Shown here: positions 1-64,000 of the stretch, one piece after another
How the letters are laid out: each line of letters starts with the position of its first letter
Numbering within the stretch: the stretch's first letter is position 1
NCBI GenBank assembly: GCA_902772105.1
Contig: CACXZI010000002.1
Location: forward strand, 2,588 to 66,587
DNA from: Oscillospiraceae bacterium
GTDB taxonomy: Bacteria; Bacillota; Clostridia; Oscillospirales; Ruminococcaceae
DNA: 64,000 nt
Direction: 5' to 3'
The notes under the pieces: model-generated
Database searches by the model: none
The model's input: only the letters and a program-made list of their open reading frames with translations
What the model was told of the DNA's origin: nothing
Translations under genes and position numbers: made by a program

Positions 1-791
1 TAATTAGAAAAAACACTCCTAAAGATTTAGAGCTTGAATGTTTTGTTCATGGAGCTGTTTGCATGTCTTTTTCTGGACGATGTTTAATTTCTTCATATTT
101 AACGAATAGAGATGCTAACAGAGGGCAATGTGCTCAGCCTTGTAGATGGAAATATCATCTTGTTGAAGAAAAAAGGCCTGGAGAATATTTTCCAGTTATT
201 GAAGATGACAGGGGTAGTTATATTTTAAATTGCAAAGATTTGTGTTTAATAGATTATTTAGACAGGTTATATGATGCTGGAGTTTGTAGTTTTAAAATTG
301 AAGGAAGAGCAAAGTCTTCATACTATGTTAGTATAATCACAAACGCTTATAAAATGGCAACTAATATTTTAAAAGATGCAATTTCTAACAATAAGGAATA
401 TAAACTACCAAAAGAAATTAGAGATGAAATATATACAATAAGCCACAGACACTATCACACAGGGTTTTTGTTTGGAAAACCGCAAGATGGTCAATTTTTT
501 GAGAATGGGGGATATGTTAGATATTACAATGTTGTTGCGGTTGTTCTTGAATATTCACAAAATCAAATTTTTTGTAAACAGAAAAATAAATTTAGTGTTG
601 GGGAAGAAATAGAAATAATATCTCCTGGAGAAAAACCTATTTCTTTTAAAGTTGAGAAAATGTTTGATGAAAATAAAAATTTAATTTCTAACGTTCCTAA
701 TTCTGAAATGCTTTTTTATATTTCTTTTGATAGAGATGTTGAAATAAAACCTGGAAGTTTAATTAGAAAAAAAGTTAGCGTAAATTTATGA
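1..791 (+). CDS. Peptidase U32 family protein (collagenase-like), 5' end outside window
   Basis: Frame is open from nt 3 (IRKNTPKDLELECFVHGAVCMSFSGRC...), so the listed ATG at 63 is internal. The CFVHGA.C.S.SGRC and CAQPCRW motifs are typical of U32 peptidases. Confidence 0.8.
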   Translation, partial: IRKNTPKDLELECFVHGAVCMSFSGRCLISSYLTNRDANRGQCAQPCRWKYHLVEEKRPGEYFPVIEDDRGSYILNCKDLCLIDYLDRLYDAGVCSFKIEGRAKSSYYVSIITNAYKMATNILKDAISNNKEYKLPKEIRDEIYTISHRHYHTGFLFGKPQDGQFFENGGYVRYYNVVAVVLEYSQNQIFCKQKNKFSVGEEIEIISPGEKPISFKVEKMFDENKNLISNVPNSEMLFYISFDRDVEIKPGSLIRKKVSVNL

Positions 792-1050
792 AATATATTT
801 TAAAATAAATAACTTTTAGAATAGCGTTCAATCACATAATGTTTTATTATATTTTTTAAAGGTTAGATGTTTAATTTTAAAAAAATTTAAATTGAAATTA
901 ATAGTTCGATAAACAAAAGAGTTTTGATGAAATTTTTATTATAGTTTTTGCTATAGTGAAAGATCTATATTTTAAATTTGTGTGTATAAATAAAAAAACA
1001 TAAAACTAAAATTTTAGAAATAATTAATAAATGTAATATTAGTAAAAAAT

Positions 1051-2343
1051 TTAATTTTTAAATAATAATTTTGGATTAACATCTTTTAAAGATTTAAGAC
1101 TAATTTTGTTTTGGTTTTTTTCATCAGCAAAATAATGTTTTAAAATTTCTAAACAATTTTTCTTCTCAACAATTGCTTTAACTACAGCACCAACCTGACT
1201 TAATCCACAACCGTGCCCTGAACCTAAGCATTTAAAAATGATTTTAGTGTCTTTAATTTCTGTTTTAAATTGTGCAGAAGAAAGTTTAAAGTTTCTTCTA
1301 CAAAATTCTCCGCTTATTTCAACTCCAAATATTTTAATTTTTTCAACATAACCAAATCTATCATATGTGATATTTTCTATTATTTTTGTGTTATCTGTTG
1401 GCATTGTTGCATCTTTATAAAATTGTTTAACAGTATTAAATGCATTATTTATTTCTAATTCAAATGTTTTTTCTTCATTTTTTTGTAGATAGCTTAAAAG
1501 AACCCCAATCATGCTAGGGTTAACTTTAAGTTCGTTTGTGATAAATTCCTTTTTTTTATTTTCATCTTTTATGCTACTAATTTTATTAAATAAATCCTGT
1601 TCAGGACTTTTAACACCTGGAAAAGAATTTATATGATATTTTTTATCTCCTTTGTGGAAAACATCTTCGTTTGGTCGTGTACATCCACCAACACATGTGT
1701 CATAAAGTGTTTCACATATTTCATCACCATACAGTAAAACCTCTAATGAATCTATTGTTATGAGTTTTTCTAACTCTTTTTCTTTTTCTTCACCATATCT
1801 TTTTATTCTTTCATCTTTTGGTATGTATGTTTGAAATGAATTATTTAATGGAAAAACACCATTTAACCCACGATTTTTAATTGCATATGTTATGCATAAT
1901 GCTTTTTGTGCTTTTTTAGCTTCTTCCGGAGCGCTTGAACCTATTTCTGAAGCGACACAACCTCTAACATATTCCAAAAAACTCATTTTTTCTTCTTTGT
2001 TATTTTTTAAAACTTTTATGTTGAAATCTTTTTTTTCTTTTATGTTTTTTAAAATTTCTTCTTTTTCTTTTTCTTTTTCGTCTAAATTATTGTTGTTTTG
2101 TTTTTCGATATTATTTATATTATTATTTATATTTTGTTTATTGTCATTTTTACTTTCTAAAATTTTCGCAGTATTTTCTATTATGTTTTTATTTAATTTT
2201 GCATCTGTTTGTGCATTAATTTTAATTGGGTTTAAACAACCAATTGCTGGTGTTAACGTAAAAAATAGAGCAATAGATATGTATTTTATAATTTTATTTC
2301 TATCACAAAAATTACGACGAAAATTATTTCTTTTTAAAATCAT
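1051..2343 (-). CDS. spoIID: SpoIID/LytB-domain protein (stage II sporulation protein D-like lytic transglycosylase) with N-terminal membrane anchor and N/K/E-rich low-complexity linker
   Basis: SFLEYVRGCVASEI (the EYV.GVVASE catalytic-Glu motif of SpoIID) and GSGHGCGLSQVGA (the GHG.G.SQ.GA motif). GAAAGG abuts the first ATG (2352), so the ATG at 2343 (9 nt spacing) is the likelier start. Confidence 0.75.
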   Translation of the reverse strand: MILKRNNFRRNFCDRNKIIKYISIALFFTLTPAIGCLNPIKINAQTDAKLNKNIIENTAKILESKNDNKQNINNNINNIEKQNNNNLDEKEKEKEEILKNIKEKKDFNIKVLKNNKEEKMSFLEYVRGCVASEIGSSAPEEAKKAQKALCITYAIKNRGLNGVFPLNNSFQTYIPKDERIKRYGEEKEKELEKLITIDSLEVLLYGDEICETLYDTCVGGCTRPNEDVFHKGDKKYHINSFPGVKSPEQDLFNKISSIKDENKKKEFITNELKVNPSMIGVLLSYLQKNEEKTFELEINNAFNTVKQFYKDATMPTDNTKIIENITYDRFGYVEKIKIFGVEISGEFCRRNFKLSSAQFKTEIKDTKIIFKCLGSGHGCGLSQVGAVVKAIVEKKNCLEILKHYFADEKNQNKISLKSLKDVNPKLLFKN

Positions 2344-2529
2344 AATATTCATCCTTTCAAAATTATATATTTTTAAATTGACATAGAATTTTATTTATTG
2401 TAAAATTGATAGTTGTTAATTAATTTTATAATTTTTGTATACTGTGCTTTTAATTTTAATACATTATAACATAAATATTAAAAAACACAACAAAAAATTG
2501 GAAAAAAATTTAAAAGGCAGGGTTAATTT

Positions 2530-3903
2530 ATGTTTTCTAAAACTAAAAAATATAGTGCAGAAAAAAAAGAAGCGGTAGATATTTTAACAAAAGAGTTTAT
2601 TAAAAATAATTATATAGATCAAAATTCTTTTTCTAAATATAATGTTAAAAGAGGGCTTAGAAATGCTGATGGCACAGGGGTTTTGGCAGGTCTTACTTTA
2701 ATTTGTAATGTTCATGGATATGTTATAGATGAAGGGGAAAAAAAAGCAGAAGACGGCAAATTAATATATAGAAATTATAAAATAAATGATATTGTAAATG
2801 ATTGTGTTGAAAACAAAAGATTTGGTTTTGAAGAAGTTATATATCTTTTATTGTTTGGAACTTTGCCTAAGAAAGAAGAAATTAAATATTTTAAAAATGT
2901 TTTGGCTATGTATAGAGAGCTTCCTGAAGGTTTTGTTGAAGATGTTATTTTAAAAAGGCCTTCTAAAAATATAATGAATAAGATGCAGTCTGCACTTTTG
3001 GCTCTTTACACCTATGATGAATTTGCAGATGTCACCACAATAGATCAGGAATTAAGAAAGGCAATAGAAATAATTGCAAAAATGTCTAATATAATGATTT
3101 GTGCCTATCAAGCTAGATGTAAAGCTTTTGACAAAGGAAGTTTAATTCTTCATTCTCTAAATCCAGAAGAAAACATAGCGCAAAGTATTTTGTCTACTTT
3201 AAGGTTAGATAGAAAATATAGCTTTGAAGAAGCAAGTTTATTAGATGTTTTGTTGATGCTTCATGCAGAACACGGTGGAGGAAATAACTCAACTTTCACT
3301 TGTAGATGTTTAACTTCAACAGGAACTGATGCATATTCGGCTTATGCTGGGGCTATTGGGTCTTTAAAAGGGCCAAAGCATGGTGGAGCGAACATTAAAG
3401 TTAGATATATGTTAGAGGATATTGAAGAAAATGTTAAAGATTGGAATGACCTTGATGAGATAGGAAGTTACCTTAAAAAAATTCTAGAAAAAAAAGTAGG
3501 AGATAAAAGTGGATTAATTTATGGTATGGGGCATGCGGTATACACAAAGTCTGACCCTAGAGCTTTAATTTTAAAGGAAGAAGCAAGAAGACTTGCAAAA
3601 GGAACAAAATATGAAAAAGAACTAAACCTAATAGAAAATGTTGAAAATGTTACTTCTTTGATGTTTTTAAATGGTAATTCTAGTAAAAAGATTATTTCTG
3701 CTAATGTTGATATGTATTCTGGGTTTGTTTATAATATGTTGGGGATACCACCTGAATTATATACACCACTTTTTGCAACTTCAAGAATCGCGGGGTGGGC
3801 AGCGCATAGAATGGAAGAAATATTAACAGCAAAGCGAATTATTCGTCCTGCATATAAACCAATAAATAAAGAATTAAAATATATTTCCTTAAAGGATAGA
3901 TGA
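2530..3903 (+). CDS. Citrate synthase
   Basis: 457 aa. Has LHAEHGGGNNSTF, GPKHGGAN and GMGHAVYTKSDPRA, the conserved citrate synthase active-site segments. Confidence 0.85.
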   Translation: MFSKTKKYSAEKKEAVDILTKEFIKNNYIDQNSFSKYNVKRGLRNADGTGVLAGLTLICNVHGYVIDEGEKKAEDGKLIYRNYKINDIVNDCVENKRFGFEEVIYLLLFGTLPKKEEIKYFKNVLAMYRELPEGFVEDVILKRPSKNIMNKMQSALLALYTYDEFADVTTIDQELRKAIEIIAKMSNIMICAYQARCKAFDKGSLILHSLNPEENIAQSILSTLRLDRKYSFEEASLLDVLLMLHAEHGGGNNSTFTCRCLTSTGTDAYSAYAGAIGSLKGPKHGGANIKVRYMLEDIEENVKDWNDLDEIGSYLKKILEKKVGDKSGLIYGMGHAVYTKSDPRALILKEEARRLAKGTKYEKELNLIENVENVTSLMFLNGNSSKKIISANVDMYSGFVYNMLGIPPELYTPLFATSRIAGWAAHRMEEILTAKRIIRPAYKPINKELKYISLKDR

Positions 3904-3929
3904 ATAAAAAATAGAAAGGATTAAATATT

Positions 3930-4856
3930 ATGAAAAAAGTTTTTAACACCTTAAATTTAACATTTTTAACATTGTTTACAGTTTTAATAACTATTTTTCG
4001 GTTTATTCAGCTAAAATTCTTAACAGATTTTGAGACAGCTTGTGATAATTTTAAAACATATAATTTGTTTGGAATTGATTTTAGTTCACAAATTTTAAGT
4101 TATTTTATATATTCAATTATTATTATTTATGTTATATTTTTAATTTCTTTTATGTTATTAAAAAAAGATGATAAATTTGTTCTTTTCTATGATATCAAAA
4201 ATAAGTCGAACAATATGATAAATTTAATTTTAATTTTATTTGCTGCTTTAATGATTTTTTGTTCGGTTTTATATATTAAAGATTTAGGTAATATTAAAAC
4301 TAAAAATAGTTCTACCGTTATTTTTTCTTTTATTTCTTTGATTTTGTTTGCTATTTATTTTGTTTATTTGGCATATTGTTTTTTCTCTAATAAATTTGAT
4401 AAAAAAAGTTATTTAAATATTATTTTAATTTTCCCTGTTTTTTGGGGAGTAGTACGAATGTTTGGGGTTATTTTTTTAACATGTTTTTCTCTTTTAACGG
4501 TTAGGGAATTTTTGTTTAATAACTTTAAAATTGCATTTTTCACCATGTTTTTGTTTTGTTTAGGGAAGGTTTTCATAGCGGCTAATTCTAAAAGCAACGA
4601 AAGAAGTTTAGTTTTGTTTGGGAATTTATCACTTCTTTTTGGGCTTAATAGTTTAGTTCCAAGAATTGTTGTTTATTTTACAAGTTTAAATAATCCTGCA
4701 GCATCTTTAAATAAAACATATGACTATAATATTAATGTTTTTAGAGGAACAAATTTCATAATTTTAGATTCTGTTGTTTTATTATTTATTGCTTTAATTT
4801 TGTTTAGGTATATGTTTATTTGGAAAAAAGAAATAAAAAATTTAAAAGTTGACTAA
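3930..4856 (+). CDS. Multi-pass integral membrane protein, function unknown
   Basis: 308 aa with about 8 hydrophobic segments, RBS GAAAGGA upstream, and no motif I recognise. Confidence 0.6.
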   Translation: MKKVFNTLNLTFLTLFTVLITIFRFIQLKFLTDFETACDNFKTYNLFGIDFSSQILSYFIYSIIIIYVIFLISFMLLKKDDKFVLFYDIKNKSNNMINLILILFAALMIFCSVLYIKDLGNIKTKNSSTVIFSFISLILFAIYFVYLAYCFFSNKFDKKSYLNIILIFPVFWGVVRMFGVIFLTCFSLLTVREFLFNNFKIAFFTMFLFCLGKVFIAANSKSNERSLVLFGNLSLLFGLNSLVPRIVVYFTSLNNPAASLNKTYDYNINVFRGTNFIILDSVVLLFIALILFRYMFIWKKEIKNLKVD

Positions 4857-4943
4857 AAATTTAAATTAATATTAATAAAATTAAAAGAACAAGCATAAAA
4901 TTGTACAAAACATAGGTTCATATAAAAATTTAAGAGGTGGAAT

Positions 4944-6203
4944 ATGAAATTTAAAAAAATTGTTAGTTATTTTTTATTGTTTGTTTTTTTTATTACAAAT
5001 AGTTTTCCAATTATTGCACTAGATAGTTCTGTTGATGGTGAATTAGAAAGAAATGTTAGTGAAGATTCAAAAGAAGAAAAAGCACCTGTAGATATTTTAT
5101 CAGCAAAAGCATGTATTTTAACAAACTATGAAACAGGCCAGGTTTTATATGAAAAAGATGCTGACGAACATCTTAAAATTGCATCAATAACTAAAATAAT
5201 GACTTCTTTGTTGGTTGTTGAAGCAATAAAAGATGGAAAAATAAGTTTAAATGATATGGTTGTTGCAAGTAAAAATGCAAAACCTGCTCAAAATGAATCT
5301 TCAATTTGGTTGGCAGATGGTGAAAAAATGAGCGTTAGAAATCTTTTAAAATCTGTTTTGGTTCATTCTGCTAATGATGCTGCTAGAACTTTGGCTGAAT
5401 TTATAGCTGGAAGTGAAGAAAGTTTTGTTGAGATGATGAATAAAAAAGCTACAGAGTTGGGTATGAAAAACACCAAATTTACCAATGCATCTGGTTTGGA
5501 TGATGATGAGAACTATTGTTCTGCTAGAGATGTTTCTATTATGGCAAGAGAACTTTTAAAGTGTAATTGGATTACAAATTACACAAAAATTGAAAAAGAT
5601 AAATTAAGAGATGGAAAAACAGATTTAACAAATAGAAATAAATTGATAATAACATATAAAGGATGCAATGGTTTAAAAACTGGAACCGACGAAATAGCAA
5701 AAAATTGTTTGTGTGCAACTGCTGTTAGAAATAAAATTCATCTTTGTGCTGTTGCTTTGGGTTGTGATACTTCTGATGATAGATGGAAGAGCTGCACAAA
5801 TCTTTTAGATTATGGATTTAATAGTTTTCAACCAATTAAAGCAAATAAAAAAGAAATTGAAGAAGAAAAAGTTAATGTTAAAACCGGAAAAAAAGAATTT
5901 GTTTCTTGTAGATTAAAAGATGAAAATAAAACCTATCTGGTTAAAAAAACAGAATATGGTAAAATTAAAAAGAAAATAAAATTAGACGATTTAGTTGAAG
6001 CTCCTGTTGAAGAGGGTAGGGTTATTGGAAAGATAAATTATTATATTGATGAAGATGGAAAAAATAAAAATAAAAAAAGTCAAAAAATTATTGCAACTCA
6101 AGATATAGTTGCTGATGAAGGAGTTGAAAGATTAAGCTTTTTATATGTAAATGGACAGTTGTGGAAAAACTTTTTATGGGGTGAGAAATTTTTCAAATCA
6201 TAA
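4944..6203 (+). CDS. Serine-type D-Ala-D-Ala carboxypeptidase (PBP5/S11 family, DacB/DacF-like)
   Basis: Signal peptide, then SITKIMT (SxxK), HSANDAA (SxN) and KTGT motifs at the expected spacing, followed by a PBP5 C-terminal-like extension. Confidence 0.85.
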   Translation: MKFKKIVSYFLLFVFFITNSFPIIALDSSVDGELERNVSEDSKEEKAPVDILSAKACILTNYETGQVLYEKDADEHLKIASITKIMTSLLVVEAIKDGKISLNDMVVASKNAKPAQNESSIWLADGEKMSVRNLLKSVLVHSANDAARTLAEFIAGSEESFVEMMNKKATELGMKNTKFTNASGLDDDENYCSARDVSIMARELLKCNWITNYTKIEKDKLRDGKTDLTNRNKLIITYKGCNGLKTGTDEIAKNCLCATAVRNKIHLCAVALGCDTSDDRWKSCTNLLDYGFNSFQPIKANKKEIEEEKVNVKTGKKEFVSCRLKDENKTYLVKKTEYGKIKKKIKLDDLVEAPVEEGRVIGKINYYIDEDGKNKNKKSQKIIATQDIVADEGVERLSFLYVNGQLWKNFLWGEKFFKS

Positions 6204-6322
6204 TTTTAAAATAGTTTAAAAATTTGCGACATAATTTTAAAAATAGATTGAAAAAAAAATAAAACTGTGCTAAAATAATCCTATAAACTGTTAATTTTAT
6301 TAATTTTAGAAGGGGTTTTAAT

Positions 6323-7657
6323 ATGTCGCTACAATTGAATGATTTTTATGTTAAAAAATTTGTGAAAGAAAATGAATTAGTTGAAATTAGTTCTTTAGTT
6401 GAAACGGCTCATAATTTAATCGAAAATAAAAATGGTGCAGGAAGTGATTTTTTAGGTTGGGTTAATCTTCCAAGTGATTATGATAAAGAAGAGTTTTTAA
6501 GAATTAAAAAAGCTGCTGAAAGAATAAAAAATAACTCAGATGTTTTTGTTGTTATTGGAATTGGTGGATCTTACCTTGGTGCTAGAGCAGTGATAGAAGC
6601 TTTAAATTCCCCATTGCACAATTTTTTGAAGGAAGATGTTCCTAAAATTTTCTTTGTTGGAAATAATATTAGCGCAACACATTTAAATGAAGTTATTAAA
6701 TTATGTGAAGATAAAGATTTTAGTGTTAATGTTATATCTAAATCTGGAACTACAACAGAGCCAGCGGTTGCATTTAGAGTTTTTAAAGAACTTTTAGAAA
6801 AGAAATATGGAAAAGAAGAAGCAAAATCGAGGATTTTTTGCACAACAGATAGAGAAAAAGGAAAATTAAAAAGTTTGGCTGTTGAAAATGGATATGAGCA
6901 ATTTGTTGTTCCTGATGATGTTGGGGGAAGGTTTTCGGTTTTAACTGCTGTTGGTTTGCTTCCTATTGCTGTTTCTGGAATTAATATAGATAGATTAATG
7001 GAAGGAGCTTTAAAGGCTTCATCTGACTTTAAGGTTTGTGATATTGAAAAAAACATTTGTTATAAATATGCTGCAATTAGAAACATTTTATATAGAAAAG
7101 GGAAATTGGTTGAAATGCTTGTTTCTTTTGAGCCGCATCTTTTAGTTTTTAATGAATGGTTTAAACAGCTTTTTGGAGAAAGTGAAGGAAAAGATGAAAA
7201 AGGAATTTTTCCGGCTTCTGCAATATTTTCAACAGATTTGCATTCTCTTGGGCAATATATTCAGGATGGATATAAAATGTTGTTTGAAACGGTTATTAAT
7301 GTTAAAAAACCAAAAGAAGATTTTTATATAAATCCTGTTGAAGGAGATTTTGACGGACTTAATTATTTAGCAGATCAAAATATGAGCGAAGTAACTCAAA
7401 AGGTTTTAAAAGCGACAGTTATAGCTCACACAAATGGAAATGTTCCTAATATTGTTTTGGAAATTGAAAAATTAGATGAGTTTGAACTTGGATATTTAAT
7501 ATATTTTTTTGAAAAGGCTTGTGCTATGTCGGGATATATGTTGGGGGTTAATCCGTTTAATCAACCAGGAGTTGAAAGCTATAAAAGAAATATGTTTGCT
7601 CTTTTAGGAAAGCCAGGTTTTGAGGAGTTAAGAAAACAACTTTCAGAAGAAAAATAA
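6323..7657 (+). CDS. pgi: Glucose-6-phosphate isomerase
   Basis: 444 aa Firmicute-type PGI with [27 protein letters not shown] and ESEGK motifs. Confidence 0.9.
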
Positions 7658-7694
7658 AAAAGTTTTTGTAATTTTTAGTATATATTTTTTAATA

Positions 7695-7738
7695 AGCTAT
7701 ACCAAATTTAAAAATTGGTGTAGCTTTAATTTTATTTA
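7695..7738 (+). terminator. Rho-independent terminator after pgi
   Basis: 11-bp stem aagctatacca / tggtgtagctt (one G-U pair), 11-nt loop, then a T-rich tail taattttattt. Confidence 0.5.
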
Positions 7739-7931
7739 AAAAATATCAAATTTTTTAAGTGTTCACAACATTTAATTATTTTAAAAACTGAATTTGAAGT
7801 TAATGGAAATAATTTCAAATATATAAAGAATATAAAAGTTTATTATTTTGTCTATTATTAAAAAATGTAATTGATATGAAATATTAGGTTTTTTGTTATA
7901 AAAATTTTTCTAATTTTTCAATAAAAATATA

Positions 7932-7960
7932 TTGAAATCATTTTTGTTTATATGTATAAT
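7932..7960 (+). promoter_or_regulatory. Sigma-A-type promoter upstream of the first K-rich paralog
   Basis: TTGAAA, 17 nt, TATAAT, about 140 nt upstream of the GTG start at 8100. Confidence 0.45.
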
Positions 7961-8099
7961 ATATGTGATGTTTTCGCCAAAATAAAATAATAATTTTTTA
8001 CATAATATATAAAAACCTTATTTTTTAAATGTTAATTATGAAAATAATAAAAGGAATTTTTTGAAATAAATTGTAATATTTTAGAAGGAGTTGTTTAAA

Positions 8100-9470
8100 G
8101 TGAAAAACAAAAAGATGTTTAAAATATTGGTTGGTGCTTTTTTTATATTAGGGTTGAATGTTTCCGCTTTTGCAGAAAATATTAATTTAGTTGAAGATTC
8201 TAGCAAAAATATAGAAAAAAAGCGATGGTCAAATAAGGAAGAATTTGCTTTATATAATTTTTTGTATGAAGATAGGGTGGTTATTAATGTTAAAAAATTT
8301 CCTGATGCTAATGTTGCGGTTGGAAAATATAAAATTGCAGTTAAAAATGGTAGTTTAAATTTGTTAAAAAAATATAGGAACATTGTGGACTATTTAAAAA
8401 TAAATAATATAAATAGTTTAGAAAAAATAACAGAACCAAATCATTTTAAGCAAATATTAGAAATAATTTTAAAAAATTATAAATCGGACGAAGAAAAATT
8501 AAATTTAAGGTCAAAAAATTTTGAAAGACATGCAAATAGTGAAGAATTTAAAAAAGAACAAAAAAATTTGCAGTTAAAAATAAAATATGTGAATGAAATT
8601 TTAAATGATGAAAAAAATTTTGATAAAACAAGACAAAATTATTTGAAATATGTTAAAGAGGCAGATATAATTGAAAAAACTGATTTTGAAAAAGAGTTAA
8701 ATGAAATATTATCAAATAATAATGTTAAAATGAATAATAATATGAAAATTTTAGAAATTGAACAAGGTCAAGACCAAGAATTAACTTTTTATAGGTTTTT
8801 GTCTACTGACATAATGGACATTAATGTTAGAAGATTTTCTGAAGATGCTAATGTTGCAGTTGAAAGGCATAAAACCATTGTTAGAAATGGTGTTTTAAAA
8901 TTTTTAACAACATATAAAGATGTTATGAACTATTTTAAAATGAATAATATAAATAACCTAGAAAAAATAGTAGAACAGGGGCATTTTAAACAAATATTAG
9001 AATTAATTTTAAATAATTATAAGTTAGATAAAGAAAAATTAAATGCAGAATTAGAAAATTTAAAAAAAGATGTTATAACAGATGAAATTAAATTAGAATA
9101 TAAACAAGAAAAACAAAAACGAATAGATGATTTAAAAATTATGTTGAATATTCCTTTAAAAAATGATGGAAAAGAGGATATAGAAAAAGAAAAATTAAGA
9201 ATAGAAAATTTAAAAAAAGAAAAAGAAAATTTAGAAAATAATTTAGAAAATTTTGGAGGAGATATTTTTAAAGAATATTTAAATAGAAAAAAAATTTCGT
9301 TAGAAAGTGAATTAAGTTATTTGTCGGTAAATATAAAACATTTAGATGAAATTTTAAATAACACGACATATTTTGAAAGAGCAAGACAAAATTATTTAAC
9401 ATATGTTAAAGAAGCTGATAGAATTGACAAAACTGATTTTGAAAAAGAGTTAAATGAAACATTAAAATAA
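8100..9470 (+). CDS. Secreted lysine-rich protein, paralog family member P1 (two tandem modules)
   Basis: AAGGAG RBS at 8085-8090. The GTG at 8100 gives MKNKKMFKILVGAFF..., matching the N-termini of P2 and P4, whereas the listed TTG at 8091 abuts the RBS. Signal peptide ends VSAFA|EN. No known domain recognised. Confidence 0.8.
   Translation: MKNKKMFKILVGAFFILGLNVSAFAENINLVEDSSKNIEKKRWSNKEEFALYNFLYEDRVVINVKKFPDANVAVGKYKIAVKNGSLNLLKKYRNIVDYLKINNINSLEKITEPNHFKQILEIILKNYKSDEEKLNLRSKNFERHANSEEFKKEQKNLQLKIKYVNEILNDEKNFDKTRQNYLKYVKEADIIEKTDFEKELNEILSNNNVKMNNNMKILEIEQGQDQELTFYRFLSTDIMDINVRRFSEDANVAVERHKTIVRNGVLKFLTTYKDVMNYFKMNNINNLEKIVEQGHFKQILELILNNYKLDKEKLNAELENLKKDVITDEIKLEYKQEKQKRIDDLKIMLNIPLKNDGKEDIEKEKLRIENLKKEKENLENNLENFGGDIFKEYLNRKKISLESELSYLSVNIKHLDEILNNTTYFERARQNYLTYVKEADRIDKTDFEKELNETLK
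8238..8711 (+). repeat. Intragenic module A of P1
   Basis: Contains FPDANVAVGKYKIAVKNGSLNLLKKY...YLKINNINSLEKITEPNHFKQILEIILKNYK...RQNYLKYVKEADIIEKTDFEKELNEIL. It is repeated 540 nt downstream. Confidence 0.85.
8778..9467 (+). repeat. Intragenic module B of P1 (with a ~100-aa K/E coiled-coil insertion relative to A)
   Basis: Contains FSEDANVAVERHKTIVRNGVLKFLTTY...YFKMNNINNLEKIVEQGHFKQILELILNNYK...RQNYLTYVKEADRIDKTDFEKELNETL. DNA patches are about 85-90% identical to module A by eye. Confidence 0.85.
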
Positions 9471-9511
9471 AATTTTTATAATTAGTAGATTTAAGTGGGA
9501 GATTATTTGAG

Positions 9512-10423
9512 ATGAAAAACAAAAGAATGTTAAAAATATTGGTGGGAATTTTTTTAACAATGAGTTTTGCTGTTCCTGTTTTTGCTAGAAAAAAAGTTAC
9601 ATTTCCTACAAAAAAAGTGGTGTTAAAAGAAAAAGATAGAACATCTATTTTTAGTTATTTATTTAGAAATAAAAATGAAATAGATTTGGGTTATGTTAAT
9701 ACAAGAAGGTTTCCAGGAGGAAAAAAAGATAAAATCGCACTTATAAGAGCAAAACAAATGTTTAAGAATTCTATTTTAAACATGTATAAAGAATATCCAA
9801 AATTTGTGAAATATTTTAAAATGAATAATATAAATTCATTAAAAGAAGTAACAGACAAAAAACATTTTAGTCCAATATTTAAGCTAATTTTAGAATATAA
9901 AGAAAAGCAAAAACAAAAAATCAAATCAAATTCAAATAGTTGGTTTAAACATATTAAAAGTGAAGGATTTAAAAATGAATATGAAGAAAAAATAAAAAGA
10001 GAATTAGGTAATTTAAAGGCATGTTTAAAATTTAGTTCAAAAAATCCAGGTAAACAAGATAAAAAAACAAAAGAAGCAGAAATGAAATTAATAGAAAAAA
10101 TAAATAAAGTAAAAGAAGATCTAAAAAATTTAAAAAAATCTAAATATTTACAAAATCCTAAATTTGAAGAATATGCTAAAAATCAAAAAGAGTCTTTAAA
10201 AGGGAAATTAGAAATGTTAAATTTAGAAATAACTCATATTAAACAAATTTTGAGTGATAAAGAAATTCTTGAAATATCGAGAATAAATTTTGCAAAGTAT
10301 GTTAAAGAAGCAGATAGAGATGAAGGATCAAATTTTGATGAAGATATTAAAAAAATTATTAAAGGTGAAAAAGTTTTGAGAGTTGCATCGAAAAAATCTG
10401 AAGAAAAAATAAAAAAAATATGA
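9512..10423 (+). CDS. Secreted lysine-rich protein, paralog family member P2
   Basis: N-terminus MKNKRMLKILVGIFLTMSFAVPVFA|R. Shares YFKMNNINSLKEVTDKKHFSPIFKLILEYK and NFAKYVKEADRDEGSNFDEDIKKII with the P1 modules. GGGAG RBS. Confidence 0.8.
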   Translation: MKNKRMLKILVGIFLTMSFAVPVFARKKVTFPTKKVVLKEKDRTSIFSYLFRNKNEIDLGYVNTRRFPGGKKDKIALIRAKQMFKNSILNMYKEYPKFVKYFKMNNINSLKEVTDKKHFSPIFKLILEYKEKQKQKIKSNSNSWFKHIKSEGFKNEYEEKIKRELGNLKACLKFSSKNPGKQDKKTKEAEMKLIEKINKVKEDLKNLKKSKYLQNPKFEEYAKNQKESLKGKLEMLNLEITHIKQILSDKEILEISRINFAKYVKEADRDEGSNFDEDIKKIIKGEKVLRVASKKSEEKIKKI

Positions 10424-10505
10424 TAGTAAAGAAAATATTTTTAAAATTAATGGTTTAGCGAAAAAAATTTGATTAAAAATTAAAGTTCATCTTAAACATG
10501 ATTAT

Positions 10506-10534
10506 TTGACAAAATTTGATTTTTAGTGTATAAT
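10506..10534 (+). promoter_or_regulatory. Consensus sigma-A promoter upstream of P3
   Basis: Perfect TTGACA, 17 nt, TATAAT, with TG just upstream of the -10. It lies 27 nt upstream of the ATG at 10561. Confidence 0.6.
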
Positions 10535-10560
10535 GATGAGAGATTGGTTAAGGAGAAATT

Positions 10561-18909: not shown

Positions 18910-20424
18910 TTAAATAATTGGAATAATTAACATAGATTCATTAGCTATTGTTTCATCCTTTATGTTATTTGCTTCAGCAATTGCTAAAGGGGAAGTTTTA
19001 AAGTTTTTTGCAATATCCCAAATTTTTTCTCCAGTTTTTGGATAATATAACGTTAAAGCAGCCTTTGTAGGTTCTTTAATTTTTGTTTCGTCTATTGTTA
19101 TGTTTTTTAAGGTTTTTAAATTTCCACTTGTATAAATAAAACCTTTTATGTTAAATTTAATTTTTAATTTAATTGAACCATTATCTTTTAATTCAAAATT
19201 TATTTTTAATATTGTTAAATTGTTTATGTTAATTTTAGTGTAGTCATAAATAACGTTATCATTTTTTATTTCAAATTCTATTGGAATAGATTTAAATAAA
19301 GATTCTAGTGTATCATCTTTATTTGCAGCTAAAATGTTTAAATCTAGTTTTGCTTTAAAATCAATTTTATTTTTCTTTTGCATATGGTTTATTTCAGTTA
19401 TATTTGCATCAATATCAAAAAGTTTTGAAATATTAATATTTTTTAAGTTTTCTTCAATTTCAATTTCTTCATTTATTGTGGAAACATATGATGTTGAATT
19501 GAATTGTTTTTCTTTAAAATTTATTTCAAATTTTGTGGAAAAAGCATCAGTTACAACGTTTATTTGTTCAGATAAACTAGCAAAACTATCTATTAAAACA
19601 TCTGCTTTAACATTCAAAATTTTTCCATCTTGTGAAATTTCAAATGTAATTGAATTAACATCATATTTAACGTTATATAAAAAGTTTTCGTTGATTTTTT
19701 GAAGATCTATTATGTTGTTTATTGAAACTGAACTTTTTTCTAAAATTGGAGTGTTTTTTGTTTCTCCACAATATAAAATTTCTATATGTGCAACCGATTT
19801 AGCAATGATCTTATTTTGAATAACTTTAAATTCATCATCAGCAATTTTAACCCTAACATCTAAAATTTCTTTACAAATTTCACTTAGTTCTATTTGTTCA
19901 TTAATATCAAATTGTTGCGTAGACCAGATTTGATCTGAAGTTATTTTTATTGGGGATAATTTTAATTGTAGATCTTCTTCTGCTGCAGATTTTAAAACAT
20001 TTTCTTCTTTTTGTAGTTGAACTTTAACTGGAATTAAAAGATTTGCTTTTATGTCTATTTTTTTAGGACTTATTATTTTACAATTTTTATATGTTGTTTT
20101 AACGTCATAAAATAAAATAGCATTTGAAATATCTTCATCAAGTTCCACTGTTTTTGAAAATGGTATGTTTTGATGTAATGCTTTAATATCTCCTTCTTCT
20201 TCGTCAATATATAGAAGTTTTACTTTAGCATTTCCATCAACTATAAATTGGTTATTTAAGGTTCTGCAAGAAGAAATATGTGGTTCTAATTCAAACTGTA
20301 AAACTTTAAATATTCCTGTGTAGTAGTCTGGTAGCTGATATGAAAAATCTATTGAGTGTTCTAAATTTTTATTAAATATTAATTTATTGATTTTAACTTT
20401 TTCGTATGTTAAATTGGCTTTCAT
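18910..20424 (-). CDS. DUF3794 (SPOCS)-repeat protein with C-terminal LysM domain; SipL/SpoVID-like coat morphogenetic protein
   Basis: 504 aa. The C-terminal YYPKTGEKIWDIAKNFKTSPLAIAEANNIKDETIANESMLIIPI fits the LysM consensus. The architecture and adjacency to spoIVA fit clostridial SipL. Strong AGGGAGG RBS. Confidence 0.65.
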   Translation of the reverse strand: MKANLTYEKVKINKLIFNKNLEHSIDFSYQLPDYYTGIFKVLQFELEPHISSCRTLNNQFIVDGNAKVKLLYIDEEEGDIKALHQNIPFSKTVELDEDISNAILFYDVKTTYKNCKIISPKKIDIKANLLIPVKVQLQKEENVLKSAAEEDLQLKLSPIKITSDQIWSTQQFDINEQIELSEICKEILDVRVKIADDEFKVIQNKIIAKSVAHIEILYCGETKNTPILEKSSVSINNIIDLQKINENFLYNVKYDVNSITFEISQDGKILNVKADVLIDSFASLSEQINVVTDAFSTKFEINFKEKQFNSTSYVSTINEEIEIEENLKNINISKLFDIDANITEINHMQKKNKIDFKAKLDLNILAANKDDTLESLFKSIPIEFEIKNDNVIYDYTKININNLTILKINFELKDNGSIKLKIKFNIKGFIYTSGNLKTLKNITIDETKIKEPTKAALTLYYPKTGEKIWDIAKNFKTSPLAIAEANNIKDETIANESMLIIPII

Positions 20425-20476
20425 ATATTTTTTCCTCCCTTTTTAAACAAACACAAAGATTTAGTGTTTTTATTAA

Positions 20477-20505
20477 AAATTATGAAACTAATAAAAATAA
20501 TATGT
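20477..20505 (-). promoter_or_regulatory. Weaker sigma-E-like promoter candidate for the SipL-like gene
   Basis: The minus strand reads ACATATT, 14 nt, CATAATTT. The -35 matches 6/7 and the -10 matches 5/8 of the sigma-E consensus. Confidence 0.3.
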
Positions 20506-20591
20506 CTTTATTAAAAAAATAATTTTTATAATTTAATTAATGACAAGTAATAAGAAAATTCACTTTTAAAGTGCTTTAATTTAAATAGTTA

Positions 20592-20620
20592 TTGACAAAA
20601 CATTACTTTTTGATTATAAT
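20592..20620 (+). promoter_or_regulatory. Consensus sigma-A promoter of rubrerythrin (and probably adhE)
   Basis: Perfect TTGACA, 17 nt, TATAAT. The TTG listed as the ORF start at 20592 is in fact the -35 hexamer. Confidence 0.6.
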
Positions 20621-20660
20621 TGTTTTGTTATTTTGCAATTTAAGGGAGGTTTTATTTATA

Positions 20661-21200
20661 ATGTCAACCAAAAAATTAGATCCAGAAAGTAAAACATTTA
20701 AAGATTTAAAAGAAGCTCTTGCAGGGGAGTCTCAAGCAGCTTTGAGATATATGTTTTATGCAACGAAAGCAAAAAAAGATGGTTATGAAGAAATTGCAGA
20801 TATTTTAAATTTCATTGCACATAATGAAATACAACACGCAAAAATTTGGTATAAAACATTAAATGAAGGAATGTCTGATACTTTAAAAAACATAAAGTCT
20901 GCTGCAAATGGTGAAAAATATGAGTGGGACTATATGTATAAAAATTTTGAAAAAGATGCAAAAGAAGAAGGATATGAAGAAATTGCAAGATTATTTAGTG
21001 AAGTGGGAAAAATAGAAAAAGATCATGAAGCAACATATAATAGAATAATTGAATCTTTAGAAAAAGGAATTGTTTTTGAATCAGATGAAGAATGTTGTTG
21101 GTTATGTAGAAACTGTGGGCATTTACATTTTGGAAAAAAACCTCCAGAAAGTTGCCCTGTTTGTAGTCATCCAAAAGCATTTTTTCAGAAAAGAAAATGA
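20661..21200 (+). CDS. rbr: Rubrerythrin
   Basis: GGGAGG RBS 10 nt before the ATG at 20661. Has ferritin-like diiron E..H motifs (AGESQAALRY, HNEIQHAKIW, EKDHEATY) plus a C-terminal rubredoxin-like CRNCG...CPVCSHP. Confidence 0.9.
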   Translation: MSTKKLDPESKTFKDLKEALAGESQAALRYMFYATKAKKDGYEEIADILNFIAHNEIQHAKIWYKTLNEGMSDTLKNIKSAANGEKYEWDYMYKNFEKDAKEEGYEEIARLFSEVGKIEKDHEATYNRIIESLEKGIVFESDEECCWLCRNCGHLHFGKKPPESCPVCSHPKAFFQKRK

Positions 21201-21239
21201 TAAATTAGATATATTTTAAGGTATGAGAGGAAGGTTAGA

Positions 21240-23852
21240 ATGGAAGAAAAAAATAATTTTGACATTGTTAACAGTGTTGAAAGTTTAAAAAATGCATTAG
21301 AAAAAGTTAGATCTGCTCAAGAAGAATTTTCAAAGTTCACTCAGGAGCAGGTTGATAAAATATTTTTAGAAGTTGCAATGACGGCAAACCAGAATAGAAT
21401 TGCTCTTGCTAAAATGGCTTTTGAAGAAACTGGAATGGGAGTTTTGGAAGACAAAGTAATTAAAAATCATTTTGCTTCTGAATATATATATAATAAATAT
21501 AAAAATGTTAAAACATGCGGTGTGATAGAAGAAGATAGGGAATTTGGAATAACAAAAATTGCAGAACCTATTGGAATTGTTGCAGCAATAGTTCCAACAA
21601 CAAACCCAACATCAACAGTTATTTTTAAAACTTTGATATCTTTAAAAACAAGAAATGGAGTTATTATTTCTCCACACCCAAGAGCAAAAAAATCAACAAT
21701 AGCAGCAGCAAAATTGGTTTTAAAAGCAGCTGAAAAAGCAGGAGCACCAAAAGGAATTATTAGCTGGATTGATGAACCTTCTTTAGAACTTACTAATATG
21801 CTTATGCAACAAGCAGACACAATTTTAGCAACCGGTGGACCAGGAATGGTTAAAGCAGCCTATTCTTCGGGAAAACCAGCAATAGGTGTTGGAGCAGGAA
21901 ACACACCAGCATTAATTGATGAATCTGCTGATATAAAAACTGCGGTTATGTCTATTATTCATTCTAAAACTTTTGATAATGGACTTATTTGTTCGTCTGA
22001 ACAGTCTTGTGTTGTTCATGAAAAAATATATGACAAAGTTAAAGAAGAATTTAAGTTACGTGGTTGTTATTTTCTAAAAGATGATGAAATTGAAAAGGTT
22101 AGAAATGTTATTTTAATAAATGGGGTTTTGAATGCTAAAATAGTTGGACAAAAACCCTGTAATATTGCAAAAATAGCTGGTTTTGAAGTTGATGAAAATG
22201 TTAAAGTTTTAATTGGTGAAGTTAGTGAAATAAAAGACGAAGAAGCATTTGCACACGAAAAATTATCTCCAATTTTGGCTATGTATAAAGCAAAAGATTT
22301 TGATGATGCTGTTAAAAAAGCAAAAGCATTGGTTGAATGCGGTGGAATAGGGCACACATGTTCTATTTATGTTGACAATGTTCGTGAAAGAGAAAAATTA
22401 AACAAATTCCAATCTGTTATGAAAACCTGTCGTGTTATGGTGAACACTCCTTCAGCACAAGGTGGAATAGGGGATATATATAACTTTGCACTAACACCTT
22501 CTTTAACCTTAGGATGTGGATCATGGGGAGGAAACTCGGTTTCTGATAATGTTGGAGCTTTGAATTTAATAAACGTTAAAAAAATTGTTGAGAGGAGAGA
22601 AAACATGCTTTGGTTTAGAGCACCACAAAAGGTATATTTTAAAAAAGGTTGCATGGGTGTTGCTATTAAAGAACTAAAAGAAGTTTTAAACAAAAAAAGA
22701 GCATTTATTGTAACGGACTCATTTTTATATAAGAATGGATATACAAAAAAATTAACAGGATATCTTGATGAGATGAATATTGAACATCACACATATTATG
22801 ATGTTGCGCCAGACCCAACAATTGCTTGTGCTGAAGAAGGGGTTAAGATAATGAAATCTTTTGAACCTGATGTTATAATTGCTGTTGGTGGTGGTTCTGC
22901 TATGGATGCTGCTAAAATTATGTGGGTTATGTATGAACATCCAGAAGTTAAATTTAAAGATTTAGCAATGCGTTTTATGGATATTAGAAAGAGGGTTTAT
23001 ACATTTCCAAAAGCAGGGGAAAAAGCTTATTTTGTTGCGTGTCCTACTAGTGCTGGAACTGGTTCTGAAGTAACTCCTTTTGCAGTTATAACCGATCAGG
23101 AAACACAAATTAAATATCCATTAGCAGATTATGAATTAATGCCAAATATGGCAATTGTAGATTGTGATCTTATGATGAACGCTCCAAAAGGGTTAACAAG
23201 TGCTTCTGGAATTGATGCTTTGGTTCATGCATTAGAAGCATATGTTTCGGTTATGGCAACAGGGTTTACTGATGGACTTTCTTTAATGGCTATGAAATCT
23301 GTTTTTGAGTTTTTGCCAAGAGCATATAATGATGGGCCAAATGATATTGTTGCAAGAGAAAAAATGGCAGAAGCAGCAACACAAGCTGGAATGGCTTTTG
23401 CAAACGCGTTTTTAGGAGTATGTCACTCAATGGCACATAAATTAGGAGCATATCACCACCTGCCACACGGAATTGCAAATGCTTTGTTGTTAACAATTGT
23501 TATGAGATATAATGCTGCTGAAAATCCTAAAAAAATGGGAACATTCCCACAATATAAATATCCACACACATTAAGAAGGTATTGTGAATGTGCTGAATAT
23601 TTAGGAATTAAAGGAAAAGATGATAACGACACATTAGATAAATTTATTGAAGCTATTGAAAAACTAAAAAAAGAAGTTGGAATAAAAGACACAATAAAAG
23701 ATTATGGAATTTCTGAAGAAGACTTTTTAAAAACACTAGATGAAATGTCTCAAATGGCTTTTGATGATCAGTGTACTGGAGCAAACCCAAGATATCCTTT
23801 AATTGAAGAAATTAAAGAGATGTTTAAAATGGCTTATTATGGTAAAAAATAA
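21240..23852 (+). CDS. adhE: Bifunctional acetaldehyde-CoA/alcohol dehydrogenase
   Basis: 870 aa. N-terminal ALDH domain (FDNGLICSSEQS) fused to an iron-ADH domain (GGGSAMDAAK, HSMAHKLG). Starts only 39 nt after rbr. Confidence 0.95.
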   Translation: MEEKNNFDIVNSVESLKNALEKVRSAQEEFSKFTQEQVDKIFLEVAMTANQNRIALAKMAFEETGMGVLEDKVIKNHFASEYIYNKYKNVKTCGVIEEDREFGITKIAEPIGIVAAIVPTTNPTSTVIFKTLISLKTRNGVIISPHPRAKKSTIAAAKLVLKAAEKAGAPKGIISWIDEPSLELTNMLMQQADTILATGGPGMVKAAYSSGKPAIGVGAGNTPALIDESADIKTAVMSIIHSKTFDNGLICSSEQSCVVHEKIYDKVKEEFKLRGCYFLKDDEIEKVRNVILINGVLNAKIVGQKPCNIAKIAGFEVDENVKVLIGEVSEIKDEEAFAHEKLSPILAMYKAKDFDDAVKKAKALVECGGIGHTCSIYVDNVREREKLNKFQSVMKTCRVMVNTPSAQGGIGDIYNFALTPSLTLGCGSWGGNSVSDNVGALNLINVKKIVERRENMLWFRAPQKVYFKKGCMGVAIKELKEVLNKKRAFIVTDSFLYKNGYTKKLTGYLDEMNIEHHTYYDVAPDPTIACAEEGVKIMKSFEPDVIIAVGGGSAMDAAKIMWVMYEHPEVKFKDLAMRFMDIRKRVYTFPKAGEKAYFVACPTSAGTGSEVTPFAVITDQETQIKYPLADYELMPNMAIVDCDLMMNAPKGLTSASGIDALVHALEAYVSVMATGFTDGLSLMAMKSVFEFLPRAYNDGPNDIVAREKMAEAATQAGMAFANAFLGVCHSMAHKLGAYHHLPHGIANALLLTIVMRYNAAENPKKMGTFPQYKYPHTLRRYCECAEYLGIKGKDDNDTLDKFIEAIEKLKKEVGIKDTIKDYGISEEDFLKTLDEMSQMAFDDQCTGANPRYPLIEEIKEMFKMAYYGKK

Positions 23853-23974
23853 ATTGATTAACAAATTTTAAAGTAAGGACATATAATAAAAATGAGCAAG
23901 AGGCAAACAAAAAAAGAGTTTAATATTTTAAGTCATATTTAAACTAGATGACTAAAAATTTATAGTTTTTTGAA

Positions 23975-24013
23975 ATCTCTTTTGTTGTCTTAATCAACAG
24001 AAGGGATTTTTTA
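23975..24013 (+). terminator. Rho-independent terminator after adhE
   Basis: 13-bp stem atctcttttgttg / caacagaagggat (two G-U pairs), 7-nt loop, then TTTTTT. Confidence 0.6.
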
Positions 24014-24109
24014 AATTTATTTAAATGAAAAAAGTGTAATTTTATAATATTATTTCATTTAATTATATAAAATTATTCTTTTCTCATTTAAAGTGAGTGG
24101 TGAGAATTT

Positions 24110-25015
24110 ATGTATTTTGTAATTAAAGAAATTTTAGAAAGCAGTAGTGAAAAATGCATAAAGACTAATAAAGAAAAATATGTTGCTGTTCTTAGTTCAA
24201 AAGAATGGAAAAAACAAAAAGAAAGTTTTAGTTTTCAAATAGATATAGAACTTGAAACATCTGAAATTCTTTCAACAACTGCGGATGTTAATTATGATTG
24301 TTTAACAGGAACATTTTGCATTCCAAATAGAGAAGATCTTTCAAAAGAAAATAAGTTTGCTTTTGCTTTAGACGAAAATGGAATAGTTTTTATTGATGAT
24401 AGTGGAACTGTTAAAGAAATTATTAAATCTATTAGAAAAGGGAAACGTTGGAGATTTCCTAGTTTAGAAAGATTTTTATATGATTTTTTAGATAATATAA
24501 TAAAAAATGATTTTAGGATTATGGAAAGTTATGAAAGAGAACTTGGCATGATGGAATACACAATAATGAAAGATGAAGAATTAGATCCAAACAGGGTTAA
24601 TGATATGCGAGGAGATATTAGAGATTTAAGAAATCACTATGAACAGCTTTTTGATTTAGGTCAACTTTTAAGAGAAAATGAAAACAATTTTTTTGATAAT
24701 CAAAATATAAGATATTTTACTTTATTTTTGAATAGAGTTGAAAGATTAAAAGATATTTCAGCTTCTGTTAGAGACTATACTGTTCAGGTTCAAGATCTAT
24801 ATAAATCACATTTAGATATTAAACAAAATCATATTATTACTATGCTTACAGTAATAACCTCTATTTTCATGCCACTTAATTTAATAACTGGGTGGTTTGG
24901 TATGAACTTTAATAATATGCCTGGATTAAAAAAAGGTTACCCCTTAGTTGTTGTAATTTCTGTTGCTATTGTTATTGCATGTTTATTATTTTTCAAGAAG
25001 AAAAAGTGGCTTTAA
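24110..25015 (+). CDS. corA: CorA-family magnesium/cobalt transporter
   Basis: 301 aa with two C-terminal TM helices and the signature GWFGMNF (GMN motif). Confidence 0.8.
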   Translation: MYFVIKEILESSSEKCIKTNKEKYVAVLSSKEWKKQKESFSFQIDIELETSEILSTTADVNYDCLTGTFCIPNREDLSKENKFAFALDENGIVFIDDSGTVKEIIKSIRKGKRWRFPSLERFLYDFLDNIIKNDFRIMESYERELGMMEYTIMKDEELDPNRVNDMRGDIRDLRNHYEQLFDLGQLLRENENNFFDNQNIRYFTLFLNRVERLKDISASVRDYTVQVQDLYKSHLDIKQNHIITMLTVITSIFMPLNLITGWFGMNFNNMPGLKKGYPLVVVISVAIVIACLLFFKKKKWL

Positions 25016-25111
25016 TTTAATGTTAATATTTTCCAATTTTCTACCAATTTTTAAATTTAAATTTTGTAAAATATATTTGTAAGATTTATTTTTAAGAAAA
25101 GAGGAATGTGG

Positions 25112-25270
25112 ATGAACACTATTAAATTAAAACATAAAATTGCACTTTCTTGTAATGGAGATTTAAAAAAATATTTTAATAAGATAGAAAAAATAAATAA
25201 ATTATTAATAAATAAAAATTCCAATTCTTTTAAAAATAAAGAATATATTGAAAAGTTAATTAAAAATTAA
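25112..25270 (+). CDS. Small (52 aa) K/N-rich hypothetical protein
   Basis: Not in the ORF track (under 60 aa). AGAGGA RBS 7 nt upstream of the ATG. Sequence MNTIKLKHKIALSCNGDLKKYFNKIEKINKLLINKNSNSFKNKEYIEKLIKN. A strong terminator follows 11 nt after the stop. Confidence 0.45.
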   Translation: MNTIKLKHKIALSCNGDLKKYFNKIEKINKLLINKNSNSFKNKEYIEKLIKN

Positions 25271-25281
25271 ATTATATTTAG

Positions 25282-25316
25282 CATTAACCAAGATAAGTTT
25301 TGGTTAATGTTTTTTA
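25282..25316 (+). terminator. Rho-independent terminator
   Basis: Perfect 10-bp stem cattaaccaa / ttggttaatg with an 8-nt loop, then TTTTTT. Confidence 0.7.
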
Positions 25317-25644
25317 ATATTTTGTATTTTAATTAATTAATATAAAAGGTTAATTTAGGATATGCTTAAAATTATTTATTTAGAATAATATGTTTAATAA
25401 AAAACTAAATTTTAAGCTATTTAAAAATAATTAAATATTATTAAAATTTAAATTAAAATTAAATAAAAAACTTTAATAAAATTTTATTTTATATTTTTTC
25501 AAGAAATTTTATCTTAAAAATTAAAATATATTTTTAACAGTTAAAATAAAATTTTTATTATTCAAAAATTATAAATAATTTAAGTGTAATTCACATGTTA
25601 TAAAAAATTTTAAATTTTTATATCTATCAAAATTTATAGATAGC

Positions 25645-25735
25645 TTTTAAGGTTCAATTAAAGTTTTGGATATATTATAATTTATATTTATTTAATAATT
25701 AAATGTTGAACTTTTTATTGTTTAAAATGTTATAT
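25645..25735. repeat. Diverged partial copy (A) of a ~400-bp-period intergenic repeat
   Basis: aagttttggatatattataatttatatttatttaataattaaatgttgaactttttattgtttaaaat aligns with the 3' parts of copies B and C. Confidence 0.5.
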
Positions 25736-25963
25736 ATAAAAATTAATTTATTATCTATTATGTTTTTAACATATAAAATAAAAATAAATCTATTTAATTT
25801 TTTTAAAATTATTTATTATTGTCGTTAAATTGTAAAAAATAATATAATTTTTAAGTTTATATATTTTTATTAAAAAAATCAAAAGTATTATTTTAAAATT
25901 TAAATAAAGTTTTAAATGTAAAATATAAGTTAACATTTTTTATTAAATTATTTAGGAATTATA

Positions 25964-26116
25964 AAATTTAAGTAAAAATATAAAAATTAAGATAACATGA
26001 AATTATGAATTAAATTTTATTGTCTATATTCTTAAAAAGTTTTTAAATAAGGTTTTAAATATACAATTTATATTTATCGAATAATTTAGATATTAAACTT
26101 TTATGTTTCGTTAAAT
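25964..26116. repeat. Copy B of the intergenic direct repeat
   Basis: aaaatttaagtaaaaatataaaaattaagataacatgaaattatgaattaaattttattgtctatattcttaaaaagtttttaaataaggttttaaatata... recurs 408 nt downstream. Confidence 0.8.
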
Positions 26117-26371
26117 AATAAAATTTTAAATATTATTAAAAATATTAGTTTATTCTATTAGATTATTGAAGATGTTAAATTTAAATTATTCAAAAATAAT
26201 AAAAATTAATATAGTATAAAACTATTAATGAAATTTTATTATATTATGTTTTAATTTAAATTTTAATAGATTAAAATATATTTTTTATAAAATTAATACA
26301 TATATATTTTTTTTAAAAAAAATATTAAAAATATTATTTATAATTAAAATTTTAATTTACTTGAAAATTAC

Positions 26372-26530
26372 AAAATTTAAATAAAAATATAAAAATTAAG
26401 ATAACATGAAATTATGAATTAAATTTTATTGTTATATTTTTAAAAAGTTTTTAAATAAAGTTTTAAATATATATATTATAATCTATTTTTATCAAATAAT
26501 TAAATATTAAATTTTTTATTGTTTAATTTT
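26372..26530. repeat. Copy C of the intergenic direct repeat
   Basis: The first ~100 nt differ from copy B at only about 4 positions by eye. The next ~55 nt are more diverged. Confidence 0.8.
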
Positions 26531-26773
26531 TAAAATATTATTTATGATAAAGAAAGTTTTTAGTTTTAAATTTATATTAAATACATTATTTTTTTTAAAA
26601 TTCGAATAATTTTTTAAATATAAATTATAGGCTATATTTTTTTTATTAAATAAATCTTTTATGTTTTAAATTTTTATATATTTTAAAATCAAAATTTTTT
26701 TAAATTTATTTTAAAATTGGTTACAATTTATCATAATTTGTAAATTATTATTAAATTAATAAAATATTAAAAG

Positions 26774-26802
26774 TTGCAAAAAAGATAAAATTTTATTATA
26801 AT
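26774..26802 (+). promoter_or_regulatory. Sigma-A-type promoter of lon
   Basis: TTGCAA, 17 nt, TATAAT, 36 nt upstream of the lon ATG. Confidence 0.5.
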
Positions 26803-26837
26803 TAAAAATAAAAAGTGTATATAAGGAGAAAAGTTAA

Positions 26838-29228
26838 ATGAAAGAACAAGACAACAATAAAATTTATCCTTTAGTTCCTCTTAGAGGGGTTGTTGTTTTT
26901 CCAAAAGGAATTGTTAGCATTGATGTCGCTAGAGAAAAATCGGTTGCAGCAATAGAAGCTGCAATAAAAAAAGATAAACATATATTTTTAGTTGCACAAA
27001 ATATAATAAGCGTTTCTTCTCCAGAAAGAACTGATTTATATAATGTTGGAACTGTTTGTGAAATAAAACAATTTCATAAATCTTCTTCTAACGAATATAA
27101 ACTTTTGGTTAATGGAAAATATAAGGCAAAAATTTTAGATTTTATGCCACAAGAAGATATGATATGTGCTAAAATAGAACGTGTTGTTGAAAAATTAAAC
27201 ATTAAAGAAGATGAAAAATATCAAGCAGTTTTAAGGTCAATTAAGAAAAAATTTTCATCGTATTGTTCTGTTGTGAATATTGCTAGCAAAGATATTAAAA
27301 ATGTTATAAAAAGTGAAAACGATTTATTTAAACTTTTTACGCTTTTAGTTGGGATAATGCCTTTTAAATTTTCTATAAAGCAAGATATGTTAGAAGAAAA
27401 CAAAATTGAAAAAAAAGCACAAATGCTTTTAAAAGCTTTAACCGATGAAGTTTTAATCGCTCAAATAGAAAAAAAGATGATTAAAAAAATGGAAGAAAGA
27501 ATCGATGAAAATCAAAAAAGATATTTTTTAAGAGAACAGGTTAAAGCAATTCAAGAGGAACTGGGAGAAGGCGAAAATAGTTTAAACAGTGAAAGCATAT
27601 TCTACATGAACGAAATATCTAAAATTAAAGATATGCCTATTTCAACAAAAGAAGAGCTTTTTGAAAAAGCAAGACAGTTAGATAAAATTCCAGATCTTTC
27701 ACATGAAGCATATGTTATAACAAACTATTTAGACACTGTTTTGAAACTACCATGGGATCAAAAAACTAAAGAAATTATTAAAATTAATAAAGCAAGCAAA
27801 ATTTTAGATGCAAATCATTTTGGTTTAAAAAAGGTTAAAGAAAGAATACTTGAAAATTTAGCCGTTAGAAATTTTAAACCAGATATAAAAGGGCAGATTA
27901 TTTGTTTGGTGGGGCCTCCTGGTGTTGGTAAAACTTCAATTGCAAAATCTATAGCACAAGCAATAGGACGAAAATTCACAAAAATTTCTCTTGGTGGAAT
28001 TTCGGATGAATCGGATGTTAGGGGGCACAAAAGAACATATGTTGGAGCAATGCCAGGAAGAATAATAAATGCTATAATTAAATGTAAATCTAAAAATCCT
28101 TTGGTTTTGTTGGATGAAATAGACAAAATAGGAACAAGCTACAAAGGAGACCCTAGCGCTGCTATGCTTGAAGTTTTAGATTCAGAGCAAAATTACGAAT
28201 TTGTTGACCACTTTATTGAAGTTCCATTTGATTTATCCGAATGTTTTTTTATCGCAACAGCAAACACAACTTCAACAATTCCAGAACCATTGCTAAATAG
28301 AATGGAAATAATAGAACTTGTTAGCTACACACCAGAAGAAAAATTCCATATAGCAAAAGAACATCTTTGGCCAAAACAAAAAGAAAGAAATGGATTAGAA
28401 AAACAAAATATTAAAATAACAGATAAAGCAATTTATGAAATAATTGAAGGATATACAAAAGAAGCAGGGGTTAGAAAATTAGAAAGAATGCTTGCTAGTT
28501 TGCTTAGAAAATCTGCAAAAAAAATGTTAGATGATAAAGATCAAAGCATTAAATTCACAGATAAAAATATTAAAGATTATTTAGGTTCTAGAAAATATAC
28601 TAACGAATTAATTTCTAAAACAGATGAAGTCGGCTTAGTTAATGGTTTAGCGTGGACAAGTGTTGGCGGAGAATTGATGCAAATTGAAGCTGGAATAATG
28701 GAAGGAAAAGGTAATATTCAGCTAACTGGAAATTTAGGAGACATAATGAAAGAATCTGCAAAAACAGCAATTAGTTTTGTGCGATCTATTGCAGATGAAT
28801 TCAATATTCCAAAAGATTTCTACAAAGAAAAAGATATACATATTCATGTTCCAGAAGGAGCAATTCCAAAAGATGGCCCTTCCGCTGGAGTTGCTTTGGC
28901 AACTGTTTTAGTTTCTGCATTAACAAAAACGCCAATTAGAAAAGATGTTGCCATGACTGGGGAAATTAGTTTAAGAGGAAGAGATCTTCCAATAGGCGGA
29001 TTAAAAGAAAAAGCAATGGCAGCATATAAATCTGGAATAACAACCGTTTTAATTCCACAAGATAATGTTAAAGATCTTGAAGAAGTTGATGATGTTGTTA
29101 AAGATTCTATTGAGTTTATTCCATGCAAAACTGCTAATCAGGTTTTAAAATATGCTTTAATAACGGGGGAAAAAATAAACAAAGAAAAAACTTTGAAAAA
29201 TATTAAAAAAAGTGCACGGTTAATGTGA
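26838..29228 (+). CDS. lon: ATP-dependent Lon protease (LonA type)
   Basis: 796 aa. N-terminal LON domain (PLVPLRGVVVFP), AAA+ Walker A GPPGVGKTS, and protease domain PKDGPSAGVA with a downstream MTGEISLRG...K. Confidence 0.95.
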   Translation: MKEQDNNKIYPLVPLRGVVVFPKGIVSIDVAREKSVAAIEAAIKKDKHIFLVAQNIISVSSPERTDLYNVGTVCEIKQFHKSSSNEYKLLVNGKYKAKILDFMPQEDMICAKIERVVEKLNIKEDEKYQAVLRSIKKKFSSYCSVVNIASKDIKNVIKSENDLFKLFTLLVGIMPFKFSIKQDMLEENKIEKKAQMLLKALTDEVLIAQIEKKMIKKMEERIDENQKRYFLREQVKAIQEELGEGENSLNSESIFYMNEISKIKDMPISTKEELFEKARQLDKIPDLSHEAYVITNYLDTVLKLPWDQKTKEIIKINKASKILDANHFGLKKVKERILENLAVRNFKPDIKGQIICLVGPPGVGKTSIAKSIAQAIGRKFTKISLGGISDESDVRGHKRTYVGAMPGRIINAIIKCKSKNPLVLLDEIDKIGTSYKGDPSAAMLEVLDSEQNYEFVDHFIEVPFDLSECFFIATANTTSTIPEPLLNRMEIIELVSYTPEEKFHIAKEHLWPKQKERNGLEKQNIKITDKAIYEIIEGYTKEAGVRKLERMLASLLRKSAKKMLDDKDQSIKFTDKNIKDYLGSRKYTNELISKTDEVGLVNGLAWTSVGGELMQIEAGIMEGKGNIQLTGNLGDIMKESAKTAISFVRSIADEFNIPKDFYKEKDIHIHVPEGAIPKDGPSAGVALATVLVSALTKTPIRKDVAMTGEISLRGRDLPIGGLKEKAMAAYKSGITTVLIPQDNVKDLEEVDDVVKDSIEFIPCKTANQVLKYALITGEKINKEKTLKNIKKSARLM

Positions 29229-29824
29229 TTATGAACTATTCTAAAGCGGGTTTATTTAAATCTTGCTATTTAAAAAACCAATTGTTTAAAACAAATAAAA
29301 AAGAGGTTGTTTTTGTTGGTAGATCTAACGTTGGAAAGTCTTCTTTAATTAATAAGATGTTAAATAGAAAAAAATTGGCAAGGGTTAGTAATGTTCCTGG
29401 AAAAACAATTTCTATTAATTTTTACAATGTTGATGATATATTTTTTGTTGATTTTCCTGGGTATGGATTTGCTAAAATTTCAAAAAATAAAAAAAAATCT
29501 TGGGATTCTTTAGCAGACACATATTTCACAACAAAAAGAAAAATATTTTTAGCTGTTTTGGTTTTAGATGTTCGGCGTGGAATGCAGGAATTAGATTTTG
29601 AAATGATTAAATATTTAATTTCTAAAAAAATATATTTTGTTGTTGTTTTAAACAAGGTGGACAAACTAAAAAAGAACGAAGTTAAAGAAATTTTTGAAGA
29701 AACCGAAAAAGATCTTTCTTTTTTGAAAAATATTGAAATTATTTTATTTTCTTCAAAAACAGGAAAAGGAGTTGAAGAATTAAAAAATAAAATTGAAAAC
29801 TATAGAGAAATTTTTGAAGTTTAA
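29225..29824 (+). CDS. engB: Ribosome biogenesis GTPase EngB/YsxC
   Basis: GRSNVGKSSLIN (G1), DFPGYG (G3), NKVDK (G4). The lon-ysxC order matches B. subtilis. The start may be the GTG at 29225 or the ATG at 29231. Confidence 0.85.
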   Translation: MIMNYSKAGLFKSCYLKNQLFKTNKKEVVFVGRSNVGKSSLINKMLNRKKLARVSNVPGKTISINFYNVDDIFFVDFPGYGFAKISKNKKKSWDSLADTYFTTKRKIFLAVLVLDVRRGMQELDFEMIKYLISKKIYFVVVLNKVDKLKKNEVKEIFEETEKDLSFLKNIEIILFSSKTGKGVEELKNKIENYREIFEV

Positions 29825-29847
29825 ATTATGGAAGGTTGTTGAAAAAA

Positions 29848-31146
29848 ATGTTTGTTAGTAGAAATTTGGGTGTTAATGAAAAAGGAAATTTAACAATTGG
29901 AGGAGTAGACACTGTTGAATTAGCAAAAAAATATGGCACTCCTTTATATGTTATGGATATAGATTTAGTTAGAGAAAATTGTAGAAAATATAAAGAAGCG
30001 TTAAAAAAATATTGTAAAACAGATTTTTTGGTTTGTTTTGCAAGCAAGTCTTTTTGTTGTAAAGAAATCTATAAAATAATTAACGAAGAAGGGCTAGGGG
30101 TAGACACAGTTTCTATTGGAGAGATGTATACTGCAAATAAAGCAGGTTTTCCAACCGAAAAAATGTGTCTTCATGGAAACAATAAAACAAGAGAAGAATT
30201 GGAATATGCCGTTAAAAACAAAATTGGTAGAATTGTTGTTGATAATTTAACAGAACTTAAAAATTTAAATAATATTGCAAAAGAAAATAATGCTAAGATG
30301 GATATATTACTAAGAATAAAACCTGGAGTTGATGCGCACGTTCATGAATATGTTACAACAGGAACAATTGATTCTAAATTTGGGTTTGCACTAGAAACCG
30401 ATGAAGCTATTGATGCTGTTAAAGAAGCTATTAGTTCTTCTAATTTAAATTTAGTCGGGCTTCATTGTCATATTGGTTCTCAAATTTTTGAAATAAAACC
30501 ATTTTTACTTGCTGCAGAAAAAATGTTGAATTTTATTAAAAATATTAAAGAAACAACAAATTATGAAATTTTGGAATTAAATTTAGGGGGAGGTTTTGGA
30601 ATACCATATGTTAAAGAAGATGTTGCTTTAAATGTTGAAAATTGCATAAAAGAAATAGCTTCAACAATTGAAGAAAAATCTAAAAAGTTTGGTTTAAAAA
30701 TTCCAAATTTAATAATAGAACCAGGAAGATCTATTGTTGCTCAAGCAGGAATCACACTATATACAGTAGGTGGTAGAAAAGAAATTTCTAATGGAAAAAT
30801 ATATATTTCGGTTGATGGAGGAATGACAGATAACCCAAGATATATTCTATATAAATCTGTTTATGATGCTGTTGTTGCTAATAAAGCTTCTGAAAAAAAA
30901 GAGGAAAAGGTTTCAATTGCAGGAAAATGTTGTGAAAGTGGAGATTTAATAGGAGAAAATGTTTTATTGCAGCGCGCTAAAGAAGGAGATGTTTTGGCAG
31001 TTTTAGTAACAGGGGCATATAACTATTCAATGCTTTCTAACTATAATAGAAATTTAAATCCTGCTGTTGTTTTTGTTGAAAACAAAGAATGCAAAATTGC
31101 TGTTAAAAGGCAAACTCTAGACGATTTGTTAAGAAACGATATTTAA
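29848..31146 (+). CDS. lysA: Diaminopimelate decarboxylase
   Basis: GTPLYVMD, the FASKSF PLP-lysine segment, HCHIGSQ, GGGFGIPY and CESGD motifs. The ATG at 29848 is preferred because the listed TTG at 29836 abuts the GAAGG RBS. Confidence 0.9.
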   Translation: MFVSRNLGVNEKGNLTIGGVDTVELAKKYGTPLYVMDIDLVRENCRKYKEALKKYCKTDFLVCFASKSFCCKEIYKIINEEGLGVDTVSIGEMYTANKAGFPTEKMCLHGNNKTREELEYAVKNKIGRIVVDNLTELKNLNNIAKENNAKMDILLRIKPGVDAHVHEYVTTGTIDSKFGFALETDEAIDAVKEAISSSNLNLVGLHCHIGSQIFEIKPFLLAAEKMLNFIKNIKETTNYEILELNLGGGFGIPYVKEDVALNVENCIKEIASTIEEKSKKFGLKIPNLIIEPGRSIVAQAGITLYTVGGRKEISNGKIYISVDGGMTDNPRYILYKSVYDAVVANKASEKKEEKVSIAGKCCESGDLIGENVLLQRAKEGDVLAVLVTGAYNYSMLSNYNRNLNPAVVFVENKECKIAVKRQTLDDLLRNDI

Positions 31147-31167
31147 TTTTTGTTGAGGAAAGTTGCT

Positions 31168-32577
31168 ATGAAAAAATTTTTTACGCATGAATATATAGAC
31201 ACTCAAATTGTTTTTATTGAAAAATGTAAGGAACTTTTAAAAGAAAAATATAAAAAAATTCCTAAATTCTATCTGCATTCATATGGTTGCCAGGGCAATG
31301 TTTCTGAAGGAGAAAAAATCGAAGGAATTTTAAATCAAATTGGTTTTATGAAAACTGAAAATGTTGAATCTGCTGATATTGTTATTTTAAACACCTGTGC
31401 AATTCGTGAAAAAGCTCAAGAAAAAGTTTTTTCTAATATTGGAAATATATTAAATTTGAAAATGAAAAATAAAGAAAAAATAATTGGAATTTGTGGATGT
31501 ATGGTTCAGCAGGAGCATGTTAAAAATAGGATAGAAACAAATTTCAAAGAAATAAATTTGGTTTTTGGACCGCATGTTATTCATAAACTTCCCGAAATGC
31601 TTTATAATGTTTTGTTAAAAATTAAAAAACAATATATTGACATAAATGAAAAAGAAAACATTGAAGAAAATATTCCAATTCTAAGAGGAAGCAAAATTAA
31701 AGCTTTGGTTCCTATTAGTTATGGTTGTAATAATTTTTGTAGTTATTGCATAGTTCCATATGTTAAAGGTAGAGAAAGAAGTAGAGATTTTAATGTTATT
31801 TTAGATGAAGTAAAGAATCTTGTCGAAAGTGGTTACAAAGAAATAATGCTGTTAGGGCAAAATGTTAATTCATATGGAATAGATTTAGATTTAAAAGACG
31901 GTTTTGCTAATCTTTTATATGAAATAAATAAAATAAAAGGTGATTTTTGGGTTCGATTTATGACCTCCCACCCAAAAGATTTTTCAAAAAAATTGGTAGA
32001 TGTTATATCAACATGCGACAAAGTTTGCAAACATTTTCACTTGCCTATACAAAGTGGATGTGATAGAATATTAAAAGAGATGAACAGGAAATATGATAAA
32101 AAAAGATATTTAGAAATTATTGAATACACCAAAGAAAAAATAAAAGATGCAACTTTCACAACAGATATAATAGTTGGTTTTCCAGGGGAAACATATGAAG
32201 AGTTTAAAGAAACATTAGATATTGTTAAAAGAGTTGAATATATTTCTATTTTTAATTTTATTTTTTCTAAGAGAGTTGGAACTAAAGCAGAAAAAATGCA
32301 GGATTTAGTTCCAAAAGAAGAAAAAACGAGATGGATAAATGAATTAATAGATATGCAAAATGAAATTAGTTTAAAACTCAATAAAAAATATGTTGGAAAG
32401 GAAGAAATTGTTCTTTTTGAAGGATTAAAAAACACAGGAGAAGATTTTATGGTTGGAAGAACAGATAAAAATATTTTGGTGTGTTGTGAAAAAAAAGAAG
32501 ATAGAATAGGAAAGTTTTGTAGAGTTAAAATAAAAAAAGCTAATCGAACGATGTTGGAAGGAGAGTTGGTGGATTAA
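31168..32577 (+). CDS. miaB: tRNA-2-methylthio-N6-dimethylallyladenosine synthase
   Basis: UPF0004 domain (YGCQGN), radical-SAM CNNFCSYCIVP, and a TRAM domain at the C-terminus. GAGGAAAG RBS before the ATG at 31168. Confidence 0.9.
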   Translation: MKKFFTHEYIDTQIVFIEKCKELLKEKYKKIPKFYLHSYGCQGNVSEGEKIEGILNQIGFMKTENVESADIVILNTCAIREKAQEKVFSNIGNILNLKMKNKEKIIGICGCMVQQEHVKNRIETNFKEINLVFGPHVIHKLPEMLYNVLLKIKKQYIDINEKENIEENIPILRGSKIKALVPISYGCNNFCSYCIVPYVKGRERSRDFNVILDEVKNLVESGYKEIMLLGQNVNSYGIDLDLKDGFANLLYEINKIKGDFWVRFMTSHPKDFSKKLVDVISTCDKVCKHFHLPIQSGCDRILKEMNRKYDKKRYLEIIEYTKEKIKDATFTTDIIVGFPGETYEEFKETLDIVKRVEYISIFNFIFSKRVGTKAEKMQDLVPKEEKTRWINELIDMQNEISLKLNKKYVGKEEIVLFEGLKNTGEDFMVGRTDKNILVCCEKKEDRIGKFCRVKIKKANRTMLEGELVD

Positions 32578-32823
32578 TTATAAGCATTATTTTAGGATGA
32601 GAACATAAAAAAATCTTATAATTTTTATATTAGCATATTTTTTTTAAATTTAAATTTGATTTAATTAAAAAAATAAAGAATTCAGTTTAACTTTTCAATG
32701 TTTTGTTAACAAAATGGAAAGATATATAGATTAAAAAAAAAATAATTTTCAACTTATATTTAGTAATGTAGGTTTTAAATATAGATATTAAAAAATTAGT
32801 TAAAATTTTAGGAGTGATTTAAA

Positions 32824-33234
32824 ATGGCAAAAATTTTAGAATTAGCCATCGAATTTGCAAAAGAAATACAAAAAACCGATGAATATAAAGAGTTGCAAAA
32901 AGCGAAAAAGAAAAACGATGAAGACAAAGAATTAAACAAAGAAATTGAAAATTTTAATGGTTTAACAACAAAGGTTAAGGAGTTAATAGCAAAAAAAGAT
33001 TCAAAAAAAGAAGAAATAGATAGAACAAATGAAGAAATTAAAAATGCTTACGACAAGGTTATGTCTAATGAAAATATGATTAACTTTAATGTTAAAAGTA
33101 ACAACATGAATATTTTAATGAACAAAATAAATTCTATTTTAATTGATGCTGTTAATGGAAAAGAAGTTAGTTTGTGTTCATTAAATGAATCTTCTGAATG
33201 TGGTAGTTGTAAAAAATGTCTTGGGAAGAAATAA
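32824..33234 (+). CDS. YlbF/YmcA-family regulatory protein with C-terminal Cys cluster
   Basis: The N-terminus ILELAIEFAKEIQKTDEYKELQKAKKK is typical of the Com_YlbF family. The C-terminus is CSLNESSECGSCKKC. Confidence 0.6.
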   Translation: MAKILELAIEFAKEIQKTDEYKELQKAKKKNDEDKELNKEIENFNGLTTKVKELIAKKDSKKEEIDRTNEEIKNAYDKVMSNENMINFNVKSNNMNILMNKINSILIDAVNGKEVSLCSLNESSECGSCKKCLGKK

Positions 33235-35687
33235 AAGATTCAAAAAATCTATCTCCTATGATGAAACAATATGTTAAGATAAAGAAAAAATATAAAAAAC
33301 ATTTGTTATTTTTTAGATTAGGAGATTTTTACGAACTTTTTTTTGATGATGCTGTTGTTGCTTCTAAAGAATTAGAAATTGCGTTAACCGGAAGAGAATG
33401 TGGTTTATCTGAAAGAGCTCCTATGTGTGGTGTTCCACAAAAAAGTTCTGGTGTATATATTAAAAAGTTGATAGATAAAGGATTTAAAGTTGCTATTTGT
33501 GAACAAGTTGAACAACTCTCTTCTTCTTCAAAAATAATGAAAAGAGATGTTGTTAGAATAATAACTCCAGGAACTGTTGTTGAATCAGATATGTTAAGCA
33601 GCGGATTTAATAACTATATATGTTCTATCTATTTAAAAGAAAATTGTTTTGGGATTTGTTTTGCAGATATTTCGACAGGAACAGTTCAAATAGCACACAT
33701 AACTTCAACAAATGTTGCACTTGATGTTATAAATGAATTGGAGAGATTTTCACCAGTTGAAATTTTATATAATGAAAAAGTTGTTAATTTAAAAGAAGTT
33801 ATATCGTATGTTAATAAACATCTAAAATGTTTAGGTGAATTGGTAGATATGGACCAAAAAGAAAATTCCACATATAAAGCAATTATTGATGAACAATTTA
33901 AAAAAATTCCGGTTGAAGTGAAAGAATCAGAGCTTTGCATAAAAGCTTTAGGAGAACTTATTTTATATTTAAAAGAAACTCAAAAAGATGGAGTTAAAAG
34001 GCTCATTGATTTAATTTATTACGAAGGCAGAGAATATATGAAATTTGATGCTTTTTCTAGAAGAAATTTAGAGCTCACAAAAACTTTGGCAACAGGGCAA
34101 AAGCAAAGAAGTTTATTTTGGGTTTTGAATAAAACTAAAACTTCTATGGGAGAAAGGCTTTTAAGAAAAATAATAGAACAGCCTTTAATTGATTGCGATT
34201 TAATTATTAAAAGGCACCAAGCAGTTGAAAGTTTAATTAAAAATTCAGTTTTAAGGGATGGAATTTTAAATATATTAGCAAAAATTTATGATTTAGAACG
34301 GCTTATGACAAAAGTTATATATAAAACAATAAACCCAAGAGAATTAAAATCTTTGTCATACACATTTTCTAAACTGCCACTTATTAAAGATTATTTAAAA
34401 CTTTTTACTGATAGCACTTTAATAAAAGAATTAAATGAAAAAATTTCTGATATGAAAAATGTTAGTGAAGTTTTAGAAAGCGCTATTGTGGAAGAACCAC
34501 CATCAAATTTTAAAGAAGGCGGAATAATCAAAGAAGGATTTCATGAAGAGCTAGATAAATTAAAAGAAATTAAAATAAATGGAAAAGAAAATCTTTTAAA
34601 AATTGAAGAACAAGAAAGAAAAAAAACAAAAATTAGTAAATTAAAAATAAGCTATAATAAGGTTTTTGGTTATTTTATTGAAATCACAAAATCAAATTTA
34701 GAAAAAGTTCCAGAAAACTATATTAGAAAACAAACTTTAAGTGGATGCGAAAGATTTATAACAAAAGAATTAAAAGAATATGAAGAAAAAATTTTAACAG
34801 CAAGTGAAAAAATAATTGAAATAGAACAAAAAATTTTCGAGGAATTAAAAAATTTTGTAGCACAAAAATTGATAGAAATACAGCAAACTGCAAAAGCTAT
34901 TTCTATGTTGGATGTTTTATGTTCTTTTTCGATTGTTTCACAAAAAAATAGATATGTTAAACCTGAAATGAATAATGGACAGAAATTAATAATCAAAAAT
35001 GGAAGGCACCCTGTTGTTGAAGCTTTGTTAGAAGACCCTTTCATAACTAACGATACTATTTTAGATGATGATAAAAATAATATGATGATTATAACTGGCC
35101 CTAATATGGCAGGTAAATCAACATATATGCGACAGGTTGCAGTTATTGTTTTAATGGCACAAATTGGTTGTTTTGTTCCTGCTGATTATGCTGAAATTGG
35201 AGTTATAGATAGAATATTCACAAGGGTTGGAGCATGTGATGATCTTTCTATGGGTAAATCAACATTTATGATGGAAATAATTGAAGTTGTTGAAATTTTA
35301 AAAAACGCAACTAATAGAAGTTTAATAATTTTGGATGAAGTAGGAAGAGGAACTTCAACCTTTGATGGAATAAGCATAGCAAAGTCCATTGCTGAATATA
35401 TTATAACAAACAAAAAAATAAAGAGCAAAACTCTTTTTGCAACGCACTATTTTGAATTAACATCCTTAGAAGAAGAAATTAAAGGGGTTGTTAACTATAA
35501 TGTTGCTGTTAAAAAAAATGGAGATAACATAGTTTTTCTAAGAAAAATTGTAAAAGGTAGAGCAAGTAATAGCTATGGAATTGCTGTTGCTAAATTAGCC
35601 GGTGTTCCAAATAGCATAATTAAAAGAGCAAATTTCATTTTAGATGAATTAAAAAATAAAAAAGACAAATACTCAATATATAAATAA
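33216..35687 (+). CDS. mutS: DNA mismatch repair protein MutS
   Basis: 823 aa with SPMMKQY, FFRLGDFYELFF, Walker A GPNMAGKST, DEVGRGTSTFDG and THYFELT. Confidence 0.95.
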   Translation: MSWEEIKDSKNLSPMMKQYVKIKKKYKKHLLFFRLGDFYELFFDDAVVASKELEIALTGRECGLSERAPMCGVPQKSSGVYIKKLIDKGFKVAICEQVEQLSSSSKIMKRDVVRIITPGTVVESDMLSSGFNNYICSIYLKENCFGICFADISTGTVQIAHITSTNVALDVINELERFSPVEILYNEKVVNLKEVISYVNKHLKCLGELVDMDQKENSTYKAIIDEQFKKIPVEVKESELCIKALGELILYLKETQKDGVKRLIDLIYYEGREYMKFDAFSRRNLELTKTLATGQKQRSLFWVLNKTKTSMGERLLRKIIEQPLIDCDLIIKRHQAVESLIKNSVLRDGILNILAKIYDLERLMTKVIYKTINPRELKSLSYTFSKLPLIKDYLKLFTDSTLIKELNEKISDMKNVSEVLESAIVEEPPSNFKEGGIIKEGFHEELDKLKEIKINGKENLLKIEEQERKKTKISKLKISYNKVFGYFIEITKSNLEKVPENYIRKQTLSGCERFITKELKEYEEKILTASEKIIEIEQKIFEELKNFVAQKLIEIQQTAKAISMLDVLCSFSIVSQKNRYVKPEMNNGQKLIIKNGRHPVVEALLEDPFITNDTILDDDKNNMMIITGPNMAGKSTYMRQVAVIVLMAQIGCFVPADYAEIGVIDRIFTRVGACDDLSMGKSTFMMEIIEVVEILKNATNRSLIILDEVGRGTSTFDGISIAKSIAEYIITNKKIKSKTLFATHYFELTSLEEEIKGVVNYNVAVKKNGDNIVFLRKIVKGRASNSYGIAVAKLAGVPNSIIKRANFILDELKNKKDKYSIYK

Positions 35688-35705
35688 AATTTTAAAGGAG
35701 TTAAA

Positions 35706-36449
35706 ATGATTAAATTAATTGCTGCTGTAACAATGCTAATAGATCATATTGGAGCTATATTGCTAGAATGGAATCCACATTGGCGAGTGCAATGTGAATT
35801 ATGTAGAATGGTTGGAAGGATTTCATTGCCTCTTTTTGCTTTTTGCATAGCAAGAGGGTTTTATTTTTCAGAAAAGCATGGCACAACATTTAAATATATA
35901 AAAAATCTTACGATTATTAGCCTTATGACACAAACAATATTTACTTTTATGTCATATTTTTTATATGGCAAATTTGAATGGAGTAGAGCTAATTTAAATA
36001 TATGTTTTGCATGGCTCATTTCGGTTATTATATTGAAATTAATTGCTTCAATTAAAGATATAAAAGAACAAAAAAGTATTATATCAATAGTTGCTATTGT
36101 TGCACTTTGCATTGTTGCAAGTGTAGCTCCTATTGAATATAATCTTTATGCAGTTGTTTATCCAATTATTTTTTATTATACTTTAATTAAAACAGAAAAT
36201 CCCTTGTTTTGTTTTTTGCTTAATGTTATGAATTATTTTTTATATACCATAATAGAAAAGATCCCGATTTTTGCAAACACAACTAACCAGATTGTTGCTA
36301 TTTTTGCTTTATTTATAGTTATTTTAATAAAACCAAAAACAGATAAATTAATTAAAATGCCTAAAAAGTTTTTTTATTGGTTTTATCCAGCACAGTTTTA
36401 TGTTCTTTGTTTTATTAAGTGGTATTTCTTTTTAAGAACAAAGGTGTAA
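35706..36449 (+). CDS. TraX-family membrane protein
   Basis: N-terminus MIKLIAAVTMLIDHIGAIL followed by multiple TM helices, typical of the TraX family. AAAGGAG RBS. Confidence 0.6.
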   Translation: MIKLIAAVTMLIDHIGAILLEWNPHWRVQCELCRMVGRISLPLFAFCIARGFYFSEKHGTTFKYIKNLTIISLMTQTIFTFMSYFLYGKFEWSRANLNICFAWLISVIILKLIASIKDIKEQKSIISIVAIVALCIVASVAPIEYNLYAVVYPIIFYYTLIKTENPLFCFLLNVMNYFLYTIIEKIPIFANTTNQIVAIFALFIVILIKPKTDKLIKMPKKFFYWFYPAQFYVLCFIKWYFFLRTKV

Positions 36450-36477
36450 AACAAACCTAAAAAAGGAATGATTAAAA

Positions 36478-38352
36478 ATGGCAGATATTTGCCTTTTAAA
36501 AAAAAATGTTTTTGAATTAATAGCAGCAGGAGAAGTTGTTACTAGTCCTTTTTGTGTTGTTAAGGAGTTGGTTGAAAATTCTATTGATGCTAATTCAACT
36601 CATATTTTAGTTGAAATAAAAAATGGTGGGAAGAGTTTAATAAGAGTTGTTGATAATGGAATAGGAATTAAAAATAAACAATGTAAGTTAGCTTTTTTAA
36701 CTCATTCAACTAGCAAAATAAAAGATGAAGAAGATTTAAATAAAATTAAAACATTAGGCTTTAGGGGAGAAGCTCTTTCTTCAATTGCTGCCGTTTCTAA
36801 AGTTTTAATAACAACAAAAACTAAAAAAGAAAATTTAGGATGTAGATTTTTAATTGAAGGTTCTTTGGAAAAAGAATTCGATTTAGTAAATTGTTCGGAT
36901 GGAACAACAATTGAAGTTAGAGATATTTTTTTTAATGTTCCAGCAAGACTAAAGTTTTTAAAAAGTGATTCTAAAGAAGCAGGTAATATTCAAGATATAT
37001 TAGAAAAATTAGCACTATCTAACCCAAACATTTCGTTTGATTTTAAAAAAGATGGAAAAAAGATAATGCAAACATATAAAAGTTTAAATAAAAAAGATAT
37101 TCTATTTAATATTTATGGAAAAGAATTTTGTGATGGTTTAATTGATTTAAATTTAAACGAGGAAGATATTAAAATTGAGGGTTTTATAACAGATAAAGAA
37201 CATTGTAAATCATATAAAAGTGTGCAACATATTTTTGTTAATTCTAGATATGTTAAATCTAAAAATATAGCAAATGCTATTGAAGATGCTTATAGCGGCA
37301 TAATAGAAAAAGGAAAATATCCGTGTTTTATAATATACATAAATGTTCCTTTAAATCAGGTTGATGTTAATGTTCACCCTAATAAAACAGAAGTTAGGTT
37401 TTCAAAAGAAAAAGATATTTTAAATAAAATTTCTTTTGTAGTTAGAGAAGCTATTTTTAAGAAAATAAATAGTTTTTTAATAGAAAAAAATTTAGAAAAT
37501 ATTAGGCCTGCATATGAATTTGAAGAATCTTTTGAGTTTAAATCTTCATCGATAAATCCATATAAATCAAAAGACGATGATATTTTAAATGGTTTTAAAT
37601 ATCTTTCTACTGCTAAAATAAAAAAACAAAATGAAATAAAACCAAAAGAAACTAGAATAGAAAATTTAACATCTTTGCAAGAGGAAATGTTTAATTCTAT
37701 TGTTTTTGAAGAAGTTCAAGAAGAGAAAAAAGAAGTTGAAAAACAAGAAATAGTTGAAGAAAAAGAGTTAAAATTTAACACTTCAAAATTCAGAGTTATT
37801 GGGGAAATTTTTAAATTATATATATTAGCAGAATTTGAAGAAGATTTCATAATAATAGATAAACACGCAGCACACGAACGAATTATTTATGAAAAAATAA
37901 AACAAGAAAAAGAAAATTTAAAAAGGCAAATTTTAATATCCCCAATAAAAATTTTGTTAGGCTCTAGCGTTGATTGCGATTTAGTTTTGCAAAATAGAGA
38001 TATTTTTTTAAGGTTTGGTTTTTTAATTGATCATTTTGAAGGACACTATATTTTAATACGAGAAGTTCCTTTAATTTTAGCCAGTGAAGATTGCAGTGAA
38101 GTTTTTGAAGAGATGGTTTCTAATTTAAAAAACAAAAAAAAAGATTTAACTCCAGAAAAACTAGATTCTTTATATAGTTTAATATCTTGCAAAGCAGCAA
38201 TTAAAAAAAATCAGATTAATTCAAAAGAAGAGTTAAAAACGTTAGCAGAAAAGGTTTATTTTAACCCACAAATTCGAAATTGTCCACATTCAAGGCCAGT
38301 TATATTTATTTTTAAAAAAGAAAGGTTTGACAAAAAATTTGAAAGGAAGTAG
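36478..38352 (+). CDS. mutL: DNA mismatch repair protein MutL
   Basis: GHKL ATPase motifs (IAAGEVV, VKELVENSIDA, VVDNGIGI, LGFRGEAL) and a C-terminal endonuclease-domain DKHAAHERI. Confidence 0.95.
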   Translation: MADICLLKKNVFELIAAGEVVTSPFCVVKELVENSIDANSTHILVEIKNGGKSLIRVVDNGIGIKNKQCKLAFLTHSTSKIKDEEDLNKIKTLGFRGEALSSIAAVSKVLITTKTKKENLGCRFLIEGSLEKEFDLVNCSDGTTIEVRDIFFNVPARLKFLKSDSKEAGNIQDILEKLALSNPNISFDFKKDGKKIMQTYKSLNKKDILFNIYGKEFCDGLIDLNLNEEDIKIEGFITDKEHCKSYKSVQHIFVNSRYVKSKNIANAIEDAYSGIIEKGKYPCFIIYINVPLNQVDVNVHPNKTEVRFSKEKDILNKISFVVREAIFKKINSFLIEKNLENIRPAYEFEESFEFKSSSINPYKSKDDDILNGFKYLSTAKIKKQNEIKPKETRIENLTSLQEEMFNSIVFEEVQEEKKEVEKQEIVEEKELKFNTSKFRVIGEIFKLYILAEFEEDFIIIDKHAAHERIIYEKIKQEKENLKRQILISPIKILLGSSVDCDLVLQNRDIFLRFGFLIDHFEGHYILIREVPLILASEDCSEVFEEMVSNLKNKKKDLTPEKLDSLYSLISCKAAIKKNQINSKEELKTLAEKVYFNPQIRNCPHSRPVIFIFKKERFDKKFERK

Positions 38353-39280
38353 AAATAAAGTTTGCGTTATTTTAGGGCCAACAGCAACAAAAAAAAGCAA
38401 ATTAGCAGTTTGGCTTGCAGAAAAAATTAATGGAGAAATTGTTTCGGCAGATTCTATGCAAATTTATAAAGAAATGAATATTGCTACTGCTAAAATTGAA
38501 GAAAAAGAAAAGAAAAATATAAAACATTATATGTTAGATTTTTTAGAAATAGAAAAAGAATTTTCTGTTGCGCAATATGTTGAAATGGCAAAAAAAATAA
38601 TAGAAGAAATTTTAAAGAAAAATAAAAAACCAATAATAGTTGGAGGAACAGGGCTTTATATTGATTGCTTGCTTTTTGGAACAAATTTTAAAAGTGATGT
38701 TAAAAATTTAGAATTAAGAGAAGAATTAGAAGAAGAATTAAAAAATAACGGTGCTGACTTTATGTTTGAAAAACTAAAAAAAAAAGATCCAGAGTATGCA
38801 AAAAAAATACATAAAAACAACACTAAAAGAGTTTTAAGAGCAATTGAAATTTTAACCTTAACTAATAAATCAATTGAAGAATATATAAAAGAAAACAATG
38901 AAAAAGAAGAATCTTTTAATTCTTTAAAAATTGGCTTAAACTATAAAGACCGAAATATTCTATATAAAAATATAAATAATAGGGTTGATTTAATGATTGA
39001 AAAAGGACTTTTAGAAGAAGCAAAAAAAATCATTTCAAAAAATCCTTCTAAAACGGCAATGCAAGCAATTGGATATAAAGAACTGAAAAAATATTTTAAC
39101 AATGAAATAACGTTAGAAGAAGCAATTTTTAAGATAAAACAAAATAGCACAAGATATGCAAAAAGACAGCTTACATGGTTTAGAAGAGATAAAAAAGTGC
39201 ATTGGTTTTTTTGGGATGAAAAAGAAGATTTTTTAATAAAAGATGAAATTTTAAATCTTGCAAAAAACTTTTTTAAATAA
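38327..39280 (+). CDS. miaA: tRNA dimethylallyltransferase
   Basis: ILGPTATKKSKLA P-loop, SADSMQIYKEMNIATAK, GGTGLY, and RYAKRQLTWFR. The TTG start overlaps the mutL end, so the start is uncertain. Confidence 0.85.
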   Translation: MTKNLKGSRNKVCVILGPTATKKSKLAVWLAEKINGEIVSADSMQIYKEMNIATAKIEEKEKKNIKHYMLDFLEIEKEFSVAQYVEMAKKIIEEILKKNKKPIIVGGTGLYIDCLLFGTNFKSDVKNLELREELEEELKNNGADFMFEKLKKKDPEYAKKIHKNNTKRVLRAIEILTLTNKSIEEYIKENNEKEESFNSLKIGLNYKDRNILYKNINNRVDLMIEKGLLEEAKKIISKNPSKTAMQAIGYKELKKYFNNEITLEEAIFKIKQNSTRYAKRQLTWFRRDKKVHWFFWDEKEDFLIKDEILNLAKNFFK

Positions 39281-39297
39281 AATGAAAGAGGTTTGTT

Positions 39298-40527
39298 GTG
39301 AAATCTTTAATTTTAAGGATATTAATAATTTTTTTGGTTGTTATTGTTTTAATTTCTATAGTTTTTCAAATATATTTAAAATTTACTAATGACTATGAAA
39401 CATACATAATAAATATTTCAAAAATAGAAAGAAAATGTGATGCAAACGGAATAATATTTAAAGATGAAGTTGTTTTAGATTTTGGAAATGAAACAATAAT
39501 TAAGAATCTACATAAAGATGGAACAAGAGTTGGAAAAGATTCAAAAATAGCACAAACATATAAAACAAAGGAAGATGCTTTAAAATATGAACAAATTTCA
39601 ATTTTAGAAGATGAATTAGAAGATTTAGAAAAATCTAGAGATGACAAATTAATGAAAAATTTAGATTTTGTTGGATTAGATAGACAAATAAGCACTGCCT
39701 ATGATAGATTATTAGAAGATATAAACGAAAGGAAAATTTCAAACATAAATGAAGATAAACGAAAGTTAATGTCTTATTTAAACACAAAGGATGTTATAGT
39801 TAACAAAAAAACAGACTTTGAAAAATCTATTTCACAAATTTCTAATGAAATTAAAAATATAGAAAAAACTATGAATATGCCAAAAAAAATAATTTCTAAA
39901 CATTCAGGTTATTTTGTTGGAAGCACAGATGGATTTGAAGAAATTTGTTCTATTGATTCTGTAGATGATTCAAATCTTGAAGAATTCAGAGAATTTAGCA
40001 AAAAAATATCTAATAAAAAACAAACCGATCAAAAAAAAGTTAAAATAATAACAAGCCCTAAAATTTTATTTAAAGCAATTGTTCCAACTAAAAAGATAGT
40101 TAACAAAAACATAAATAGAAAATTTAGAATTAAATTTAAAGAAACAGGACAGGAAGTTGAAGGATATTTACAAGATTTAATTTTAAAATATGATCAGAAA
40201 TATGGTATTGCAATTTTTGAAATATATGATATGACAGAAAAACTAGCAAGTCTTAGAAAAAGTGATGCTGAAATTATTTTTGAAGAATTATATGGTTTTA
40301 AAATTCCAAAAGAAGCTGTTAAAGTTAATGAAAAAAATGAAACTGGAGTTTATGTTTTAGACTTAGCAAAGATGAAATTTAAAAATATTGATATTGTTTT
40401 TGAAGATGAACACTTTGTTATTTGTTCAAAAGATCCAAAAGACATATCTTTAAGTTCTAAATATATAAAAAATTTTGATAGAGTTATATTGAAAGGAAAA
40501 AATCTTTATGACAACAAAAGAATTTGA
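39298..40527 (+). CDS. Membrane-anchored coiled-coil protein, HlyD/membrane-fusion-like (function uncertain)
   Basis: GTG start after an AGAGG RBS. Has an N-terminal TM helix, a central coiled-coil and a beta-rich C-terminus. The assignment is by architecture only. Confidence 0.4.
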   Translation: MKSLILRILIIFLVVIVLISIVFQIYLKFTNDYETYIINISKIERKCDANGIIFKDEVVLDFGNETIIKNLHKDGTRVGKDSKIAQTYKTKEDALKYEQISILEDELEDLEKSRDDKLMKNLDFVGLDRQISTAYDRLLEDINERKISNINEDKRKLMSYLNTKDVIVNKKTDFEKSISQISNEIKNIEKTMNMPKKIISKHSGYFVGSTDGFEEICSIDSVDDSNLEEFREFSKKISNKKQTDQKKVKIITSPKILFKAIVPTKKIVNKNINRKFRIKFKETGQEVEGYLQDLILKYDQKYGIAIFEIYDMTEKLASLRKSDAEIIFEELYGFKIPKEAVKVNEKNETGVYVLDLAKMKFKNIDIVFEDEHFVICSKDPKDISLSSKYIKNFDRVILKGKNLYDNKRI

Positions 40528-41209
40528 AAAAGAAAAAAAAATAATAGAAAATATAAAAATAATAAAAGAAAAAATTAAAAATGCTGCCAAAAAAGCAAAC
40601 AGAAATTTTGAAGAAATTAAATTAATGGCAGTTACTAAAACTGTTAGTCCAAAATATGTTAATGTGGCAATTGAAAACGGTGTGAATTTATTAGGTGAAA
40701 ACAAAGCACAAGAACTAAAAGAAAAGTATGAACACTATCTAAAAAAAGATGTTGAAATACATTTTATTGGGCATTTGCAAACTAATAAAGTTAAAGATGT
40801 TGTTAAATTAGTAAATTGCATTGAATCTGTCGATAGTTTAAAATTATTAGAAACAATTTCTAAGTTTTCTGCAAAAGAAAATAAAATAATGAATGTTCTT
40901 TTAGAAATAAATATAGGGGAAGAAGAAACTAAATTTGGATTTAAACCAAGCGAAATATTAGAAAAAATTGATTTTATTTCAAAAATACCTAATGTAAAAG
41001 TTAAAGGATTAATGTCTATTCCACCTAGGAAAAATGTAAAAGATTATTTTGAACAAATGAGAGCAATTTATATTGACATTTCGAATAAAAAAATAGATAA
41101 TGTAGATATGGATTTTTTATCTATGGGTACTAGTGATGATTTTATAAAAGCGATAGAATATGGTGCGAATATAGTAAGAATTGGGAGATTTTTATTTGGT
41201 GAAAGATAA
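40508..41209 (+). CDS. yggS: YggS/YlmE-family pyridoxal-phosphate homeostasis protein
   Basis: LMAVTKT (PLP lysine), HFIGHLQTNK, LSMGTSDD, and RIGRFLFG. Confidence 0.9.
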   Translation: MTTKEFEKEKKIIENIKIIKEKIKNAAKKANRNFEEIKLMAVTKTVSPKYVNVAIENGVNLLGENKAQELKEKYEHYLKKDVEIHFIGHLQTNKVKDVVKLVNCIESVDSLKLLETISKFSAKENKIMNVLLEINIGEEETKFGFKPSEILEKIDFISKIPNVKVKGLMSIPPRKNVKDYFEQMRAIYIDISNKKIDNVDMDFLSMGTSDDFIKAIEYGANIVRIGRFLFGER

Positions 41210-41237
41210 AATATTAAAAAAATTAGGGGGATTTAAA

Positions 41238-41654
41238 ATGGGTTTTTTGGATAAAATCAAAAATATGGTTGGAGCATCTGAAGATTTTGATGAAGATTTT
41301 GAAGAGGAAGTTATACAAAAAAATGAAGATACATCAAATAGTAATGGCAGAGTAGTTAACATAAAAGCACAAGCGAGAGTTAGAGTAGTTATTGTTAAAC
41401 CAGAGCGTTTTCAAGATTCTAGTTCAATTGTTGATTATTTAAAAGACAATAAAACTGTTGTTTTAAATTTAGAATCAACAGATAAAGAAGCTTCACGTAG
41501 AATTATTGATTTTTCTAGTGGTGCTGCATATGCAAATAATGGGCAAATAAAATGTATTGCAAATAGAACATTTATAATAACTCCATATAATGTGGATGTC
41601 GTTGGAGAGGATGTTATAGATGAATTAGAGAACAATGGAGTATTTTTTAAATAA
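41238..41654 (+). CDS. sepF: Cell division protein SepF
   Basis: AGGGGG RBS 7 nt before the ATG at 41238 (MGFLDKIKNMVG...). Conserved VVIVKPERFQDSSSIVDYLKDNKTVVLNLE. The listed start at 41181 is an upstream extension. Confidence 0.85.
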   Translation: MGFLDKIKNMVGASEDFDEDFEEEVIQKNEDTSNSNGRVVNIKAQARVRVVIVKPERFQDSSSIVDYLKDNKTVVLNLESTDKEASRRIIDFSSGAAYANNGQIKCIANRTFIITPYNVDVVGEDVIDELENNGVFFK

Positions 41655-41682
41655 TAAAACTTATTAATTCGGAGGTTATAAA

Positions 41683-42384
41683 ATGAAAGGATCAGAAATA
41701 CAAAATCTCGTGTTTAGTTTTGGATTTTTTGGATATAAAAAATCTGATGTTAAAGCTTTTTTACGGGAAATCTCAGAATATGTTTTAAAACTTGAAAACA
41801 AAGTATATAAACTAGAAGTTGAAAGAGATAAGTTGCAAAATAAGTGTAATAAAATAGAAATAGATGAAGGTAAATTCGCAGAAATAATGAATACAGCTCA
41901 TGATTTTAAAGGAAGGATTGAAAATGAAGCTAAAAAAAAGGCAGAAGAAATAATAAATAATGCAAAAATAACATATGAAGAAGTTGTTAAGGCAACAAAA
42001 AATGAAAAATTGAAATTAACAGTTATTAAAAGAGAAGTGAATATGTTAAGAAAAACAATTTTAGAAAAGTTAGATAGTTTTGTTAGTATGATTGAGATGA
42101 AAGAAAAAAATATGGCTTCTCAAGAAGAACCAAAACATTTTAATTTTGAAGTTAATATTTCTTCAAACAAAAACGAAAAAGAAGATAAGTTTGATTTAAA
42201 TAAATTGGTGATGGATTCTAGGGAATCTATAGAAAAAAATGAAGGAGAAACTTTAGAATTTAATACAAATAAAAATATTTATAATGATAATGATGATTTA
42301 AATCCAAAAAAAATAGATTTAGATAAACTAAATCCGGATAAAGACTATATTAAAAATAAATTTAGAGAAATAGATTTAAGATAA
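41683..42384 (+). CDS. divIVA: DivIVA-domain protein
   Basis: The N-terminus I....F....GYKKSDVKAFLREI matches the DivIVA lipid-binding domain, followed by a coiled-coil. Confidence 0.75.
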   Translation: MKGSEIQNLVFSFGFFGYKKSDVKAFLREISEYVLKLENKVYKLEVERDKLQNKCNKIEIDEGKFAEIMNTAHDFKGRIENEAKKKAEEIINNAKITYEEVVKATKNEKLKLTVIKREVNMLRKTILEKLDSFVSMIEMKEKNMASQEEPKHFNFEVNISSNKNEKEDKFDLNKLVMDSRESIEKNEGETLEFNTNKNIYNDNDDLNPKKIDLDKLNPDKDYIKNKFREIDLR

Positions 42385-42403
42385 TATTAAGGAGTTTTTA
42401 AAG

Positions 42404-45190
42404 ATGTGTAAAAATTATGATGAAGGGCTAAACCTTCCAAAGACGAAATTTCCTATGAGAGGAAATCTTCCTAATAAAGAACCAGAACTTTTTAAAAGTT
42501 TAGAAGAAAATAAAATATATGAAAAATTAATGGAAAAGAATAAAGATAAAGAGCTTTATATTTTACATGACGGGCCTCCATATGCTAATGGAGACATTCA
42601 CCTTGGAACTGCTTTAAATAAAATTTTAAAAGATTTTATAATAAGACAAAAAAATATGTGTGGATTTAAAGCACCATTTGTTCCAGGATGGGATACACAT
42701 GGTTTGCCAATTGAATTAAAAGCTTTAAAAGCAGCGGGAAAAGATAAAGACAAATTAACTGCAATTGAGCTTAGAAATATGTGTAAAGAATATGCTTTAA
42801 AATATGTTGGAATACAAAGGGAACAGTTTAAAAATTTAGGGGTTATTGGAGATTTTTCTAATCCATATTTAACATTTAACAAAGAATTTGAAGCAAAACA
42901 AATTGAAGTTTTTGGTGAAATGTTAAAAAAAGGTTATATATATAAAGGACTAAAACCGGTTTATTGTTGTTCTAAATGTAAAACAGCCTTAGCAGAATCT
43001 GAAATAGAATATGAAAACGACCCATGTTGTTCAATTTACGTTAGTTTTAAAGTTGAAAAAGATAATGGTTTTTTTGAAAAAATAGGCTTAGATAAAAATA
43101 ACGTATTTTTTGTTATATGGACAACAACAGCTTGGACTATGCCTGCTAATGTTGCAATTTGTCTTTCTAAAAAATTTGAGTATGCAATAGTTAAAGCAAA
43201 TGGTAAATATTATATTATGGCAAAAGATTTAATTGAAAATTGTATGCAAGAAGCTGAAATTGAAAATTACGAAATTTTTAAAACTTTCACTGGAGAAGTT
43301 TTTGAAAATATGACAGCAATGCACCCATTTATAGATAGAGAATCTTTAATAATTTTAGGAGATCATGTTACTTTAGAAAGTGGAACAGGATGTGTTCACA
43401 CAGCTCCAGGGCACGGGGTTGAAGACTTTGAAGTTTGCAAAAAATATAAACAAATACCAATAAAAGTTGTAATAGATGATGAAGGAAAAATGAACGAAGA
43501 AGCTTTTGAGTTTAATGGTTTAAAGGTTGATGAAGCTAATATTAAAATTGTTGAAAAGCTAAAAGAAGTAGACAGACTTTTTGCAATGAAAAACATAAAG
43601 CACAAATATCCACATTGTTGGAGATGTAAAGAACCTATTTTGTTTAGGGCAACAATGCAGTGGTTTTGTTCTGTTAATGATTTTAAAGAAACTGCTTTAA
43701 AAGAAGTTGAAAATGTTAAATGGATTCCAGCTTGGGGAGAGAATAGAATAACAAATATGATAAAAGATAGAAGCGATTGGTGTATTTCTCGTCAACGTGT
43801 TTGGGGGGTTCCAATTCCTATTTTATATTGTAAAGATTGTAAAAAATATATTGTAGATAGTGCTTTGATGGAAAAAATAACCGAGATGTTTAGACTATAT
43901 GGGTCAGATTGTTGGTTTGAAAAAGGTGTTGAAGAATTTTTGCCAGAAAACTTTAGTTGTGGTCATTGTGGTGGAAAAAATTTTGAAAAAGAAACAGATA
44001 TAATGGATGTTTGGTTTGATAGTGGATGTAGTCATGTTGCCGTTTTAGAAACTAACGAAAATTTAAGGTGGCCAGCGGATTTATATTTAGAAGGAGCAGA
44101 TCAATATAGAGGTTGGTTTCAATCTTCTTTGTTAACATCTGTTGCATATAAAGGAAAATCTCCATATAAAAGTGTTTGTACACATGGTTGGGTTGTTGAT
44201 GGAGAAGGAAGAAAGATGTCTAAATCTTTAGCAAATGGAGTTAAACCAGAAAAGATCCTTTCAAAATATGGAGCAGACATTTTAAGGCTTTGGGTTGCTT
44301 CGTCAGATTATCATAGTGATATTAGAATATCTGAAGACATTTTAAAACAATTAACCGAAAGTTATAGAAAAATTAGAAATACCGCAAGATTTATTTTAGG
44401 AAATCTTTGCGACTTTAACCCAGATTCAGATATGCTAGAAATAAAAGATTTAGAAGAAATTGATATTTTTGCAATAACTAAATTAAATGAACTAATTAAA
44501 ACTGTTAAAAATGCTTATGATGAATTTAAATTTTTCAACATATTTCATAATTTGCATAATTTTTGTGTAGTTCATATGTCTAATTTTTATCTTGATATAA
44601 TAAAAGATAGATTATATTGTGAAAAAGCAAATGGAAAAACTAGAAGGGCAGCTCAAACCACAATGTATATTATTTTGGACGCATTAACTAGAATGATTGC
44701 GCCAATTTTGGCATATACAAGTGAAGAAATTTGGAGCTATTTGCCACATAAAAAAACAGATGTTGAAGAATCTATTTTGTTTAACGAAATGTATGATGAA
44801 ATAGATGTTAAAAAAGATAAAGAGTTCATCGAAAAATGGAATAAAATTTTAAAGGTTAGGGAATTCGTTCAAAAAGCTTTGGAAGAAAAAAGAAGAGATA
44901 AACATATTGGGTCTTCACTAGAAGCAAAAGTTTTAATATATTGTGAAGATGAAATGTTTAATTTTTTAGATTCTTTAAAAGATATTTTAAAAACAATTTT
45001 TATTGTATCTAAGGTTGAAGTGTTAAAAGGAACCGATGGAGAATATAAATTTGAAGAATATAAAATTGGAGTAGATATAAAAAAACCTGATGGAGAAAAA
45101 TGTGAAAGATGTTGGAGTTATTGTGAAACTGTTGGAAAAAATCAAACACATAAAACCTTATGTGAAAGATGTTGTGAAGTTTTAAATTAA
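42404..45190 (+). CDS. ileS: Isoleucine--tRNA ligase
   Basis: 928 aa. PYANGDIHLGTAL (HIGH), KMSKSLANG (KMSKS), a CP1 editing domain, and a C-terminal zinc motif CERCW...CERC. Confidence 0.95.
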   Translation: MCKNYDEGLNLPKTKFPMRGNLPNKEPELFKSLEENKIYEKLMEKNKDKELYILHDGPPYANGDIHLGTALNKILKDFIIRQKNMCGFKAPFVPGWDTHGLPIELKALKAAGKDKDKLTAIELRNMCKEYALKYVGIQREQFKNLGVIGDFSNPYLTFNKEFEAKQIEVFGEMLKKGYIYKGLKPVYCCSKCKTALAESEIEYENDPCCSIYVSFKVEKDNGFFEKIGLDKNNVFFVIWTTTAWTMPANVAICLSKKFEYAIVKANGKYYIMAKDLIENCMQEAEIENYEIFKTFTGEVFENMTAMHPFIDRESLIILGDHVTLESGTGCVHTAPGHGVEDFEVCKKYKQIPIKVVIDDEGKMNEEAFEFNGLKVDEANIKIVEKLKEVDRLFAMKNIKHKYPHCWRCKEPILFRATMQWFCSVNDFKETALKEVENVKWIPAWGENRITNMIKDRSDWCISRQRVWGVPIPILYCKDCKKYIVDSALMEKITEMFRLYGSDCWFEKGVEEFLPENFSCGHCGGKNFEKETDIMDVWFDSGCSHVAVLETNENLRWPADLYLEGADQYRGWFQSSLLTSVAYKGKSPYKSVCTHGWVVDGEGRKMSKSLANGVKPEKILSKYGADILRLWVASSDYHSDIRISEDILKQLTESYRKIRNTARFILGNLCDFNPDSDMLEIKDLEEIDIFAITKLNELIKTVKNAYDEFKFFNIFHNLHNFCVVHMSNFYLDIIKDRLYCEKANGKTRRAAQTTMYIILDALTRMIAPILAYTSEEIWSYLPHKKTDVEESILFNEMYDEIDVKKDKEFIEKWNKILKVREFVQKALEEKRRDKHIGSSLEAKVLIYCEDEMFNFLDSLKDILKTIFIVSKVEVLKGTDGEYKFEEYKIGVDIKKPDGEKCERCWSYCETVGKNQTHKTLCERCCEVLN

Positions 45191-45219
45191 AAACTATTTT
45201 AAAAGTTGGTGTTATAACA

Positions 45220-45771
45220 TTGTTAGGTGGCAACTCAAAAATATTTAAATTTAAAAAAAATTTAAAAAAATATAAATTTTTAATTTATTCATTATTTTTA
45301 TGTATTGGTTTAATTTTTATAGATCAATACATAAAAAATTGGATTATTAAAAACATAAATTTTAAAGGTGGGTTTATTTTAATACCAAAGTTTCTTAGAA
45401 TTACATATGTTAAAAATTATGGTGCTGCATTTAGTATATTTTTTAAAAAGACTAATTTTTTAATATTTTTCACAATTTTAGTTATATCATTTTTTGTTAT
45501 ATATATGATAAAAAACAAACCAAAAGATAAAATATATATATTTGGAGTAACTTTAATTTCTGCTGGAGGGATTGGAAATTTAATAGATAGAGCATATAAA
45601 GGTTATGTTGTTGACTACATAGATTTAATTTTTGGAATATTTTATAATTTCCCAATTTTCAACTTTGCAGACTGTTTAATTGTTGTTGGAAGTTTCATAA
45701 TTTTATTTAAATTTATAAAAAAAGAATTTTTTGTTAATGAATATAGAACTGCAAAAAAAGTTAGATTTTAA
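45220..45771 (+). CDS. lspA: Lipoprotein signal peptidase II
   Basis: Four TM helices, NYGAAFS, GGIGNLIDR, and FNFADCLIVVG motifs. The TTG start is uncertain. Confidence 0.85.
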   Translation: MLGGNSKIFKFKKNLKKYKFLIYSLFLCIGLIFIDQYIKNWIIKNINFKGGFILIPKFLRITYVKNYGAAFSIFFKKTNFLIFFTILVISFFVIYMIKNKPKDKIYIFGVTLISAGGIGNLIDRAYKGYVVDYIDLIFGIFYNFPIFNFADCLIVVGSFIILFKFIKKEFFVNEYRTAKKVRF

Positions 45772-45867
45772 ATATTAGTTTTTTTATAATAATTATTTAA
45801 ATAAAAAATAAAATTTAATTATGTTTTTTGCTTATATGTATTAAAAGCACAGAATTGAAAATTTAAT

Positions 45868-45900
45868 ATAAAAAAACTTCATCATAAAATATGATGAAGT
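45868..45900 (-). terminator. Rho-independent terminator of the reverse-strand orphan gene
   Basis: Perfect 10-bp stem acttcatcat / atgatgaagt with a 5-nt loop. The T-run is present only on the minus strand (TTTTTT). Confidence 0.65.
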
Positions 45901-45927
45901 ATTAAAAATAAGTTTGTTTTATATTTT

Positions 45928-46653
45928 TTATTCAGTTTTAAAATAATTATTATGAGCAGCGTAATTAGCTTTTTCAATGCATATTGACATTTCTTGAAAA
46001 AGAATTTCTAATTTAGCGAAATCTTCGCCCTTAAATTTAGGAAAAAAACCAGGACCACAATATGTAAAGTTTGCATCAACAATCATTTCCAATTTTTTCC
46101 CTTCGTTTAAAATTTCGCGTATAAAACTAATCAAAATTAAAGGCAATTTTTTTCCATTTGTATTGTTTTTATTCATAAGTTTCCGGTGAATATAATAAGT
46201 AAGCATATAAAGTGCTTCTGCACGTGATAACATTCTTTTTTGCATATCGTAATCAACATAACTTGAGTATTCTTTTTTAAATTCTGAATAGTCTTCTTTT
46301 AAAATTTTAATCAAATTATTTATTTGTTTATTAATCACATCATATGAAAAAAATCCATTAATTTTTTTTGTAAGGTCTAAAAATGCATAAAATGAACTGT
46401 CGAACATATCTTTTGTTGGATTATAATATTTCTTAGTATCTATCCAAGTGCCTGTTTGTGGATCTATGATTATATCTCCCTCGATTTTAATTTTTTCCTT
46501 GTCCAAATTTCTAATTTCTATAATATAATTTTTCGCTTGCTCTAAAATTTCTTCATCCGTTTCCACTCTTACTTCTTGATTTTGATTTTCGGTATTTATT
46601 TCTATTGTTGGTTGATTTATATTCACATCTTGTACATTAAAATTATTAAACAT
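45928..46653 (-). CDS. Hypothetical cytoplasmic protein (orphan, no recognisable domain)
   Basis: GGAGG RBS 9 nt before the second ATG (46653); it abuts the listed ATG at 46662. No signal peptide or TM segment, and no motif I recognise. Confidence 0.65.
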   Translation of the reverse strand: MFNNFNVQDVNINQPTIEINTENQNQEVRVETDEEILEQAKNYIIEIRNLDKEKIKIEGDIIIDPQTGTWIDTKKYYNPTKDMFDSSFYAFLDLTKKINGFFSYDVINKQINNLIKILKEDYSEFKKEYSSYVDYDMQKRMLSRAEALYMLTYYIHRKLMNKNNTNGKKLPLILISFIREILNEGKKLEMIVDANFTYCGPGFFPKFKGEDFAKLEILFQEMSICIEKANYAAHNNYFKTE

Positions 46654-47249
46654 TATTTTCATCCTCCGTCAATTTATTATTCTATATATTTTATTATATG
46701 TATAAAAATGTCGGATATCAAGTTATTTTAGAATATTTTAAGAGTATTGTATATTCAAAGACATTAAAAAAATAGACGAAAAAACTTTAGGTTTAATAGT
46801 TTTAAAATTGATAAAGCTAACATTAAAAATTAAGAAATATTAAGCAAAATATATATTATTGAAAATATAAAAAGTAATGATCTTTAATAAAATCACATTG
46901 ATTAATATATAAAAAAATTGGTTTTTTAGATTCCTTTAAAAATAAACTAATTCAACTATCCACAAAAATAACGCTATTTTTTATGTTAATTACAAATTAT
47001 AACACTAGCAATATTTATATATTCTTTTATTTTTATTGTTACTTTCATAAAGTTTCTGCTATTCAAATATGTTATTAAAAAAACTTCATTACACGTAACA
47101 CCTTTAAAATCATCCACATTGAAAGTTTTTTCATATTATTTCATTAACAAATATATAGTGATGAATGATAGAAAATTTAACAATAATTAAATTAATTTTT
47201 TTAAAATAGAAAAGTTATTTAGATATCTTTATTTTTAAAAAATAAAATT

Positions 47250-47278
47250 TTGCTAAAATATTTTTAATATGTTATAAT
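47250..47278 (+). promoter_or_regulatory. Sigma-A-type promoter of rluD
   Basis: TTGCTA, 17 nt, TATAAT, 29 nt upstream of the ATG. Confidence 0.45.
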
Positions 47279-47306
47279 ATTAAAAAATTATTATTTTAAC
47301 TAAAGA

Positions 47307-48257
47307 ATGTATAGGTATAAATTAGTGGAAAATTTTGAAGAAATAGTAGTTGAATTAAAAGATATTAATAAAAGAATTGATGTTTTAATATGTGAAAAAT
47401 TTCCGGATTGTAGTAGAAATTTCATACAGAAATTATTTTTAAAAGAAAAAGTTTTTTTAAATGAAAAAAAAATTAATAAACACTGTAAAGTTTCGGTTAA
47501 TGATACAATAAAAATTTTTTTTCCAGAACCAGAAAATTTTGAGGTTAAAGAAGAAAAAATTCCAATTGATGTTGTTTTTGAAGATGATGATATTTTAGTT
47601 GTTAACAAAAAAAGAGGCATGGTTGTTCATCCTGCTCCTGGAAATTATAATAATACTTTAGTTAACGCTTTAATGTGGCATTGTAAGAAAAAACTTTCTT
47701 CAATTGGGGGAGTTTTGCGTCCTGGAATTGTTCATAGAATAGATAAATTAACAACAGGTTTAATTGTTGTTGCAAAAACCGATAAAGCTTTTAAAAGTCT
47801 TTCTGACCAAATTAAAAATCATTCTTTTAATAGAAAATATATAGCAATAGTGCATGGAAAATTTAAAGAAGAAAAAGGAACAATTAATTTACCAATTGGA
47901 AGAAGCAAAAAAGATAGAAAAAAAATGGCTGTTAATTTTTTAAACGGAAAACAAGCAACAACTCACTATAAGGTATTAAAAGAATTTAAAAATTTTAGTT
48001 TTGTTGAATTGAAATTAGAAACAGGCAGAACACATCAAATTCGTGTGCATATGGCATATTTAAATCATCCGGTTGCAGGAGATTTAACATATGGTTTTAA
48101 AACTGATGCAAAAAAATATAAATTAAATGAAGGACAGTGTCTGCATGCAAAGGAACTTGGTTTTTTTCATTATAAACTCAAAAAAAATGTTAATTTTATT
48201 GTTGATGCGGACGAATATTTTTTAAATTTTTTGAATAAATCTCAAAATGAAATATAA
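47307..48257 (+). CDS. rluD: RluA-family 23S rRNA pseudouridine synthase (RluD-like)
   Basis: S4-like N-terminus and the catalytic HRIDKLTTGLIVVAK and GRTHQIRVH motifs. Confidence 0.85.
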   Translation: MYRYKLVENFEEIVVELKDINKRIDVLICEKFPDCSRNFIQKLFLKEKVFLNEKKINKHCKVSVNDTIKIFFPEPENFEVKEEKIPIDVVFEDDDILVVNKKRGMVVHPAPGNYNNTLVNALMWHCKKKLSSIGGVLRPGIVHRIDKLTTGLIVVAKTDKAFKSLSDQIKNHSFNRKYIAIVHGKFKEEKGTINLPIGRSKKDRKKMAVNFLNGKQATTHYKVLKEFKNFSFVELKLETGRTHQIRVHMAYLNHPVAGDLTYGFKTDAKKYKLNEGQCLHAKELGFFHYKLKKNVNFIVDADEYFLNFLNKSQNEI

Positions 48258-48274
48258 AATTTTTGGAGGGAAAA

Positions 48275-49213
48275 ATGAACGAAAAAGAAGAGAAATCAAT
48301 TAATTTTTTAACCATTGTTATATATGGAGTTTTTATGGGGATTTTCGAAGTTATTCCAGGCATAAGTGGAGGAACTTTAGCATTTATTTTAGGGATTTAT
48401 GAAACTTTAATTGGAGCTATAAGTAACATTAAAAAAGATTTTAAAAAAAGTTTTAAAATATTGCTGCCAATTTTAATAGGTATGGGAATTGGTGTATATT
48501 GTTTTAGCTATCTTATGAGTTTTTTAAATAGAAATTTTCCGATGGAAGTTAATTTTTGTTTAACAGGGTTAATTATAGGAATTATTCCTTCGATTGCAAT
48601 GGAAGCTTTTCTACTTTTAAATCCTTTTCTAGATGAAAAAATTAAAGGAAATAGAAAGGTTTTTAAAACAAATCCTTTAAAACTATATAGTTCTATTTTC
48701 ACTTTTATGATGATGATTTTTGTTATGATTTTAATAAATTATTTTTCTTTCACACTAAACGTAACTGGGGAAGTAATTGAAAATTTAACATTTTTTGAAT
48801 TTTTAAGATTTTTTGTTGTTGGATCTTTAGCAGCATATTGTTTGATGTTGCCAGGATGCAGCGGAAGTTTAATAATGCTTGTTTTTGGAACATATTACAG
48901 CGTTATCGAAGCAATTCATAAAATAAACATACCAATAATTCTAACAGTTGGTTTTGGGATTTTGTTTGGACTTTTTTTTGGTGCTAAAATAATTGAATAT
49001 TGTTTGAAAAAATTTAAAGCACAAACTTTTTTTGCAATTTTAGGTTTAATTATTGGCTCTTCAATTTCACCATTTTTAAATTTTTTAAAATCTTGTTCTA
49101 AAACTTTAACTTTTGAATTTTTAGTTGTTCATGGGCTTTTTTCAGTTGTGGCTCTTGCTTTAGGGCTTATATTTTCGGTTTCATTCTCTACTAAATTTAA
49201 AAATAAAAGTTGA
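48275..49213 (+). CDS. DUF368-family membrane protein (PopT-like polyprenyl-phosphate transporter family)
   Basis: Duplicated signature IPGISGGTLAFILGIYE ... LPGCSGSLIMLVFG. GGAGGG RBS before the ATG at 48275. Confidence 0.7.
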   Translation: MNEKEEKSINFLTIVIYGVFMGIFEVIPGISGGTLAFILGIYETLIGAISNIKKDFKKSFKILLPILIGMGIGVYCFSYLMSFLNRNFPMEVNFCLTGLIIGIIPSIAMEAFLLLNPFLDEKIKGNRKVFKTNPLKLYSSIFTFMMMIFVMILINYFSFTLNVTGEVIENLTFFEFLRFFVVGSLAAYCLMLPGCSGSLIMLVFGTYYSVIEAIHKINIPIILTVGFGILFGLFFGAKIIEYCLKKFKAQTFFAILGLIIGSSISPFLNFLKSCSKTLTFEFLVVHGLFSVVALALGLIFSVSFSTKFKNKS

Positions 49214-49278
49214 CAAGTTATGTTTTTATGATATACTAGGCTTAGTGTGTTTTATTTAAAAAAAGGAGGTGTTTTTAA

Positions 49279-49464
49279 ATGGCAGTTCCAAAGCGAAAGA
49301 CATCTAAAGCTAGAAGAGATAAAAGACGTTCAAATGTTTGGAAGTTAAAAGAACCAAACTTTTCAAGATGTGGTAATTGTGGTGGATTGAAAATGCCTCA
49401 TAGAGTTTGTGGTTATTGTGGCTTTTATAAAGGTGTTGCAGTTTTAGAAAAAAAAGAAGCATAA
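49279..49464 (+). CDS. rpmF: 50S ribosomal protein L32
   Basis: MAVPKRKTSKARRDKRR plus a CxxC...CxxC zinc ribbon. AGGAGG RBS. Confidence 0.9.
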   Translation: MAVPKRKTSKARRDKRRSNVWKLKEPNFSRCGNCGGLKMPHRVCGYCGFYKGVAVLEKKEA

Positions 49465-49478
49465 AAAATAAAAATAAA

Positions 49479-49509
49479 AGGCAAAGCTTTGGCTTTGCCT
49501 GATTTTTTT
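49479..49509 (+). terminator. Rho-independent terminator after rpmF
   Basis: 9-bp stem aggcaaagc / gctttgcct with a 4-nt loop, then gaTTTTTTT. Confidence 0.7.
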
Positions 49510-50102
49510 ATATCAAACAAATTAGAAAATATTTTAAAAATATATTTCATTATAATTTTAATTAAAGAATTTATTAAACAATAATTTAAAATTTTTTGTT
49601 TTAATAGATTACAAATATTACAAAATTGTGGTTTATATTAAATTTGCAGGTTAAATATTTTTAATTTAATAAGTGCTTAGTTGTAATTATTATTTTAACA
49701 TTATAAAAAATTTTATATTATCTATGAAATAATATAATTTTTAATAAAAATGTTTACTTATTATTTATATTAAAACTAAATAGAAATTTTTAGAATATAG
49801 ATCTATATTTAAATTATTTTGAATAAATTTTAATTTTTGTTGTAAATATTCTAATTAATTAATTTTTAAAAACTTAATAATTAATAATGTTTTAAAAAAT
49901 AGAAATTTTGAGTTTGTTTAATTTCATACATAACATCTGGTTTTTTAAATTAACTTTTCTTTTTAGGTTCTAATTAAAAAAAATATTAAAAAATACTTAA
50001 TAACCCTAAATTTAAAGATTTTATTAAATTAGTGTTTTTAGTTTAATAACTATTTAAATTTTTATGTTTGTTTTATTATTAAACAATATTTAACTTAAAG
50101 AT

Positions 50103-50131
50103 TTGTAAAAAAATTCAAAAAATGATATAAT
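50103..50131 (+). promoter_or_regulatory. Sigma-A-type promoter of der
   Basis: TTGTAA, 17 nt, TATAAT, with TGn immediately upstream of the -10. Confidence 0.5.
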
Positions 50132-50196
50132 AAACAAAATTAGAGTTTTAGCGACAACTATAAATCTTTTATATTTTTGAATAAGGAGGGGAGTTT

Positions 50197-51519
50197 ATGT
50201 CTGTTCCAATTGTTGCAATTGTTGGAAGAGCAAATGTTGGAAAATCAACTTTGTTTAACAAAATAATAGGAAAAAAACTTTCAATTGTTGACGATTTTAA
50301 AGGTGTTACGCGTGATGGAGTTTTTTCAATAACAGATTGGAACGGCAAAAACTTTATGTTGGTTGACACAGGAGGATTTGAACCAAAAACAGATGAAGAT
50401 CAAATTTTAACAAAAGTAACAACAAAAACAAAAGAATATATAAATATAGCTAGTGTTATAATTTTTGTAACTAACATAAGAGATGGCGTTGTTTCTGTGG
50501 ACATTGAATTAGCTGATTTTTTGAAAAAGACTAAAAAACCAGTTTTTTTGTGTGTTAATCAATGTGATTCTATTGGAGACCCTCCTGTTGAATTTTATGA
50601 ATTTTTCAATTTATTCCATGAAGAAATTTTTGCAATATCAGCAGTGCATGGACATGGAATTGGTGACCTTTTAGATTCTGTTGTTAAAACAATAAAAAAC
50701 GATGAAATGCTAGAAGAAAGTGAAAATAGAATAAAAATAGCAATTGTGGGAAAACCAAACGTGGGGAAGTCTTCTCTAGTTAACGCTTTGTTGGGGAAAG
50801 AAAGATTAATTGTTTCAGACATAGCAGGAACAACAAGAGATTCAATTGATGTAACCATTAAAAAAAATGATATAGAATATGTTTTTGTGGATACAGCTGG
50901 GGTTAGGAAAAAATCTAAAGTTAAAGAAAATGTTGAAAAATATAGTGTTTTGCGGTCTTTAATGGCAATTGAAAATTCGGATATCGCTATTTTAGTTCTA
51001 GATTCTGAAATTAAAGCAGTTGAACAAGATTTAAAAATTGCAGGATTCATAAAAGAAAAAGGAAAAGGAATGATAGTTGCGATTAATAAATGGGATTTAA
51101 TTGAAAAAAATAATGATACCACAAAAGAATATGTTAAAGAGTTAAAAACAAATTTTAGTTTTGTGCCATATTTTGAACATATTTTCATTTCCGCCAAAAC
51201 AGGACAAAGATTAACAAATTTATATGATTTAATAAAAAAGGTTGATTGTGAAAGCAAAAAAAGATTAACAACAGGAATGTTGAACGATTTACTTTCATAT
51301 TCTATAGCAAAAACACAAACTCCTTCTATTAAAGGAAAAAAGTTAAAAATTTTTTATATGACACAGGTTTCTATTAAACCTCCAACATTTGTTATATTTG
51401 TTAATGATAGGGAGTTATTCCATTTTTCATATAAAAGATATTTAGAAAATCAAATTAGAAAAGAACATGGTTTTAAAGGGGTTCCCATACGTTTCATTAT
51501 AAGAGAAAATAAAAAATAG
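50197..51519 (+). CDS. der: Ribosome-associated GTPase Der/EngA
   Basis: Two tandem GTPase domains (GRANVGKST; GKPNVGKSS; DTGG/DTAG; NQCD/NKWD) plus a KH-like C-terminus. Confidence 0.95.
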   Translation: MSVPIVAIVGRANVGKSTLFNKIIGKKLSIVDDFKGVTRDGVFSITDWNGKNFMLVDTGGFEPKTDEDQILTKVTTKTKEYINIASVIIFVTNIRDGVVSVDIELADFLKKTKKPVFLCVNQCDSIGDPPVEFYEFFNLFHEEIFAISAVHGHGIGDLLDSVVKTIKNDEMLEESENRIKIAIVGKPNVGKSSLVNALLGKERLIVSDIAGTTRDSIDVTIKKNDIEYVFVDTAGVRKKSKVKENVEKYSVLRSLMAIENSDIAILVLDSEIKAVEQDLKIAGFIKEKGKGMIVAINKWDLIEKNNDTTKEYVKELKTNFSFVPYFEHIFISAKTGQRLTNLYDLIKKVDCESKKRLTTGMLNDLLSYSIAKTQTPSIKGKKLKIFYMTQVSIKPPTFVIFVNDRELFHFSYKRYLENQIRKEHGFKGVPIRFIIRENKK

Positions 51520-51528
51520 TTTTTTGGA

Positions 51529-52185
51529 GTGATATTTTTGATATTAAAAATATTTGTTATTATTTTATCTTGTCTTTTTGCGTACATTTTAGGAAGTTTT
51601 AATTTTGCAATTTTCATAACTAAAAAGTTTTATAATAAAAATATAAAAAAATTAGGTAGCAAAAACGCTGGAATGACCAATGTCTTAAGAAATTTTGGAA
51701 AAAAACCTGCAATATTAACTTTAGCTGGAGATATGCTAAAAGGTTTTATTTCTATTTTAATTTGTAATATTATGTGTTTTAAACTTTTTAGCACGGAAGA
51801 TTTAATAATTTTTAGATATATTGTTTTGATTTTTGCTTTAATAGGGCATATATTTCCAATATTTTATAATTTCAAAGGTGGAAAAGGAATTTTAGTTGTT
51901 GCTGGATCTTTAATTTTGGTTAATTTAAAGGTTTTTTTAGCGTTGTTAGCAGTTTTTTTAATTGTTTTTAAAATTTCTAAAATAGTTTCTTTTGGTTCTT
52001 TATCTTGTGCATTTATTTTGCCAATTTCAACTTTTTTAATGGATTATTTTAATCATCAACTTTCAACAAAAATAACAATCATAACAACAATTATCACAAC
52101 AGTTGTTTCTATTATAATTATTTTTGCGCATAAAGAAAATATAATAAGACTTCTAGAAAAAAAAGAGCCAAAAATAAAGGATTGA
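51529..52185 (+). CDS. plsY: Acyl-phosphate:glycerol-3-phosphate acyltransferase
   Basis: GSKNAGMTNVLR and FKGGKG motifs and multiple TM helices. The start could be the GTG at 51529 or the TTG at 51538. Confidence 0.85.
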   Translation: MIFLILKIFVIILSCLFAYILGSFNFAIFITKKFYNKNIKKLGSKNAGMTNVLRNFGKKPAILTLAGDMLKGFISILICNIMCFKLFSTEDLIIFRYIVLIFALIGHIFPIFYNFKGGKGILVVAGSLILVNLKVFLALLAVFLIVFKISKIVSFGSLSCAFILPISTFLMDYFNHQLSTKITIITTIITTVVSIIIIFAHKENIIRLLEKKEPKIKD

Positions 52186-52194
52186 GGTTTTAAA

Positions 52195-53199
52195 ATGAAA
52201 ACTAAAATAGCAATTTTAGGAGCAGGAAGTTTTGGAACAGCAATTGCAAAACTTATTTGTTCATATGAAAAATATGAAGTTATTTTGTGGTCTGCAGTTA
52301 AAGAAGAAATAGAAGAAATAAAAAAAAATCAAGAGATTAAATATCTCCCAAATATTAAAATAGACACAGATAAAATTTTTTTAACAACAGATAGTTTATT
52401 CTTAAAAAATGCTGATATTATAATTTTTGCAGTTGCCTCTAAATATGTTAGAAATGTTGCAAAAAATATCTCTAAATATATTAAAAAAGATGCTATTATT
52501 GTTAATGTTGCAAAAGGGTTAGAACAAGAAAGTTTTAAAAGACTTTCACAGGTTATTTATGAAGAAACAAACTCAAAAAAAATTGTTGCTTTATGTGGGC
52601 CTTCTCACGCAGAGGAAATTGCAAGATTTATTCCAACAACAATTGTTGCATCTTGCAAAGATTTAAAAATCGCGGAATATATTCAAGAAATTTTAAATTC
52701 GAGTTTTTTTAGAGTTTATGTAAATGAAGATATTATTGGTGTTGAAATTGCTGCTGCATTAAAAAATATAATAGCTCTTGCTGTTGGAATATGTGATGGA
52801 TTAAACCTTGGAGATAACACAAAAGCAGCGTTAATGACAAGAGGCCTTTTTGAAATAGCAAGATTAGGAGTTTTTTTAGGTGCAAAAGAAAAAACTTTTT
52901 TAGGCTTAGCCGGAATAGGAGATTTAATTGTAACCTGCACAAGTGGGCACAGCAGAAACAAAAAAGCAGGTTTTTTAATTGGAAAAGGCATTGAAGTTTC
53001 AAAAGCATTAGAAGAAGTTAACATGGTTGTTGAAGGGTATTATGCAACAAAAGCAGCATATGAATTTTCTAACCTAAATAAGATATATATGCCAATCACT
53101 AAAGAACTTTATGAAATACTTTACGAAAAAAAAGATATAAAAAAGTCAATTGAAAGTCTTATGAACCGAAAAACAAAACATGAATATGAAAAATTCTAA
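52195..53199 (+). CDS. gpsA: NAD(P)H-dependent glycerol-3-phosphate dehydrogenase
   Basis: GAGSFGTA Rossmann motif, GPSHAEE, AALKNIIALA, and GDLIVTC. The der-plsY-gpsA order is conserved in Firmicutes. Confidence 0.9.
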   Translation: MKTKIAILGAGSFGTAIAKLICSYEKYEVILWSAVKEEIEEIKKNQEIKYLPNIKIDTDKIFLTTDSLFLKNADIIIFAVASKYVRNVAKNISKYIKKDAIIVNVAKGLEQESFKRLSQVIYEETNSKKIVALCGPSHAEEIARFIPTTIVASCKDLKIAEYIQEILNSSFFRVYVNEDIIGVEIAAALKNIIALAVGICDGLNLGDNTKAALMTRGLFEIARLGVFLGAKEKTFLGLAGIGDLIVTCTSGHSRNKKAGFLIGKGIEVSKALEEVNMVVEGYYATKAAYEFSNLNKIYMPITKELYEILYEKKDIKKSIESLMNRKTKHEYEKF

Positions 53200-53217
53200 T
53201 TTTCTTTTAAAATTAAC

Positions 53218-53246
53218 TTGCATAAAAACAAATATTATGATATATT
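53218..53246 (+). promoter_or_regulatory. Sigma-A-type promoter of rpsB-tsf
   Basis: TTGCAT, 17 nt, TATATT, with TGn upstream of the -10. Confidence 0.45.
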
Positions 53247-53392
53247 ATTTGCGTGTTATTGTATTTTAAACTATATTTTGTAATTTTTTAACAAAATATA
53301 AAACACACGCATTTGTTAGGTGTGATATTCGTGTGGCTTTTGTAGCTGGATATTACTAAAATGCGGAGGTAAAACAAAAATGGAGGTTTTAA
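53247..53392 (+). promoter_or_regulatory. Structured 5' leader of rpsB (possible r-protein autoregulatory element)
   Basis: Long hairpin gcgtgt...tatattttgt/acaaaatata...acacgc. The CACACGC strand can alternatively pair with the downstream GGTGTG or CGTGTGG segments, which lie just before the GGAGG RBS region. Confidence 0.3.
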
Positions 53393-54172
53393 ATGGCAAC
53401 AGTATCAATGAAACAATTACTAGAAGCAGGGGTTCATTTTGGACACCAAACAAGACGATGGAACCCTAAAATGAAAAGGTATATCTACACAGAAAGAAAT
53501 AAAGTTTATATAATAGATCTACAAAAAACGGTTAAAGAACTTGAAACAGCTTGTAATTTTATAAGCAAAATTGCAAGTGAAGGTGGAGACGTTTTATTTG
53601 TTGGAACAAAAAAACAAGCTAGTGAATCTGTTAAAGAGGAAGCATTGCGTTGCAATATGTATTATGTTAATGCTAGATGGCTAGGCGGAATGATGACAAA
53701 TTTTAAAACAATTAGAACAAGGGTGGATAGATTATATAAATTAAATAAAATGAAAGAAGACGGAACTTTTGATTTATTACCCAAAAAAGAAGTTAATAAA
53801 CTTAATCTCGAAATAGAAAAATTAGAAAAATTTTTGGGCGGAATCAAAAAAATGGAAAAACTACCTAAAGCACTTTTTATTGTAGATCCAAAAAAAGAAA
53901 GGATTGCAGTTTTAGAAGCAAAAAAATTAGGAATTCCAATAGTTGCAATTGTAGACACAAACTGTGATCCAGATGAAATAGATTATGTTATTCCAGGAAA
54001 TGATGATGCTATTCGTGCTGTTAAGTTAATAACATCTTTAATTTCAACAACAATAATCGAAGCAAAACAGGGAAAAGTAGACCCAGAAGAAACTCAAGAA
54101 AACAAAGAAGAAGATAAAGAAAATATTTCTAAAGATACCAAAAATCAAGAAATAGAAGAAGAAAAAATATAA
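53393..54172 (+). CDS. rpsB: 30S ribosomal protein S2
   Basis: [22 protein letters not shown], then an acidic C-terminal tail. Confidence 0.95.
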
Positions 54173-54200
54173 TTTTTGATAGAAGATAGGGAGGTTAAAC

Positions 54201-55112
54201 ATGGCAGGAAATTTCACAGCAAAGGATGTTCAAAGTTTAAGACAAAAAACTGGTGTTGGTATGATGGAGTGTAAGTCTGCATTGCAAGAAGCAAATGGAG
54301 ATTTTGATGAAGCAATTGCTATATTACGTAAAAAAGGAGCAGCAAAAGCAGCTAAAAAAGCGGATAGAATTGCAGCTGATGGAATTGTTGCAGTTAAAAT
54401 AAAAGATAATGTTGGTGTTATGGTTGAAATAAACACAGAAACTGATTTTGTTGCAAAAAATGAAAGATTTAAAAAATTTTCGGATTGTATTTTAGAAACA
54501 ATTTTAAATAATAATCCAAAAAATTTGGAAGAATTAAATCAATTAAAAGCTTACAACTCTGATTTAACAGTAGAAAAAGCTCTTCAAGAAGAAATTCTAA
54601 CAATTGGAGAAAATATAAAAATTAGAAGATTTGTTAAATTAGGAGGAAAATTAATGTCTTATGTTCATGGTGGTGGAAGCATCGCTGTTTTGGTTAAATT
54701 TAATGATGACGCGGATTTAAATGATGAGAAATTTATTGAATATGCTAAAAATATTGCAATGCAAATAGCAGCTGCAAATCCACAATATTTAGAACCAAGA
54801 GAAATACCACAAAATGTTTTAAACGAAGAAACTGAAATTTTAAAACAACAGGTTATTAATTCAGGTAAACCAGAAAATATCGCAGATAAAATAGTTGCAG
54901 GAAAAATAAAAAAGTTTTATCAAGAAGTTTGTTTAAAAGAACAAGAATATGTTAAGGAAAATAAATTAACTGTTGATGAATATACTAAAAAAGTTTCAAA
55001 AGAGTTGAATAAACCAATTGAAATTTTAAAGTTTATTAGAATGGAAAAAGGAGAAGGAATAGAAAAAAGATCAGATAATTTTGCCGATGAAGTGTCTTCA
55101 ATGTTAGGTTGA
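54201..55112 (+). CDS. tsf: Elongation factor Ts
   Basis: LRQKTGVGMMECKSALQEANGDFDEAIAILRKKG (UBA-like N-terminus) and ETDFVAKNE. Confidence 0.95.
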   Translation: MAGNFTAKDVQSLRQKTGVGMMECKSALQEANGDFDEAIAILRKKGAAKAAKKADRIAADGIVAVKIKDNVGVMVEINTETDFVAKNERFKKFSDCILETILNNNPKNLEELNQLKAYNSDLTVEKALQEEILTIGENIKIRRFVKLGGKLMSYVHGGGSIAVLVKFNDDADLNDEKFIEYAKNIAMQIAAANPQYLEPREIPQNVLNEETEILKQQVINSGKPENIADKIVAGKIKKFYQEVCLKEQEYVKENKLTVDEYTKKVSKELNKPIEILKFIRMEKGEGIEKRSDNFADEVSSMLG

Positions 55113-55149
55113 TTTTAAAAAATAATTTATATTTTGAAGGAGCAAAAAA

Positions 55150-55926
55150 ATGAATGGTGTTAAAACTAGTTTGTTATTTTTAGTAGACAAGCCTGAGCAA
55201 CATAGCGAATTAATTAGAGATTTATATTGCTTAAAAAATATAAATGTTATGCGTATGGATATGAATTTTAACCAAGTGCGTGGTTTCATAAATAGGAAGA
55301 GAAATTGTGTTATTTTTTTGTTTGTTGAAGAAAGTAAAGGAAAAGCTATGAATATGCTTCATAATATATATAATAACACATATAATACGCCGTATATTAT
55401 TAGTGTTTTTAGAACTAGTCGCGAAAGATTTTTAGAACATGTCAAAACCTGTGGAATTTTCAAACTTTTTTGTGTTAAATCTAAAGATTATGACGATAAA
55501 AAGGTTATAGAATGGGTAGAAAAAATTTGTAATTATATTTCGATGAACTCTGTTTTTCCTTTTTCTCAATCTTATGCTAATTCTTATGTTAGAAGTAAAA
55601 TATGTCAAAAATTAGAAAATATAGGAATGACATGTTATTTAACAGGTTATAAATACATTGTTGACGCTATTGAACTTTATATGAAAAATTTGAATTTTTA
55701 TATAACTTCAGATATATATAAAGAATTATCGCAAAGATATAAAACTGCAGCTGCAAACATAGATAGATGTATGCGACATGCGATAGAAGTTGTTTGGAGG
55801 GATACATCTTTTGGATGTTTGGAAAAAAATTATCCAGATTCAACAAAAATATATGAAGAAAGACCATCAGTTTTGGAGTTTGTTAAGTGTTTAGCAGAAG
55901 ATATAAAAACAAATATAAATTTTTAA
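55150..55926 (+). CDS. Spo0A_C-domain transcription factor with degenerate (pseudo-)receiver domain
   Basis: The C-terminal ENIGMTCYLTGYKYIVDAIELY...RYKTAAANIDRCMRHAIEVVW...RPSVLEFVKCLAEDI is collinear with the B. subtilis Spo0A DNA-binding domain (HEIGVPAHIKGYLYLREAI...SRVERAIRHAIEVAW...KPTNSEFIAMVADKL). The N-terminal ~125 aa is receiver-like in its hydrophobic pattern (LLFLVDKP; CVIFLFVEES; YIISVF; FCVKS) but lacks the acceptor Asp. Confidence 0.75.
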   Translation: MNGVKTSLLFLVDKPEQHSELIRDLYCLKNINVMRMDMNFNQVRGFINRKRNCVIFLFVEESKGKAMNMLHNIYNNTYNTPYIISVFRTSRERFLEHVKTCGIFKLFCVKSKDYDDKKVIEWVEKICNYISMNSVFPFSQSYANSYVRSKICQKLENIGMTCYLTGYKYIVDAIELYMKNLNFYITSDIYKELSQRYKTAAANIDRCMRHAIEVVWRDTSFGCLEKNYPDSTKIYEERPSVLEFVKCLAEDIKTNINF

Positions 55927-55944
55927 AAAATTATTATATATAAA

Positions 55945-55972
55945 TTGACAAATTTTAAAGAATATGTATAAT
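55945..55972 (+). promoter_or_regulatory. Sigma-A-type promoter of ffh operon
   Basis: TTGACA, 16 nt, TATAAT, immediately after the Spo0A-like stop. Confidence 0.5.
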
Positions 55973-55991
55973 AATAATTATTATATAAAAA

Positions 55992-57350
55992 ATGTTTGGG
56001 GGAAATTTATTGCTGTTTGAAAATCTGTCTAAAAAAATGAACGATATTTTTAAAAAATTGCGTGGTAAAGGAAAATTAACAGAAAAAGATGTTGAAATTG
56101 CGGTAAGAGAAATAAAATTGGCTTTATTAGAAGCAGACGTTAGTTATGTTGTCGTTAAAAAATTTGTTTCTTCTTTAGCTGAAAGAGCGGTGGGGCAGGA
56201 TGTTTTAGAAAGTTTAACACCAGGCCAACAAGTTGTTAAAATAGTTAAGGAAGAATTAGAAAAATTGATGAAAAAAGATAATGAAGAAAACGAGATAAAT
56301 TTTCCATCTAAACCACCATGTATCGTTTTGATGTGTGGACTTCAAGGTAGTGGAAAAACAACACACTCAGCAAAACTTGCGAAATATTATATGAAAAAAG
56401 GACATCGGCCGCTTTTAGTTGCGTGTGACATATATCGTCCTGCAGCGATAGAACAGTTAAAAGTGATAGGTGAAAATGCTGGTGTTGCAGTGTTTGAAAA
56501 AGGGATAGAAAAGCCTTTGAAAATAGCGCAAGAAGCTTTAAAATACGCAGAGGATTATGGTTATGATTTAATTATAATAGACACAGCAGGAAGATTGCAT
56601 ATTGATGAAAAATTGATGGAAGAATTAAAAGGTCTTAAAGAAAATTTAAATATTAGTGAAACACTTTTTGTTGTAGATGCTATGACTGGACAAGATGCTA
56701 TTAATGTTTCAAAAATATTTAATGAAAATATAGGTTTTGATGGGGTTATTTTAACAAAATTAGATGGTGATACAAGAGGAGGAGCAGCACTTTCAATTTT
56801 GTATACGACACAAAAGCCTATAAAATTTATTGGGATTGGAGAAAAAATAGAAGATTTAGAACCTTTCAAAGCAGATAGAATGGCATCTAGAATTTTAGGT
56901 ATGGGAGATATTTTAACCCTTGTTGAAAAAGCTGGAAGTAATGTAGAAATTAATGATGTTAAAAAAATGGCTAAAAAAATAAAAGAAAGAAATTTTGATA
57001 TGAATGATCTTTTAAATCAAATGAAACAAATAAAAAAAATAGGTTCAATAAAAAGTATCATTGGCATGATTCCTGGAGTTAGTGGGAAAATTAAAGATGA
57101 AGATTTAGAAAAAGGTGAAGATAAAATGATTAAAATTGAAGCTATAATTTATTCTATGACAAATAAAGAGAGAGAAAAACCCTCAATCATTGACTATAGC
57201 AGAAAAAAAAGAATTGCTTCAGGTAGTGGGACGACAATTTTTGACATTAATCAGCTTTTAAAACAATATGATCAAATGCAAAAGGTTTTTAAAAAGTTTG
57301 GAGGAAAAAAAGGTTTGTTTAATAAGCTTCCTTTTTCAAAATTTAATTAA
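55992..57350 (+). CDS. ffh: Signal recognition particle protein Ffh
   Basis: GLQGSGKTT, DTAGR, TKLDGD, and a Met-rich M domain. The TTG at 56010 (6 nt after GGGGGA, giving MLFENLSKK) may be the true start. Confidence 0.95.
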   Translation: MFGGNLLLFENLSKKMNDIFKKLRGKGKLTEKDVEIAVREIKLALLEADVSYVVVKKFVSSLAERAVGQDVLESLTPGQQVVKIVKEELEKLMKKDNEENEINFPSKPPCIVLMCGLQGSGKTTHSAKLAKYYMKKGHRPLLVACDIYRPAAIEQLKVIGENAGVAVFEKGIEKPLKIAQEALKYAEDYGYDLIIIDTAGRLHIDEKLMEELKGLKENLNISETLFVVDAMTGQDAINVSKIFNENIGFDGVILTKLDGDTRGGAALSILYTTQKPIKFIGIGEKIEDLEPFKADRMASRILGMGDILTLVEKAGSNVEINDVKKMAKKIKERNFDMNDLLNQMKQIKKIGSIKSIIGMIPGVSGKIKDEDLEKGEDKMIKIEAIIYSMTNKEREKPSIIDYSRKKRIASGSGTTIFDINQLLKQYDQMQKVFKKFGGKKGLFNKLPFSKFN

Positions 57351-57407
57351 AATAAAAATTATTTTATAAAAATTGTTTAATATTATAATTTAGGAGGAAT
57401 AATAATA

Positions 57408-57647
57408 ATGGCAGTTAAGATTAGACTTAAAAGAATGGGTGCAAAAAAATTTCCTTTTTATAGGGTAGTAGTTGCAGATTCAAGATACCCACGTGATGGT
57501 AGATTCATAGAAGAAATAGGAACTTATGATCCTTTAAAAGAGCCATCACAATTAAATGTTAAAGAAGATAGGGTTAAATATTGGATTGCAAACGGAGCAA
57601 AACCAACAGATGTTTTAGCAAAGTTATTTAAAGAAAGAAAAATATAA
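57408..57647 (+). CDS. rpsP: 30S ribosomal protein S16
   Basis: [26 protein letters not shown]. Confidence 0.95.
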
Positions 57648-57678
57648 TTTAAAGTAAGAATCACGGAGGTTATAAAAA

Positions 57679-57921
57679 ATGGATAATTTAGAGAATTTGT
57701 TAATCGATCTATCTAAAGGGTTAGTTGAAGATAAAGATGCAGTAAAAGTTACTGTTGATGAACCAAATGAAGAAGGAATAATAGTATATCACTTAGAAGT
57801 TGCAACTCCAGATAAAGGTAGAGTTATTGGAAAACAAGGAAGAATAGCAAAAGCAATAAGAGTTATAATGCGTGCGGCTGCTAATAGAATGGGCAAGAAA
57901 ATATTAGTTGAAATAGTTTAA
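57679..57921 (+). CDS. KH-domain RNA-binding protein (YlqC/UPF0109)
   Basis: 80 aa with GRVIGKQGRIAKAIR (GxxG KH loop), in the conserved position between rpsP and rimM. Confidence 0.85.
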   Translation: MDNLENLLIDLSKGLVEDKDAVKVTVDEPNEEGIIVYHLEVATPDKGRVIGKQGRIAKAIRVIMRAAANRMGKKILVEIV

Positions 57922-58461
57922 TTGGAGTATGAAGAATTGAACAAAAGAAAAAAGTTATATATAGAATTAGGAAAAATTACAACAACACATGGGATTAATG
58001 GATTTTTAAAAATAAATGGATGGTGTGATGATTTAAATATATTTAATGATTTGAAAAAAATATATTTAGATAAATATGGTGAAGAAAGTTTAGAAATTAA
58101 AAAAACTAAATTCATTAAAAATTTTGTATTAATTAAATTTGAGGGAATTAATACAATAGATGAAGCTCAAAAATATAAAAACAAAATAATTTATATTAAA
58201 AGAGAAAATTTAAAATTAAATGAAAATGAAATTTTGATACAAGATTTAATAGGAGTTAAAATTTATGATTATTTAAGACAAGACATATATTATGGAAAAA
58301 TAAAAGAAGTTATTAAAACAGGCGCAAATGATGTTTATGTTATATCTAAAGATAAAGAAAAAGAGAAATTAATCCCAGTTATTGATGACGTTATTAAAAA
58401 AAAAGATTTGGAAAATGGTGAGATATACATAAACGTAATTGAGGGTTTATTTGATGTTTAA
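57922..58461 (+). CDS. rimM: 16S rRNA processing protein RimM
   Basis: LGKITTTHGINGFLKI (RimM N-terminal barrel) and a PRC-barrel C-terminus. The TTG at 57937 (9 nt after GGAG) is an alternative start. Confidence 0.85.
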   Translation: MEYEELNKRKKLYIELGKITTTHGINGFLKINGWCDDLNIFNDLKKIYLDKYGEESLEIKKTKFIKNFVLIKFEGINTIDEAQKYKNKIIYIKRENLKLNENEILIQDLIGVKIYDYLRQDIYYGKIKEVIKTGANDVYVISKDKEKEKLIPVIDDVIKKKDLENGEIYINVIEGLFDV

Positions 58462-59137
58462 AGCAGATATAGCTACTTTGTTTCCTGAAATGTGCGAATC
58501 AGTTTTAAATTGTAGCATTTTAAAAAGAGCTAAAGAATTTAATTTAGTTGATATAAAAACTCATAATATAAGGAATTATTCAACCGATAAACATAAAAAA
58601 GTAGATGATTATCCTTATGGTGGGGGTAGAGGTATGCTTATGATGGCAGATCCTATATATCGTTGTTATGAATTTGTTAAAAAAAACAGAAAAGAAGATT
58701 TAAAAGTTATTTATCTTTCACCACAGGGTAAAGTATTAACACAGCAAAAGATTATAGAATTAGTCAAAAGTAAAAATCCAATATTTTTGTTATGTGGCCA
58801 CTATGAAGGTGTTGATCAAAGAGTATTGGATTTAATAGTTGATGAGGAAATATCAATAGGAGATTATGTTTTAACTGGAGGAGAATTAGGAGCATTAGTT
58901 TTATTAGATTCAATGGTTCGTTTAATACCTGGTGTTTTGGGTGATGATGAGTGTTTTTTAAATGAGAGTCATTATAATGGAATGCTAGAATACCCGCAAT
59001 ACACAAGACCTGAAGTCTGGAATAATTTAAAGGTTCCTGAAATTTTGCTATCTGGTAATCATAAGAAAATTAAAGAATGGAAAGAACAAAAAGCTATTAA
59101 GATAACGAAAAAAAAAAGGCCAGATATGTTAAAATAA
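58454..59137 (+). CDS. trmD: tRNA (guanine37-N1)-methyltransferase
   Basis: The ATG at 58454 gives MFKADIATLFPEM. Also DDYPYGGGRGMLM, CGHYEGVDQRV, GDYVLTGGE. Confidence 0.9.
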   Translation: MFKADIATLFPEMCESVLNCSILKRAKEFNLVDIKTHNIRNYSTDKHKKVDDYPYGGGRGMLMMADPIYRCYEFVKKNRKEDLKVIYLSPQGKVLTQQKIIELVKSKNPIFLLCGHYEGVDQRVLDLIVDEEISIGDYVLTGGELGALVLLDSMVRLIPGVLGDDECFLNESHYNGMLEYPQYTRPEVWNNLKVPEILLSGNHKKIKEWKEQKAIKITKKKRPDMLK

Positions 59138-59159
59138 ACTTTTTTCGGAGTAGACTAAT

Positions 59160-59414
59160 ATGTTTGAAAAAAAAATTAGTATAAAAAATAGAATAGGATT
59201 ACATTCAAAACCAGCAACATATTTTACAAAAAAAGCAAATGAATATAAGTCTTCAATAATGGTATATAAAGATACCGAATGTGCTAATGCAAAAAGTCTT
59301 TTAGGAATATTATCTCTTGGGATAATGGGAAAAGATGAAATAAAAATTTCTGCTAATGGTGTTGATGAAGAACAAGCTGTTGAAGCTTTAGTTGAATTTT
59401 TAGAAGGGCTATAG
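59160..59414 (+). CDS. ptsH: HPr-family phosphocarrier protein
   Basis: 84 aa. IGLHSKPA (His15 present, Arg17 replaced by Lys) and NAKSLLGILSLG (Ser46 region). Confidence 0.75.
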   Translation: MFEKKISIKNRIGLHSKPATYFTKKANEYKSSIMVYKDTECANAKSLLGILSLGIMGKDEIKISANGVDEEQAVEALVEFLEGL

Positions 59415-59425
59415 TTCTAAACGAG

Positions 59426-61240
59426 ATGGACACAAAAAATAAATTAAGAGAGAAAGCATTAAACTTAACGACAAATCCTGGTGTATATTTAATGAAAGAC
59501 AAAGATGAAGAAATAATATATATTGGAAAAGCAAAGAATTTAAAGAATAGAGTTGTTAGCTATTTTAGAAATCTTTCTTCACATAATGAAAAAGTTAAAA
59601 AAATGGTTGAGAATGTTTGTGATTTTAATTTTTTTGTAACCGATTCAGAATTTGAAGCTTTAGTTTTAGAATGTAGTTTAATAAAGGAATATAAACCAAA
59701 ATATAATATTCTTTTAAAAGATAGTAAAGGTTATAAATATATTAAAATAACAAATGAGAATTACCCAAAAATTAGTGTTTGTAGCAAAAAAGCTCAAGAT
59801 CAATCAATGTATATTGGTCCATATGTTAGTTCTTTTTCGGTTAAACAAGCAGTTGAAGAAGTCAACAAAATTTTTATGTTGCCTGTTTGTAACACGGATT
59901 TTAATCAAAAAAAAAGAAAAAGACCATGTTTGAACTATTATATTAAGAGATGTATGGGACTTTGCCAGAAAAATATTTCTAGTGAAGAATATAAAAATAT
60001 AATAGATGAGGCAATAAAATACATAAAAAAAGGGGACATAATATATTTAAAAAATCTTGAAAAACAAATGAAAAAAGCAGCAAAAGAAGAAGATTTTGAA
60101 AATGCTATAAAATTTCGTGATAAAATAGATGCAATAAAAAAAATACATGAAACACAGAAAGTTTATTTAAAAAATGAACTTAACGCTGATGTTATAGCTT
60201 TTTCTAGAGTTGAAGACAAAATTTGTTTTGTTATATTAAAATTTAAGTTAGGAAAAATATATGATAAAGAAGAGTTTATTTTTAAAATAACAACAGATAT
60301 TGAAAACACAAAAGAAGAATTTTTAGCTGGATATTACTATAAAAAAAACTATATTCCAGAATATGTTATATTAGATTTTAAAATAGATAATTTAAGTTTA
60401 TATGAAGAATATTTAAAAAATCAGGCTAAACGTAAAGTTTTTGTTAAAATTCCTGAAAGAGGGGCATACAAAAATTTAGCAAATTTAGCATATGAAAATT
60501 CTAAAGAAACGTTAAATTTAAGTAATAAAGAAAAATTTAAAGAAGACAAAACCTTAAAACAACTGCAAAATATTTTACAGTTAAAAAAAATTCCAGAATA
60601 TATAGAAGCTTATGATATTTCAAATTTAGGAGATCAAGACTTAGTTGGTGGTATGGTTGTTTTTAAAAATAAGATACCATATAAAAAAAATTATAGAAAA
60701 TTTAAAATAAAAACAGTTAAAACAAGAGATGATTATGCTTGTATGAGAGAAGTTATTAAAAGGAGAATTGAAGAATTTGAAGAAAAAAAAGATGAAAGCT
60801 TTAAAATTTTGCCAGATCTAATTTTAATAGATGGTGGGAAAAATCACATTTTAGCAGTTGAAAAAATATTTAAAGAAAAGAATTTTGACGTTCCTTTTTT
60901 TGGATTAGTGAAAGATAGCAATCATAAAACAAGAGCAATAGTTTCAAAAGAAGGAACAATTTCAATATATTCGCAAAAAAATATTTTTTTATTTTTAACT
61001 AAAATTCAAGACGAAGTTCATAGATTTACAATTTCATATCAAAAAAACCTACACAAAAAAAATACTTTAAAATTCGATTTAACTTCAATTGAAGGAGTTG
61101 GAGAAAAAACTGCCTTAAAATTTTTAAAATTATATGGAAATATGGAAAAAATAAAAAATTCAAATCCAGAAGAATTGTCTAAAACATTAAAAATTAATTT
61201 AAAAATAGCAGAAAAAATAATAAATTTTTTTGAAAAATAA
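59426..61240 (+). CDS. uvrC: Excinuclease ABC subunit C
   Basis: GIY-YIG N-terminus (PGVYLMKDKDEEIIYIGKAKNLKNRV), a UVR domain (EDFENAIKFRDKIDAI), an endonuclease V-like domain, and a C-terminal HhH. Confidence 0.95.
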   Translation: MDTKNKLREKALNLTTNPGVYLMKDKDEEIIYIGKAKNLKNRVVSYFRNLSSHNEKVKKMVENVCDFNFFVTDSEFEALVLECSLIKEYKPKYNILLKDSKGYKYIKITNENYPKISVCSKKAQDQSMYIGPYVSSFSVKQAVEEVNKIFMLPVCNTDFNQKKRKRPCLNYYIKRCMGLCQKNISSEEYKNIIDEAIKYIKKGDIIYLKNLEKQMKKAAKEEDFENAIKFRDKIDAIKKIHETQKVYLKNELNADVIAFSRVEDKICFVILKFKLGKIYDKEEFIFKITTDIENTKEEFLAGYYYKKNYIPEYVILDFKIDNLSLYEEYLKNQAKRKVFVKIPERGAYKNLANLAYENSKETLNLSNKEKFKEDKTLKQLQNILQLKKIPEYIEAYDISNLGDQDLVGGMVVFKNKIPYKKNYRKFKIKTVKTRDDYACMREVIKRRIEEFEEKKDESFKILPDLILIDGGKNHILAVEKIFKEKNFDVPFFGLVKDSNHKTRAIVSKEGTISIYSQKNIFLFLTKIQDEVHRFTISYQKNLHKKNTLKFDLTSIEGVGEKTALKFLKLYGNMEKIKNSNPEELSKTLKINLKIAEKIINFFEK

Positions 61241-61469
61241 CGAATATTTCCTTTTCATTGAGCATATTATCTCTATTGTGATGATTAGAAAACATATTTT
61301 TTGTCAAAAATTTTATGTTTTTATAAGTAATATTGAGATAGTGTGGCAAAAAATGTAAATTTGACTCTGAGGATTATTAAAATTATTATTATATTTTGTA
61401 AAATAATACATTTTTTTTAAGACAAATAGACATATTTTTTCAATAATATTGTTTTTTTTACCGCTTTTC

Positions 61470-61501
61470 CTATTGACAGGTTTGGTCAATAGTATTATAA
61501 T
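61470..61501 (+). promoter_or_regulatory. Consensus sigma-A promoter with overlapping inverted-repeat operator candidate
   Basis: Perfect TTGACA (61473-61478), 17 nt, TATAAT (61496-61501). A perfect 8-bp inverted repeat ctattgac-N7-gtcaatag (61470-61492) covers the -35 and spacer. Confidence 0.55.
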
Positions 61502-61542
61502 TATCTTCGTGATAAAAATTCTTAGAGAAAGTATGTGTTTTT

Positions 61543-62916
61543 ATGGGCTTAATTAATTTTTTTAAGGAACCTGCTCCTAAGGAAGTTACAAAAAGCAAAG
61601 AAGAAATTTCTAGAGATTACAAATATTTTCAAAGAAGGCTTATGTATTCACTATACATTGGTTATGTGGTTTCCTACATTGGACGAAAAAATTTGTCAGT
61701 TGCAATGCCTACTTTATGTAAAAGTTTGCATGTAACGAAAACGGATCTTGGAATATTAGGTTCAACTTTTTATGTAACTTATGCTGTAGGAAAAATGGTT
61801 AATGGAATGCTCGCAGATAAATCTAATGTTAGAACCTTTTTTTCTTTTGGGACGATTCTGTCCGCTATTTGCTTGCTTTTTTTTGCCGTTTCAGGTATGT
61901 TAACCTCAATTCTACCTATCACAGTAATAATAGGTTTAATGGCGTTTTTCTGGGGAGCAGGTGGATGGTTTCAATCTATGACCTTCCCTCCTATTGCAAA
62001 AAGTCTTTCATATTGGTATACAAAAAAAGACCGTGGAATGAAATGGTCTTTAGTTTCAACTTCACACCAAATCGGAGTTTTGTTTGCAATAGTTATTTCG
62101 ACTTTTTCTATTTATTGTTTAGGTTGGCAAGGAGCTTTTTTAATACCAGGGATTATAACACTTTTGACAGGATTTTGGCTTTATAATAGATTAAGAGATA
62201 AACCCACGAGTTTGGGGTTACCCAAAGTTGAAGACTACAAAAAGATGATTGGTGAAGGCGAAGAAGAAGAAGACGAAAAAAAAGAAGAAACACAAGAAAA
62301 AATGTCTTATTTGCATATGTTCACAAAATATATTTTAATTAACCCTGCTGCTTGGATTTTGGCTATTTCTTTTATGTTTGTTTATGTGGTTAGAACTGCT
62401 TCAGAAGATTGGTTGGTAACATACTTTTCTGAAAAAGGTGATGCTTTAGTTGCAGCTTCTTCTAAATTAATAATCCTTTCGATTGTTGGAGCGGCAGGAA
62501 CAATGTTTGCAGGGTTGATATCAGAGAAACTTTTTAAAGGAAAAAGAACTCCAGCTAATATTTTATGTTTATTTGGTTTGCTTGCTAGTATTTTTGGATT
62601 AGCTATAAATAATGGAACAATAAAAATTTTGGATTATTTGTATGCAGCATTAATTGGTTTATTTTGTGCTGGTTTACAAAATTTAATAGGATTACATTTA
62701 GTTGAAGTTTGTTCGAAGAAAGTTGCTTCTGCTGCAAATGGTTTTGGTGGTACTTTATCTTATGTTGGAGCATTTTTAGGTTCATCTGGTACTGGTTATA
62801 TTGCAGATCGTTTTGGATGGAATGGAGTTTTTAACTATTGGATGATAAGCACTGTTGTTGCTATTTTCTTAATATTTTTGGTTATTCCTTTTGGAAAAAG
62901 AAGAAGACAAAACTAA
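61543..62916 (+). CDS. MFS organophosphate:phosphate antiporter (GlpT/UhpT/UhpC family)
   Basis: 457 aa, 12 TM. The N-terminal YKYFQRRLMYSLYIGYVVSYIGRKNLSVAMP is typical of the OPA family, with a charged central loop. Confidence 0.75.
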   Translation: MGLINFFKEPAPKEVTKSKEEISRDYKYFQRRLMYSLYIGYVVSYIGRKNLSVAMPTLCKSLHVTKTDLGILGSTFYVTYAVGKMVNGMLADKSNVRTFFSFGTILSAICLLFFAVSGMLTSILPITVIIGLMAFFWGAGGWFQSMTFPPIAKSLSYWYTKKDRGMKWSLVSTSHQIGVLFAIVISTFSIYCLGWQGAFLIPGIITLLTGFWLYNRLRDKPTSLGLPKVEDYKKMIGEGEEEEDEKKEETQEKMSYLHMFTKYILINPAAWILAISFMFVYVVRTASEDWLVTYFSEKGDALVAASSKLIILSIVGAAGTMFAGLISEKLFKGKRTPANILCLFGLLASIFGLAINNGTIKILDYLYAALIGLFCAGLQNLIGLHLVEVCSKKVASAANGFGGTLSYVGAFLGSSGTGYIADRFGWNGVFNYWMISTVVAIFLIFLVIPFGKRRRQN

Positions 62917-63968
62917 AAAGTTTAAGTTATTTTTATAAAAAAATATTTAAATAAAAAATGTAATGTAAAAAAAGTAAGTTTAAAATTATAAAAGTTATAT
63001 AAAATCTTTAAGTAACAATATATGATAGAATAAAAAGAATAATTAAAATTTTTATGTTAATGGAAGTCCCTTAATTAAAAAGAAACTTTTAGAATTATAA
63101 ACAGTAAAAATTTAAAATATAGTTTTGATAATAAATCTTTTAAACAAATAAACAAAATAAATAAAATTTAAATTTTTTATTATTAACAACAAATGAGGCA
63201 TCATAATTTTTTTATATTATTTTTGTTTTTTGAAGAAATTAAAGTTATGATTTAATAAAAATAAAATATTAAATTAAATAATTTTTAAAGTTTTGAAAAA
63301 TTATAAAAATTTTAAAATTATAAAAATTTTAAAAGCAAAAAATTAAATAAAAACTAGACTATATAATAGATTTAAACCTTGTCTTAAAAAATGAGAATAT
63401 ATAATATAATACAATAAAAAACATAAAAAATTAAAATTAAAATAATACAAAATTAAAGTTTAAAATTTAAAAATATTATTTTACAAATAGAAAATTTTAT
63501 ATTTGAATGTTTGAATTTTAATTAAATAAAATGTTATATATAGCATGTCGTTTTTATTATTTATTTTCTAATTAAGTTCGATTATAGGTAAAATATAGAT
63601 ATATTGTATATTTAGTTAAAAAACGAAAAAATTTTAGGAATAAAAAACACGAAATTTTTAGATATATAAAATATTGAATTATTAAATATTAAAATATGAA
63701 AAATAATGTAAATATAAAAAATTAAAATTTTAATAAATTTTAAATAAACATGTAACAATAAAAATTTTTGGAATGATAATATTAGAAAAATTTTATAAAT
63801 AATTTTAAAATTTGTTAAAATATGGTTTTATAAAAAATTATTATAATTAAAGCGCTGTAAACACCTATTAGCTCTACATTTTTAATTTTATTTAATGATG
63901 TCTTAATAGAAGAAACAGTCATTGTTCGATCTGTTTTTTCTATTTTTTTGTAATTTTTGCGAAAAAGG

Positions 63969-63997
63969 TTGAAAAAGAAAAGAAAATAGGTTATAAT
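63969..63997 (+). promoter_or_regulatory. Sigma-A-type promoter firing out of the window end
   Basis: TTGAAA, 17 nt, TATAAT, ending 3 nt before the window edge. The downstream gene is not visible. Confidence 0.4.
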
Positions 63998-64000
63998 GAA

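Follow-up and report, generated by a model that had tools for sequence, protein, structure and literature searches.

The 64-kb window (by which we mean the whole stretch of DNA that was analysed) carries at positions 55150-55926 an open reading frame of 258 amino acids with an ATG start, which we call X and which encodes a Spo0A-like protein. X and all the features described below are on the + strand. Its surroundings are genes for translation and protein targeting: rpsB (ribosomal protein S2; ORF at 53393..54172, with Pfam Ribosomal_S2 matched on the called gene of the same DNA) is the first gene of the unit and shares 72-86% identity with its positional counterpart in all related loci, while tsf (elongation factor Ts; ORF at 54201..55112, with Pfam EF_TS matched on identical contigs) stands directly 5' of X, as it does in each locus whose upstream side is included. 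From the tsf stop at 55112 the start of X is reached after a spacer of 37 nt (55113..55149, delimited by sequence and signal scan), which contains the AGGAG Shine-Dalgarno sequence of X at 55138-55142. We found no strong promoter in this spacer, and a scan of 53100-57500 revealed no terminator-like site between tsf and X. On the other side, the signal scan placed a consensus sigma-70 promoter (TTGACA-16-TATAAT, 12/12) at 55945..55972, in front of ffh (SRP54; ORF at 55992..57350, with the start put at window position 56010 by the gene caller), which is followed by rpsP, a KH-domain gene, rimM and trmD in the neighbouring operon. A TTGACA...TATAAT pair is found at the equivalent place downstream of X in four related loci (L001, L002, L008 and L012). 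Since this predicted promoter would serve the ffh operon, X would be the final gene of the rpsB-tsf unit, and, as judged by the short spacer and the lack of predicted promoter or terminator signals in it, X probably belongs to that transcription unit. The earlier note had already pointed to the short distance from tsf, the missing terminator and possible co-transcription with rpsB-tsf, and the comparison strengthens this view, as the rpsB-tsf-X linkage is kept in every locus recovered (10 GTDB species loci plus others) and the order rpsB-tsf-X-(ylxM)-ffh is retained down to a homologue of 30% identity. X and ylxM coexist in two loci (L003 and L013), which rules out X as a replacement of ylxM. 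At the loci examined no kinase, phosphatase or sensor gene was linked to X. The relatives P0035, P0036, P0062, P0060 and P0170 lie on contigs too short to add to this comparison of gene context.

We found 21 homologues of X, with the N-terminal domain conserved in 19 of them; clustered at 50% identity, only 4 homologue clusters exceed the generic Spo0A_C background. Exactly this protein is encoded by 8 rumen contigs that were assembled independently of one another; they carry 14 distinct nucleotide differences, all necessarily synonymous because the search retrieved identical proteins only. With the strain set biased in this way, dN/dS was taken against orthologues; the N domain has values of 0.14-0.20 and the C domain of 0.05-0.12, which indicates that both are under purifying selection. 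Mis-framing by sequencing error, which would have explained the unusual N-terminal half, is ruled out by the 8 independent contigs and by the presence of this domain in 19 homologues. Phage and plasmid collections gave for X only weak matches confined to the C-terminal part (21-31% identity), and for one member of the paralogue family introduced below only 20-33% identity; an origin of X from a mobile element is ruled out by the weakness of these matches. X is chromosomal, occurs in a single copy and has been inherited vertically in an AT-rich clade of uncultured rumen/gut Clostridia.

The N-terminal pseudo-receiver domain

The protein divides into a pseudo-receiver domain (residues 1-132; 55150..55545), delimited with AlphaFold, Foldseek and hhalign, an inter-domain linker (residues 133-147; 55546..55590) and a Spo0A_C DNA-binding domain (residues 148-258, stop codon included; 55591..55926), delimited with Pfam PF08769 and known structures. 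The linker is recognised by a pLDDT below 50 at residues 134-142 and by its minimum pairwise identity of 0.13, the lowest among the three segments. AlphaFold2 predicts a (beta-alpha)5 receiver fold for residues 6-132, with pLDDT 82 for the full-length model; the N domain modelled alone reaches pLDDT 89.4 and pTM 0.85, with strands and helices in the order beta1-alpha1 to beta5-alpha5. The best Foldseek matches of this domain are receivers (XynC, Spo0A 1qmp and 5wq0, DesR, FixJ and Spo0F), with probability 1.0 and TM 0.65-0.74 at the top; 287 matches have E <= 1e-3, and of the best 50 nearly every one is a receiver (TM 0.6-0.74). At the level of sequence, Pfam PF00072 (Response_reg) matched neither X nor any of the 19 family N domains at E <= 10, and the X-family profile run against the PDB gave a marginal receiver match (E 0.13).

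MAFFT and hhalign place Val12/Asp13 at the acidic-pair position, Phe58 (codon 55321-55323) at the position of the phospho-acceptor, which is Asp56 in B. subtilis Spo0A, Phe87 at the Thr/Ser position and Val109 at the Lys position. The replacements are thus mostly hydrophobic (Val12, Phe58, Phe87 and Val109). As judged from the alignments and the model, the N half of X is a receiver fold in which the catalytic set has been replaced, except for one Asp of the acidic pair. This agrees with the earlier note, which had described a receiver-like half lacking the catalytic set, with one acidic residue left at the end of beta1; the note had hesitated between Phe58 and Val59 for the acceptor position, of which Phe58 is the one indicated by both alignments. 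Two points need correction. Ser85 and Lys111 do not occupy the T/S and K positions, and Lys111 was a miscount: residue 111 is Ser, with lysines at 110 and 112, and Lys110 is conserved only among the nearest relatives of X. Nor can Glu60 or Glu61 be taken as a stand-in for the acceptor, since Glu60 is an inherited family feature, corresponding to the acceptor+2 Glu of Asp-containing relatives (motif LDLEL); a relocated or phosphomimetic acceptor at Glu60 is therefore out.

Across the X family the acceptor position is filled by F, L, I, G or Y, and it is polymorphic even inside one 90% cluster (Phe or Ile). Such variation fits a structural role of the position and is uninformative on activity. 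Asp13 is not conserved either, being N or E in several members. The region of alpha4-beta5-alpha5, on the other hand, is conserved (His97, Lys105, Phe107, Tyr114, Val119 and Trp122).

The DNA-binding domain and the descent of X

The C half, assigned to Spo0A_C in the earlier note, is borne out as such: Pfam PF08769 matches residues 151-252 with E 3.2e-19 and 69.3 bits (cut-off 25), spanning model positions 1-104 of 104. In phmmer searches X matches the Spo0A C-domain structures 1fc3 (E 5e-11) and 1lq1 (E 1e-10), and the Foldseek superposition on 1fc3 has TM 0.88 and rmsd 1.7 Å, at 23% identity of the domain to Bacillus Spo0A. The recognition helix, placed by structure alignment and family comparison at residues 201-218 (55750-55803), reads DRCMRHAIEVVW in X and ERAIRHAIEVAW in canonical Spo0A, and within it D205-R-C-M-R-H-A-I-E-V-V-W216 is invariant in the X family. 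Arg, Arg, His, Ile, Glu and Trp of the 0A-box helix are all kept: Arg206, Arg209, His210, Ile212, Glu213 and Trp216 of X match R214, R217, H218, I220, E221 and W224 in the B. subtilis numbering. The helix of X opens with Asp where canonical Spo0A has an otherwise invariant Glu. Cys207 within the helix is invariant in the X family, and Cys53 of the N domain nearly so. Outside the helix, the canonical KPTNSEFI becomes RPSVLEFV in X, and in the 1fc3/1lq1 alignments LFGYT becomes NYPDS. LFGYT belongs to the region by which B. subtilis Spo0A activates sigma-A, and this region is not conserved in X. As for potential targets, TGTCGAA occurs 4 times in the 64-kb window against 2.6 expected, so it is not enriched, and no conserved 0A-type box (TGNCGAA) was found around rpsB-tsf-X-ffh in the related loci compared.

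X thus resembles canonical Spo0A (TIGR02875; B. subtilis, G. stearothermophilus, C. difficile) in joining a receiver fold to Spo0A_C, but it lacks the acceptor Asp, Thr and Lys that are present there. Against the TIGR02875 equivalog model it scores 63.3 bits, with a cut-off of 200. The locus also differs. Canonical spo0A typically adjoins spoIVB, as in the example P0086 (near spoIVB, Peptidase_S55, on a contig of 27.6% GC), whereas in every locus X has tsf on one side and ffh or ylxM on the other. One gene family is common to the P0086 contig and the window, in copies that are only 33-35% identical. The gene context of another canonical Spo0A representative, P0150, is unrelated.

The closest relatives are instead paralogous Spo0A_C regulators that contain the acceptor Asp (pattern E-D...L-D-L-E-L...T...K; for example P0371 of Konateibacter massiliensis and P0375 of Lachnospiraceae), which give the best profile match of X in both domains: for all 21 of the 21 X-family members, both domains have higher HMM scores with this family than with canonical Spo0A. 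In hhalign comparisons the N domain of X matches the family at 97.7% (E 2e-12, 131 columns, Phe58 opposite Asp), as against 43.8% (E 2e-4) for canonical Spo0A. The neighbour-joining tree of Spo0A_C proteins (Poisson distances) places X with the Asp-containing paralogues: the bipartition of canonical Spo0A from paralogues plus X has 96% bootstrap, and the smallest clade enclosing X adds non-canonical members only in 100/100 replicates. X and the paralogues also have several sequence features in common: beta5 is followed by an insert of 3 residues with the motif D-Y-S, beta4 is preceded by P-Y, Glu stands at acceptor+2, and the C domain contains W..TD...L...YP. All of these but P-Y are shared derived features of X plus this family. 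On these profile and tree comparisons the origin of X lies in a widespread family of Spo0A_C response regulators that is separate from canonical Spo0A. The earlier note had left the choice between an atypical paralogue and the lineage's only Spo0A, and descent from a separate family favours the paralogue option.

The paralogues differ from X in that they retain Asp, Thr and Lys and match Pfam Response_reg, and in that they are found in variable orphan contexts, by IS elements or other regulators, while the context of X is fixed. A further difference concerns the recognition helix, where R-H is present in all core X-family members and in 0/52 Asp-containing members of the paralogue family. Members of the latter, which carry the NCBI name 'sporulation initiation factor Spo0A C-terminal domain-containing protein', occur in cultured Lachnospiraceae. 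More than one spo0A paralogue per genome is documented in Clostridiales (10.1101/2022.02.25.481979), and multiple paralogues per genome in Faecalibacterium (PMC13020158); the family probably includes these extra copies.

Receivers that have lost the Asp are known from several atypical regulators (ChxR, HP1043/HsrA, BldM/WhiI, GlnR, RitR and C. difficile CmrT), which like X combine an unphosphorylatable receiver fold with a DNA-binding output, and these are active without His-Asp phosphotransfer and often constitutive dimers (PMC4395418, PMC12632262, PMC3960148). Their outputs, however, are of the OmpR/PhoB or NarL/LuxR type while that of X is Spo0A_C, and in X even Pfam's receiver model fails to match. 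We found no described case of an Asp-less receiver with a Spo0A_C output in the literature. Truncated Spo0A of phages, consisting of the C domain only (PMC10294663), resembles X in having the Spo0A-type DNA-binding domain freed from the phosphorelay; X differs in its conserved and selected N domain, its chromosomal location and its housekeeping synteny.

Possible roles of X

What could such a protein do? With moderate confidence we consider X to be a phosphorylation-independent pseudo-receiver paralogue of Spo0A that is co-expressed with rpsB-tsf. With acceptor Asp and catalytic set gone, conventional phosphorylation is implausible, as the earlier note had predicted; neither a kinase nor a phosphorelay would be able to phosphorylate X, and the activity of X would then be independent of phosphorylation. 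The conserved alpha4-beta5-alpha5 region probably supports constitutive dimerisation, by analogy with pseudo-receiver regulators, which are often constitutive dimers (PMC12632262; PMC4395418). Since the canonical Arg-x-x-Arg-His...Ile-Glu-Val pattern is kept, X probably binds 0A-box-like sites of the TGTCGAA type; Asp in place of the otherwise invariant helix Glu may shift its specificity slightly. The isolated DNA-binding domain of Spo0A binds its targets without phosphorylation (PMC3485338). As X lies 37 nt behind tsf, with neither promoter nor terminator of its own predicted, the level of the protein probably follows the transcription of rpsB-tsf, and with it the growth rate, and not a sensor kinase. 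As far as sequence can indicate, X most likely acts as a growth-coupled constitutive occupant of Spo0A-type operators beside a canonical Spo0A encoded elsewhere in the genome.

Alternatively, canonical spo0A may have been lost, leaving X as the only Spo0A, which would control entry into sporulation without phosphorylation and would take its input from the level of transcription, from a partner protein or from a small molecule instead. We regard this as a tentative possibility. The lineage looks sporogenic, since the window contains intact spoIVA and sipL and a SpoIID-like gene, and among the non-canonical Spo0A_C regulators compared the core X family alone keeps the canonical R-H...I-E-V helix, which is what control of 0A-box promoters would need. 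A single-copy gene under purifying selection at a conserved housekeeping position would also suit a master regulator, and Spo0A-type proteins with a canonical C domain and no acceptor Asp do exist in metagenomes (P0148, P0153, P0157, P0165 and P0170). There is no second Spo0A-type ORF in the window or in any of the related loci of the X clade; this absence, however, covers ~64 kb and the syntenic 20-kb loci. When a profile of 21 canonical Spo0A sequences was searched against proteins, the 120 matches listed of 8000 were generic Bacillus/Clostridium proteins. Against X as the only Spo0A speak its descent from the paralogue family, its score of 63 bits where the equivalog cut-off is 200, a C domain far more diverged than that of any known orthologue, a sigma-A-activating region that is not conserved, and the presence of canonical Spo0A in every characterised spore-former (10.1101/2022.02.25.481979).

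It is rather unlikely that X acts as an antagonist or decoy, blocking Spo0A-P during growth so that sporulation starts only once transcription of the ribosomal operon falls, whether by non-activating competition for 0A boxes, by dead heterodimers with Spo0A or by titration of kinases. A canonical-like recognition helix joined to a non-conserved activation surface is what such a protein could look like, its operon, from spacing and predicted signals, would be controlled by growth rate, and the conserved alpha4-beta5-alpha5 face could serve for pairing. Precedents are the atypical-regulator heterodimer BldM-WhiI (PMC4125116) and the phage-borne Spo0A C-domains, which have been proposed to manipulate sporulation (PMC10294663). 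However, the argument is entirely inferential and presupposes a canonical Spo0A in the genomes that carry X, and since the N domain is distant from canonical Spo0A receivers (hhalign 44%), X-Spo0A heterodimerisation is not obviously favoured.

Control of X by a non-canonical signal, through phosphorylation of Asp13 or of residues adjacent to Glu60, through redox chemistry of Cys53/Cys207 or through a ligand in a hydrophobic pocket, appears quite improbable. The conservation of the two cysteines is consistent with it, redox-controlled atypical regulators are known (RitR, HP1021; PMC12632262), and the four catalytic positions that are now hydrophobic could form a pocket; however, the variability of Asp13 and the lack of kinase, phosphatase and sensor genes at the X loci argue against it, and the helix Cys is also present in the relatives P0026 and P0035 and in several Asp-containing paralogues. 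Finally, that X has no function and is either a gene in decay or an artefact of assembly or frame, as the loss of catalytic residues and the failure of Pfam to see the receiver might suggest, is effectively refuted by the intact ORF and identical protein on the independent contigs, the homologues with a conserved N domain, dN/dS well below 1 in both domains, the confident fold prediction and synteny that holds down to 30% identity.

Spo0A is the textbook example of a developmental switch that is thrown by phosphorylation of an Asp, and the presence of its DNA-binding domain is usually taken to mark this switch and nothing else. In the X family a canonical-looking Spo0A-type helix is permanently joined to a selected, catalytically dead receiver, and the gene sits in a translation-factor operon of organisms that still carry sporulation genes. 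Studies that assess the capacity to sporulate in gut and rumen MAGs commonly score spo0A by a Spo0A_C match, and surveys that call 'spo0A present' in this way will count X-type proteins as Spo0A. If X works beside a canonical Spo0A, as in the phosphorylation-independent paralogue that we favour, it would represent an undescribed growth-coupled layer of control over 0A-box promoters. If it should be the only Spo0A, the assumption that entry into sporulation always needs phosphotransfer would be overturned, and a whole rumen/gut lineage of Clostridia would be under an unphosphorylatable master regulator, its level tied to rpsB-tsf, without kinases or a phosphorelay.

Domain structure of the Spo0A-like protein

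The Spo0A-like gene (X; 55150–55926, + strand) begins with ATG 37 nt after the tsf stop codon, is preceded by AGGAG (55138–55142, +) and encodes 258 residues in an intact reading frame, in the order der-plsY-gpsA-rpsB-tsf-X-ffh-rpsP-KH-rimM-trmD-uvrC and in a window of 25% GC. Eight contigs from independent assemblies, most of the eight from cattle-rumen metagenomes (STEW19) and six with lengths of 50–200 kb, encode the exact protein while diverging by up to ~1% in nucleotides, so that an assembly or frame artefact, including the mis-framed N-terminal region for which the earlier note had allowed, is ruled out.

Spo0A_C is the sole Pfam match (residues 151–252, E 3.2e-19, 69 bits with a cut-off of 25), and this identity of the C-terminal half, first read from sequence motifs, is borne out by phmmer matches to the Spo0A effector domains 1fc3 (E 5e-11) and 1lq1 (E 1e-10) in the PDB and by the fit of the AlphaFold model to 1fc3 (TM 0.88, rmsd 1.7 Å). 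The Spo0A equivalog TIGR02875 aligns along residues 11–253 with only 63 bits, its cut-off being 200. The segment of X that corresponds to the region through which B. subtilis Spo0A activates sigma-A is not conserved.

Pfam Response_reg matches neither X nor any of 19 family members, and searching the PDB with a profile of the family gives no more than a marginal receiver match (E 0.13). AlphaFold models (pLDDT 82 for full-length X, pLDDT 89.4 and pTM 0.85 for the N domain alone) show the succession β1(6–12)-α1-β2(31–35)-α2-β3(53–59)-α3-β4(82–87)-α4-β5(105–108)-α5(116–133), and the best Foldseek matches to the N domain are receivers (among them Spo0A 1qmp and 5wq0, Spo0F, DesR, FixJ and RR468; probability 1.0, TM 0.65–0.74). 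As modelled, the domain is a receiver fold, and profile–profile alignment shows it, at the sequence level, to be homologous to the receivers of Asp-containing Spo0A-like regulators (97.7%, E 2e-12, 131 columns).

This profile–profile alignment and a MAFFT alignment made independently from 110 two-domain proteins agree on the catalytic positions: both place Val12/Asp13 at the acidic pair, Phe58 at the acceptor Asp, Phe87 at the Thr/Ser position and Val109 at the Lys position. The earlier interpretation therefore stands in part: the Spo0A_C output and the Asp-less receiver, devoid of the catalytic set, hold, but Ser85 and Lys111 are not the Thr/Ser and Lys positions, residue 111 being actually a serine. 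Family members have F, L, I, G or Y in place of the acceptor (Ile58 in the 90%-cluster representative versus Phe58 here). Glu60 pairs with a glutamate at acceptor+2 that Asp-containing relatives also carry (motif LDLEL) and is therefore inherited, which rejects it as a compensatory residue. Core hydrophobics and His97, Lys105, Phe107, Tyr114, Val119 and Trp122, in α4-β5-α5, have been kept.

Family, descent and predicted DNA recognition

A collection of 5.8 billion proteins contains 21 homologues of X with 42–100% identity. In a library of 1.8 billion representatives, full-length alignment at E ≤ 1e-53 is confined to four clusters at 50% identity (P0005, P0022, P0023 and P0026); the early matches beyond these contain several Spo0A_C domains in tandem, and behind them comes the general run of Spo0A_C proteins (7962 at E ≤ 1e-3). 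The tandem proteins (P0024, P0025, P0027, P0033 and P0089) carry three to five domains each, for instance four matched stretches in 454 aa or five in 849 aa, an architecture that to our knowledge has not been described so far.

Ten GTDB species representatives (GC 26–40%) carry the gene, all of them MAGs of uncultured Clostridia, Oscillospiraceae or Ruminococcaceae, from the rumen and from mouse and human gut. X lies directly 3′ of rpsB-tsf in every locus recovered and is followed in most by ffh or ylxM-ffh; in locus L005 the downstream side is rearranged with X still next to tsf, and the distant member P0026 (30% identical) has the order tsf-X-ylxM-ffh. Pairs of family members are on average 46% identical over the N domain and 61% over the C domain, and dN/dS against three orthologues, with dS near saturation, is 0.14–0.20 and 0.05–0.12, respectively. 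The N-domain values argue that the pseudo-receiver is maintained, and a decaying receiver is rejected.

The alignment divides the two-domain Spo0A_C proteins into canonical Spo0A, with the motifs DD...D(I/V)(I/V)MP...S/T...KP, and a second large group of Asp-containing paralogues, with E-D...L-D-L-E-L...T...K, a three-residue insert with D-Y-S after β5 and W..TD...L...YP in the C domain. The second-group profiles outscore the canonical ones in both domains for all 21 family members (15–49 versus 0–26 bits for the N domain, 88–111 versus 75–101 bits for the C domain), hhalign of the N domain gives 97.7% versus 43.8%, and neighbour-joining trees separate canonical Spo0A from the second group plus X with 96% bootstrap (X monophyletic, 100%; X with P0026, 93%). 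These comparisons indicate that X is a derived, Asp-less offshoot of the paralogue family and not a diverged canonical orthologue. Second-group members also occur in cultured Lachnospiraceae, e.g. Konateibacter massiliensis, in variable, orphan gene contexts and under the NCBI name 'sporulation initiation factor Spo0A C-terminal domain-containing protein'. One Asp-containing paralogue, in a Lachnospiraceae MAG (GCA_948762105.1, locus L022, 5379–8789), is found close to a 169-aa protein that has Spo0A_C as its only domain, a LytTR response regulator and an HATPase fragment, and directly adjoins engB-lon-clpX-clpP-tig. Separately, five proteins with a canonical-type C domain (142–186 bits to the canonical profile) lack the acceptor Asp, having Gly (P0148), His (P0153), Glu (P0157), Gly (P0165) and Glu (P0170) instead; by alignment, Spo0A-type proteins seem to have lost their phosphorylation site on several occasions.

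The core-family recognition helix, (I/V)-D-R-C-M-R-H-A-I-E-V-V-W, resembles the canonical V-E-R-A-I-R-H-A-I-E-V-A-W and shares its R-H pair, unlike the second group, where none of 52 proteins has this pair and R-N, R-T, Q-N and similar pairs are found instead. In the Spo0A–DNA structure 1lq1, Glu213, Arg214 and Arg217 reportedly make the base-specific contacts. The Spo0A DNA-binding domain specifically contacts G2, C4 and G5 of TGTCGAA and, when isolated, binds its targets without phosphorylation (PMC3485338). The canonical-like helix, together with these contacts, suggests that the X family probably recognises 0A-box-like DNA, and the change of the otherwise invariant Glu to Asp may shift specificity.

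Transcriptional and genomic setting

Neither a terminator-like site nor a strong promoter was found in the tsf-X interval, whereas a perfect sigma-70 promoter (TTGACA-16-TATAAT, 55945–55972), kept in the related loci L001, L002, L008 and L012, stands between the X stop codon and ffh; X is thus predicted to be the final cistron of the unit that rpsB and tsf form. The gene ylxM (UPF0122), which usually stands ahead of ffh, occurs in the loci of more distant relatives, L003 (10877–11224), L004, L006 and L013 (2776–3237), and is absent from the subclade to which the window belongs (window, L001, L002 and L012). Upstream of rpsB there is a conserved leader (53300–53392; same position in L001, L002, L003, L005, L008 and L012) with a long-range helix (CACGCAT ... 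ATGCG), in which three of seven loci show covariation at one pair, G-C or A-U, followed by GGAGG ahead of the true Shine-Dalgarno sequence. The leader matches no Rfam family and may serve in autoregulation of S2.

The window also holds full-length spoIVA with all three Pfam domains (17292–18767, −), a sipL-type gene (SPOCS and LysM; 18910–20424, −) and a weakly matching SpoIID-like gene (1051–2352, −). The organism therefore retains spore-morphogenesis genes, and from this gene content the lineage looks sporogenic. Just upstream of mutS-mutL-miaA lies a gene of the YlbF/YmcA family (Com_YlbF; 32824–33234, +), which influences Spo0A-P accumulation in B. subtilis. Class A bacterial RNase P RNA (12168–12501, +; 267 bits), the window's only gathering-level Rfam match, interrupts a very AT-rich block (8091–15800, 18–23% GC) with five ORFs of 244–786 aa that have no Pfam match.

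Proposed role beside a canonical Spo0A

The earlier note left X as either a second paralogue or the lineage's only Spo0A. The window and all related loci, a small part of each genome, contain no second Spo0A-type ORF. X descends from a paralogue family, and canonical Spo0A is present in all characterised spore-formers (10.1101/2022.02.25.481979). We therefore favour a paralogue acting beside canonical Spo0A and consider it unlikely that X is the only one. Genomes with extra spo0A paralogues are known, with two in each of 10 Clostridiales genomes and three in Anaerostipes hadrus (10.1101/2022.02.25.481979), and proteomics of Faecalibacterium duncaniae detects three Spo0A homologues (PMC13020158). 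As variants, X might be under redox or ligand control, consistent with the invariant Cys207 in the recognition helix and the nearly invariant Cys53 in the N domain, or might act as an antagonist.

Regulators that join a pseudo-receiver to an OmpR- or NarL-type output are well established (PMC4395418, PMC12632262, PMC3960148), in contrast to the Spo0A_C output of X, a combination of which our literature search found no description. X is a response regulator that couples a pseudo-receiver to Spo0A_C, and a single uncultured clade has conserved it downstream of rpsB-tsf. It would probably work as a constitutively dimeric, phosphorylation-independent Spo0A-type DNA-binding protein, the abundance of which would follow transcription of the growth-rate-controlled ribosomal operon.
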